Shown here one piece after another: positions 1 through 64,000 of a DNA stretch of 64,000 bases. The stretch covers positions 62,001 to 126,000 of the forward strand of contig OX597835.1 of assembly GCA_951406725.2 (NCBI GenBank). The letters run 5' to 3'. The number at the start of each line of letters is the position of its first letter. The stretch's first letter is position 1. A program made the position numbers and the translations under genes. Below the pieces are notes generated by a model that had not been told where the DNA came from, ran no database searches, and saw only the letters and a list, made by a program, of their open reading frames with translations. The stretch comes from Octopus vulgaris. Its lineage: Eukaryota.

Positions 1-380
1 ACATTAGCTTCAAGGTTCATCCAAGACTTGGACCACGGGCTATACGTCCCCTGCCCAATTCAAGATCACAACATACATGTACACTGCAACATAATTTCTT
101 TTCCTCAACAGGCCCTGCCCTATTTAACATTGTCCCGAAAGAGATCAAAGAGGAACAGGATCCCATCAACTTTAAACGGAGTCTGGATAGATTCCTTCAA
201 GGAATACCAGATAAGCCACCCATAATTGGATACAACTCACCCAACAAAAACTCACTACTTGAATGGACCATAAACAAAACTTGACTTAAACAGGATTCAA
301 ATAATACTATCAGGTGGTGCTATTAAGTTAGACATGGCCTGGACCAATCTTTGGTCGAAACATATCAAGGTTTATCTAAG
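1..380 (+). mobile_element. CR1-clade LINE 3' end (ORF2 C-terminus and 3'UTR)
   Basis: Frame 3 reads ...GPALFNIVPKEIKEEQDPINFKRSLDRFLQGIPDKP...NSLLEW..TGA(282-284), similar to the C-terminus of the CR1 ORF at 6506-8250. Confidence 0.75.
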
Positions 381-383
381 TTT

Positions 384-612
384 ATATACAAATATACAAA
401 CATATATATACAAATCTATATACAAACATATATACAAATATATATATACAGACATATATATACAAATATATATATACAAACACATATATATATACAAACA
501 TATATACAAACACATATATACAAACAAACATATATACACAAATATATATACAAACATATATACACAAATATATATACAAACATATACATACAAATATATA
601 TACAAACATATG
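384..612. repeat. (TA)-derived minisatellite (TATATACAAACA-type unit)
   Basis: Direct inspection; source of spurious YIQT ORFs. Confidence 0.9.
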
Positions 613-1222
613 ACCCTCTCCGTAACCTTCATTACCTGATCCAACAGCTTGATACCTCTGTAATTATTTGTATCTAAAGCGTCACCTTTACCTTTGTAGC
701 AGCTGACTATTATGCTGCTACACCAGTCATTGGGTATGACTCCTTCGTGTATCAACTGGTTAACTATACGGGTGACTAGGCTATAACCAACACTGCCAGA
801 TATTTTGAGCCTCTCTGCAGTAATTCCTGATGGACGTGGGGCTTTCCCTGTCTTCATACTTCTAATTATCTTATCTACCAAAGAACTGTCAACTCGGATA
901 GCTGGTCCCTCATTTGGGTCGACATTCGGCAGACTCTCTTTCTCCCATTCATTGTCTTTATTCAGCAACCTTTCATAGTGGCGTCTCCAAACCTCTCTCT
1001 TTGCAGCCACATTTAGCGCAAGTGAACCATTATCCATGCGAACACATTTCTCTCCTACCACATCACGATTCTCTCTCACACACTGTCTTGCAACACGAAA
1101 TATCTCAAGTCTTTTGTCCTCACGGCGCAGAACATTGGCAAATTTTTTCTTATCTGCTTCTCCTATGGCTAAATAAACCTGCCTCCTAGCTTCCCTTCTG
1201 GCAGTCTGACACACTTCACCCA
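613..1222 (-). mobile_element. RTE-clade LINE ORF2 fragment
   Basis: ...MKTGKAPRPSGITAERLK...IPNDWCSSIIVSCYKGKGDALDTNNYRGIKLLDQVMKVTERVI (start of RT domain); same family as 51620-52060. Confidence 0.85.
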
Positions 1223-1993
1223 TATAGTTAATCAGGATATATAGAAAGGTATTATACCCAATGACTGGCATAGCAGCATTGTAGTCAACTGTTATAGGAA
1301 GACAGACGTTAAATGATGTTGATATATTTTTTAGTATACATAACTGACTTCTACACGTCCTTCATGGATGATTCTATGATCCACAAAAACAGATGAATTA
1401 TATCCAAAATGCTAATGTTGCTGCTACCAAAAGGTATTGAGGACTTGATGCTTTTTGTTTCAGAAGAGTTGCCCTTCCAACTATAATCATCCTTATTTCT
1501 TTTAAATCTCTGAATTATCACCATTATCCCATTGCATGACATTTTGAGTCTATTGGGTACCTGGAAAATGAATAAAACCAGTCGTGTGTATCTCTTATTA
1601 TAAAAGGCAGATTTTATCTGCCTCCCTTTGGGAGTTATACAAATCTACAATATAGGATTTCTTCAATTACAATTTACCTAGCATTTTTAAGAGTACAATG
1701 CATCGCGTCATGCCAGGTCCAGTTTTTAAAATTTAAACTCCAATTAAGCAAAATTTACAGAAAACTCACATTCTGGTGTGTGTGTCAAATGCTTTTCTTA
1801 GTCTGGTTTACACACACCAAACGCACACACACAGTGGGCAACGAATAAAATGAAAGTAATTCACTTACTGTAGTGAGTGATTCTTTCACTCTGCCTCCCA
1901 CTTCCTCTTTCCACACATAGACACGCAAATATATAAATAAAATTGTAACTAACGTGGTGTGTGTGGTGCGCGCGCGTGTGTGTGTGTGTGAGG

Positions 1994-2035
<42 letters not shown>

Positions 2036-2083
2036 CAGGAAAGTTTTTAGACGAATATAAGACCTATATCCAAGTAGCAGAAA

Positions 2084-2355
2084 GATAAGACAGTAAGGTG
2101 TGATTTGAGGGAGATTTAAAAGGCTGCTATTTCTACCATGTCTAGCTGCCATGTAGGGGTCTCCCTCATAGGCTCATACATACATATATACATAGATAAG
2201 ACAGTAAGGTGTGATTTGGGGGAAATTTGGCTGCTATTTCTACCAGGTCTAGCTACCATGTAGGGGTCCCCCTCATTGGCTCATATATATATATACAGAC
2301 ACAAGACAGTAAGGTGTGATTTGAGGGAGATTTGGCTGCTGTTTCTACCAGGTCT
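2084..2355. repeat. Three tandem copies of a ~110-bp dispersed-repeat fragment
   Basis: AAGACAGTAAGGTGTGATTTG...GGCTGCTATTTCTACCA at ~2087, ~2198 and ~2302. Confidence 0.8.
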
Positions 2356-2712
2356 GTTAGGCCTTCTCATGTAAACACAAGCTTTCTCATGCCTTGAACA
2401 TAAGACCAAAGCAGAGAATGTATTCTTTTATTCTTCTGCTTTTTCCAACCATTGGTCTGTGGACATGCTGGGGCAATGCCTTGAAGAATTGTAGTTTAAT
2501 GAATCAACTCGTTTTATTTTTGTAAGCATTGTACTTATTCTGTTTCCTTTGTCAAACCACTAGGTGACAGGGATGTAAACAAACCAACATTCGTTGTCAA
2601 GCAGTGGTGGAGGACAATCACAAGCACAGACACGCATACACACACACATACATGCATACACATATACACACATACATACATACATATATATATATATATG
2701 TGTATATATATA

Positions 2713-3035
2713 TTGCAGCGTGGAAGGTGTTTGTAAGCCATTTAAGAAACACACAAAAACCGTTACATTCACTTCAACATTTAAATTTAATTTGCCAAAA
2801 TATTTTCGTCGCTTTGAGACCGCCACCTGTTCACTGACAAAAATATCGTGCTAACAGGTCGCGGTCTCAAAGCGACGAAAATATTTTGACAAATTAAATT
2901 TAAATGTTGAAGTGAATCTAACGGTTTTTGTGTGTTTCTTAAATGGCTTATAAACACCTTCAACGCTGCAACTGTTTTCGTTCCAGCACACGATCTCAGA
3001 TTAAGTCACTTGCTATGCAAGTACATCTCTGTAAC
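2713..3035. mobile_element. Fold-back element (~115-bp inverted arms plus unique tail), probably derived from a Penelope pLTR; second copy at 40163-40418
   Basis: 2714-2829 is the reverse complement of 2853-2970; the shared tail ...CAGCACACGATCTCAGAT...GCAAGTACAT is present in both copies. Confidence 0.65.
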
Positions 3036-3133
3036 TATATATATATTTATATATATATATATATGTATATTGGTAAAAACAGTAAGATAACAAAAGAAAG
3101 AAAGAGACCTCAATATTATGTAAATAGAGGAAA

Positions 3134-3528
3134 TCTTTATAGATAAAAGTGAGGTTGTGTGTCTGTCTCCTACGATTTAGATTCCTAACTACTCCCACAT
3201 TTTGCGGTGCAGTTTAACCAAAACCGGGTATCTTATAGTCGTGATTCATATCGAGACCGTCTGGGTATTAGCGCGCGTCTACGATGAGTCTACGATTTAA
3301 AAAAAAATTTACCATCAATTTTTCCCATTTTTAATCCATTTTTGACATATATAAGGGAAGTAACTCTCTAAAATTTATTATTAAATCTCAGAACGTAAAA
3401 AGCTACAGTAACACCCCTCCCCCTTTGTGGTTAGCCATATTGAGATGGCTATTATACTTTACATCTCTAAAAATGCTTATATAATTATTTCCCTTACAAA
3501 CCCGAGCAACGCCGGGCGATACTGCTAG
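3134..3528 (+). mobile_element. Non-autonomous Helitron
   Basis: A|TC start, subterminal GC hairpin CCCGAGCAACGCCGGG, CTAG|T end; nearly identical 3' end at 56577-56603. Confidence 0.8.
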
Positions 3529-3544
3529 TGTGTATATATATATG

Positions 3545-3681
3545 AGTGGCTGTGTGGTAAGTAGCTTGCTTACGAACCACATGGTTCCGGGTTCTATCCC
3601 AATGCATGGCACCTTGGGCAAGTGTCTTCTACTATAGCCTTGTGAGTGGATTTGGTAGACGGAAACTGAAGGAAGCCCGCC

Positions 3682-3740
<59 letters not shown>

Positions 3741-3890
3741 AGAGTTTGTGTATGTATATATTCGTCCCCACCAACATCGCTTGGCAACCGATGCTGTGTT
3801 TACTGCAAAAGAGACCGATAGAATAAGTACTAGGCTTACAAAGAATACGTCCTGGGGTCGATTTGCTCGACCAAAGTCGGTGCTCCATCA
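3545..3890 (+). mobile_element. tRNA-derived SINE family A. Other copies approx.: 13725-14070(-), 14430-14750, 16818-16975(-), 25055-25345, 27330-27720, 35735-36030, 40000-40625(-), 42800-43167, 44095-45430(-), 45450-45860, 47260-47480(-), 54276-54597, 55760-55910(-), 58485-58660(-), 63110-63410(-)
   Basis: Head GAGTGGCTGTGTGGTAAG...GGTTCAGTCCCAC (pol III A/B-box-like), ACCTTGGGCAAGT core, internal (TA/TG)n, and in complete copies the tail GGCGGTGCTCCAGCATGGCCACAGTCAAATGACTGAAAC. Confidence 0.9.
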
Positions 3891-4185
3891 AAAAAGAGAG
3901 AAAAACACGTTTTCACTCTCTAAATATCGACTTCTTTCATAAACAACCAAGTTGATTTGTTATTGGGCTCCTAGACTGAACAATTGCATGATCTTGTATG
4001 GATCTGAGAGTAATTTGACTGCTATTTCTAGCCACCCCAAGTTAGCCTTGTTAATCATGTGAACGTCTAAACAACTGAAAGTTATTTTAACAGTTGACAA
4101 ACCAAATTCTAGTCAAGAACTCGTTTAAAAATTGCTGAGCCTTAACAGAAACCATTAACATTTGAAGTAATAGACTTATTTTTAA

Positions 4186-4222
<37 letters not shown>

Positions 4223-4369
4223 TGTGTGTCTGTTTGTCCCCAAACATTGCTACACAACGGATGTTAGTCTGTTTACGTCCCCATAACTTAGAGGTTCAGC
4301 GAAAGAGATTGATAGAATAAGTACTAGGCCTACAAAGAATAAGTCCTGGGGTCGATATGCTCGACTGAA

Positions 4370-4443
<74 letters not shown>

Positions 4444-5151
4444 CTGGAGCGCCGCCTTTAGTCGATCACATCGTCCGCAGCACTTCTTTGTAAGCCTAGT
4501 ATTTATTCTAACTTGTTCTCTTTTGCCGAACCGCTAAAATACAGGGAGTAAAACACACCTCTATCGGTTAAAAGCATCAACAACTACAGTCAATCGAAGA
4601 TAATGACCAAACTGTCTACCAATTCAGACACTCAAACACGCGGACAAACACAGAAATGAAAACAGTTACATACCTGCACATGCACAAACACACAGACATA
4701 CACATATAGAAATGAAAAATACACAGTTACACATTCAAACTCTCACACTCACACACGCACAAACACACACACACACACGCACCCACACACAGAAATGAAA
4801 ACACAGTTACACAATCACACATAAAACCCTAACCCTAACTAGCACAAACATACAATTTATTCAGAATGTAAAGGGGCATTGGGTGCTTTGCACTCGCAGT
4901 TAGAATATCAGCTCCCTCCACGCCAGTATGAGAATTTCTTTCATCCACTTGTGAAATTAATACATTGTCGACATATGGGAAAAATATGAGCAACATCTGA
5001 AGTCACTAAAGGTGCAATAAATTGAACTTATTTTGATTTAGTAGTTAGTGATCTCAAATGTGGGTATCTTAGCAATGGTCAGTGTCGCACACACACAAGC
5101 AAATAGAAACACTCAGTCGCTCACACACTCGCGCACACAGAAATAAAAACA

Positions 5152-5183
<32 letters not shown>

Positions 5184-5619
5184 AACACTGAAATGAAAAT
5201 ACCCACACTCACATAAATAAAAACAGTCCCACACTCACAAGGAGCCCCAATAGGTATATAAAAAAAGTTTCTAGTATCTTTCCTAGCCCATAATTTATGA
5301 TAATTGTAGTTCTAACAATAAATAAATACCTACTAATTCAGTACATCGAACATTACGTCCCCGTAAATTATCGGTTCTGCAAAAGAGAACAATACGTTAA
5401 GTACTGGGAATACAAAAATAAGTCCTGGGGTCTATTTGCTCGACTAAATGCGGTACACCACAATTTAATAACAATAATATAATTATATGCAAGGTAAGTA
5501 AATCTATATGATATTTTGTAGTTATCTCACTAACTTACGGTGACGTAAACACATCAGAATCGGTTGTCAAGCAATTTTGAGGACAAAAACGCAGACAGAA
5601 ACATAGACACATACATACA

Positions 5620-6408
<789 letters not shown>

Positions 6409-6437
<29 letters not shown>

Positions 6438-8247
6438 CTAGTTTCAGCTTATGACCTGTGGCCATGCTGGGGCACCGCCATTTTGTGTTGCTACTTGGTT
6501 TCACTTCATGGAGGCTTTGTAGCAGCTGCTATTTGGTGCATGAGAGAGTTCGATGCAGCTGCCCTCATCTGCCCCTCCTGCCGTGAAGTTGGTTCATCTG
6601 GGACACCTGACAGGAAGAGATCCAGCTTCATTTTAAAGACATCTGTATCCACCCCATGCAGGTCTCTCAGGTTCTTCGGGAGGATATTGAAGAGCTGTGG
6701 GCCTCGGAAGCCCAGGCTATCACAGTATCTTGTCCTACATCTTGATGGCAGGTTTGGAGTCCTAGGCACCACGCAGTGGCGCCCAGTTCTGGCATTTGCG
6801 TAACTCTCGATGCCAAAGTTCAGGACACTTCCCTCCAGGATCTTCCAGATGTATATTATGGCATATCTTTCCCGCCTACGCTCCAGGGAATATAATTTTA
6901 ATCTCTTGAGTCTTTCCCAGTAGCTTACATTCTGCATAGAGGCTATCTTCTTTGTGTAGCTTCGTTGGATCGCCTCAAGTTCTGTGATCAACTTGACACT
7001 GGATGGTGACCATAGCTGAGAGCAATAGTCAAAGTGGCTTAGGACAAGTGTCTTCCAGAGGACCATCATGGTTTCTTGTTCTCTTGTTCTAAAGGTTCTA
7101 AGAATCCATCCAGCCAGCCGTCTACATTTCATTGTCAGTTTAGCAACATGTACATGAAAGGTCGCGTCATCACTCATGTGAATACCCAGGTCACGCACTG
7201 ATTGTGCCTCTGGGATTGCAATCCCTCCGGGTCCAGTGTATTCATTGGGTATTGCATTCAGTTTTGCATGCTGATAGTATAAAGCTTGAAACTTTCCAGC
7301 ATTGAACTGCATGCTATTCTTTTCAGCCCACTTGTATATTTCGTCCAGCTCACATTGCAGGTGTTTAGTGTCCTCAGGGTTCTGTATTGCCTGTGAAACT
7401 TTTGTATCATCTGCATAACTTGTGATCGTGGCTCTCTGCGTGGCTGAGGGCATGTCTGAGAGGGCCATTATGAACAGTAGTGGTCCCAGAACAGTGCCCT
7501 GCGGAACACCGCTCACTATTTGTGTGTTAATGGAGGTGGCCCCATTGGCTACTACCACCTGACTTCTATCCTTCAGAAAGTCATGAAGCCATTCTCCCAG
7601 TTTTCCAACTATGTTGAGATCACGCAGTTTGTGACATATCATTCCATGATCGACTTTATCAAAGGCCTTTGCAAAGTCGAGATATATCACTTCCACATTT
7701 GAGTGGTTGAGCAGCCGTTTCAGCACCCAGTCATAGTGTTGTAGGAGCTGAGTTAAACAGCTTCTCCCTGGTCGGAAACCATGTTGGGTGTCGGGCAGCA
7801 AGTCATTCTCTTCAAGGAAGGTGATCAGCTTCCTTCTGACTATTCGTTCCATGACCTTGCTGATGTGTGAGGTCAGAGAGATAGGTCTATAGTTCTTGGC
7901 TTCCGCTCTGCTACCTCCTTTATGAATGGGGCATATTTTACCTTCCTTCAGTTTTCCTGGAAGTTTGCCAGCTGCAAGGAAGCTCTGAAAGAGGAACTGC
8001 AGTGGTCTTGCTAGGACTCTCTTACATGCTTTTAGGAGGATTGCCGGGAATCCATCGGGGCCAGTAGCTGAGTCTGTTTTCACTTCATCTATAGCCTTCG
8101 TTACATCGTCTTCCTTTATATCGATGTAATCTATCGTCGCCGCCTCTGATTTTATATCTGCAGTGGTAAAAAAGTCAGTTGGATTGGTGATTTGGAGATG
8201 CCCAAGGGGTGGAGTGAAAACACTCTTGAATTGCTCATTCAGTATTT

Positions 8248-8250
<3 letters not shown>
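6409..8250 (-). mobile_element. Young 5'-truncated CR1-clade LINE with uninterrupted ORF2 RT domain
   Basis: Open frame from ~8250 ([12 protein letters not shown]) to 6506 with NYRPISLTS, QHGF, YLDFAKAFDKV, GVPQGTVLGP, YADD; short 3'UTR and (CAAT)n tail. Confidence 0.95.
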
Positions 8251-8292
<42 letters not shown>

Positions 8293-8369
8293 TTATGTGT
8301 ATATGTATATATATATATATATATATCTTTATGTGTATATGTATATATATATATATATATCTTTATGTG

Positions 8370-8400
<31 letters not shown>

Positions 8401-8417
8401 CTTTATGTGTATATGTG

Positions 8418-8458
<41 letters not shown>

Positions 8459-8493
8459 TTATGTGTATATATATATATATATCTATATATCTT

Positions 8494-8528
<35 letters not shown>

Positions 8529-8577
8529 CTTTATGTGTATATGTATATATATATATATATATATGTATCTTTATGTG

Positions 8578-8610
<33 letters not shown>

Positions 8611-8687
8611 CATTATGTGTATATGTATATATATATATATATATCTTTATGTGTATATGTATATATATATATATATATCTTTATGTG

Positions 8688-8720
<33 letters not shown>

Positions 8721-8723
8721 CTT

Positions 8724-8768
<45 letters not shown>

Positions 8769-8809
8769 TTATGTGTATATGTATATATATATATATATAT
8801 ATTTATGTG

Positions 8810-8840
<31 letters not shown>

Positions 8841-8843
8841 CTT

Positions 8844-8906
<63 letters not shown>

Positions 8907-8913
8907 TTATGTG

Positions 8914-8956
<43 letters not shown>

Positions 8957-9908
8957 GTATATATAAATGCTGGACCACCGCCATTATTCGAGCACATCGT
9001 GCGCAGCACTTATTCTTTCTAAGCCAAGTATTTATTTCTAAGCCAACCACTAAAATACAGGGAGGAAAACATACCAGCATCGGTTGAAAAATCTACTGTA
9101 GCCCAGGGCCGACCAAAGCCTTGTGATTGGATTTGTTAGACGGATTTGTTAGAAGATTGTCGTATATATATGTAACAGTGGCTGTGGTATGTAACTTGCT
9201 TTCAAACACACCAGCATCGGTTAAAAAATCTAACCCTAACCCTAACAAATCAGTCAATCGAAGATAATGACCAAACTGTCTACTCTTATCCACCAGTTCC
9301 AACACGATTTAACAAAAAAGGAGACAAATTGCTTGACTAGATTTGACTGCAAAGCCAGTAACATCTGTGGACTTCCCAAAATCTACAAAAGTTAAGCCAT
9401 AAACAAAACCTGTAACAAGTTAACTTCTATAGTCATAAATATTCCACACCCGAGAGATCTCCGAATGAGGCCAATTATGGCCGATCCAGGTATGTAGATA
9501 CGGGGGGCATTGGGTGCTTAACACTTGCAAATCTGACGTCGCTAAAGGTGCAATAAATTGAACTTCTTTTCATTTAGCAGTTAGTGATCTGCAAATGTGG
9601 GTATCTTAGAGATGCTTAAAGTGTTTCTTGTAGCTGTAATTGTCGCACACACACAAACGAATAAAAACACAGTCGCTCACACACACGTACACACACAAAT
9701 AAAAACATTGGTATCTCTGATTTTTACAGAAGCGAGTACTCTTAACATTTCTACAAGAGTTTACTGGCTGTCGGAGGTCCTGTTTATATTGACTGTTGTT
9801 TTCACCAAGTCATTTATTTATTAAAAAATATATATATATATATAAACTATGAGCTATGGTTAGATGTGTGTATTTCCATTTCTGTGTGTGCGACTACGTG
9901 CTTTTATA

Positions 9909-9995
<87 letters not shown>

Positions 9996-11119
9996 GTCTA
10001 CATCCCCGTAACTTAGAGGTTCAGCGAAAGAGACTGTTAGAATAAGTACTAGACCTACAAAGAATAAGTCCTGGGGTCGATATGCTCGACTGAAGGTATT
10101 GTTCCAGCATGGCCACAGTTAAATGACTGAAACAAGTAAATGAGAGTAAAAGAGTAAATAGCGACAAAAGTCTATAACCTGTTCACTAGGGAGATAGCTG
10201 AAAATATCTCCTAATCGTCATATAATACCTTTCATGTTGTAATTTCTGTAATAGGTGTGTTCGTTTTACGACTACGAAAGATGACACGACCATGCGCACA
10301 CCAACAGAGACACAAACACATCCAAGTAATCTGCTGGTACCTTTAACAAATAAACATTGACTAGCTGATCATTTACATTTCACTACACCCCACAAATATA
10401 TAAAGTAATAATGTTATCTAGTACTACCCTTCGGACATAATCAAGTTTATTTTTTGCTTTAGATAGTATATATGCGTGTGTGGGTATATACATGTATTCT
10501 TTGTAAGCCTAGTATTTATTCTAACTTATTCTCTTTTGCCGAACCGCTAAAATACAGGGAGTAAGACACACCAGCATCGGTTAAAAACATCAACAACTAC
10601 TGTCATACGAGGATAATGACCAAACTGTCTACTCTTATCCACCAGTTCCAACACGATTTAACAAAAAAGGAGACAAATTGCTTGACTAGATTTCACTGCA
10701 AAGCCAGTAACATCTGTGGACTTCCCAAAATCTACAAAAGTTAAGCCATAAACAAAACCTGTAACAAGTTAACTTCTATAGTCATAAATATTCCACACCC
10801 GAGAGATCTCCGAATGAGGCCAATTATGGCCGATCCAGGTATGTAGCTACAGGGAGCATTGGGTGCTTAACAATCGCAAATCTGAAGTCGCAATAAATTG
10901 AACTTCTTTTCATTTAGCAGCTAGTGATTTGCAAATGTGGGTATCTTGGAGATGCTTAAAGTGTTTGTTGTAGCTGTAATTGTCGCACACACACAAACGA
11001 ATAAAAACACAGTCGCTCACACACACGTACACACAGAGATAAAAACAAACAGAAACACTGAAATGAAAATACCGACACGCACAAATAAAAACAGTTCCAC
11101 GTACACAAACACTGATACA

Positions 11120-11363
11120 TGTAGGGAAGTAACTCTGGAAGATTTTGTAATTATCTCCCTTTCGAGAGTTCCTTCCCTTGCCTTGTATATTTAACAATTA
11201 TTAGTATATGTGAGGGAAGTAACACTGGAAGATATTGGAGTTATCTTCCTTCGTAGAGTTACTTACCTTGCATATTATAATTTAATAGCTAATAATGTGC
11301 GAGGGGAGTAACTCTAGAAAGGAAGATAACTACAAAAATCTTCCAGAGTTACTTCCCTTACAT
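11120..11363. mobile_element. MITE-like nested inverted repeat (related partial copy at 13270-13480)
   Basis: GTAGGGAAGTAACTCTGGAAGATTTTGTA ... TACAAAAATCTTCCAGAGTTACTTCCCTTAC terminal inverted repeats with internal copies of the same unit. Confidence 0.6.
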
Positions 11364-11595
11364 TTACTTTAAATCTTTTCCTGGTTTAGTTATTTGACTG
11401 TGCCCATGCTGGAGCACAGCCTTTTCTAGAGCAAATCGACAATGGGACTTTTATCAACTTCAGTCTAGTATTTATTCTGTTGGTCTTCTTTTCCCGAAGG
11501 GATAAGTTAATGGAGTGTAAACATCACCGGCATCGGTTTTGGGGACATCGAAAAATAAACACATATACATATAAATATCTATATGTATATACATG

Positions 11596-11709
<114 letters not shown>

Positions 11710-13618
11710 AATCTATCTTCTTCGAGCACATCGTCAGCAGCACTTATTCTTTTCTGCCGAGCCGCTGAAATACAGGGAGTAAAACACACCTGTATCGGTA
11801 AAAACATCAACAGTTACAGTCGTTCGAAGGTAATTGCCAAACTGTCTACTCTTATCCACCAGTTCCAACACGATTTAACCAAAAATGAGACAAATTGTTG
11901 ACTAGATTTCACTGCAAAGCCAGTAACATCTATGAACTTCCCAAAATCTAAATAAGTTAAGCCATAAACAAAACCTGTAACGAGTTAACTTCTATAGTTA
12001 TAAATATTCCACACCCGAGAGGTCTCCGAATGAGGCCAATTATGGCCGATCCAGGTATGTAGATACGGGGTGCTTAACACTCGCAAATCTGAAGTCGCTA
12101 AAGGTGCAATGAATTGAACTTCTTTTCATTTAGAACTTAGGGATCTGCAAATGTGGGTATCTTAGAGATGCTTAAAGTGTTTGTTGTAGCTGTAATTGTC
12201 GCACACACACAAACGAATAAAAACACAGTCGCTCACGTACACACAGAAATAAAAACATTCACACAAACACAAACACTGAAATGAAAATACCAACACACAC
12301 AAACATATAAAAACAGTCCCACGCACACAAACACTGAAAAAAAAATTCTCACAAAAACACTCACAAACGCACAAATGAAAATACACAGCTACATATTCAA
12401 ACACTCAAACACGCGGACAAACACAGAAATGAAGACAGTTACATACCTACACATGCACAAACACAGACACACACAAATAGAAATGAAAAATACAGTTACA
12501 CATCCAAACTCTCACACACTCACATACGCACAAACACACACTCATACACACAAACATACGCACCCACACACAGAAATGAAAACGCAGTTACACACTCACA
12601 CATAAAACCCTAACCCTAAATAGCACAAACATACAATTTATTCAGAATGTAAAGGGGCATTGGGTGCTTTGCACTCGCAGTTAGAATATCAGCCCCCTCC
12701 ACGCCAGTATGAGAATTTCTTTTATCCACTTGTGAAATTAATACACTATCGACACATGGGAAAAATATGAGCAACATCTCAAGTCACTAAAGGTGCAATA
12801 AATTGAACTTGTTTTGATTTAGTACTTAGTGATCTCAAATGTGGGTATCTTAGAAATGGTCAAAGTGCTTGTTGCATTTGTGTCGCACACACACAAACAA
12901 ATAGAAACACTCAGTCGCTCACACAGAAATAAAAACACTCTCTCACACACACACAAACACTGAAATGAAAATGCCGGCACTCACATAAATAAAAACAGTC
13001 CCACACATGCAAGGAGCCCCAATAGGTATATCAAAAAAGTTTCTAGTATCTTTCTTAGCCCATAATTTATGATAATTGAAGTTCTTACAATAAATAAATA
13101 CCTACTAATTCAGTACATCGAACATTACGTCCCCGTAACTTATCGGATCTGCAAAAGAGACCTATACGTTAAGTAATAGGCATACAAAGAATAATTCCTG
13201 TGGTTGATTTGCTTGACTAAAGGCGGTGCTCCACCATGGTCACAGTGAAATAACTGAAAGTGTATGTTACGAGAACTACATACTTAAGGGAGATAACTAC
13301 AAAGTATCTTCTACAGTTACTTCCCTTGAATATTATATTTTAACAATAATAAAATAATATGCAAGAGAAATTAACTCTCGGAAGGGAGACAACTAGATAA
13401 CATCTTCCAGAGTTACTTTCCTTACATATAATTATATTACTTTGATTAAATTATAATGTACAGAGGGAAATAACTCTCGAAAATATTATTCAGACATGAC
13501 ACACTTTTACGATTTTTTGGAGTTTAACTGCTCTCTCTAGTGAGTCTGATATCCCATTATGGCCATCCCTTATATGTTTAAATATCTATATGTATATACA
13601 TATATCTGTCAATATATA

Positions 13619-13713
<95 letters not shown>

Positions 13714-14789
13714 CTATCTATATACGACGGGCTACTTTCTGTTTCCGTGTACCAAATCTACTCAGAAATGTTGGTCTGTCCGAGGCTATATTGGAAGACA
13801 CTTGCCCATGGGGCCACGTAGTTGGACTGAACCAGAATCACCGTGTTTGGAAAGGCAGCTACATACCACAGCCACTCTTACTGCTACATACATATGTATA
13901 TATATATATACGACAGTCTTCTTTTAGTTTCCGTCTCCCAAATTCACTCACAAGGCTTGGGTCGGCCCGAGACTATAGTAGAAGACATTTGCCCAACATG
14001 CCACCCAGTGAGACTGAACTCGGAAACATTTGTTAGGTAAGCAATCTAATTCCCATTCAGACACTACTGTTTGTTAACCGGACAAGTTCAAGGTGAGCCC
14101 TAATTGTTTGTATGTAAATGAGGTCCGGAACTTTCACGGCTGGTTCCCATAAGACAATGCAACCACCTTGGGTATAGGTGGACTGTGCTCACACACGCAA
14201 AAACACCTACACGTCCGCACTCACGAATATAGATACATGCAAAGACGCAATCTCGTACCTATTTATGTTTTAAATATGTTGACCTTAAAACTGTGACATT
14301 CTGGAAACACACGTCCACACCCATGCACATAGAGACATGCATGTACGCAAACTCGTAGCTATTTATGTTTTAAACATGTTGACCTTTAAACCGTGACATT
14401 CTGTGTCTGTTTGTGCGTGCATTTCTGTGAGAATGATTGCTCACGAACCGCAATGCGATGAGTTCAAACCAACAGCATTGCACCCTGCTAAGTGTATTCA
14501 ACTATAGCCTTGGGCTGACCAAAGTATGCTGAGTGGAGTTAGTAGAGGGAAACTAAAAGAAGCCCGTTGTATATATGAATATCGGCGTAGCAATGGCTAT
14601 GTTGTAAGTAGTTCGCTTGCGAACCACATGGTTTGGTGTTCACTCCCACTGCCTGTCATCTTATGCCATTGTCTACTACTGTACCCCAAGGCCGAACTAA
14701 TCCTTGTGATTGGATTTAGTGGAAGGAAACTGAAAAAATACCATCGTATATATATTTAAATGTGTGTGTGTGTGTGTGTTTGTTCGCAC

Positions 14790-16820
14790 TTCAAAAAATC
14801 TCGAAGTGTGGCTTTCGTGAAAGGAAGGCAAGAAGAAGTGAAATTCAGGATAGGAAGTGAAGACATGCCAACGGTGAAAGAACAACCAGTAAAGAGTCTC
14901 GGCAGATGGTATAGAGATTTATTAAATGATAAGTAGCAAGGGAAAGAAACACACGAGTTAGTGGAACAAGGATTAAAGGCAATTGACAGAACAACGCTGC
15001 CGGGAAAATTCAAATGTTGAATACTGCAATTTGGGCTGTACCCAAGAATAATGTGGCCATTGCAAATGTACAAAATAGCCTCGAGTAGAGTAGAAAGGAT
15101 GGAGCAATGATGCAGTGTGTTTATCAGAAAATGGCCTGGTCTGCCGAAACCACTGAATACAACTGCACTATATGGAAAACCCATGCTGCAACTACTAATA
15201 ACATCAATCACCAAAGAATATAAGGCAGGAAAGGCAAGGGCAGTAATGATGCTAAGGTATTCAAAAGATCAGAGCATCCGGGAAAATCCACCAAAGGTAC
15301 GAACAGGGAAGAAATGGAAGGCGGAAGAGGCAGTAAACAGGGCGATCGGAAAACTAAAGCACGCAGATAGTCGGAGTGACACAAGAAGCTAGAACCGGCC
15401 TAGGGTCACAAAATTTCAGGCCATTTTGCAAGAGCAGTGTAAAAGAGATGAAAGAGGCAGTGGTATACGAAGTGAGAAAGGAGGAAGAAGAAAGGCGAAA
15501 TGTACATTTGGTGCAATGCAGTCAACAGGGACAGTGCCTGAGATGGGAGGAATATGTGATCAACCGCAGAATATCATGGAAGGAACTTTGGGCTTGGGAA
15601 CAAGCAAGGACATCCTTCCTGATCAAGTCTACCTTCGACGTTCTACCCTCACCAGCGAACTTAGTCCGGTGGAACATAAACAAAACCGATGAGTGTAGAT
15701 GCGGAGAGAAAGCAATGGTTAGACATGTTCTGTCAGGTTGCAGACTAGCACTTGAAAGATATACATGGCGGCATAATCAAGTCCTCGGTGTCATAAGCGC
15801 AGCACTCAAGGAGAAGATTGAGAGGTACAATAAGGGAGAGTACCCAAAAGTAGAAAAGCGCAGGAAAGTATACTTCCACAAGGAGGGAAAAGGTTATAAA
15901 ACCAGGCCTACAAGTAAAGTATACGAGATAGACGAAAGATGGAAGGGATACTGGGAGCTGGCCACAGACTTGGAAAGACAAGTAGTATTTCCACTAATAA
16001 AAACAACAAAAAGACCGGATTTAGTTCAATGGAACAGAGACCGGAAAATGGGAATTTTACTAGAACTGACAGTACCTTGGGAAGAGAACATCGGCAATGC
16101 AGAGGAACGAAAGGAGAAGAGGTATGAAAAGCTAATCGAAGAATGCAGAGAACAGGGATGGAATGTCGAATATTATCAGTGGGGGCTAGAGGCTTCATTG
16201 AAAAGAAAATGACAACGCTTTTCAAAAGAAGATTTGTTTTTTCTAGCCCCGAGCTGCATAAACTAATAAGGAGAGTACAGGAGGCGGTTGAAAAAGCCAG
16301 CTTCTATATATGGCTTAAGCGGGAAGACCGAAAATGGCTTGAAAGTCATAAACACGCCGACGGGAAATAATATCATTAGGTGAGACAAGCTGACTGAATC
16401 AGCTTCACTGACTGACAGGTGACGGTCATTTAGAAAAAGAGCAGGCTAAAACTACCCGCCTTCACTAGTCAGTTAAGGTGAGACAGTGTCACGTGACAAC
16501 TTGCTGGGGCTGTCTGCAGGAGCCTATGTGGCAGGTATTTAAAGGGAGAAATTTGACAAGACAGTCAGTCACTGGCTGACACTCGCTGACGATACATTGA
16601 AGAGGCCAGGGAACAGAAGAAAGAAGAAGAAAGAAGACATGCACCCAACACCAGAGCTGAAGACACCTCCGAAAGTGGGGGGGGACCGCCACGTCAAAAC
16701 GGTAGAGGAGTAGGGGCCGAAACCGGACGTGGTTCCTCCTGATGATGTCTTGAGCTAACTGGATCCTATAAAGGAGCTGTTGTGGTAGCAGACCATGAAA
16801 CACGGTTGTAACTCCTGATG
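14790..16820 (+). mobile_element. Degenerate 5'-truncated RLE-type (R2 group, Hero-like) non-LTR retrotransposon
   Basis: FLIKSTFDVLPSPANLVRW, zinc knuckle CRCGEKAMVRHVLSGC, YTWRHNQVL, restriction-like endonuclease RPDL...ELTVPWEENI...K..RY; internal stops and frameshifts. Confidence 0.85.
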
Positions 16821-18013
16821 GGCTTCTTTCAGTTTCTGTCTACCAAATCCACTTACAAGGCTTTGGTCGGCCCGAGGTTATAGTAGAAGACACTTGCCCA
16901 AGGTGCCACCCAGTGGGGCTGAACCTGGAACCATGTGGTTGGTAAGCAAGCTACTTATCACACAACCACTCCTGTGTCTTAGCTGTTGAAATGATGCATT
17001 ATGGAATTCCACATTATGACAAGATTTTCAGGAACACAATGCTTCAGTAATCTGTGGGTTTCCATTTTAGATTTTCTCTCAAAATGTAAAACCATTATTA
17101 GATTTGGACCGCTGTTTCTTGAATGATTCATCTAATCCTTTACTTGCTTCACTAATTTCCTCTACATTCAGAGATGAGAACTCCAGTGTTGCAGTGTGGT
17201 TGCATGACCTGCTAGAAGTAGCTGTCAAATCTCCATCTCATCACATCTTACAATTTACAAAACAAGAACAACACATTAAACAATACAGGCCAACAAAAAT
17301 TATGCCTGAATTAAAAATGGGACAGCCATGGCTGGAATATCTTGGAGCATAAATCAAAAGTAATTATTTGTTGGTGGACTTAATCATTGCTAGATTGAAC
17401 GTCATCACCTAGTTTCTGGAGACCCTCATGCTCTGTAACTAGAGAATATCAAATTGACAGAATCCATTCCTCTAGAAATTAAATCCACGGGAAGAGATGA
17501 AACCCTGGTTTCTTTAAAATCTTGCAAAATATTTAATTTGACAGTGCTTCCAATGCTGCTTCTGGAAATGAATTTTACATTTTTACATTACCTACCTGCC
17601 CTAGATACATATATGGAGGACTGGGCTTTTAAGAGCCTTGGCCACCAATATGAATTCTCCAATATATTTTAAAATAAAAATTAAATAAAATTTCAGACCA
17701 AATCTTTTAACATTTTCCATTTTATTCCCACACAAACACACACACTTGTTTCAATGTATCATCATCATTATAATGTCTGCTTCTCCATGCTTCCATGAGT
17801 TCAATGGGATTCATTGAGACAAAGTTTCTATGGCTGGATGCCTTTCAAATGCTTAACTCTCACCTGTCTCCGAGCAAGGTAATAATTTCTCCATGATCAG
17901 ACATGTTTTCACAGAAGACTGGAAATGAAAGACACCACCTGTATGACAATGCTATTTACAACTGTCATGTGTCATCGGGAGAAGGTTACACACACACGTA
18001 TAATGTCTGTGAT

Positions 18014-18337
18014 TCAAAAATCATAACATTTCTTCAAGATGTCTACTACAATGTTCATATCCATTTTTGTCACAATCCGAACATTGCTTGCTTTGCCCAT
18101 TCTGTTTCTCCAGTCTGGTACCATTTGACCTCTTGTTATAGATCCATCTAGTTCTACTTCCGCATAAAGTTCCACACTGTCTAACACACACTGATCGTTC
18201 ATGATAGCAGCCACAGTTAGTTCATCACACAATATATAGCTTTGGTCTTTGTCTATCCGTTCCATTGTACTTTTGTAGATTTTTTGCATAAAGGCAGCTA
18301 TCTTGCCAGGAAGTGATAGCTGATTCTTAAGAAAAGA
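18014..18337 (-). CDS. Nucleoside hydrolase terminal exon, distal duplicated copy B (312-aa alternative isoform)
   Basis: ttttttttcag|TCT TTT CTT AAG...TGA; SFLKNQLSLPGK...LCDELTVAAI...VELDGSITRGQMVPDW...CYDF*; intact, phase 0; minus-strand AATAAA at 17721-17726. Confidence 0.75.
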   Translation of the reverse strand, partial: SFLKNQLSLPGKIAAFMQKIYKSTMERIDKDQSYILCDELTVAAIMNDQCVLDSVELYAEVELDGSITRGQMVPDWRNRMGKASNVRIVTKMDMNIVVDILKKCYDF

Positions 18338-18683
18338 CTGAAAAAAAAATTCGAAAGAGATAACAGAAATGAGCTTCTTTGCATGAAGTGCACTACAAGC
18401 GGTCAAGAAAGAGTAAAAGAGAGGACTGAGGGCAGCCATGAGTCAAAGACAGCAAAGAAAGTAACAAATACATGGTTTGCACACAAGATACAACACAAAA
18501 AGCCTGAAAAATAAACAGTAAAAAAGCCATAAAAAGAAAGGGTATATGGGTATGTCAGGAGTAGTGTTGGTGAATTTTGGGAAGCATGGAATCTTTGAGG
18601 GTTGTGTAGTGTCCTGACAGCTTTCATAATTCTGAGTGTATAGAAATTTTTTCATAAGTCATAAATGCTAAAATGATTTTCAT

Positions 18684-18724
<41 letters not shown>

Positions 18725-18725
<1 letters not shown>

Positions 18726-20300
18726 TAGCAATGCATCCCGGTGTTGCCTGGATGTTATGACTTACAGCCACATTGTATTATTTGTTTCTTTCTTATGGGC
18801 AGAATCAGCACTCAAGGAATGTGAAACAAACAACTCTTCTTTATAAACTTGTTTTTCGGTCATTTTGTGAAGAACAATGCTGAAATTGTTGACACCAAAA
18901 ACATGTAGAATGGCAGCTTAAATTAGAATGAAATCCTAATATTGCCCTCAAAATGACCTACACTTACGGATTTAAAGAATTGGATGACGTATGAGGATGT
19001 ATAGGTATCTGCATTGCAGAAAGTAAGGTACATGGAAAGAAAGCTGCTTCATTGTGAAAAGCATCATCTCTAATGTTTGGGCAGACAGCACACTTCAACA
19101 TGTGTTAAGTGAAATGCTTCTGGGTAAACTATGTTTTGCATAAGCCAAGTATTGAGAGAATAAATGAACAAGTCATCTGCACTGCTAACTTGTGAGCATG
19201 TGACATATAGTTGTCCATGAGAAAAGCAGGGTAGTTGTAAATTGAGACCCATAATTTTTAAAGTTTGATCCTGGGCTTTGTTGATTGTCATAGCGAAGCA
19301 TAATCGCGCCAGGAACTGGAGGCACTTGAACTGAAATGGCACATTTGAAGGAATGAGGAGCATGCATGGAATGTATGCAATCTCTTCTCGATGACAGCCA
19401 GCAATAATGGTTGCTTGTAGGACATGACTTGTCATTGGAGATACAGTCAATCTTGTACCATTGCATAGTTGTGGTGGATCGAAATTCCTCAAGAGCATGA
19501 TAGGTGCACCTTTCTTTAGGAACAACTAATGCAGTGGCAGTCCTGTGGGTTGTAGAGAGAGAGAAATTCAACTGGATGCTCAACAGTGGCATGTTCATTT
19601 ATGGTAGTATCAATGGAAACAAACGTTGAAGCATCTCCAGGTAGAATGTGGGGGAGTTCATGGATTATTTTATCAATGCTTTCATTTCAAGGTGTTAAAA
19701 TAGCTCTATTTGTGAACCATGCTATGTTTTTGAAGTTGTGTTGCAATGTGAGAAATACATTTTCTTTAAGCTCAGCCAATGTAGACACCATGTGCCCATA
19801 TTGCAGCACATGCTGTTGCAAGATGTTATTCAATGGTAAGGCACCAATTCAAATTTGTCTATGTTGATGAAAGAATTCCTCAGCTAAGGGGTCATTGTAG
19901 AGGTGAGCTCACATATTGCTGCTTAATGAAAGCTGACAAACAAACCTCCACAGAGGTGAAAACTTCAGACACACATGGATGCCATCAGCTCGTGTACCCT
20001 GTAGTATGACTGGTAATATTTGAAGAAATCCCCTGCAAGAACAACAGTTAAGCTCCCCACCCCTATAATGGCAGTATTGTTTCTAATATCCCTTAGCGGC
20101 TTATCTAGGGCTTCTAGTGCATCATGGTGTGCCATTATGCATTCATCCCAGTCAATAAGTGTAATTTAGAGCAAAATCTCTGCCGTCAGTGATCGTTTTG
20201 AAATATTACATATTTGGGCATCGCTGAAGTGAGTTTTCCTGAGCACAAATAGAGGCAGTTTTCTTTGTGGCCCTTGTTTGAGGAGATAAATGAGAATGTC
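18725..20300 (-). mobile_element. Helitron remnant with pseudogenised PIF1-like helicase
   Basis: Motifs WDEC.MAH, LAGDF..QILPVI, RAILTP, GAPIMLLRN...LCNGTRL, FAMTINKAQ.QTL, FSHGQLYV; 3' hairpin and CTAG|T at 18725-18753. 5' end not located. Confidence 0.85.
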
Positions 20301-22304
20301 TTCATTTTGGCAGCATGGCTGAAAAGAGTGAACAATTAAGGAACATATAAAATGGAAGACATAGCAATTTGAAGTTGTGCATTGTATAATTTGATTTTTT
20401 AGTAACAAATGAAAAGATATGCAAAAATTAATATGTCAATTTGTATGCTGCTATTTATGAGAAGAAGCGGTAAACTGTGAATGATCTGGCTTTACTCTGT
20501 CTTGATAAGCATAATGCATTCTGTTAGTTGATATATAGTGGAGTGGATTACTGGCTTAATGGAAGTTATTGTTTGTCCAGAAGTGAAGTGGGGGCGGGGA
20601 GGGTTACAATTTGCATGAAAGTGATTTGTGTTCTCAAGAAGGATCACAAACTATGTATTGTTTCATGGAGTAAAAAGGGGTTAATATGATTTTGGCCAGA
20701 AATCATGTTTTCAAAATTATAATTTCCCCCCTCCCCATCGAAATTTCCTAATTTTGAACTGTTTTTCGAATTTTGTTTTTTTATGCAAGTGATAAAATAC
20801 AGAGATTACGAATGTGGGAAATATAATTTGTTTTTGAAAATTTAATTTTTCTGAAAGAAATATTAAATGCCCCTTCCCCTACCTCGGTCACCCATCAGCT
20901 ACCTGCTTTCAGGCAAAATTGAAATCTCCTGTATGGAAAACAGAAATGTAGGTAAATTGAAGAAAGAAATAAGTAAGTGGTGGTGGGGGTGGGGGTATGC
21001 AAATGTCATCTCAGACATGCTAGAAACAACAGGTAAAGGACAGGATTTCTGAGATAACTTGCTTGTATGTTTAAATGGAAAATCAGGTTTTGGAATATGC
21101 ACATCACAAACAGGAATGATAGAATAGGAAAAGGTAATTTCCATAGAATTTGAGCTGTAATTTATTGCACAGCAAAAAATAACATAATTCATACAGAACT
21201 TTAACTGTGTGCCAAAGGAAGTTACTTTTGCATACCTTTTGTAATTCTAAAGGAAGAAAAAGTAGTGTAGTTGTAATATGTTAACAGCAGAAGGTCTCCG
21301 TACATTTTAATGAGAAATTGAAAGACAAAGATAATGCCAAATTCTATGCATGTGGGAAACATAGGACGAAAGTGAAAATGACCTTAAAATTGTACGACAT
21401 GACCTCATTTCTGGGGGTTTGGCTACTCCTTTTCTCCTGCTTTCCCCCTCTCTTTGTGTCGCTTTCTTTCACCTTCACCTATAGAACATACAGTATCAAT
21501 TTTGTGCTGGCTTTCTTTCACTTACAACAATAGAACATACATAGGGTATGAAACACCAGCATCTCCCTTTCACCCATCTTTCAACTTCTATAGAAACTTG
21601 TTTCCTGTCTCTGTTTCTTTCTCTTGTGTCTCTATCTTTTTCTCATTCTGTGTTTCACTTGGTCATTCTGTAAAAATTAATTTCTTTAAGCTTGAAGAGA
21701 GCAGAAATTGAAAGAAAAGCGAAAGTGAAAAGGGGAGAGAGAGAGCAGAGAGTGGAGGAAATGAGAAGGTGAAAGATGTATGTACATGTATATGAAATGG
21801 ATGTGTGTGTGTGTGTGTGTGTGTACGAGAAAGAGAGAGAGATAGAGTGAGTGAATGGAGGTGTGTGTCGTAATGATGGATGCCTTTTAAGGTAGACACT
21901 CATATAGAAAATGTGACGTCATCGTCGTTGTATAAAATATTTCCGATATTTGAGTTATGGAAAAGATTATAATTTTAAGTTTTTGTAATGGAAATATGTC
22001 AATGAACATAAAGTTTAGTTGGTAGTGGAAATAGTACTGAATCTTTTGATACCCCATACATCAAAATTGGCAACTCGGTTTTAGAATGCATAAGGAACAT
22101 ATGCACACACACACACACACTTGTTTCAATGTATCAACATCATCATCATCATAAAGTTCACTCTTCCATGCTTGCATCAGAACAATGAGATTCATGTTTT
22201 CCCAGAAAACTGGAAATGTAAGAGACCATTTGTATGACAATGTCATTGTATATAACCGTCACGTGACATCAGAAGGGTATGCATGCATGTATAGTGTTTG
22301 TGGT

Positions 22305-22631
22305 TTAAAAATCATAACATTTCTTCAAGATGTCTACCACAATGTTCAGATCCATTTTTGTCACAATCTGAACATTACTTGGCTTGCCTGTTATGTTTGT
22401 CCAATCTGGTACCATTTGACCTCTTGTTTTAGATCCATTCAGTTCTACTTCTGCATAAAGTTCCACACTGTCTAACACACACTGATCGTTCATGATAGCT
22501 GCCATAGCTAGTTCATCACACATTACTGCATAACGTTGGCGTGCCTCTGCCTGTTTCATTGCATTTTTGAAGACTTTTTGCATAAGAGCAGTTTTCTTGC
22601 CAGGATGAATTAGCAGCTTTTCAAAAAAAGA
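22305..22631 (-). CDS. Nucleoside hydrolase terminal exon, proximal copy A (313-aa protein)
   Basis: ttctttttatag|TCT TTT TTT GAA...TAA; SFFEKLLIHPGKK...MCDELAMAAI...VELNGSKTRGQMVPDW...CYDF*; phase 0, open for 108 codons plus stop. Confidence 0.9.
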   Translation of the reverse strand, partial: SFFEKLLIHPGKKTALMQKVFKNAMKQAEARQRYAVMCDELAMAAIMNDQCVLDSVELYAEVELNGSKTRGQMVPDWTNITGKPSNVQIVTKMDLNIVVDILKKCYDF

Positions 22632-22942
22632 CTATAAAAAGAAAATTCAAATACGATAATAGAAATGAGATTTTTGTACAAAGCGGTTGTAAAAAAGGGT
22701 AAAAGAGGGGAGAGAAAGTAGTCATAAGCAAAAAGAAAGAAAAACAGCAATGGAAGTGAGAAATACAGGGAAAGCACACAGGATAAAACATGAGACGGAG
22801 AAGTAAACAGTAAAAAAGCCATAAAAAGGTAAGGGTATATGGGCATGTCAGGAGTAGTGTTGGTGAATTTTGGGAAGTATGGAATATTTAAAGGATGTAG
22901 TGTTTTGTCAGCTATCAACAGACATAAGGAGTATATTCTATA

Positions 22943-23757
22943 CATGATCTGATCAAAAAGTATCTGGACTGTTGCCATAGTAACAAAGCTAAAGCACACA
23001 GAGTGAAGCCGCTTGGTACAGATTAACCTTGAACTCTGCAGTGCATGTGCACCAAATTTTAACATTCTCGATGACTTCCATTGTTTACAGCAGTGCTTGG
23101 AAGGAAGGTGTGTAGGATGTGAAAGTTAAGCAGAGAATCTGCATCAAATTTTGCCAAAAGTTTTCATCATTCTCAGCAGAATCAAGGAGATCTTGTGCAA
23201 CTGAAACCCAAATGTCTTTTTGGTCAGCTGAAAGTAGTTGTAGCACAAACTTGGCAGACACACGTCTCATACTCAAATCTTCATTGATAATGGACTGAAA
23301 TGAACCATAAATAATCTGCACATCCTCTGATAACTCACGGATGGTGATTTGACAATTTCCCCTCACAGCGACACACACATCTGCAACATTTTTCTCAGTT
23401 CTGCTGGTTGCAGGTCTCCCAGAGCATTCATCAATATCAACATTTTTTCAGCCATCTTGGAAACGTCTGAACCACTTGTACACTTGTGTGCAACTCATAC
23501 GCTTTCTACAACTTTGTGTAGACCTCTGAGCAGGTATTGCCATGTCAATTTTCTTTGTCATGGTCAATGTGACGAACACACGCTACATACCTTCCTTCCA
23601 AGCACTGCTGTAAGCAGCAGAAGTGAGTGAGAACATCAAAACTCAGTGCTCATATGCACAGCAGAATTCAAGGTCAATCTTTGCCATGCAGCTTCACTCT
23701 GCATGCTTTAGCTTCATTACTATGGCAACAGTCTGGATACTTGCTCATCAGACCTTG
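22943..23757. mobile_element. Internally deleted mariner derivative with ~180-bp inverted arms and TA target duplication
   Basis: TA|CATGATCTGATCAAAAAGTATC ... GATACTTGCTCATCAGACCTTG|TA; minus-strand remnant TIRELSE...LSMRRVSAKFVLQLLSADQK. Confidence 0.8.
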
Positions 23758-24039
23758 TATATGCTGAAATGATTTTTTTTTTTCTAAGTGTGTCTAAGGG
23801 TGGTAGAGGTATAGACTTCATAGGAATGGTCTGAGTTGGATCCTTTAGGAATGAATCTGGTATGGCTGCATGGTTGAGAAATTCACTCATCGTCTACTTA
23901 CAAGGACAAAGTATTGGTCATCTGAAGTCTGTGGTGGAAGGTTTTTGCCTGAGATGCCCTGCAGTAGAACTGAAGCTAATTGACAACCACACCAACAGAT
24001 CCGTTTCCATTATTTGATTCCTGAATTTCTGATACTTAC

Positions 24040-24176
24040 TGAAGGTTGCTTTAAATCTTCGCATAGTTCCCATGTTATCAGTGTTATTGGACAAGAAAGT
24101 TTCTTAAGAACAATGCTTGCTGCTTCCGGGTCATTGTAAAAGTTGAACTCAGCACTTCTTGATATGTTGCCAACTC
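24040..24176 (-). CDS. Nucleoside hydrolase coding exon 5 (absent from the ORF track)
   Basis: atattccag|GA GTT GGC AAC...CCT TCA|gtaagt; [46 protein letters not shown] (GN..AEFN..DPEAA motif); ends phase 0. Confidence 0.95.
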
Positions 24177-25444
24177 CTGGAATATATATGACAGAAGAAA
24201 AAAACGTCTGTTTAAGTCACTTCATAGCTTTTAGTCACTTTGTAGAGTTTTCATTTTAGATTTATAGCCTGCAAAATGGTTTGGTTATTCCACATCCATT
24301 TTCACAATATATCTTGAGTGGGAAGGTTTTATTATATTTGGATATCATTGAAATAATTATGTGAGTATAATTACAAAGCACAAAGAAGTGTTGTGTGTGC
24401 AGTTGAGAAAGGTGTTGTCTTGATACATAATTATAATAATAGCAATAATGAGCATATGCTATACAGTGCTCAGATGCACAACTCATCAGGAAAATAGTAA
24501 AAGAAGGAACAGAAAGAAATGTCTAAGTCAAGAAAAAGAGCTATGACAGCCAAAATCGCATGCATAGTACATAGACACATGTAGTGAACAGTAAAAGGAC
24601 GATAAAGAGGAAAGGATGCACATCAGGAACTGTGTTGGTGAATTTCAGGAAGCAAGATATATTTGAAGGATGCAGTGTTGTGACGTAAGAACTGATCCAT
24701 GATTCAACAATTCTGTGTGTGAACTCTACACATAATTACAACTGATGTTATAACATGGTTTTTCTAATATTCCTGTAATGAAATTGATGCATATACTTCA
24801 CCCTACTTAAAATACCAACATGTCACAATCAAATGAAGAAATCCCTACATGTCATAGGCCATCTGAGGGAATCAGCTTTCTAGAAATAGCAGCCAAGTTG
24901 TTTTCAAATCAGACCTTATTGTTTTGAAAGGGACACATTGGTCTTGGGTGCCCAGTGTCTGGGAAACAAAAGTGATGGTCACAAGACACTTTTAATCATA
25001 TGCATGTTTTATCAGTGCTTTTTTGAGGCAGAAAAATTTAACATAACGTTTAGGCACAGGTGTGACTGTGTGGTAAGAAGCTTGTTTCCCAACCACAAGG
25101 TTTCCAACCACATGGTTTCGAGTTCATTCCCACTACATGGCACCTTGGACTATAACCTCAAGCTGTCTAAAGCCTTGTGAGTAGATTTGGTAGATGGAAA
25201 CTGTTCCCCATCACTGCTTGAGAATCAACAGAATAAGTACCAGACTTTAAAAAAATATGATTCATTCAACCAAAATTCTTCAAGGTGGTGTTCCAGGATG
25301 GCCACAATCTAATGACTGAAACAAGTAAAAGATAAAAGATAACAAAATGAATATAAAATACAGAATTAAGGTGAATTAAAATAAGGTAAATAAAAAAAGA
25401 AAAGAAAAATATGAAAGTAAGATTGAAAACAAATGAAAGATTAC

Positions 25445-25561
25445 CTTTATAATTTCCGCCCATTATATAGCAACTCTTGAGCTTTGAACCAAAATCTGGA
25501 TCTAAGGTAATTGCAGTGGCTATATTAGTAAGAGGAGCTAAGGAAACAAGATGTAACTCCC
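25445..25561 (-). CDS. Nucleoside hydrolase coding exon 4
   Basis: cttttcag|GG GAG TTA...TAT AAA G|gtaatc; GELHLVSLAPLTNIATAITLDPDFGSKLKSCYIMGGNYK (PLTN and IMGG motifs); 117 nt. Confidence 0.95.
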
Positions 25562-25889
25562 CTGAAAAGTAAAAAATGCAAAATCTGTATATTTTAGTAC
25601 AAACACATGAAGCAGCAGCAGTCACATATTTAAGATGTGTACAGTTTAGTTTTTTAATATATTTCTGATAGAATGTAGAAGGCAATCACTGTGCAGCGGA
25701 ATCTTGTTTGGGAAAAATTTTCTTTCAATAGATTTTGTGTGTGTGTGTGTGTGGTGTTTTACACACACACACACACATTGAGGTGAAGTTCAAGAAATGT
25801 TAAGTGAATACAGAGAAATTTTGCAGTGAACATTTTTAATGTTCTAGAGTAAAGAAGCAGACACATATACATATACATATAGATATAAT

Positions 25890-26070
25890 CATCATCCTCG
25901 TCATTTAACATCCACTTTCTATGCTGACATGAGTTGGGCAATTTGACTGGATCTGGTGAGCCACAAGGCTACAATGGGCTCCAATGTCAGCTTTTGGCAG
26001 TTTTTACAGTTTGATGCCCTTCCTAACACCAACCACTTTACAGAGTGTGTTGAGTGCTTTTTGTGTGTGT
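25890..26070 (-). mobile_element. Repeat family C with RTE-type (GAT)n tail. Other copies approx.: 52761-53110(+), 53745-54165(-), 55500-55720(-), 60628-60878(-), 62390-62515(+), and in both hydrolase 3'UTRs
   Basis: GGTTGGCGTTAGGAAGGGCATCCAG...CCAACCCATGCTAGCATGGAAAACGGACATTAAACGATGATGATG consensus seen repeatedly. Confidence 0.75.
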
Positions 26071-26701
26071 GAATGTACCAAGTAACTTGCAAGACAGAAG
26101 AACAAGGAGAGGAAAAGAAAAAAAAACTCACACTGCTAAATGGGGCGTATTTGAGAGGGGATTGAGGGACAAGCACAGGCATCTTGCTATAAAGGAGATA
26201 GATGGCTAACCTCTGTTATATAGGGAGGTGGATGGGAATAGTAGAGGAGATAAAAGGAAAGTAGTGATGGAGTGCCAAAGCAAACTCTCCAGCTACAAGG
26301 TGACCATAAGAGAAAATATGAAAAAGATCATTAACAATTAGTTGTTTGCTTATAAGCAATGTGGTTTAGAGTGTTTTAATTTGGATTTTGAACTATAAAG
26401 AAAAATATCAAAAACAAGTTTTCTTGTTATCAATGAACTTTGGAACATTAGCTATCACTACCTGCTTATTGATAGTGAACTGGTACAGAATTGTTACCAA
26501 GTCAGGCAAAATTCTTAGCTGCATTTCGTTCATCGTCAGGTTCTGAGGTCAACTTTGCCTTCCATCAATAAAATGAGTACCAGTTGAGTACTAGGATTGA
26601 TTTAATCAAGTTAGCCCCCTCCCCTGGAATTGCTGACCTTGTGCTACAATTTGAAACTGATATTGAACTTCAGTGAGATTTTCTGATTAAGTTTTATATT
26701 A

Positions 26702-27923
26702 CCGTAAAAACCCATGGAATTTGCAAACCTGTGTAACTTACGCAGGTGATTTTCAGGATAAAATTTGTTAAAAAAGCTTCTACTCATGTAAAATTCGCAC
26801 CCAAAAGTTTTCAGAATTGCCGATATAGCCAGGAGAAAAAGGTTTACAATTTAGTTGCATTTAGCATAATTTCATTTACTTATGATGAGATTTTATTACA
26901 TTTTCATTAAATAAAAATAATTTCTGTTTAACAGTATCACATTGAAAGCTATTAAATTACAAAGGGTTTGCGTTATTTATAATAAACTTTATTTTACATT
27001 TCTTGCCCACAAGAGATTATGTCTGATCTTTAGCGTACTGCTGTATGTCTTCTCAAACCACAATCACAGGAAAAATTGTTGATAAGAATTACCAACAAAA
27101 GCAAAGCTGATAAATACACACAGGTATTGCAAATTAAGTTTAATTACCAATAAACATCAGTTTGAATGACACTTTACGCAACCAAGTAAAATATGTAAAA
27201 TATGGCCTGGACCATGATTACCAGCATGAACGTCAGATTTCAAAAGTAGTTAACCATTTAATGGTTTTAGTAAATTTATACAGAAAAAGTAAATATTATA
27301 CTGTCCAACATAAATAAAAGTCAACATTAGGTGCAGGAGTGGCTGTGTGGTAAGTAGCTTGCTTACCAACCACATGGTTCTGGGTTCAGTCCCACTGCAT
27401 GGCAAGTGTCTTCTACTATAGCCTCGGGCCGACCAAAGCCTTGTGAGTGGATTTGATAGACAGAAACTGAAAGAAGCCTGTCAAATATATGTGTATATAT
27501 ATATGTGTGTGTGTGTTTGTGTTTGTCCCCCCAACATCGCTTGACAACCGATGCTGGTGTGTTTACGACCCCGTAACTTAGCGTTTCGGCAAAAGAGACC
27601 GATAGAATAAGTACTAGGCTTACAAAGTATAAGTCCTGGGTCGATTTGCTCAACTAAAGGCGGTGCTCCAGCATGGCCACAGTCAAATGACTGAAACAAG
27701 TAAAAGAGTAAAAAGAGTATTATTTTTTCTGTAAAAACCTATTCTGATATTAAATGAGTCAACTTCCAGTATGGATGTTTATGCTTTGTACATCATTTTT
27801 CAACAAAAAAAATTTCTAAAAAAATTCTGGAAACAATCTCCTCATGTAATTTACGCACCCACTAATGTTTATTTTATTTTTGCAAAAAAAAAAAAAGGTG
27901 TGTAAATTACATGGGTTTTACAG
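26702..27923. mobile_element. Tc1/pogo-type non-autonomous DNA transposon with nested family-A SINE
   Basis: TA|CCGTAAAAACCCATG ... CATGGGTTTTACAG|TA. Confidence 0.7.
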
Positions 27924-28109
27924 TAATTGTTTTTGATAAGCCATGAAAAGTGTCATCAAAAGAGTTGATCTTTAATTAAAATGTTATTTAAATCTCAGTA
28001 GATGCAGTACAGCTGAACAGTTAAGAATTTCGCTTCACAACCACAAGGTCTCAGGCTCAATCTCACTGCACATCAACTTGAGCAAATGTCATTTTTTTTT
28101 AAGAATTGG

Positions 28110-28204
28110 GTTGATGGTGGTGATGTTGATGTTGATGTTAACAATGAAGGTGGTGATGGTAGCAATAACAATGATGACATCAATGATGACTATGATGATG
28201 ATGG

Positions 28205-28260
<56 letters not shown>

Positions 28261-28330
28261 GTGATGGTGGTGGTGGCGGCGGCGGCGGCAGTGGTGGTGG
28301 TGGTGGTGGTGGTGGCAATGACAACAACAT
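28110..28330. repeat. Compound (GAT)n/(GGT)n/(GGC)n microsatellite at the 5' end of a hydrolase intron
   Basis: Direct inspection; begins within ~10 nt of the 28338 donor. Confidence 0.9.
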
Positions 28331-28338
28331 CAATTTAC

Positions 28339-28513
28339 CTGGGTTTTGGTTCACGAGATGAATTAAAGCATTTACAGCATGTTCCTTCTGAAGGTGATCC
28401 AAACCCGGTGCTTCACTGTCTGGAACATCTCCCAAACCATCTTTGCCGTGATAATATTGGGCATGCTGGGCTCTTTGCATTAATGGATACTTACAACCTT
28501 GAAACACTGGTAT
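28339..28513 (-). CDS. Nucleoside hydrolase coding exon 3
   Basis: tgtttcag|ATA CCA GTG...AAC CCA G|gtaaat; IPVFQGCKYPL...HGKDGLGD...EHAVNALIHLVNQNP (family HGxDGLG motif); 175 nt, phase 0 to 1. Confidence 0.95.
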
Positions 28514-30544
28514 CTGAAACAATATTTTGGTATAAGAATTGAGAGATTGTTTTGCTGGACGTGTGCAATTACTGTTCACCTTACACACCTGTAAATCTAA
28601 ACTGATGAACAAAGGCAAAAACATGGGAGAAGAAGGAATTCCAGGGCTTCACACTCAGGAAAGGAAGGATTGGATATATAGTGGTTAAGGTTGGGAAGGA
28701 AGGATGGGTGCAGTATGAATGATGGAGTGTGCCAGGTGGGCTTTGATGGAGGTTGATACACTATGGCCTAGTTCCAACAAGCAGATGCCATTGTAATTGT
28801 AAGTAGAAAGGTACAGAGTCAATAGCTACTGTAGTGTTAGTGGTGTTATGGGCTGTGATGAGCTGTGTGGTGTTGGTGGAGGGGATTGCAGATGAAGTAG
28901 ACAGAAGTGAAGACTGCAGGGGCCTGTGGGGCAGCCATGGGGCATGTGTGCACAGGAAGCACATGTGGTCAGTTCGAACAGAAACGGCAGCGTGAAAGGA
29001 CGTGTTTATTTCTTGATAGTGATCGCTCATCCCGCCGAGGTCTACAGGTAAGGCCTTTTGTATTTGTTTCTCCCGTTTGCTTTTTCTGTTGTCCTTTCCT
29101 CCATCACACTACAGCTACAGAAAGTCTACAGGCTAGAGGTAGGAGTTAATTGGTGAGTAATTAGGGGAGGAAAAGAAGAGCAACATCCCTGGGCCTTTGG
29201 TGGGATGAAAGAAGAAAGTTAAACTGAACGTTGATACTTGAAACAGAGCATGCTCTACTATAGACACCCAAGAGTCAGGTGGTGGTGTTAAACTAGGTTA
29301 TCAATTAAATCTATCATCCATGACCAGGTATAATCACCCTGATAAGCTTCCATGCCATTTCTATCTTATAAAGTTTGGGTCAACTTCAAATTATGACAGA
29401 GGATATTTGCTCAAGGCACTGCACAGTAGATGTCAATCTTGGTACTATATGACTACAGTACATTCACCTATTTGTGTGTATGTACACACACAAACATATA
29501 TATATATATATATACATGCAACCATGGTTCCAGCCTTATGAAAATTTTCAGTGGAAAAACAAAAGTTTGTTACCATCATCTCTATATGGTTGCTTGACTT
29601 AATAAATATAGCAACAGTGCTTTACAGTACTTAGTGTAGTAGTTATATAGCTGTACAATAATATGGAGGAGTTTTAAAAGTCTGCCTCAAGCCTACAGGT
29701 TCAGTGAGGTCAGAATTTGTTTGAATGTTCAAGGAGTTTAGACTGAAAGTACAAGATCCCCTTTTGTTCCTGAACAGGACACTAATCTGTCACTGTGTTA
29801 AACTCCAGCTATCGCTAGTAGTAATTTTCACCAATGGGAAATGAAATGCTTTTCTCAAGGACACAACATGCCACCTGGTTCAGAAACCCATGATATAGTT
29901 AAGTAGATGGAAATGGTGAAATAAAGGCATTTCCAATTTTTATTTTTAAGATAAAAAAAATGGAAATACCTTTAGCAGAAGCTCATCAGAATGATTGCAC
30001 TTGTTCTTAAGTGGCTGATTAAATAGATCACCCCATTTAATATCACCATCTGGTTCTTAGGTAGCTATAGCTGAGTCCCCTCTGCTCTGATCATATGCTC
30101 TGAGTATAACTTTCTCCTTTAATTCTCACCAGTCTCAGAGGCCCAGTAAAAAGGCCAGGGACGTTGTTGCTCTTCCTTTTCTGTTTAGTACAAAGTAGAG
30201 AACAGCTAGCCTTGGTAACATATACTATGCTTTTACTAATTGTTTTAGATGCCTGTGTAGTCGTGAGCAGACAGAGACACCTCAGCCTACTCTCCCTCGA
30301 CCCAGAAAGACATACAAAATGCAACAGTTAGAGAGAGAGAGAGAGAGAGAGAGAAAGCGTTAGAGATGTACCAGTACTCATTTATAGCTGAGAAGACTAA
30401 AGCAATGTGAAATACCCTTATTCAAACACACAACATGCCACCTAGTTCTGGAATTGAACACACAACCTTGTTTGTCATTATGAGCTGAACACCCTGAAGT
30501 CTTTGTTATTTGTTGAGAAAGGAGGGAAATAAAAGAATACTTAC

Positions 30545-30725
30545 ATCTTGTCTATTGGCTACCTTCAGTAACCGTAGCGTGTTCAAACTAGTATTCATAA
30601 CAGGGGCATTGCCCTGAACAGTTGTTATGGCAACAACATCTACACTGCTATCCTTACCCAGGGCCATCAAAATAGCCTGAGCATCATCGATACCAGGGTC
30701 TGTATCAATTATGATTTTCTTATTG
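30545..30725 (-). CDS. Nucleoside hydrolase coding exon 2 (N-terminal Ca2+-binding DxDxxxDD motif)
   Basis: ttttaccag|C AAT AAG...CAA GAT|gtaagt; encodes NKKIIIDTDPGIDDAQAILMALGKDSSVDVVAITTVQGNAPVMNTSLNTLRLLKVANRQD. Confidence 0.95.
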
Positions 30726-30881
30726 CTGGTAAAAGAAAAAAACAAAAGGAACAAGAAATGAAATAAAACCAAATGAAAAAGGTGCAAGCATGGCAGTGTG
30801 GTTCAGAAATTTGTTTCCCAAACACACATTTCAGGTTCAATCACACTGTGTGGTACCTTGGGTAAGTGTTTTCTACCATGT

Positions 30882-31303
30882 CCGGTAAGTTCATCGTCAT
30901 CAATTCACTGCAGGGAAAGTTCACCATCATCAATTCACCACAGGGAATCTCCATTTGACAATTTTTAAAAACCTTTTAATTACAAATTTTCTATAATAAT
31001 TTTCAATTTTATCATAGCTTTTTAATGTCAAACAGGATTTTGAATAATATAAATTTGAATTTTGTGTTGATTTATGTTGTAAAGAAGTGTGAATTGAAAG
31101 TTAAGTTTATTTTTCTTCTTATTTAGTACATACTATGTTTTAACCCAAAAGGTAAAATCCCTGATTACATGTTTTGATCTCCATTACTTTCAGTTTTTTC
31201 CTCAGTAAAATAGTGTTTAACTGTTAATGGTGAGATACTATGGATATATTTTCTTGGTAAACTTTCCTCGCGGTGAACTTCCTTCACAGTGAACTTATCT
31301 GTA
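30882..31303. mobile_element. MITE with subterminal GTTCACC-type repeats inserted in a family-A SINE
   Basis: CCGGTAAGTTCA... / ...GTGAACTTATCTG inverted ends; SINE halves at 30780-30880 and 31310-31385. Confidence 0.5.
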
Positions 31304-31602
31304 ATCCTTTTCTATATTTCTCACGAGTAAACCAAGGCTTTGTGAGTTAATTTGGTAGACAAAAACTGAAAGAAGCCTGTTGTTTATGAGTGTGTGTGTG
31401 TGTGTATGTGTGTGTGTGTGTGTGTATGTTTGTATATACTTTGGGTATGGTAGATGAGTTCAGCAAAAATTTGGATTCAGATGAATATGGTACTTAAGTT
31501 GAGGCACTAGAATTTAGTATGGTATTATCCATACAATTTCAAAGTAAGGTGATTAAAATCAAAATAAGTTTAGAATTATACTCCCTAATATTATTATTAT
31601 TA

Positions 31603-31666
<64 letters not shown>

Positions 31667-31895
31667 TATATATATAATAAAATTATGTATATATATATAT
31701 ACACACATACATACAGACATAAACACATATATACAATACATACATACATATGTGGTAAGAAGTTAGCTTCCCAACCACATGGTTCTGGGTTCAGTCCCAC
31801 TGCATGGAACCTTGGGCAAATGTTTCTACTATGCCCTTGAGTCAACTAAAGGTTTGTGAGTAGATTGCATAGATGGAAAGTGAAAAAACTCATAG

Positions 31896-31957
<62 letters not shown>

Positions 31958-32569
31958 TGTGTGTGCGTTTGTGTGTGTGCATATATATCATCATCATCAT
32001 CATCATCATTAATAACTGCTGTGTTGAAAACCATCCAATGAATTTTAATGATGGATGAGCTCTATAGTAAATTATACATTATACAGAGGACACAGCCATA
32101 ACAGGTGATCCTACCATCTAACCCTGACAATCATGCCCTTTTCTCACGCATTGTATATCTAAGACTTCAACATTCAAATGGTTTTGCACTAGTTTTGAAA
32201 TAACAGGGCGAGATTTGACCCAATCTATGATAAAAGATATTCCAGAGGTGGCCATCCTTTTCTTCTCTCTGACACTGAATGTCTAGGACTACACAATTTA
32301 TTGCGCCTCCCACTCTACTTTCAAGCTAAGATGGTATAATCTATGGAGCATAGCACACAGTGTCAACGTTGAGCCCCCGGCCCTTTCGTCATTGTTTTGT
32401 GACAATTTTCTTGGTTAATGACCCTAAATTTCTTGGTTAATGTTTACAACCTATCAAAAGGGCATACATTACGATTATAAAGGAATTTGTGGGGAAAATT
32501 TTTTCCAAGGGGCGGGGAGAGGACTTCTGAAAATTCACAAGATTCAAGTTTTTCCCTCATAACAGTATA

Positions 32570-32600
<31 letters not shown>

Positions 32601-32662
32601 ATACATGTGTGTATATATATGTGTGTATATAAGTGTGTGTATATATCAGATCACTATATATG

Positions 32663-32701
<39 letters not shown>

Positions 32702-32889
32702 CTAGAGAGAAAGTAATAACGAGTGAATGAGAATAACGACGAAGGGTTAAAAAAGCGTAAAAATAATTGAAAATAAAACAAAATTGAAACCAAAACACTA
32801 ACAATTATTGAAAGTGGGTAGAAATAAACACCACGTAGTGTAGTGGTACTACGCTAGGGTATCTGTAGCAAGTTGAATGTGATTTCGGA

Positions 32890-33255
32890 ATATAACGAGG
32901 AAAAATTCGGATCTTAGGAATTCTCCGAAAGTACTCTCTCCACCTCAAGATTTTCCCCTCAAATTACTTTATAATTGTAATCTATGCCGTTTGAAAGGTA
33001 TTTATATAAAATTACATTGAAAAAATCCCATTTTCCTAAAAGTTACGAGGGAAGAACTGGGATCTTGTGAATTTTCCGAGGTATTCTCCCCACCCCCTTG
33101 AAAAAGATTTTCCCCTCAAATTACTTTATAATCGTAATGTATGCCATTTGAAAAGTATTTCTAGAAAATTTCATTGAAAAAATCCCATTTTCCTTAAAGT
33201 TATGAGGGAAAAACTCGGATCTTGTGAATTTTCCGAGGTCCTCTCCCCACCCTCC
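32890..33255. repeat. ~155-bp tandem repeat, about 2.3 copies
   Basis: GGATCTT(A/G).GAATT.TCCGA motif recurring at ~32909, ~33059 and ~33217, with CCCCTCAAATTACTTTATAAT shared. Confidence 0.7.
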
Positions 33256-33451
33256 CGTTGCTTTGTGCGCATTTTTTTTTATTCATATTCGTTTCCTACA
33301 CATTTTTTTTTACCCCCATTGCACTATTTTTTTACTGATTTTCATTTCCGGGTCAAGTAGTAAACATTAACCATTTTCTTTAATGTTAAACATCGATCAA
33401 AGTACCAGGCGCCCTGAGTGTGCAGTTGTATGATCAGACGTATTCCAATCA

Positions 33452-33747
33452 GGTACTACTTGAGAACAGTGCGTAGTCGCACATCCGCGCTAGCTAGTCA
33501 TGACTAGTCGATCCTTACTTTGTGTTATTTATGCTGTTTAAAAAATTTCCAATTGGGCGAACAAACGAAACATTGCCAAAAATTATTTACTTTGTGATTT
33601 ATTTACTTTGTTTTAAAAAAATTATTTATTTTGTGTTTTATTTACTTTGCTAGGTAGTCGTTGTAGGATCGACCAGTCACGACTAGCTAGCGCGGATGCG
33701 CGACTACGCGAGTGCGTACACCGGGACCACTGTTCTCAAGTAGTACC
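33452..33747. mobile_element. MULE-like MITE with 9-bp target duplication (related right end at 50265-50347)
   Basis: TIR GGTACTACTTGAGAACAGTG / CACTGTTCTCAAGTAGTACC; flanks TTCCAATCA and TTCCAATCG. Confidence 0.75.
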
Positions 33748-34353
33748 TTCCAATCGTGCCCATCCCAACTTTTTGTACACATAGGACTATGTTGTTCAAC
33801 GAGCCCTTCCTGATCAAAGATTATAGGACGTGATTGGAGTGAATATAGCTATGATTTTTAGATGGTTGAGAACCACATAGATTATTTCTTTATTTCGATT
33901 CGATTATTTCTTTTTCCCTTTACTACGTATATTGATTCATATTCCATGCTCTGCCGGTGCTCTAGTAATAATTGTCTGCCATGAATTTTGTGCTGTTATG
34001 TAAATGAGCTTGTGCTGTGGGGATATTACTTAATTGTTTTATTCATTAAGCCTTGAGCTTTTATCATTATAGTTTAGGAGTAAAAAGATGGGAGAAGCCA
34101 ACAATAATAATGAAACCAGTCAGTTCGTTCCACATCCGTTCAAAACTGCCGAAAAACCTCCACCCTAATGGTCATAATTCAACGCGAAGATTGTAACTAA
34201 ACACAGCAGGAGGTAGTTTTTATCAACTTCCTCTGCTACGATCATTACACAGTAAAAAAATATTGGGTTTCACGCACACACGCACACATGCACGCACGTA
34301 CGCGCGCGCGCACATTGTACTTTGGGAGAGTAGTACAAAAACGAAGATAGATT

Positions 34354-34421
<68 letters not shown>

Positions 34422-34963
34422 TGCGCACACAATGAAATATAATCATAAAATTGATAAAATACTAACGAATTCATTCGACTGATGGTGTTAATTACACGAG
34501 GCAGGTTATGTAACGTTCTCTTCGTTATTCCGAGAAGTCGCATTTTGTAGCTCCGCCTATGAGAATTACGAGAAAGAAAGAAACGGAGGCAAACGCGTCC
34601 GCATGTGACAATAAACTTTGATGCTGCCAATCTGAGTTGAGATTGCTATTCCAAGTTAAAATTGAGACAACAAACGTGTTTATACAGAAAACAACTCCTC
34701 CCACCAATAACATTTAGAAATGTAAGTGGAACGAAATGATTTCATTCCGAAATCGAAACCCTTTGATAAACTCAATTGTTTGGGTTCCTAACTCCTCTAA
34801 AGCAATGTCAAAATTGGGATATTGATCGTGCAGATGGGAGAACGTTTCTCAACAGCATTTAGCAGCTGTAGTAGACTGCGATCAGAAATCGAAACTGACT
34901 TACAAATGCAGTTAATTATTCGAGTTATTTATTTCTAACTTCACAGTACTCATTATAAACTTG

Positions 34964-34964
<1 letters not shown>

Positions 34965-35015
<51 letters not shown>

Positions 35016-35730
35016 TAACAACATTGTGTACAGTGCTCAGGTGCACTACAATTCATCTAAAGTGTATGTATAATCAGGTGTAGTTTCGGCGGATTTCGGA
35101 AAGCATGAGGGCCTTAAAGGATGCAGTGTCATGGCAGTCAACAACTGACGCAGGCAGTTTGTTCCATGCTTCAGCAACTCTAAGCGTGAAAAAATGTTTC
35201 CGAAAGTCATGGGAGCTCTGTTGTTTTCTGACTTCGTAGGCATGTCCACGTGTGTTAGACACATGGAGATCAAAAAGGTGTTCAGTGTTGTTGTTGATGA
35301 GGTGGTTGATAACTTTGTGGGTGTTTACCAAGTCCATCGCCAGACGCCGGAGCTTCAGTGAATCCATGCCCAGGGAAACAAGGCGCTCAGAGTATGGTAG
35401 GTGTCTGATGGAGGGTATGCGTTTGGTTGCACGTCTCTGAACAGATTCCAGGAGGTCAATGTTCTGAGCAAGATAGGGGTTCCAAACTGATGATGCGAAT
35501 TCCAAGTGTAGTTGTACCATAGCTGTATACAGTTTTAAATAGATGGCTGGAGAGCGGCTAACAAAAGTCTTGCGGAGTGATGCCAAGACACCCTCAGCCT
35601 TCTTGACAATTTTAGAGATATGCTTTGTCCAACGCAAATCACTGCTGACAGTGATGCCTAGGTCACGCTCGCAAGAGGATTTCTTGATATCAGTGTTGTG
35701 GAGGGAGTATGTGGACGCAGGGTTTATACA
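34965..35730 (-). mobile_element. CR1-clade LINE 3' fragment (second family) with (TTA)n tail
   Basis: ERDLGITVSSDL...LEFASSVWNPY...LESVQRRATKRI...YSERL..L...SLKLRRL...RVAEAWNKLP. Confidence 0.9.
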
Positions 35731-36404
35731 AGCGTAACCACATGGTTCCGGGTTCAGTCCCACTGCATGGCACCTTGGGCAAGTGTCTTCTACTATAGTC
35801 TCGGGCCAACCAAAACTGAAAGAAGCCCGTCATATATATATATATATGTGTGTGTGTGTGTTTGTGTGTCTGTGTTTACGTCCCCGTAACTTAGCGGTTC
35901 AGCAAAAAAGACCCATAGAATAAGTACTAGGCTTACAAAGAATAAGTCCTGGGGTCGATGTGCTCGAGTAAAGGCGGTGCTTCAGCATGGCCACAGTCGA
36001 ATGACTGAAACTAGTAAAAGAGTAAAAAGAATATACACATCTCTCCAGTTTTGTTTCAAAATGAGAAATGATCTTGATACGAGAGGGATTATTGTTGTTT
36101 GATCCAATATTTTTAACAGTTGTTCAGCCCTAGGTCAGCCCTGATCCAGTATTCTTAATTGTTGTTCTTGTTTGATTCCAAGTCAGCCCTTACAAATAAT
36201 TCTAAATGTTTAGTTCAGCTCAAACCCAATCAAGCAAATATATAATTAAAAAATACGGCAAGACTTCCGCCCGTATTCCCCACCAAAAAAAAGACCCTTA
36301 AAAAATTTTTTTTTCCGACACCACATCACCCTTTTCGACTACGAGGAATACGAATCTATAAAAAAATCGGCATTTTTAAATTACCCCCCTCCCCACACGC
36401 CTTA

Positions 36405-37356
36405 CAATAATATAAATATGGATAAATGAATAAGAGTGCCAGAAGGAATAAGAGAAGACGACACAACCGTAAAACGTAAAGTGAAAGGTTTTATTTAGAT
36501 GTTAGTAGAGTGTGTGTCCGTGAGTACAACATAAGTACATACATAATAAGAACAATAATAGACAGACCGTCAAGCATACAATAATGTGTATGTGTGTACA
36601 AACAAGGGTGTATGCGTGTGAGATAAAATACAGAGTATAGAAATGTGTCTATAACAGAACGCTAGAAGTTCAGACACAAGATGAAGATAAATACCAGTTC
36701 GTAGTAAGGTACACAATAGTAGAATCTCTGTACAATAAGTTGAGGTTACAAGGCAGAGCCGGTTGAACACATGTCGTGTAAGCGGTTGTGGCTGCTATGC
36801 TGTGCCGGGTTACTTGGTACAGAAGGTACTCGCAGGTTGAGCTTGCTGTTAACCATGGTGAAGTATTCACAAACAGCGTGAAGTTAAACCAAAACGAAGT
36901 TGTTGGCATCGATAAGATGAAGGCGATGGTGGTGGAGGCGTCGTTAAGATGAAGACGATGAAGGTGGAGGTCCGAAAATGCTGCTAGTGTTGTCTGTTGC
37001 TGGAACTGGCTGTGTCGCTGGGTGCTCTATGGTCAGGGGTTAGTCCTTAGAAAGACTAGAACCAAAGACGAGTTACGATGAATCGCTGAAGTTTTTATAG
37101 CAAATTAGGAAGCTCCAGCAGAGAATTTAGAAGACTGTGTCACGGGGCCTTACCAGAAAGCTGCGATTGGTTGGGTTGCACATTGGCGCGTAATAGAACA
37201 AGAAACAAATTGCGTTTTTGAGAGTGTGGATTACATTAGATTGAAAATTGAAACAAGTTTGAAAAGAATAAGTGAAAATGCTAAAGTTTAGTGGTAACGA
37301 AGTCTGGGCAGAATAGATGAAGAATGATAAATTCTTCTAAAAAAAGTGTGATACAA
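36405..37356 (-). mobile_element. Probable solo LTR
   Basis: Minus strand starts TGTATCAC, then CCAAT boxes (~37166-37172), TATAAAA (~37093-37099) and AATAAA (~36490). No ORF; 3' CA end and TSD not confirmed. Confidence 0.4.
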
Positions 37357-37384
37357 GTAAAAGTATATTTTTACATTTGACGGA

Positions 37385-38430
37385 TATTTTCCTAATCTTT
37401 GTTGTTGTTGACACAACATTTCGGCTGATACACCCTCCAGCCTTCATCAGGTGTCTTGGGGAAATTTCGAATCTGGGTTCTCATTCCCAAGTATGGATTC
37501 AGGACATCCGTATACCGCAAGCCGACTTTCACTGGACGATACCTTAACTTTAATTCCCACCATCCATACAGTGTAAAGAGAGGGATTGCTAAAACATCGA
37601 GCAATGAATATAAGTAGCGATCGTGATACCCACCACGAAGAAATTATCAAGCTCAGTAACAATCTCTTAAGCAACAAATACCCCCAAAACATACTATCTA
37701 CTCCAATTATGAAGAAAAGAGAGATGAAACCAATAAACTGTCTACAGTCTGTCTACCCTATGTGAAAGGACTCTCCGAAAAGATACAAAAATTATGCGGC
37801 CCATATGACCTCAGGACAGTATTCAAGAGTAATACTTCGCAAATGTCTCCTTCGGGTAAAACCACCAATAGAAGAGAATATGACCAAAAACTGCGTGTAC
37901 TCCATCCCATGCAGCTGTGGTAGGTTATACAAAGGCGAAACATGCCGCCCCCTCAAAATAAGGGTAGAGGAACATCACAAAGCTGTGACACGAAGAGATA
38001 TTGATAAATCGGGTATAGCTGATCATGTATAGGAAAATGAAGACCACCTCCCCCTGTGGGATGAAGTTAAAATAATAGACAGAGAACACTATTGGAAAAT
38101 ACTGAAAAAAATAAGCAACACATATGCTAGGACACAACAACCTCCTAAGCAGACCGAGTGCAGATATGAATAGAATATTGGAACCGGTATTAAGGAAGGA
38201 TAGGAAAATATTAGATTTATAAGCCCTAAAATTCACTCCATAATTGCCTACAGACAAATGGCGCAGTGGTTAAGAGCGTGGAATAACAACAACCTCGAAA
38301 AATACCTTAGGAACAAGAACCCAGATTCGAAATTTCCCCAAGACACCTGATGAAGGCTGAAGGGTATATCAGCCGAACTGTTAACAACAAACAAGATGAT
38401 GACATGTAAATAATGTACACAATTCCTCAT
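37385..38430 (+). mobile_element. Penelope-like element (RT C-terminus and GIY-YIG endonuclease, degenerate) with inverted pLTRs
   Basis: VYRKPTFTGRYLNFNSHHP, LPYVKGLSEKI, CVYSIPCSCGRLYKGETCRPLKIRVEEH...KSGIADH; 37395-37481 is an inverted copy of 38316-38398. Confidence 0.9.
37410..37455 (-). ncRNA. Minimal type I hammerhead ribozyme motif in Penelope pLTR (degenerate second copy on + at 38342-38383)
   Basis: GACAC-CTGATGA-A-GGCTG(gagggtgtat)CAGCC-GAAA-TGTT-GTGTC: perfect stems I and II and canonical core. Confidence 0.75.
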
Positions 38431-39407
38431 CTCTTATAATATTAAAACAAATTATCTTTTACATACCTCTTGAAAATCACTGGATATATTAATCGCGAGT
38501 CCTGCACCCCCTTTTGTCCGAAACACCAAAATAAAGGATTTGCGGGAAAGTAGGAGGTCAGGGGTGTTGATTCCACGCGAAAAGTACAAGTTTTTTGGGG
38601 GGTGGGGAGTGAAAAGTGTGGGAGTGCACTTGTAAAAATTTACCAATTTTTATAGCTACAAGACTATACATCTAGGATCAAGAAGGGGTTAGTTGATTAA
38701 ATCCTCCCCAGTACATTGCAGACAGTTTATTTAGTAATCTTTCGACTGATTATAAAATGAAAAAAGGCAGTGAGCAAGCAGAACCGCCGCACGCTGGACA
38801 AAATGCTTAGCGGCATTTCGACCGTCTGCACGTTCGGAGTTCAAATTCCGCCGAGATCGATTTTATCTTTCATCCTTTCGGTATCGATAAAACAAGTACC
38901 AGTTGAGTACTGGACTCGATATAATTGACTTTCCCCTCCCCCAAATTTCAGGCCTTGAAAAGGAAAAACGATCGCGAGTAGCCGGCATTAAAAAAAATAT
39001 TATAAATTGAAGTTTTAGAAAACTTCTTGTTTAGAAACATAATCTCCGTAAAATAATAAGATAAAAACAAAAACAAAAAAATTGATTGTGGAAGAAAATC
39101 AAAAGTGTTGTTTTTTTTTTTGTTTTTTTTTTTTTGCAAAATTCATTGAAAACATTAATTACAAAAGATTTTGACAGAGAGAAAAAGTGCTGTGCCTATT
39201 TGACACGTTCGCCTTCAACCCCGTAATTGACGAAAAGCAGTTGACATGAGTATAATTGGGGCGTAGCTACAGTGAACGCAACAACTTCCATCTAGGATTT
39301 TCCGATCCTCAGACCATTCTGCTAAATACGGATCATTTATAAAAAAAAAAAAGTATTAAAAGTAAACAGTATAATATATTTAAAAACAAATCACGTTTGA
39401 AACTTAC

Positions 39408-39412
39408 CCCAT
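39408..39412 (-). CDS. Nucleoside hydrolase (IU-NH family), first coding bases ATG GG inside a mostly 5'UTR exon (39408-39487)
   Basis: Minus strand reads ...CAAGAATT ATG GG|gtaagt. The phase-2 donor matches the phase-2 acceptor at 30725 (GG+C=Gly, giving MGNKKIIIDTD). In-frame TAA upstream of the ATG; pyrimidine-rich acceptor ctctccttacag at 39488. Confidence 0.7.
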
Positions 39413-40446
39413 AATTCTTGCAGAAGTTGTTTATGTAACAGCAAAGTATGATCTATACACACATGGGTAGGTGTAAGGAATATGTAGCTGTAAGGAGAGA
39501 CGGGGGGCAGTAGGTGAAACACGCGCGCGCGCGCGCATATACACACATACATATATACATGTCTGCTATACACAATTTTAAACACGTGATTATCTGTGTA
39601 CGTCTGTAAGTGTGTGTGTGTGTGTGCGACGTCCTATAACTGTTTGTGTCTCTACTTTTGTCAGGTTTCCCCTATTTCTGTCAGATATTGAGATTTTCTC
39701 ATTACGTCAAGATTTTCAAATTTGGTCATATTGAAATAATTCTCCACGTTAAATCTGATTTTGTTATTTATTTGTTCCAGAAAAAACTGTAGAAAAATAT
39801 TACTGAGATTTAAAGTGCAATAAATTTTACCTAATGAGAAAACAAGATTTGGAAGCTGGCATTTTCTGCGTGATAGTTGCATGATAGCTTTACTGAGCTC
39901 TCTTTTCGTGACAGATTACGAAATAGAAGCAAAATCGTCGAGAGGAGAAATTTTTATCAACAAACGAAAACAAAGCATTGAGACGTCCGAAGTTGTAAGA
40001 AGTACTTATTCTATCGGTCTCCTTTGCCGAACCGCTAAGTTACGGGAACATAAACATACCAACATCGGTTGTCAAGCAATGGCGGTGGTGGTGGGACAAA
40101 GACACACGCGCGCGCACACACACACATATATACGACGGGCTTCTTTCAGTTTCCGTATATATAAACAATTGCGGCGTGGAAGGTGTTTATAAGCCATTTA
40201 AAAAGCACACAAATATCGTTGGATTCACTTCAATATTTAAATTTAATTTGTCAAAATATTTTAGTCGCTTTGAAACAAATAAAATTTAAATGTTGAAGTG
40301 AATCTAATAGTTTTTGTGTGTTTTTTTAAATGGCTTATAAACACCTATGCTGCAATTGTTTTTGTTTCAGCACACGATCTCAGATCAAGTCTCTTGCTAT
40401 GCAAGTACATTTCCGTAATATATATATGCATGTATGTATGTATGTA

Positions 40447-40499
<53 letters not shown>

Positions 40500-41383
40500 G
40501 ACAGGCTTCTAGTTTCCGTCTACCAAATCCACTCACAAGGCTCTGGTCGGCCTGAGGCTCTAGTAGAAGACACTTGACCAAGGTGCCACGTAGTGGGACT
40601 GAACCCGTGGTTGGGAAGCAAGCTTTTTACCATGCAGCCACTCCTGAACAAAATTTTTTTAATAAATATGCGGAAAAATATGGACATCATGATTCGGACA
40701 AAAATTTCAAAACATTTCTGTACTTATGGTTACGGTTTTAGCGTTAGGGTTAGGGTTTTAGGGTTAGGGTCAGGGTTTTAGGGTTAGTGTTGGGGTAAAA
40801 AGTCAAAATTGAAGAAGTTGTGGTGGGGGATTTTCACAATGCCAACTTTTAGCACTTTTCCGGAACCTCCATATCTGAAAACAGGGATTTTTGGCAAAAA
40901 AAAAAAAAAATTACAAAAATAAACAACTTTGGGAGAAAATGGGGCAGTGGGGAGGAAGTCTTTCCCGGTCTGCTTACTAGACGCCTGAAATAAAATCTGA
41001 GCTGATTCTGATCATAGGATGTTTACTGGATCGAAGTTGTCAAAGGGCATATTTTGACTTATGACGAAATGGTCACGTTTGCAACGCGTGATGATTACGG
41101 ATGGCCCGCTTATATATAATAAAAAGACAGGCGCGAACGGTGCTACTTTAGCGTGCGGTATACCGCAGTATCCTGTCTACGCTGTAAAATTACTTTTAGC
41201 GTGCGGTCTACCTTTTCTTAGCCTTTTACACTTAAGCATGCGCAGCGCACATTATACCAGTCATTTACCATATTGGAAGACTTTCCTGTTAGAGATCACC
41301 AGCTTTAAAATCTCACACAAACTCAAATTACAGTGCAACCTGTTGATGTCTGTATAATGAAAAAAAAGAAAAAAACCCGTTAC

Positions 41384-41540
41384 CTTTCCAAATAGAACGC
41401 AAAGTTTGACACCTTTTTCGAGGAGAGCAAAATGTAGGCCTGTATTCTCCACTTCTGTCACATTTTCGTTTGTCTTGCATGATGCTACCACATCGATGAC
41501 AAGGTAGGATACTATAGTAGACCGCACACTAAAGTAGCAC
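41384..41540 (-). promoter_or_regulatory. Possible non-coding first exon / promoter region of the nucleoside hydrolase gene
   Basis: Minus-strand donor GGAAAG|gtaacg at 41383 in non-repetitive, relatively CpG-containing sequence (41050-41560). The ATG exon has its own acceptor, so an upstream exon is expected. Confidence 0.3.
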
Positions 41541-43900
41541 CAACGTGAACCTTGGTTTTAGAACGTATATGTGAGGGTTTGATAATAAAACCAAACTTAC
41601 ATGCAGCCACTAGGGAAGATGATATATAATAGTATTGGATAGCATATTCTATAAGTAGTGGATAGTCTTATGACACACATCACATACATCAACAGGTGAT
41701 CTGTAATGGATCGGCATTAAAAAAAAAAACACAAAACTAACAATCACTTGGCGGTGACAGCTGTATAAATAATATAAAATCCGATATAAATGTTGGTTGA
41801 TCGATTGGGTTCACTTCATGCCTTACATTGCATACAAAAGTGAAACATGTTCCTCTATCAGGGGTGCTACCCATCCCTGATAACCCATACACTTTGGTTC
41901 CACTCAGCACCTAAATCTCACCTGTAGCTTCAAGTAGCTGTTTGCAACGCCAGCCACACCCAGGCAAATTGCAAATTGCTTCACCAGGCAGGCTAAACCT
42001 GGTGAGGGGACCCAATGGGTAAGTAATTCTTGATGAGTTAGGGTTTGCTTACCTATGCATGTTAAGTCTGGTGGACTCTACGGAAGGAACCTTCATAGAT
42101 CAACTGAGAGGAAGGCGGTCGCAGCAAAGAGAAGCAAGACATCTTGGTCATTTGCTGCATCCATCTGCATTTCCAATCATCTTCACTTGGTTTTGACTTG
42201 GTTATTCCCATCAATATTTTGTATAAGTATCAGGATAATTATTTTGTGTATGCCGTCATCAACCTTGCACATGTTCAGTGCAAGGTTATATTGAGAATGA
42301 CACCTGCCTTTTCAATGTAACCTGGTCAAAGCATTCGCTGGAGCTCGGCGCAGTCCTCTGGCTTATGCCAAGCAGCAGCAGCAGCAATGCAATTTCACCG
42401 TTTCCAAATCAGCAGACTAATAGTTAGAAACAGGAACCATTCATCTTTTTTTTCCAGAGATGTTTTCATAGTTCCAGTCTAACTCAGTCTTCTGACTGGA
42501 AATGCTGGTACCACCATCATAAGTTTGGTAGCCAATGAATCTAACAATGTTCCTTCTCTCAAAGCTTCGTGTCTCATGAAAGATACAATGAAAAGATACA
42601 GTAATTTACGGAAACCGATTTATCTGGATCAGCCTGTTGTCCTTTCCCAAATAAGTAGCCAAACTATTGGCATTTGTATTCTTGTGGGCACTAGAGCAAA
42701 AATGCACAACATGCCATTTGCCAGTTTCTACAAGGTGGTGCACGAAAATTAGCCAGGATTCTGTAACATAGTATAAAAATAAAAATAAATTTTCACACAA
42801 GAGTGGCTGTGTGGTAAGTAGCTTGCTTACCAACCACATGGCTCTGGGTTCAGTCCCACTGTGTGGCACCATGGGCAAGTGTCTTCTACTATAGCCTCGG
42901 GCTGGCCAAAGCCTTGTGAATGGATTTGGTAGACGGAAACTGAAAGAAGCCCATTGTATATATGTATATATGTGTGTGTTTGTCCCTCCAACATAGCTTG
43001 ACAACCAATGCTGGTGTGTTTACATCCCCATAAATTAGTGGTTCGGCAAGAGAGACCGATAGAATAAGTACTAGGCTTACAAAGAATAAGTCCTGGGGTT
43101 GATTTGCTCGACTAAAGGCAGTGCTCCAGCATAGTCGCAGTCAAATGACTGAAACAAATAAAAGAGTATGCTGTTTAGGGTTTAAGACAGAAATTTAAGT
43201 AAAGAAATGTAATACTATCAATGTCTAAGATGTACATATATTTCATATAACATGAAAACTGTAAGCGTATTTTACATTAAAAAAAAAACAATCACATTCC
43301 TGTGTTGACTAAAGTATGTTGGAACAATATACCTCATCTGCTATTTCTGAAGTACTTAAGATATCACTAGAAAGTATTATACAAGTGCCTGTGGGTGCGG
43401 CATAAAGCGGAAGTTTTATTAATAAAGTTAAGGGATTTCACAAGTTCTCTTTATGTTCTCAGATTGAAATCATGAGTTGTCACTCTCATTATTTCATGTC
43501 AATTTACTATGTTCTTAAATCCCAACACATTCCTTTGACTCTTGCTAGCACAGAAAAACAGATAAATAATTTGGTCTGGAAAAACCTAGCATACAGACAA
43601 AGCTATAAATTTCATTCAAATTAAATTTTTTTCATGTTTCATCAACATCTATGTTGCCCAATGTGATCTGGTTTCATAGACACAATTCTACTCTGTTGCC
43701 ATGGAAATGTGTCAATGAACAAGAGCCTACTGCGAGACAGAAATTCTGACAAAAGATAAAAACAAATTTAAGACAATTTAATAGATTCACATATTAATAA
43801 ATGTCAAAATTAAAAGACTTTTAAAATGAGTTATTCTCATTGTTATCTCTGTTTAATTTCTTTTAATTCTTTTACATAACACTTGGTGATTTATTTCCAT

Positions 43901-43932
<32 letters not shown>

Positions 43933-44049
43933 TGTATGTATATATGTATGCATACGCTTTTATATTGTGTGGTTTGTCACTATTATGTATGCATGTGTAT
44001 GTGATGCATATGTTACGTATATATGTGTGCGTGAAAATATACATACACA

Positions 44050-44096
<47 letters not shown>

Positions 44097-44279
44097 TTGT
44101 TTCAGTCATTTGACTGTGGCCATGCTGGAGCACCGCCTTTAGTCAAACAAATCGACCCCAGGACTTATTCTTTGTAAGCTGGTACTTATTCTATCTTTTT
44201 GCTGAAGCGCTAATTTACGGTGATGTAAATACACCAGCATCGGTTGTCAAGCGATGGTGAGGAGACAAACATAGACACA

Positions 44280-45272
<993 letters not shown>

Positions 45273-45621
45273 CAGGCTTCTTTCAGTTCCAGTCTACCAA
45301 ATCCACTTACAAGGCTTTGGTTGGTCTGAGGCTATAGTAGAAGATACTTGCCCAAGGTGTCACACAGTTGGACTGAAACTGTAACCATGTGGTTGGTAAA
45401 CAAGCTACTTACCATTCAGCCACTCCTGTGCTTATGAATATATATATATAGGTGCAGGAGTGGCTGTGTGGTAAGTAGCTTGTTTACCAACCATATGGTT
45501 CTGGGTTCAGTCCCACTGCGTGGCACCTTGGGCAAGTGTTTTCTACTATAGCCTTGGGCTGACCAAAGCCTTGTGAGTGGATTTGGTAGACAGAAACTGA
45601 AAGAAGCCTGTCGTATATATG

Positions 45622-45652
<31 letters not shown>

Positions 45653-45857
45653 GTGTTTGTATGTCTGTGTTTGTCCCCCTAGCATTGGTTGACAACCGAT
45701 GCTGGTGTGTTTATGTCCCCGTTACTTAGCGGTTCAGCAAAAGAGACCGATAGAATAAGTACTGGGCTTACAAAAGAATAAGTCCCGGGGTCGAGTTGCT
45801 TGATTAAAGGCGGTGCTCCAGCATGGCTGCAGTCAAATGACTGAAACAAATAAAAGA

Positions 45858-45904
<47 letters not shown>

Positions 45905-47519
45905 CTGTAATGTGCAGTGTTATATATATCCATCATGGTTGATCTTACCAATCAGTCTTGCACTAGGAATACAACAGAGTTTTAGGTAACAATCCAATTA
46001 AATAACCTAACACTCATCAGAGTTAGCCGATCTGGAAGAAATATGGTGATTCTTATATATATCAGGTCAAGTTCTGTCCGTTTTACCTTTGAAAGAAATT
46101 TAATAGCATTTTAGAATGTCTAATGGAATTTAAAATTATTTTTATGCATTTGTGTACATTTAAACTAATTAAATATTATTTTACAGAATAATAGAATTAA
46201 AATTTCTACGTTACAATTGTGAGCTGAATACACTAACTATGAAGTCACACACCTTCACTAAAATTGATTGCATTGTGTCAGGAACAAGGTCAGAGGTATA
46301 TGGCGGTGGAAATATTGGTAGACAAACATTAGTAGCAGGGGCTGCCATTACTAGAATGAGAGGCTATACAGGAAAGAGTGACAGTAAAAGGCATGTTCAG
46401 AAGAAAACAAGGTGGTATGGGGTAATATTGAGATTGCAGGAGACAAAGGAAGTGGTTTAAGGGTGGGTGAGTGGGAGCATAAAAGGGTTCTAATTTACCA
46501 CTTGGGCTTAGAGACCTGTCATTTCCAAGTCAGGCAATTTAAAGTTTCAAAATCCCGAAATAATAAGTTACTATTCATATGTGTATACAAGAGCTGCTGC
46601 TAGGGCTCAATTTAAAGAAGGAATAAAAGTTTTGGCTTACTTAAGAATCAGTTGGTTTGAGGCTATGGAAGAAGCAAAAAAGATACTTTCCCAAGATGCT
46701 GTTCAATAGAATGCAACCTATGACAAAGTAGCAAAGTGAACTTCTTAATCACAGCTATATTTCTCACCATAAAACATTAAATAATTAACTATTTATCAGT
46801 TAATAGGATAAAATAAATGTTTTCATTTATATATAAAGAATTGATGTATAAATATCAAAATCTTATCCATGGTAATTAACAGCTCAAATAATAACACATC
46901 TTTAAACTCCAATATATTATTATAATGCAGTAAATGAAGATGGAACAAACTTGCCTATGTATCCACAATTGGCTAGAACAATCTTTAAGAGCAACATATT
47001 AAGAATAAAAAGCAGAAAAGCATAAATTTCACATATAGCTCATCATTTGTGCTCAACAGCTGTTTCATAACCAATAAACATCATTATATAATTACTTTAT
47101 TAAATCACTGATAGTTTCTTGAGTATCATTTTTCTCCTGAAGATTTGGTTAAACATCACTTTTAAATTAATTGATGAGTATTTTAATTAACAATGTATCT
47201 TAATTATGTGTATTCTTGTATGTGAGATATGGTTTCATATTCTTTTTTCTTTTATTCTTTTATTTGTTTCAGTCATTTGACTACGGCCATGCTGGAGCAC
47301 TGCCTTTAGTCGAGCAAATCGACCTCAGGACTTATTCTTACGCCCTGGTAACTTATTCTATTGGTCTCTCTTGCCGAACTGCTAAGTTACCGGGGCATAA
47401 ACACACTAGCATCGGTTGTCAAGCAATGTTGGGGGGACAAACACAGACACACAAACATACACATACACACACACACACATACATACATGATGGAATGCTG
47501 CGTCACGACCAGGATATTC

Positions 47520-47900
47520 CTTTCTACTCTATGCACAAGGCCTGAAATTTTGGGGAAGGGGCCAGTCGATTAGATAGACCCAGCACACAATTGGTACTTA
47601 ATTTATCGACCCCAAAAGGATGAAAGATAAAGTCAACCTCAGTGGAATTTGAACTCAGAACATAAGGCAGACGAAATACCTATTTCTTTACTACCCACAA
47701 GGGGCTAAACAGGTAGGACAAACAAACGGATTAAGTCGATTATATCGACTCCAGTGCGTAACTGGTACTTATTTAATCGACCCCGAAAGAATGAAAGGCA
47801 AAGTCGACCTCTGCGGAATTTGAACTCAGAACGTAGCGGCAGACAAATTACTGTTAAGCATTTCGCCCGGCGTGCTAACGTTTCTGCCAGCTCGCCGCCT
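47520..47900 (-). mobile_element. Tandem tRNA-derived SINE family B (Meta-domain-like); other copies ~26480-26660, 38765-38960, 60920-61360, 61370-61575
   Basis: Head GGCGGCGAGCTGGCAGAAACGTTAGCAC...GAGTTCAAATTC, central GTCGACTTTGCCTTTCAT.CTTTCGGGGTCGAT.AAATAAGTACC. Confidence 0.8.
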
Positions 47901-50900
47901 TGACGTCCTGGATATTCAATGGGTGATTAGCTCTTCCTATGACGAAGAGGAGGAGAAAGGCGGCCCCATGACCTTTAAGGGAACGTCGCCCCCTCTCGCA
48001 GGTAGATGGACGACTACGAGGCAGAACAGGAGAGCAGTGATCTTCAGATCAGGGGGAGGCGCGTGGTGGAAGGAAAACCGAAAGGAGGGAGAGATGACGT
48101 CACGTCGGTGAGTGAGAAGGAAATATTCCCTCTTTTTCATGCTATCTGCGGCAGAGTCGAGACGTGGTGTTAGAGAAGTCTTGACAAAACGTGTTAAGAA
48201 TTGAACAATCTGCCTGTGGTACCAGATTTGCAAGTCGTGGTAAGATCCACGACATTATTTATGTGCTTTCAAACTACAAAAAGGCCAAAGACTGGCACGA
48301 CGATATGAAAATGTGTCTAACCCTAACAGCAAGGAGAACATGAGCGTTACAGCAATTACGTACTCCTGAAAAAACCTTCTGACATAAACTTTAAAAATAC
48401 AATAAACACTGTGTAAACTTTTTAGCGAGAAAAATTCGTTGTTCAATACATGCTGGAAATGTTTGAACCTAGAAAGGAACAACGAGGAGGACTACATCAC
48501 ATATTCTGGTAGAGTTAACAGAGAATTCGGAAAGTTAAAACTGGACGAATTAACGCCAATTATATTCAAGTGTCTGATATTTACTCGGGACTAATTGCAG
48601 AAAAGGATGCAGAAGTACGAACAAGAATTCTCGCCAAGCTGGAACAAAGCCAAGCTGTAACCTAACTACAAGTGTCAGAAAAGTGTGAAAGAATTGTAAA
48701 TTTTAAGACACGAACAGAGAAAATTGAACATAAAGATTGCTTCCAAGTGAAACAGGTAAATTTTCAGAAAATAGAATCAACAAGATGCCATCGAAAGAAA
48801 ATGGTAATGTGAGAGAGGAAATTCGTAAATGGGAAAATTGAAAATATAAGAGTAAAAATGTAGTTGGATACTGGAAGTGATTTTACCATTCTGAATGAAG
48901 AATCATGGAAGCATATTGGTAAGCCAAAATTAAGTTAATCTATAAAAGTAGCGCATGGTGTTATTGGTAAAAGATTGTATTTTGTTGGTGAATTTGTGTG
49001 TTACGTGATATTTCGTTGTTTTTTTAATTATTACCCACAAGGGGCTAAATATAGAGATTTATACAATACATAAGACAATACAAAACATAAAATCAGGGAA
49101 ATAAAAGTACAAAAAGGAAATCGAGCAAGGAGGAAAAAAAAACCGAATGAAATTATGAATAATGATAAATGAGGTGCAATGTCCACTTGACTTCCGAAGT
49201 CGAGTGGTTACATTGGTAAGCCAAAATTAAGTTAATCTATAAAAGTAGCGCATGGTAAAAGATTGTATTTTGTTGGTGAATTTGTGTGTTACGTGATATT
49301 TACATTTAGACATGATTTTGGACAGTTTTTCCTCCTTTTTTTTTCCAAAACAAAAAGTTCACATTTTCATCTTCATCATTGTGTTATAATGTTCATATTA
49401 CGTTTAATATCATTTCTATAAAATTTTCAAACTCTGCATGTTCCACACCGACCCGTCAATCACTGTCCTCTGTTCCCGATAAGAATCCATGAACACCTCG
49501 GATCTCACGTCTTTCAACAGAACACATCTTTGACACTCTTTGAATTCCTCCCTGGGCAGCTTCACCCTTATCAAACCTTTCCACCTCCACACTCTTTATG
49601 TAGTAGATTAAGAATCCCTTACATTTATATTCATATTCTTACTCTTTTGGTTCTGTCTGGACTATATGCGTATGCTCGAGTTTAGACGGCTCTCTACCTT
49701 TTGGGGGCATCCTCTCCGTTTCTGGTCCCTGCAATATTCCTTTGACTTTACCTTCTTTCTCTTTTTGGAGCTGACAAACCCATCACTCACCTCCTTTGCT
49801 GCTTTCATTCTGTCTTCCTTAGACTTTTCTTCCTCTCTTGTGTCTCTGACCCATTTTGCATCTCTTTTGTCCTCTCTGTCTTTCTTTGTTTCAATTTTTT
49901 CTTCCTTCTCCATTGGTCTTTTCCCGCTACCTTCTCACTCTGTGTATGTTCATGCTTGGGGCATTGTGTCCTCATATGACCTGTTACTCCACATATGTAA
50001 CAATTGGGTCGATGATCCTCCACAATAACTTTAAGCGAACTTTCCTCTGCAAGCTCTATCTGCTAGGGGATTCTCTCAATGTCTACAAAGGTACGACTTG
50101 GGCGTATATTTGTATTTTAAGGCTGAATACATATCAAAGAAAATGAAATAATATTTTTCGAACAAAGTAAATAATTTTTTAAACTAAGTAAATAAATTAT
50201 TTTTATAAACAAACTAAGGTTAGGGTTAAAAAATTAGGTTTAGGGTTAGAGTTAGGGTTAAAAAGTCGTTGTAGGATCGACTACTTACGACTAGCTAGCG
50301 CGGATGCGCGAGTGCGCGTACCGGGATCACTGTTTGCTAGTATTACCGTCTTCAAAGGTGGCAAAAAGTCACATCTCAACACTAAATCCCCATCAGTTTA
50401 ACATGTTTGATTTGTGTGTAACGTGACATTTCGTGACCAAATGAAAACGGCAAAAATAAACGTGTTAAAAAATTCAGTAAATCTATTCGGCACAGAATGA
50501 ATGGAACTGTTTAAATTGTGGAATGCGCCCATAAGTGTTTTGTGTGAAAATACAGTCGGTTCAGTCGAAGGTCCCGGAGAGACTAAAATGGAAAATAACA
50601 GATGTTTTCTTGGACGAACTGGGCTGCTGCACGAAAACGAAGGCAAAAATTATAGTAAAATAAAGTGCGACACCCGTATTTAAGCCAAAACGGAATGTAC
50701 TGTTCACGGCACTAGAACAGGTAAATAAGGAACTTGAAAGCCTTGGAATAATCGAGAAGTCGGACCACTCAGATTGGGCAGCACCTAGGGTCTATGTAAA
50801 AAAGAAAAATATGCTGAGAGTTTGTGGAGATTTTTCAATGGGGTTGAATGATTGCTTAATCTCACATAACTTCCCGTTGCCAAGTCCAAACTAAAATGGA

Positions 50901-51340
50901 GGGAAATTCTTCTCAAAATTAGACCTCTCGGAGGCATATCTACAAATTCAAGTAGAAGAAGAATGCTCAAACTTATTAACCATTAATACACACCGTGACT
51001 TCTTTAAATTTAAGTGGCTTCCCTTCAGTGCAAAAGTGACCCCTTCTATATTTCAGCAAGTAATGAATACAATGCTGGATGACTGTGATTTTGCTATCGC
51101 CTGTTTAGACGACATCCTACTAAAAAGCGAATCACATGAACATGTAGAACACATAAAGAGGGTATTCGAAAAGATAAGATAAAATTAAATACTTGGGCCA
51201 GATAAGAGATAAAAACGGACGGAAATCGCTTCCATCCAGATCAACTGCGATAAAAAAAATATGCCCACGCCGAATAATGTGACTATGCTACAAGTATTCT
51301 TGAGTTTAGTAAATTACTACCAAATTTATATTCCCAATAC
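47901..51340 (+). mobile_element. Gypsy-type LTR retrotransposon relic (gag, protease, RT) interrupted by insertions at 49015-50347
   Basis: Protease LDTGSDFTILNEESWKHIGKP (~48865); RT LESLGIIEK..SDWAAP...LRVCGDF, KLDLSEAYLQI, INTH..F.F..LPF, IFQQVM, CLDDIL (50730-51120); many stops and frameshifts. Confidence 0.85.
49400..50100 (-). mobile_element. Retroelement ORF1 fragment with CCHC zinc knuckle (L1/Tx1-like)
   Basis: RPNCYICGVTGHMRTQCPK followed by a K/E-rich low-complexity tract. Confidence 0.55.
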
Positions 51341-51619
51341 CGTAAATCCTCGAGTATAATCCGCATTTTCCCCCAAAAATTTAAAGGTCAAAATCCCTAG
51401 TGCGTACTATGTACGAGGTTAAAAATGAAAATTATTTTCTAAGCAATGTCCGAGTCTCTATTTGCTATCTGGCAATGTTTATTCAGACGTATTTTGTGAT
51501 GTCGGGTGCGAAAATACCTTAAGCTAAACCTGAAAGCAATGAAGTCATAAAAGAATCATCCATAACTTGCAGTAAGCAACATTTACTAAACGTTATTACT
51601 GTTATTACTATTATATCTG

Positions 51620-52060
51620 TATAGGACCTGTACAGCTCTTATCAACCATTTGTCAATCGCCAGTTTTCACATCATCCACCAGATAAGGGATTGGTGGACC
51701 TTGTCAAAGGCTTTCTCTAAGTCCACAAAAGCCAAATATAGGGGTTTATCTTTGGCTAGGTATTTCTCCTGCAGTTGCCGTAACAGGAATATAGCATCAG
51801 TGATGCTTCTACCTGGTACAAAACCAAACTGCATCTCATCTAAGCGGACTCTCTCCCTAATTATTTGGGTTATGATCCACTCCATAACCTTCATCACCTG
51901 ATCCAGCAGTTTGATACCCCTGTAGTTATTTCTGTCTAAAGCATCACCTTTACCATTGTAACAGTTGACTAAGGTGCTTCTACGCCAGTCATTGGGTATG
52001 ACTCCATCATGAACTACCTGCTTTACAATACGGGTCACTAGGCCATAGCCAACACTACCA
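51620..52060 (-). mobile_element. RTE-clade LINE RT fragment
   Basis: KGDALDRNNYRGIKLLDQVMK...QFGFVPGRSITDAIFLLRQLQEKY...FVDLEKAFDKV. Confidence 0.9.
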
Positions 52061-52639
52061 TATATATATATATATATATATATATACTTTAACTACAATG
52101 AGAGGTTGGTGTTGCTGAGAGAGAAATACAGCAAGAGAGGGAAAGAGAGTGTGTATGTGTGAAATATAATAGATGTCGCTATACTAGTTTAGCAAGCTTT
52201 TATTGAAAGCAGGAATAAGAGATACAAGATACAGTGTACTTGTATCTAAAAAAAGATTGAATGCCGAATAAATGGGGGTACACTGTATGTGTGTGTGTGA
52301 AGTAGACCATTGTAAAAAGAAGTTGCTGTCATTGTCTATCTGATACTCTACAAATTCAGTTACGTAGCCTTTCTGCTCAATGCTTATCAGCTGAAACAAT
52401 TATCTACAAGATCAAAAGGCTTTGTCATACTGAATCCCCTCTCAAATTCTCACACTTATTGCAGCGGTGATTCAGTTTTTCTAAGCCCTGTAAAAGAACT
52501 TGGAAGGTTAGATCTCCAACTAGGCCCTTTGTGATACTGTTAAAGGCAGGAACTTTTCAGCAACCCGTCATAACTATGTATATAAGTGTGCAGCTGACCC
52601 ACCTTGAATGACAACCTATTGAATGAGACTGTTGTATCA

Positions 52640-53660
52640 GATCCATTTCAAAGCACCAGAGATTTGGCGCGAAAATTTAATGTGTCGTGTTCAACTATCC
52701 ATGAACATCTCAAGTAAATTGGGAGAACATGCAAAGAGGGAATTTGGATTCCACATGAACGTGGCCGATGCCAGAGCTGCTTTGACTGGCTTCCGTGCCA
52801 GTGGCACGTAAAAAGCACCACCTGAACGTGGCCGATGCCAGAGCTGCTTTGACTGGCTTCCATGCTGGTGGCACGTAAAAAGCACCAACCAATTGTGGCT
52901 GCTGCCAGCCTCCCCTGGCACCTGTGCCAGTGACACGTAAAAAGCCCCCACTACACTCATGGAGTGGTTGGCGTTAGGAAGGGCATCCAGCTGTAGAAAC
53001 ACTGCCAGATCAGACTGGAGCCTGGTGCAGCCTCCTGGCTTCCCAGATCCTGGTCGAACCGTCCAACCCATGCTAGCATGGAAAACGGACATTAAACGAT
53101 GATGATGATGAACTTACGCTTGAGAACTGAACCATCTGCAGCAGTTTGCTAGCCAGGAATAACAACCTGTCATTGCTGTAGCATATTGTTATAGGTGATG
53201 AAAAATGAGTTTTGCATCACAACAGAAAACGAAAACGACAATGGTTATCATGTAACGAGAGGCCACTGCCAATGCCAAAACCAGAACTCCATCCACAAAA
53301 GTCCTTGCTCTGTGTTTTGTGGAACATGAAAGGTATCATCCATTATGAGCTACTGGAATATGGAAGGACAATCAATGCAGATGTCTATTGTTAACAACTT
53401 GATCGTCTAAATGAAAACTTACAATGAAAATGGCCAGCTTTGGTAATCAGAAAAGGTGCTTTTCTCCAGCATGAAAATGCACGTCCACACTCTTCAAAAC
53501 AAACTCTACGGATTTCTATCACTGGAACATTTTATACGAGGCAAAACATTCAGAAATAGGGAGGAAGTTGAAAATAGCCTAACCGACATTTTTCAGGAAA
53601 TGAAATAGGATTCTTTGAACATGGTATAAAAAAGTTACTTTCCCATTGGGCTGAAGCAAG
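52640..53660 (+). mobile_element. Mariner transposase pseudogene split by a family-C insertion
   Basis: LARKFNVSCSTIHEHL..IG...GIWIPHE|insert|LT..., IVIGDEK, WNMKGIIHYELL..G.TINADVYC.QL, QHENARPH. Confidence 0.85.
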
Positions 53661-56209
53661 CTACTTACCACACAGCCACTCCTGGTTCTATGTTACATAC
53701 TTCTTGTTTTAAAGTGATCCTAATTAAAATCTTCCTTCAAAAGTTCATCATCATCATTGTTTAACGTCCTCTTTCCATGCTAGCATGGGTTGGATGAATG
53801 ACTGAGGGCTGGCAAACCAGATGGCAGCACCAGGCTCCAGTCTTGATCTGGCAGAGTTTCTAAAGCAGGATGCCCTTCCTAATGCCAACCGCTCTGAGAG
53901 TGTAGTGGGTGCTTTTACGTGCCACCAACACAGGGGCCAGTCAGGCGGTACTGGCAGTGACCTTGCTTGAATCTTTTTACACATGCCACCAGCACAGGTG
54001 ACGTTGGTAACGATCACGCTCAAATGGTGTCTTTTACGTGCCACTGGCACGGAGGCCAGGTAGCCACTCCGGCAACGATCACGCTCAGATGGTGCTCTTT
54101 AAGGCAACGCTGGTAACGATCATGCTCGAATGGAGCCTTTTAAGTGCCACTGGCATGGAAGCCGGTTATTCCAAACAGCAAATGACAAAGTTATTTTACT
54201 AAATTCTTCGTTATTTTCAAAATTAATTGAAACAAAGGCAGTGTATTTCATCAAAAATATGGTAACATAGGCCCTGGAGTGGCTGTGTGGTAAGTAGCTT
54301 GCTTACCAACCACATGGTTCCGAGTTCAGTCCCACTGCATGGCACCTTGGGCAAGTGTCTTCTACTATAGCCTCAGGCCAACCAAAGCCTTGTGAGTGGA
54401 TTTGGTAGACAGAAACTGAAAGAAACCTGTTGTATATATATATATATATATGTGTGTGTTTGTTCCCCCAACATCGCTTGACAACCGGTGCTGGTGTGTT
54501 TATGTCCTTGTAACTTAGTGGTTCAGCAAAAGAGATCGATAGAATAAGTACTAGGCTTACAAAGAGTAAGTCCTGGGTCAATTTGCTCGACTAAAGGTGA
54601 ATAACAAAAGGGTTAAATGGCACTATATGAACTTTAATTAATTCTGACTGAAAACATTTTTTTCTTATTCATCTTGTTCCAGGTAAAATATGAACTAAGT
54701 TTCTGGGGAACAAGTTTATCTTTTTAACCAGTAGAAAAATAAAAACAACAAAAATAAACAAACACAAAAGCCAACATTCAGGACTTTAAATATTTGGTCA
54801 AATTTATTGCTTACGAAAGAAAGAAAAATTATGAAAATTTCAATCAGGTATTTTAATCTAAAATAATTAGCAAAGAAAATGTGAAAGTTTTTTTTCTTTT
54901 AAAAAGAGTACAAAAATAATAAGTAGACCACGCATTCTTTTCTTTTCAAAAACTAGAAAACCATTGACAACATTCAACAAATAAAACCATTTATAAAGAG
55001 CTTAGTTAATCCTCCCATGCCCTCCCCAGTTAGGAAAATTTCAATCTTATTTTTGTTAAAAATATAAGGAAAAAAACAAAGAAAACAAAAATAACATTTT
55101 TAAAGCTTCAATTTTATTTGTTTTAATTTAAAAAAAAACAACAAAAGACAAATATTAGATCTAATTTTAAACTATTATTTGAATCTGTTCTCTTTTTCTT
55201 TCTTTTCATATTTAGTTTATCTAAAAAGTACATTTTTATGCTTACATTTTAAAACAGACTTGAGCTCAAAAGATTCAAGGAGCAGAGCAAAATATAAGGC
55301 TGGACTAGTTTATTTTAGTAAAGTCGACATGCTTAACCCTTTGAACTTGCAAGTACACTGTCTCTGACCCTGGTAGGAAACGCAGGCAGCCACATAGTTG
55401 TGGGTTTATGACTGAAAAATAACGTTTCTGCTAATTAGCAAGCCATAAACACCAAATCATGTGACCACCGGCTTTTTCTTCTAAGGGTATGGTCAAATGA
55501 AATCATCTACATAACATCCTCTTCTCCATGCTTACATGGGTCAGATGGAATTCATTGAAGCAGATTTTATATGACCACATGACTTTCCTGTTACCAATCC
55601 TCACCTGTCTCTAATAATTCCTCATTGCCAGACACATTTCTCACAGAAGACAAGAAATGAACAACATTGCTTGTATGACAGTGATGCCAGTCCACAACAT
55701 CATGTGATGACTAGACAAGGGTACAAACACGCACACACACACACATATATATTTATACAAAGGCCTTCTTTCAGTTTCCGTCTGCCAAATCCACTTGCAA
55801 GGCATTGGTTGGCTTGAGGATACAGAAGCCCAAGGTGCCATGTAGTGGGACTGAACTTCAGACCACATGATTGGAAAGTAAGCTTCTTAGCTGCATAGCC
55901 ATGCCTGCACCTTGCAGGTTCAAACAGTTAGCTTACAATGAACAAGAAATGGCTGATTAATAACTGCAGCAACCAAGTGTTTTGAGCACAGCAACGCTGA
56001 CAAATTGTCTTGAACACAAAATGATATTCCATTTATTGGATGAAAATTTTCTTCTCAGAAAATCAATTTTGTTTTTTTTTTGTTTTTTTTTGCATTTCCC
56101 ATAATCCCAAAAGAAGAAACAAAGTTAGTACAGTGAAAAATTTTTTACAAATCATTATATATAGAATGGCACACAATAAAGTATCCCAGGTTCTGTAGTA
56201 CAGTGTAAA

Positions 56210-56603
56210 TCTCTCTATATATAAAGCTGAAGTTGTCTGTGTATGGCAGGTGCTGGTAGCTTTCAACTAACACTATCTCCTCCGAGACCCTGTGGCGCAA
56301 GTTGACCAAAATTCAGAGTATGATAGAAGAAGGCTTACTCTTCCTTCCATAGAAGAAAAAATTCAAATCGGACCATGTTAACACCAAAAATTATTTACAT
56401 CAAAAAGGTGCTTTTTTTTCTATGAAAATCCCTATTTTTTACGATTTTTTTACTGCTGTGTCGCTATTTTTCAGTGTATTTCAACCAGAAAAATGTTCAC
56501 TTAAAGAGAATATCAAGCTACATAATGCAAAATTTTTACTTTTCAAAAATTCCAATTCTAAAGGGTCGAAACAAACCCAAGCAACGCCGGGCGATACTGC
56601 TAG
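56210..56603 (+). mobile_element. Non-autonomous Helitron
   Basis: A|TCTCTCTATATATAAAG start; CCCAAGCAACGCCGGG hairpin; CTAG|T end. Confidence 0.8.
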
Positions 56604-56789
56604 TACAGAAATAAACTTACATAAAAAAGCACTGAGCTTCTCGTTTGCAAGTGTCATTTTGACTGCTTGTAACTGCTGAACAAAGATGGCACACTACTTG
56701 ACTGTTTGTTACGTTATTCTCACTGTATTCTCACCACATTAATCGATAGTAAGATTGCAGTGAGTGAGTGAACATCTCTAGTCTTTTCT

Positions 56790-57195
56790 GCAAGATGATG
56801 TACTCAGCAGTGAAAAGAGTGGAGATTGTGAAAGTGTATGTGAGAACAGGTTCTGTTAAGCAAAATGTGTGAAATTTTTGTAAAGGCTCACAGGAAAAAG
56901 GAACGATACAAATGTTGGTTAAGAAGTGGTGTGCTACAGGGTCAGTGCACAATGCCCCGAAACAAAGACACCCTACAGTTTGAATGCTGAAAGTTATTCA
57001 AGACTTAAAACAAAGGATTACTCAAAGTCCTTTAAGAAGTCAATATGTAAATTAGTGCAACAGCCTCATATGAGCAGGAGATCATATGCCAACAGGTGTA
57101 GGAAAGTCTAAAATTGAAGCCATATCGTTTCACAAGTGTACAGCAATTAAAAGTGGATGACAAGAGCAAACGAGTAAATTACTGGACCTGGCCTT
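56790..57195 (+). mobile_element. Tc1/mariner-superfamily transposase N-terminal relic (DUF4817-like)
   Basis: MYSAVKRVEIVKVY..TGS, TIQMLVKKW.ATGSV, LKPYRFTSVQQLK.DD..KRV. Confidence 0.6.
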
Positions 57196-57647
57196 CAATA
57201 ATAGTTACAATCAGTAGGAGCAACACAATGACACTTACAAAGGAAAGGCTGGGTGCTTTTCATGCATGTGATATTTTTTTTGTATTTACACTGTGTTAAA
57301 GAAACCAGGATACTTTTCCGTGTGCTAGCTTTGCTCTTTCTCATTCTCTTGAGAAGATGGCAGACGAATTTCAATTGTACACAAGTCCCTTTACAGAAGA
57401 GAGACACAAAATAACACCTTAATTAACTGCATGAATACCCAAACGTGCACATCCTCACACACACACACACGCAGAAACAGAAAATTCATAGCTCACAACT
57501 TGGATGACAGTGGAACCTTAAGTTTTGTCTACTGGTATATTCAACCAGTTGAATAAGCTAGTTGCATAAATTGTTATACAACACTGGTTGAATAATAAAT
57601 TTTATTTTACTTCCAACAGTAAACCTTCAGTTGCCATTTCTTAAATT

Positions 57648-57698
<51 letters not shown>

Positions 57699-57819
57699 CT
57701 AGTCTCAGCTCAGAGCTGTGGCCATGCTGATGCACTGCTGTTTAAATATATATATACACACACAATAAACTATATATATATTTTATTTTTTATTTATATA
57801 CATATATACATGCAAATAA

Positions 57820-58120
57820 ATATGTAGTTTATTTAAATAATAAATATTTAAATATATATATATATATAGTTTATTTAAATAATAAATATTTAAATATATA
57901 TATAGTTTATTTAAATAATAAATATTTAAATATATATATATATAGTTTATTTAAATAATAAATATTTAAATATACATATATATAGTTTATTTAAATAATA
58001 AATATTTAAATATATATATTTCTTTAAATAACAAATATTTAAATATTTATATATATGTATAGTTTATTTAAATAACAAATATTTATATATATCTATAGTT
58101 CATTTAAAATATATATATGT
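57820..58120. repeat. AT-rich ~36-40-bp minisatellite (TATAGTTTATTTAAATAATAAATATTTAAATATA)
   Basis: About seven tandem copies visible. Confidence 0.85.
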
Positions 58121-58167
58121 GTGTGTATATATATAGATAGATATATATACTTTTTTTAAATAACAAA

Positions 58168-58247
<80 letters not shown>

Positions 58248-58272
58248 CATATATATACATATATATATATAC

Positions 58273-58325
<53 letters not shown>

Positions 58326-59194
58326 GAAATCCCCACCGCCAATCAGTAAACATTGTGTTGCTACCCCTTAAAAATAGGCTAAAACTTAGAATGTGTGTGT
58401 ATGTTTGGTTTTATATCAAGTTATATATAAAAACAGCTTGACATCATTTTGGAGGATTCTTACTGTTATTCCTTTACTTCTTTCAGTGGCCAGACTGTGG
58501 TCATGCTGGGGCACTGCCTTGAAGAATTTTAGTTGTGTTTATTTTCAAGCCTGGTACATATTCTATAGGTACTCTTTTGCCGAACTGCTGTGTTACAGGC
58601 ACACAAACACACCAACACCCATTACCAAGCAGGGATGGGGTGATGAACACAGACACACATACAGATATATATATATATATATTTATAGACATATCTATAT
58701 GTATATATATATAATTATAAACAAGGGCAAAAGAAAAAAGATTTCTATGCCAATATGCTGAGAATAGACTTTAAATCGTCAATCACCACATTTATAATAT
58801 ACATTCACTATGAATACACGTCGTGCAGAAATCGAGGAAGGCAAGCTCACAGAATTTTTTTTTAAAATTCGTTATCTCTATATTGAATCAATTTCGGGAT
58901 TAATCCCATGGATTTTTCTCTCTTCAGAAGAGAATACGATAAGAAATAAATGAAATACTTACAAGCGCCCATGGCAAAAAAGCACAAGTGAAAGTCATAA
59001 GTACACATAAGTACCCCAGTTATATCAAATTCCATCATACACCAGATGAGCCATTGACAATTTTGATGGAATTGCATTAGTCAGAAGAGAGGAACCATGA
59101 AAGGAGTGTGGAGAGTGTACAAAAATAAAGGGTGAAAAATCATGATGGTGTTCCAGCATAGCCACAGCCATCTGTTTGAAACACAAAAGAATTA

Positions 59195-59295
59195 ATATAC
59201 ATACATATATACACACATAGGCATATATATATACATATATATATATATACACATATGCATATATATATATACATACATATATATATATACACATA

Positions 59296-59336
<41 letters not shown>

Positions 59337-59394
59337 GCATATATATATATATATATATATACACATATGCATATATATATATATATATATACAC

Positions 59395-59426
<32 letters not shown>

Positions 59427-59545
59427 GCATATATATATATATATATATACACATATGCATATATATATATATATATATACACATATGCATATATATATAT
59501 ATATACACATATCACATATATATATATATATATATATACACATAT

Positions 59546-59622
<77 letters not shown>

Positions 59623-59869
59623 TATATATACACATATATATATATATACATACATATATATATACACACATATATATATATACATACATATATATATACA
59701 CATATGTATATATCCATACATATATACACACATATATACATACATACATATATATGTACATACATATTTATACATATATATATACATATACATATATACA
59801 TATACATACATATATATACATATACATACATATATATACATATACATACATATACATACATATATATAC

Positions 59870-59902
<33 letters not shown>

Positions 59903-59977
59903 CATATACATACATATATATACATATACATACATATACATATATATATATACATATACATACATACATATACATAC

Positions 59978-60025
<48 letters not shown>
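59195..60025. repeat. (TA)/(CATA)/(CACATATGCA) compound minisatellite downstream of the ACBD6-like stop
   Basis: Direct inspection. Confidence 0.9.
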
Positions 60026-60028
<3 letters not shown>

Positions 60029-60332
60029 CAAAAACTGTTACTCAGAGTTTTACATTCCTGTCCGTCACATTATCACAAGGCAGGATCTTTAACATTGCCC
60101 TTGTTTAAAAGTAAATGCTGCCTGTGTTCAATATCCAACAACAATTAACAACAAACAAAAGTGCCCCTGCATCTCTCTTGATTCAAGTTTCATGTTTACC
60201 TCTTCCTTGCTTCCTTTCTCCATTCCTACAAGTTTTCCTTTTCTTCCTTACACTCTCTCTCTCTCACACACACTGTCTCTTTCTCTCTCTTGCATTCTCG
60301 CTCTCTCGTGCACCCTCTTTCTCCCTCCAGAC

Positions 60333-60478
60333 TCAGCTCTTTTTTGAAGACAACAAAGTCAGGATGAGTTTGTTATCTGTTGCATCAGCTGGTGTTTCCC
60401 CTTCGTTACATTTCATGGATGGGTCAGCATGGTTCTCAAGGAGTTTCTGAACAATCGATTCATATTCACAAGAAGCAG
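60333..60478 (-). CDS. ACBD6: ACBD6-like (acyl-CoA-binding domain-containing 6) terminal coding exon
   Basis: Long pyrimidine tract then ttaaag|CT GCT TCT TGT GAA...AGC TGA = (A)ASCEYESIVQKLLENHADPSMKCNEGETPADATDNKLILTLLSSKKS*. Resembles the recalled vertebrate ACBD6 C-terminus (ALHYASACEFLDIVELLLQSGADP). Upstream exons lie beyond the window. Confidence 0.75.
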
Positions 60479-61078
60479 CTTTAACAAAGAACAAAAAAGA
60501 AATAGAAGAAGAAAGAAACCATTAATAATAATCAAACAAGCAATGATTTGATAAGCAGTAATGAGTTTTACAATTCTCTAAATAATTATGCTTTTTCTTT
60601 ATAAGCTTAAACTTATGAGATTACTGTCATCATTATCATTTAATGTCCGCTTTCCATGCTGGCATAGGTTGGACAGTTTGACTGAGGACTGGCGAGCCAG
60701 AAGGCTGCACCAGGCTCCAATGTGATCTGGCAAAGTTTCTACAGCGGATGCTCTTCCTAACGCCAACCACTCTGTGAGTGTAGTGGGTGCACTTTACGTG
60801 CCAGGCGAGGCTGGCAACGGCCATGATCGGGTGGTGCTTTTTACGTGCCAGCGACACGGAGGCCAGTCGGGGCGGCGCTAAAGATTAAAACTACAGTTAA
60901 TATTTATAGTAAACAAAGGGTGTGAGCTGGAACAATGGTTAGCATGCTGGGCAAAATGCTTAGTAGCAATCCGTCTGTCTTTATGTTCTGGGTTTAAATT
61001 CCACTGAAGTTGACTTTGCCTTTCATCCCTGTCAGAGTCAACAAAATAAGTACCAGTTGAGCACTGGGATTGATTTAA

Positions 61079-61296
61079 CCCCTTAGCATTTAAACCGGCC
61101 ATATCCGGCTTGTGTATTTTACCTGTTTTAAGTTCAGATTAGCCAGATCTGGCCTCTCACACCTACCCAACAATGTCATTCTAAACATAAAAACAATCAC
61201 ATCATTTGAAATCTTGAAGCTGAAGATATACATGAATTAATTCAAAACAATGTGGAAATAAGCACTACATTTAACAGTAATCTGAATGCTGAAGGG
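61079..61296. mobile_element. piggyBac-like MITE inserted in a family-B SINE
   Basis: TTAA|CCCCTTAGCATT ... AATGCTGAAGGG|TTAA. Confidence 0.75.
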
Positions 61297-62854
61297 TTAA
61301 TCAACTCACCCCTACCCTGACATTGCTGGCCTTGTGCCAAAATTTGAAACCAATATTAATTAGTATTCCTTTCTAATGTAGGCACAAAGCTTGAAATTTG
61401 GGTGGAGAAGGAGCAGTTGATTACATCAACCCCAGTGTTCAATTGGTCCTTATTTCGTCAACCCCAAAGAGATGAAAGGCAAAGTCAGCCTCAGGGGAAT
61501 TTGAATTGTACAGACAGATGAAATGCCATGAAGCATTTAGTCTGGTATGCTAGCAACTCTGCCAGCTCACCACCATAATGATGATGATGATGATGAAAGG
61601 TAAAACATGGAGGAATTTAGAATCAAAATGTAAAGAGATATAACAAAGCAGCAGGGCATTGTGTTAGAAATGGTGAAATTTGATCTCAGAAAGCTGGACC
61701 TCAAAAGAAGAAGAGTCACTGTCTGTGCTAGAAAAGTTTCTTCCAACTCATGAATACATGGAGAAAAACAGATATAAAAATTATGACAATGATGAATTTA
61801 AACAATGATTTGTAATTTCAACACAAGTCCATCAATTCATAGGGAAGGAGTTTTGTTGATATAATCAAATGTAATATATCAATGGTATTTATTTATTTAT
61901 CAGACCCCAGAGAGATGAAAAAGAAAATTTACCTTAACAAGATTTGAACTTAGACCATAAAGGAACAATGAAATATTACACAATCTTTACTACTGACCAC
62001 ACTTCCAACCTTGATTTGTTCACTACATTCATCTGTCATTCCCCTCTCACCTACCCTTCCTGATTCTCTGTCCATATTCTCTCTTAAACTCACTTTCTTG
62101 TATCTTGAGAGTATGCTCAAACACCTGATTGCCAACATCATTTTCTTCTTTCCAGTTACTCCCTCTCACTTTTATATTAATGCAGGGTGGCCATATATCT
62201 CCTCTACAGTAAGACACCTGTGCCTGTCCTATCCCTGTCATAGCTTCTCAATGCTTAACATGAAGCCACGTCCTTCAACCCATCATAGTTGAAAGACTTT
62301 TTTCTGTCTTGTGATTTACTTGACAACCTCATTAGTGCCATAATCACACACCCAAAAAATGAAAATGGTAAACACAGTAAAGTGGAAGGGCATCCAGCCC
62401 TAGAAACCATGTCAAAACAGACATTGGTGCTTGAAATCCTCCGGCTTTTTGGATCCTGTCAAACCATCCAATCCACATCTTTGGAGGATGGGCAGAAAAT
62501 GATGAGTATGATGATTTAAATTTAACCCTAATAATTCATTCATTGACCAATATACCCTAATATTTCATTTCATTCATTCAATTCATATTAATTAATATGA
62601 ACAACAGGAATATTTTATATTGGGACAAGGCCTTAAAAGTTTGAAAGGGAGTAAGTGTAACTAAATCATCAGCCCTCAAGTAATACGGGTATTTTATCAA
62701 CACAGGAGAAATAGATAAATCTGACACTGACAGGCTTTTACGCCACAATGTAAAGAAATATAACCAAATTCTCAATGCCATTTTGTCTGTCACTTGTAAA
62801 TTTGAACAATTACATAAAAATTCTGGAAAATGATGAACATGAAGCAACACATAC

Positions 62855-62885
62855 CATAATGCAGTGGTGTTTGGCCATCTGTTGC
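62855..62885 (-). CDS. ACBD6: ACBD6-like ankyrin-repeat protein, penultimate 31-nt microexon
   Basis: ctttcttgtcag|GCA ACA GAT GGC CAA ACA CCA CTG CAT TAT G|gtatgt = ATDGQTPLHY (ankyrin G-TPLH); phase 1 joins the exon starting at 60478. Confidence 0.8.
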
Positions 62886-64000
62886 CTGACAAGAAAGGAA
62901 TTAGAGAAAAGAAAACCAATTATATATTTATAGAATAATGAAATACTGAAATGTAAAGAAAAATCTAAGAATTTGATATTTTTGCAAACTGAATAAATCA
63001 AAAAAATACATTTACAGTATTGTATGAATAACCTCCCTTCTTTCTCATGATAGGTCTCTGGTTTCACTGAAAATGAAATCCCAAAAGTGATACGTTTATT
63101 TCTGAATATACTCTTTTACTTGTTTCAGTCATTTGACTGTGGCCATGCTGGAGCACCGCCTTTTAGTTGAGCAAATCGAACCCAGGGCTCATTCTTTGGA
63201 AGCCTATTACTTATTCTATCGGTCTTTTTTGCCAGACCACAAAGTTACAGGGACGTAAACACACCAGCATCGGTTGTCAAGCGATGTTGGGGAGACAGAC
63301 ACACAAACATGCATATATATATATATACATATGTACGATGGGCTTCTTTCAGTTTCCGTCTACCAAATCCACTCAAGGCTTTGGTCGGCCCGGTACCACA
63401 CAGCCACTCCAACCCTAAATAAGCTCCTAAAGTATTTATTTACAAAAAAATAATATAATTTATTGGTCACTTTCACCTTCTTTGAGGGCAGGGAAAACAT
63501 TTGATATGAAAAATAAAAATCTTCTTACAGGCACACATTTATATAGGTACAAACATGGCTGTGTGGTAAAGAAGTTTGCTTTACAACTATATGATTTTAG
63601 GTTCAATCTCAGTGCATGGCATATTAGGTAGCTTCAGACCAAGAAATGCCTCTGAGTAAAACTAGTAAGTGGAATCTGTACAAAACATGTTGTGTGCATA
63701 TCTGTGTGAATGTTTATTTTCTGTGATTGCATCTAAAAATCACTAAGCTATGGATGGTGTTATCTATCAGTAAGTCATCTGGTAGTTTTGCACTTTCAGA
63801 GGTGAACAGAATAAGAATTCTTTTATTTGAAAAATAGTTATGGGTTAATGGCAGGGAGGGCATCCAGCTGTAAAACAATGCCTTGATAATATGCATCATC
63901 TAACCCATGCAACCAAGGGAAAAAGAACAAATGAATGAATATATGTGTATGTATGTATACATATATTTGTTCTTTGCTTCCCTTTTTTTTTAACATCCCA

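Follow-up and report, generated by a model that had tools for sequence, protein, structure and literature searches.

How many enzymes does one octopus nucleoside hydrolase gene make, and do they act on the same nucleosides? The question arises from a 64,000-nt stretch of the Octopus vulgaris genome (the window), in which a single upstream exon set is followed by two intact, homologous terminal exons, A and B. The reading we prefer, at a probability of about 0.52, is one gene with a tandem-duplicated last exon, alternatively spliced into two proteins with likely different preferred nucleosides.

Gene structure

The gene lies on the reverse strand. The sole match to an ATG-GG-donor pattern upstream of 30727 (ATG GG|gt, 39408..39412) is a candidate coding end of the first exon and would supply the 312/313-aa forms with their short Met-Gly N-terminus. 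An alternative first coding exon (34467..34543) exactly matches the N-terminus of P0006/P0011 and encodes a 25-residue basic, acid-free extension (7 R+K and 0 D+E in the first 30 aa), a predicted mitochondrial presequence that may act in targeting. Shared exons follow at 30545..30725, with the DxDxxxDD calcium-binding fingerprint (tblastn; spliced contig of run X1), at 28339..28513, with His84 of the beta3-alpha3 loop, and at 25445..25561 (both tblastn and spliced contig). The last shared exon, 24040..24176, ends in a phase-0 GT donor common to A and B.

Terminal exon A (22305..22631; 108 aa plus stop) is represented by models CAI9738689, XP_029649592, and XP_014774668, and terminal exon B (18014..18337; 107 aa plus stop) by CAI9738686/7/8, XP_029657176, and XP_014774676. 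On translation both were stop-free in phase 0, and each is preceded by a pyrimidine tract and AG, which upholds the exon layout proposed by the first-pass annotation. The 3' UTR of A spans ~1.15 kb (21143..22304, AATAAA at 21161-21166) and that of B ~0.3 kb (17705..18013, AATAAA at 17721-17726). Blastn aligned the copies in a main part (22917-22193 with 18626-17902, 78%) and a second part (22195-22104 with 17814-17729, 79%). The duplicated blocks, all on the reverse strand, measure ~820 bp for copy A (22104..22917; intron flank, exon, and start of the 3' UTR) and ~900 bp for copy B (17729..18626), close to the ~900 bp first estimated, and the intron and UTR flanks were duplicated along with the exon.

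A whole-genome Pfam PF01156 search returned 10 matches, six of them in this gene (four upstream exons and two terminal) and four, on contig C2, in a single paralog that has just one terminal exon. Neither this search nor tblastn found upstream hydrolase exons between A and B, again as first described, and the PF01156 search found no second upstream exon set for exon B in the genome. The intron before exon A holds what we take to be a mariner-like transposon remnant (22939..23761), based on its 185-bp inverted ends (80%) and decayed frame. Between the copies lies a reverse-strand element with broken frames (18724..20300, ends approximate), presumably a Helitron-like helicase remnant given its motif. 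A Helitron origin of the exon duplication was considered and dropped, the region upstream of A having no matching flank. A repeat search over the whole window was dominated by microsatellites.

Enzyme class

The product qualifies by sequence and predicted fold as a nucleoside hydrolase. It keeps the DxDxxxDD fingerprint and calcium ligands (D9/D11/D15/D16 and D243), the last ligand Asp being invariant in 100/100 aligned relatives; PF01156 scored above cut-off on all exons, and in a structure search the isoform A model matched solved hydrolases with TM 0.8-0.9. Both tails have a Cys before the last calcium-ligand Asp (Cys-Asp codons 22515..22520 in A and 18224-18229 in B), the residue that defines group III (PMC8910321). 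The second active-site Cys of group III is missing, with Asn41 aligned to the C. elegans Cys and Asn found there in 99/100 relatives; that second Cys has been qualified as “usually” present (PMC10526354) and is hence not exclusive. The group I features, a His before the Asp and two closing-helix Tyr that serve purine turnover, were missing from both A and B, which have Cys. Also missing was the group II Trp pair that stacks the purine, with His84 and Cys242 instead and a weak sequence match to IAG-NHs. Among PDB sequences, isoform A matched best the group III C. elegans hydrolase (PDB 5mj7, E 6e-47), which likewise has a Cys before the last calcium-ligand Asp. Unlike that enzyme, the octopus protein has Asn41, a group I-type His84, and two tails per gene.

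Use of the two last exons

Transcript evidence came from contigs assembled from six sequencing runs (X1, X7, X11, X12, X16, and X17). RNA is absent from the records of the listed runs holding the locus; because the contigs are spliced, processed transcripts are present in those runs. The joint 24040-18337 to exon B occurred in 6/6 runs, and one X1 contig joined four shared exons to B. The joint 24040-22631 to exon A occurred in 1/6 runs (X16) among the joints listed, as a graph fork with B in which 24 upstream letters and 6 shared letters make up one word overlap, with one side shorter than the 31-letter bridging rule. A contig in X12 stopped 6 letters past 24040 in a fork-like manner; X1 or X12 may have an A joint outside those listed, and the 5' end of exon A appeared unspliced in X17. 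In X7 and X11 the UTR of A was present and its 5' half lacked cover; the absent cover of this half in X1, X7, and X11 is no evidence of absence. Assemblers may prune the weaker branch of a graph. Contigs ended at 21143 (X7), 21174 (X1), and 21027 (X11) on the A side and at 17705-17731 on the B side, near an AATAAA in both cases, though contigs cannot reveal RNA ends. No RNA-editing sites were seen in the exons among the rows listed for the runs.

The alternative last-exon choice first proposed is thus supported, together with isoform models in three species: splicing is shown to B and, on thinner evidence, to A. Mechanistically, cleavage of the transcript after the poly(A) signal of A would yield isoform A, and skipping of A would join the 24040 donor to B.

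The swapped segment

The first 205 residues, with the calcium and ribose site and the His84 loop, are common to A and B; the swapped part comprises the base-facing helix, the catalytic Cys-Asp, and the dimer strands. Alignment reproduced exactly the identities first counted by hand, 14/37 residues before the Cys and 61/71 from the Cys on (Fisher p=5e-7). The divergent segment (22521..22631 in A, a short helix, a long base-facing helix, and a loop; 18230-18337 in B) forms, in hydrolases of solved structure, the helix and loop turned toward the base (PMC8910321). Those structures and confident predicted models of both isoforms as hydrolases (pLDDT 92.8 and 96.2) agree with the base-shaping role given to it by the first-pass annotation, which had identified the right element under the label alpha9; the review calls it alpha8 (PMC8910321). 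The swap exchanges the base-closing helix along with the loop that leads into the catalytic Cys-Asp.

Paralog-diagnostic sites numbered seven before the Cys and zero after it. The seven include a one-residue insertion specific to A (extra codon near 22527-22529) that displaces an aromatic: the residue at Asp-4 is aromatic in 93/100 proteins, whereas both A forms, and no others of the 100, combine Ala at this position with Tyr at Asp-5. The spacing in B is ancestral and that in A derived. The equivalents of Leishmania Tyr225/Tyr229 align as Thr/Ile in both B forms and as Ala/Ala-Val in both A forms. In E. coli RihB, substitutions at the two matching helix positions gave a 50-fold gain in inosine efficiency (PMC8910321). 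Before the Cys, A and B share 39% identity; of the 53 non-octopus pairs that reach 72% or more after the Cys, none falls below 44% in this segment.

We judge the odds that isoforms A and B differ in substrate preference to be about even. No part of the family's sequence is less conserved than the pre-Cys segment (mean identity 23%, against 37% and 53%), and the large variation of B between species (58% pre-Cys identity) argues against a fixed specificity element. Likewise, the pair of tyrosines that makes up the purine relay in group I enzymes is missing from both forms, and both have the Cys, which argues against a change of specificity. Both exons might instead be in use and kept for regulation, be it tissue or stage control, stability, or salt or pH optimum, with essentially equal substrate preference. 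We regard this as possible but the less probable account. It fits the different UTRs (~1.15 vs 0.3 kb) and poly(A) signals, the Cys-Asp, His84, and Asn41 common to A and B, and the tolerance of the pre-Cys segment across the family. It does not predict seven fixed differences and a register shift by the Cys, all in the base-facing segment, or the 84% conservation of this segment of A between species. The dimer-forming strands are nearly identical, and therefore mixed A/B oligomers would be possible.

Selection and gene conversion

Between A and B, dN was 0.39 and dS 0.19 before the Cys, compared with 0.065 and 0.19 after it and 0.22 in the flanks. In this comparison by segment, as suggested by the first-pass annotation, post-Cys dN lay below dS (dN/dS 0.35, p=0.02); the pre-Cys excess, in a segment picked after the fact, was not significant against its own synonymous sites (p=0.20) and reached only p=0.03 against the whole exon. 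The 3' half contains identical runs of 47 and 31 nt, and in O. bimaculoides the A and B 3' halves are 93% identical, vs 89% in ortholog pairs, with one species-shared site. Conversion of the 3' half could produce the same contrast around the Cys. The equal dS in both halves and in the flanks speaks against recent conversion in this lineage.

These data also bear on the alternative that the minor form has no role and its exon persists almost neutrally, the pattern being due to a relaxed helix and 3'-half conversion. The identical runs, the pre-Cys dN/dS not clearly above 1, and A contigs that are weaker than those of B and partly missing are in line with such a copy. We nonetheless hold it to be unlikely, given intact frames, stops, and acceptors of both exons in three species, the post-Cys constraint, the uniform dS, and the fact that A is the better conserved copy.

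Origin of the pair

Isoforms of both the A and the B type are on record in RefSeq/GenBank for three species, O. vulgaris, O. sinensis, and O. bimaculoides. The description of the pair as new therefore stands in part: our literature search found no paper on an octopus alternative-tail pair, but the database models (XP_014774668/XP_014774676, CAI9738689/CAI9738688) already name the same two tails as isoforms. These models are automatic and silent on tail homology, function, and evolution. The tree grouped A with A (98/84) and B with B (98/74) within an Octopus-only clade (100/99), outside of which the Argonauta and Sepia proteins fell. A preprint places the divergence of these Octopus species at ~34 Mya (bioRxiv 10.1101/2023.05.16.540928); on that date, the annotation of both tails in all three makes it likely that the pair is >34 My old.

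Annotated pairs with an identical head and a different tail at the same boundary also occurred in Mya, Mercenaria, Ruditapes, two Patella, Lineus, and Tubulanus, with tails only 30-39% identical, a wider pattern that the first-pass annotation had missed. The residue at the Cys position often differs within these older pairs (Cys/Val in Mercenaria and Ruditapes, Cys/Ala in Patella). A Pungitius pair (P0073/P0077) was not counted, as its divergence starts 8 residues earlier and it may be two merged genes. By sequence comparison we take the bivalve, limpet, and nemertean tails to be far older than the octopus pair, which we read as a younger, separate duplication; the same exon appears to have undergone earlier, separate duplications in other lophotrochozoans. 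AU tests (110 columns, LG+G4 without mixture, groups named after the sequences were seen) rejected only octopus A with second-type tails (p=0.0003) and bivalve I+II as a single clade (0.004). They did not reject O. vulgaris A+B as sisters (0.18), the Lineus pair as sisters (0.15, 0.09), and the Patella tails as one clade (0.30). Type II tails grouped with 77/96 support in one tree and were not a single group in another (AU 0.43), and these analyses did not demonstrate a common origin of the older pairs.

It is improbable, though compatible with the reading we prefer since it concerns history only, that the octopus pair is an old lophotrochozoan two-tail arrangement whose second tail was overwritten by conversion. 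Bivalves, limpets, and nemerteans have a duplication at this very boundary, the head tree permits orthology, and a complete overwrite looks like re-duplication; set against this are the AU rejection for octopus A, the co-duplicated intron and UTR flanks, the position of Argonauta and Sepia, and the single-tailed C2 paralog. An assembly or haplotype artefact, or a B exon in a separate truncated gene, was rejected as highly improbable: despite the O. sinensis locus being split over two scaffolds with one chimeric A/B model (XP_036355901), the copies are just 78% identical with transposon remnants between them, the pair is present in three species, both joints occur in run X16, and a contig ties four shared exons to B in a genome with one upstream set.

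Relation to known systems

Tandem-duplicated alternative terminal exons are a known kind of arrangement, of which the octopus gene is a further case. C-terminal substitutions derived from tandem exon duplication account for 77 of 236 human events, and the UGT1A/UGT2A clusters swap a substrate-determining N-terminus (PMC8373072). The octopus gene resembles these cases in its homologous terminal exons, shared upstream exons, and presumed alternative poly(A) use. It differs in that the split runs through the active site of a single-domain enzyme, the copy is young and Octopus-only, and the same hydrolase exon is also duplicated in other lineages.

The delta GSTs of Anopheles combine a shared 5' exon with alternative 3' exons, and their substrate differences have been measured. 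Drosophila GSTO2A/B have the same layout (PMC4195677). In these insect enzymes, as in octopus, the N-terminus (cofactor-binding in GSTs) is shared and the swapped C-terminal part meets the variable substrate; the octopus gene belongs to another enzyme family and its substrate differences are predicted. In Arabidopsis, the hydrolases NSH1/NSH2 form heterodimers (PMC8910321). Octopus A and B are similarly two related subunits that may associate via short beta-strands on the outside and modulate one another; unlike NSH1/NSH2, which have separate genes, they come from one gene, and their mixed assembly is a prediction.

More tentatively, animal nucleoside hydrolases may have in their last exon a repeatedly duplicated specificity cassette, with base-divergent subunits that co-assemble and Cys-less older tails that are partner-activated or differently tuned. 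This would involve at least two separate duplications, one in Octopus and one in bivalves, the limpet and nemertean pairs either sharing the latter or being separate again. How Cys-type (group III) hydrolases work, and what these enzymes do in animals, have both been called open (PMC8910321). Two-tail genes are natural swap experiments, with two tails on an identical 205-residue scaffold; the octopus pair differs in the closing helix only, and other pairs also at the Cys position. Repeated duplication at one boundary is a clean case for when duplication of an exon, rather than of a whole gene, is retained.

Gene structure and duplicated terminal exons

The nucleoside hydrolase gene lies on the minus strand, with shared coding exons at 30725-30545, 28513-28339, 25561-25445 and 24176-24040. 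Of its two terminal exons, A spans 22631-22305 and encodes 108 aa, and B spans 18337-18014 and encodes 107 aa. The first-pass annotation had described one upstream exon set with two intact terminal exons, and this was borne out: both have open frames, are in phase 0, and are preceded by a pyrimidine tract and AG. Its A/B identities also recurred, at 14/37 residues before the Cys of the Cys-Asp motif and 61/71 from the Cys on. The duplicated block takes in the exon together with ~290 bp of intron and the first part of the UTR, with 78-79% identity between A and B, and O. vulgaris GenBank models matched the window's exons letter for letter. Searching the whole 2.8-Gb genome with PF01156 yielded 11 scored candidates, of which 10 were retained: six from this gene and four from a single-tailed paralog on another contig (C2). 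This second gene (L003 1498-1821, G000 C2) keeps the same exon boundary with a single terminal exon, and trees place the gene as a cephalopod-specific paralog. A third copy (74%) of the block's first 100 bp, at 24583-24682 within the intron that precedes the last shared exon, is probably a small repeat.

On the same strand the gene also has alternative first exons, with a candidate short Met-Gly start (39408-39412), a basic presequence-like extension (34467-34543), and further starts at 36697-36909 and 41603-41689 known from annotation only. Models of Lineus, Tubulanus, and Haliotis had extensions resembling the presequence-like one. First-exon choice combined with the two tails could yield a cytosolic and a mitochondrial version of each form.

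Use of the two tails in transcripts

We examined six distinct sequencing runs chosen from 24 listed, all 24 of which were found with exon B as bait. Both junctions from 24040 proposed at first pass were sought in contigs of these runs. The joint to B (24040-18337) was present in 6/6 runs, and in run X1 a single 1298-nt contig ran from four shared exons through B into its UTR; we take splicing to B as shown. The joint to A (24040-22631) was among the joints listed in 1/6 runs (X16, depth 3.8 vs 8.6 for B), where its short side of 24 letters was below the 31-letter bridging rule. The X16 joints form a fork, in which the upstream contig extends 6 letters beyond the donor, the six bases common to A and B, and the A and B branches each carry 24 upstream letters. 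The X12 upstream contig ended in the same way, with the A joint not among the joints listed. A's 5' end was seen unspliced in X17, and its UTR was present without its 5' half in X7 and X11. The UTR region of A was covered in 6/6 runs, with three contigs ending close to AATAAA at 21166; B contigs ended close to AATAAA at 17726. RefSeq/GenBank models include both isoform types in O. vulgaris, O. sinensis, and O. bimaculoides. Splicing to A is very likely.

Low, even transcript cover in X7 and X11 at 18795-21100, between A's UTR and exon B, ended before 18583 and may represent a longer A 3' UTR extending over a Helitron-like remnant. The O. sinensis model P0010 (XP_036355901) starts in tail A and goes on in tail B, which probably results from the spliced alignment slipping from one copy to the other. 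Two A-type O. bimaculoides models (P0019, P0020) are shortened after the dimer strands, which suggests an additional splice within exon A.

Age and divergence of the tails

A tree of 55 tails placed the four octopus tails in one clade (100/99) that excluded Argonauta, Sepia, and the C2 paralog. Within it the two A tails paired (98/84), as did the two B tails (98/74); bootstrap values were not fully settled, and a tree forcing O. vulgaris A and B together was not rejected (AU 0.18). With an Octopus species split of ~34 Mya (bioRxiv 10.1101/2023.05.16.540928), both copies have likely been intact for ~34 My. One post-Cys site grouped by species instead of by tail, so some gene conversion between A and B is possible.

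Between A and B, dS was 0.19 both pre-Cys and post-Cys (0.22 in the flanks), and dN was 0.39 pre-Cys and 0.065 post-Cys. The per-segment dN/dS comparison suggested at first pass supported post-Cys constraint (p=0.02; all tests one-sided), but for the pre-Cys segment, picked after the fact, the dN excess reached only p=0.03 against all synonymous sites and 0.20 against its own. This segment is the most variable part within the hydrolase family; even so, none of the 53 non-octopus pairs whose post-Cys identity was comparable had a pre-Cys identity as low as the 39% between A and B. Seven pre-Cys sites and no post-Cys sites separated A from B in both species, and between species the pre-Cys segment was 84% conserved in A and 58% in B.

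Predicted consequences for the enzyme

Both isoforms had confident predicted folds, and the A model matched solved nucleoside hydrolases. The divergent part consists of a short helix, a helix of 19-20 residues, and a loop ahead of Cys-Asp. The corresponding helix is flexible, swivels onto the base, and bears two tyrosines, which raised inosine efficiency 50-fold when put into RihB (PMC8910321). By sequence-based alignment rather than structural superposition, B has Thr229/Ile233 and A has Ala/Ala at the positions of Leishmania Tyr225/Tyr229. Phe or Tyr occupied the fourth position ahead of the Asp in 93/100 aligned proteins, whereas one extra residue in both A forms places Ala there and Tyr one position further out, the aromatic spacing of Leishmania enzymes. 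The octopus enzyme carries the Cys typical of group III; however, Asn41 replaces the second Cys, and His84 is of the group I type (group traits from PMC8910321, PMC10526354). Mixed A/B oligomers are plausible, since the main oligomer surface, a pair of short outer strands (PMC8910321), falls in the tail's conserved half; plant NSH1/NSH2 are a precedent (PMC8910321).

Tail pairs in other animals

Our survey covered 251/258 proteins (>200 aa) from the best 120 of 609 and of 4052 matches, and its counts are lower bounds. Annotated proteins with near-identical heads and different tails at the same boundary occurred in Lineus (XP_064650180/182), Tubulanus (XP_074661695/696), Mercenaria (XP_053381443/444), and Ruditapes, and Mya had four gene copies, each with both tails. 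A cluster look-up added head/tail pairs in Patella vulgata and P. caerulea. Tails of non-octopus pairs were 30-39% identical where well aligned (Mya aligned poorly), and the residue ahead of Asp differed within pairs (Cys/Val, Cys/Ala, Ala/Val, Ser/Ala, Cys/Ser). Some Mya models string both tails into one protein, which would fit a tandem layout. The bivalve tail pair predates those clams (AU 0.004). Octopus A as a leftover of the second kind of tail (type II) was rejected (AU 0.0003). Among cephalopods, both tail types appeared in O. sinensis and O. bimaculoides models, and Argonauta and Sepia had one tail each among the proteins listed, which is not proof of absence.

The Mya arenaria records (P0033, P0152-P0157, P0034) keep both alternative tails across four whole-gene copies. 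Two Pungitius proteins with one locus tag (P0073/P0077) have their first 195 residues in common but diverge thereafter; they come either from merged tandem genes or from a further duplicated tail. Four cephalopod-like transcripts related to the Sepia enzyme (P0024, P0139, P0138, P0140) carry an N-terminal FLYWCH-type domain (PF04500), also found as a stand-alone 128-aa product; the fusion occurs in two different clusters and may reflect read-through or a shared-exon fusion.

Interpretation

We propose as the most likely reading, with a probability of about 0.5, that terminal-exon choice coupled to poly(A) use would produce two hydrolases, both active and sharing one ribose/calcium site; A and B would differ in the base-facing wall and therefore in substrate preference or rate. 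Retention of the tails for UTR-level regulation, with substrates alike, is a less likely alternative; in its favour, each tail has contigs ending near its own AATAAA, and against it, the differences fixed in both species are all pre-Cys. A neutral passenger copy is improbable beside the post-Cys constraint, even with the equivocal pre-Cys excess. Artefact is barely credible: the octopus alternative tails are real.

Anopheles GSTs are among the known examples of this kind of arrangement. Drosophila GSTO2A/B (PMC4195677) and the 77 human C-terminal substitutions from tandem exon duplication (PMC8373072) are alike in kind. The first-pass annotation knew of no description; the A and B isoforms are already in RefSeq/GenBank, but our literature search, which covered few subscription journals, turned up no publication describing such tails for nucleoside hydrolases. 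The added interest of the octopus tails lies in their recurrence at one exon boundary and their direct testability.
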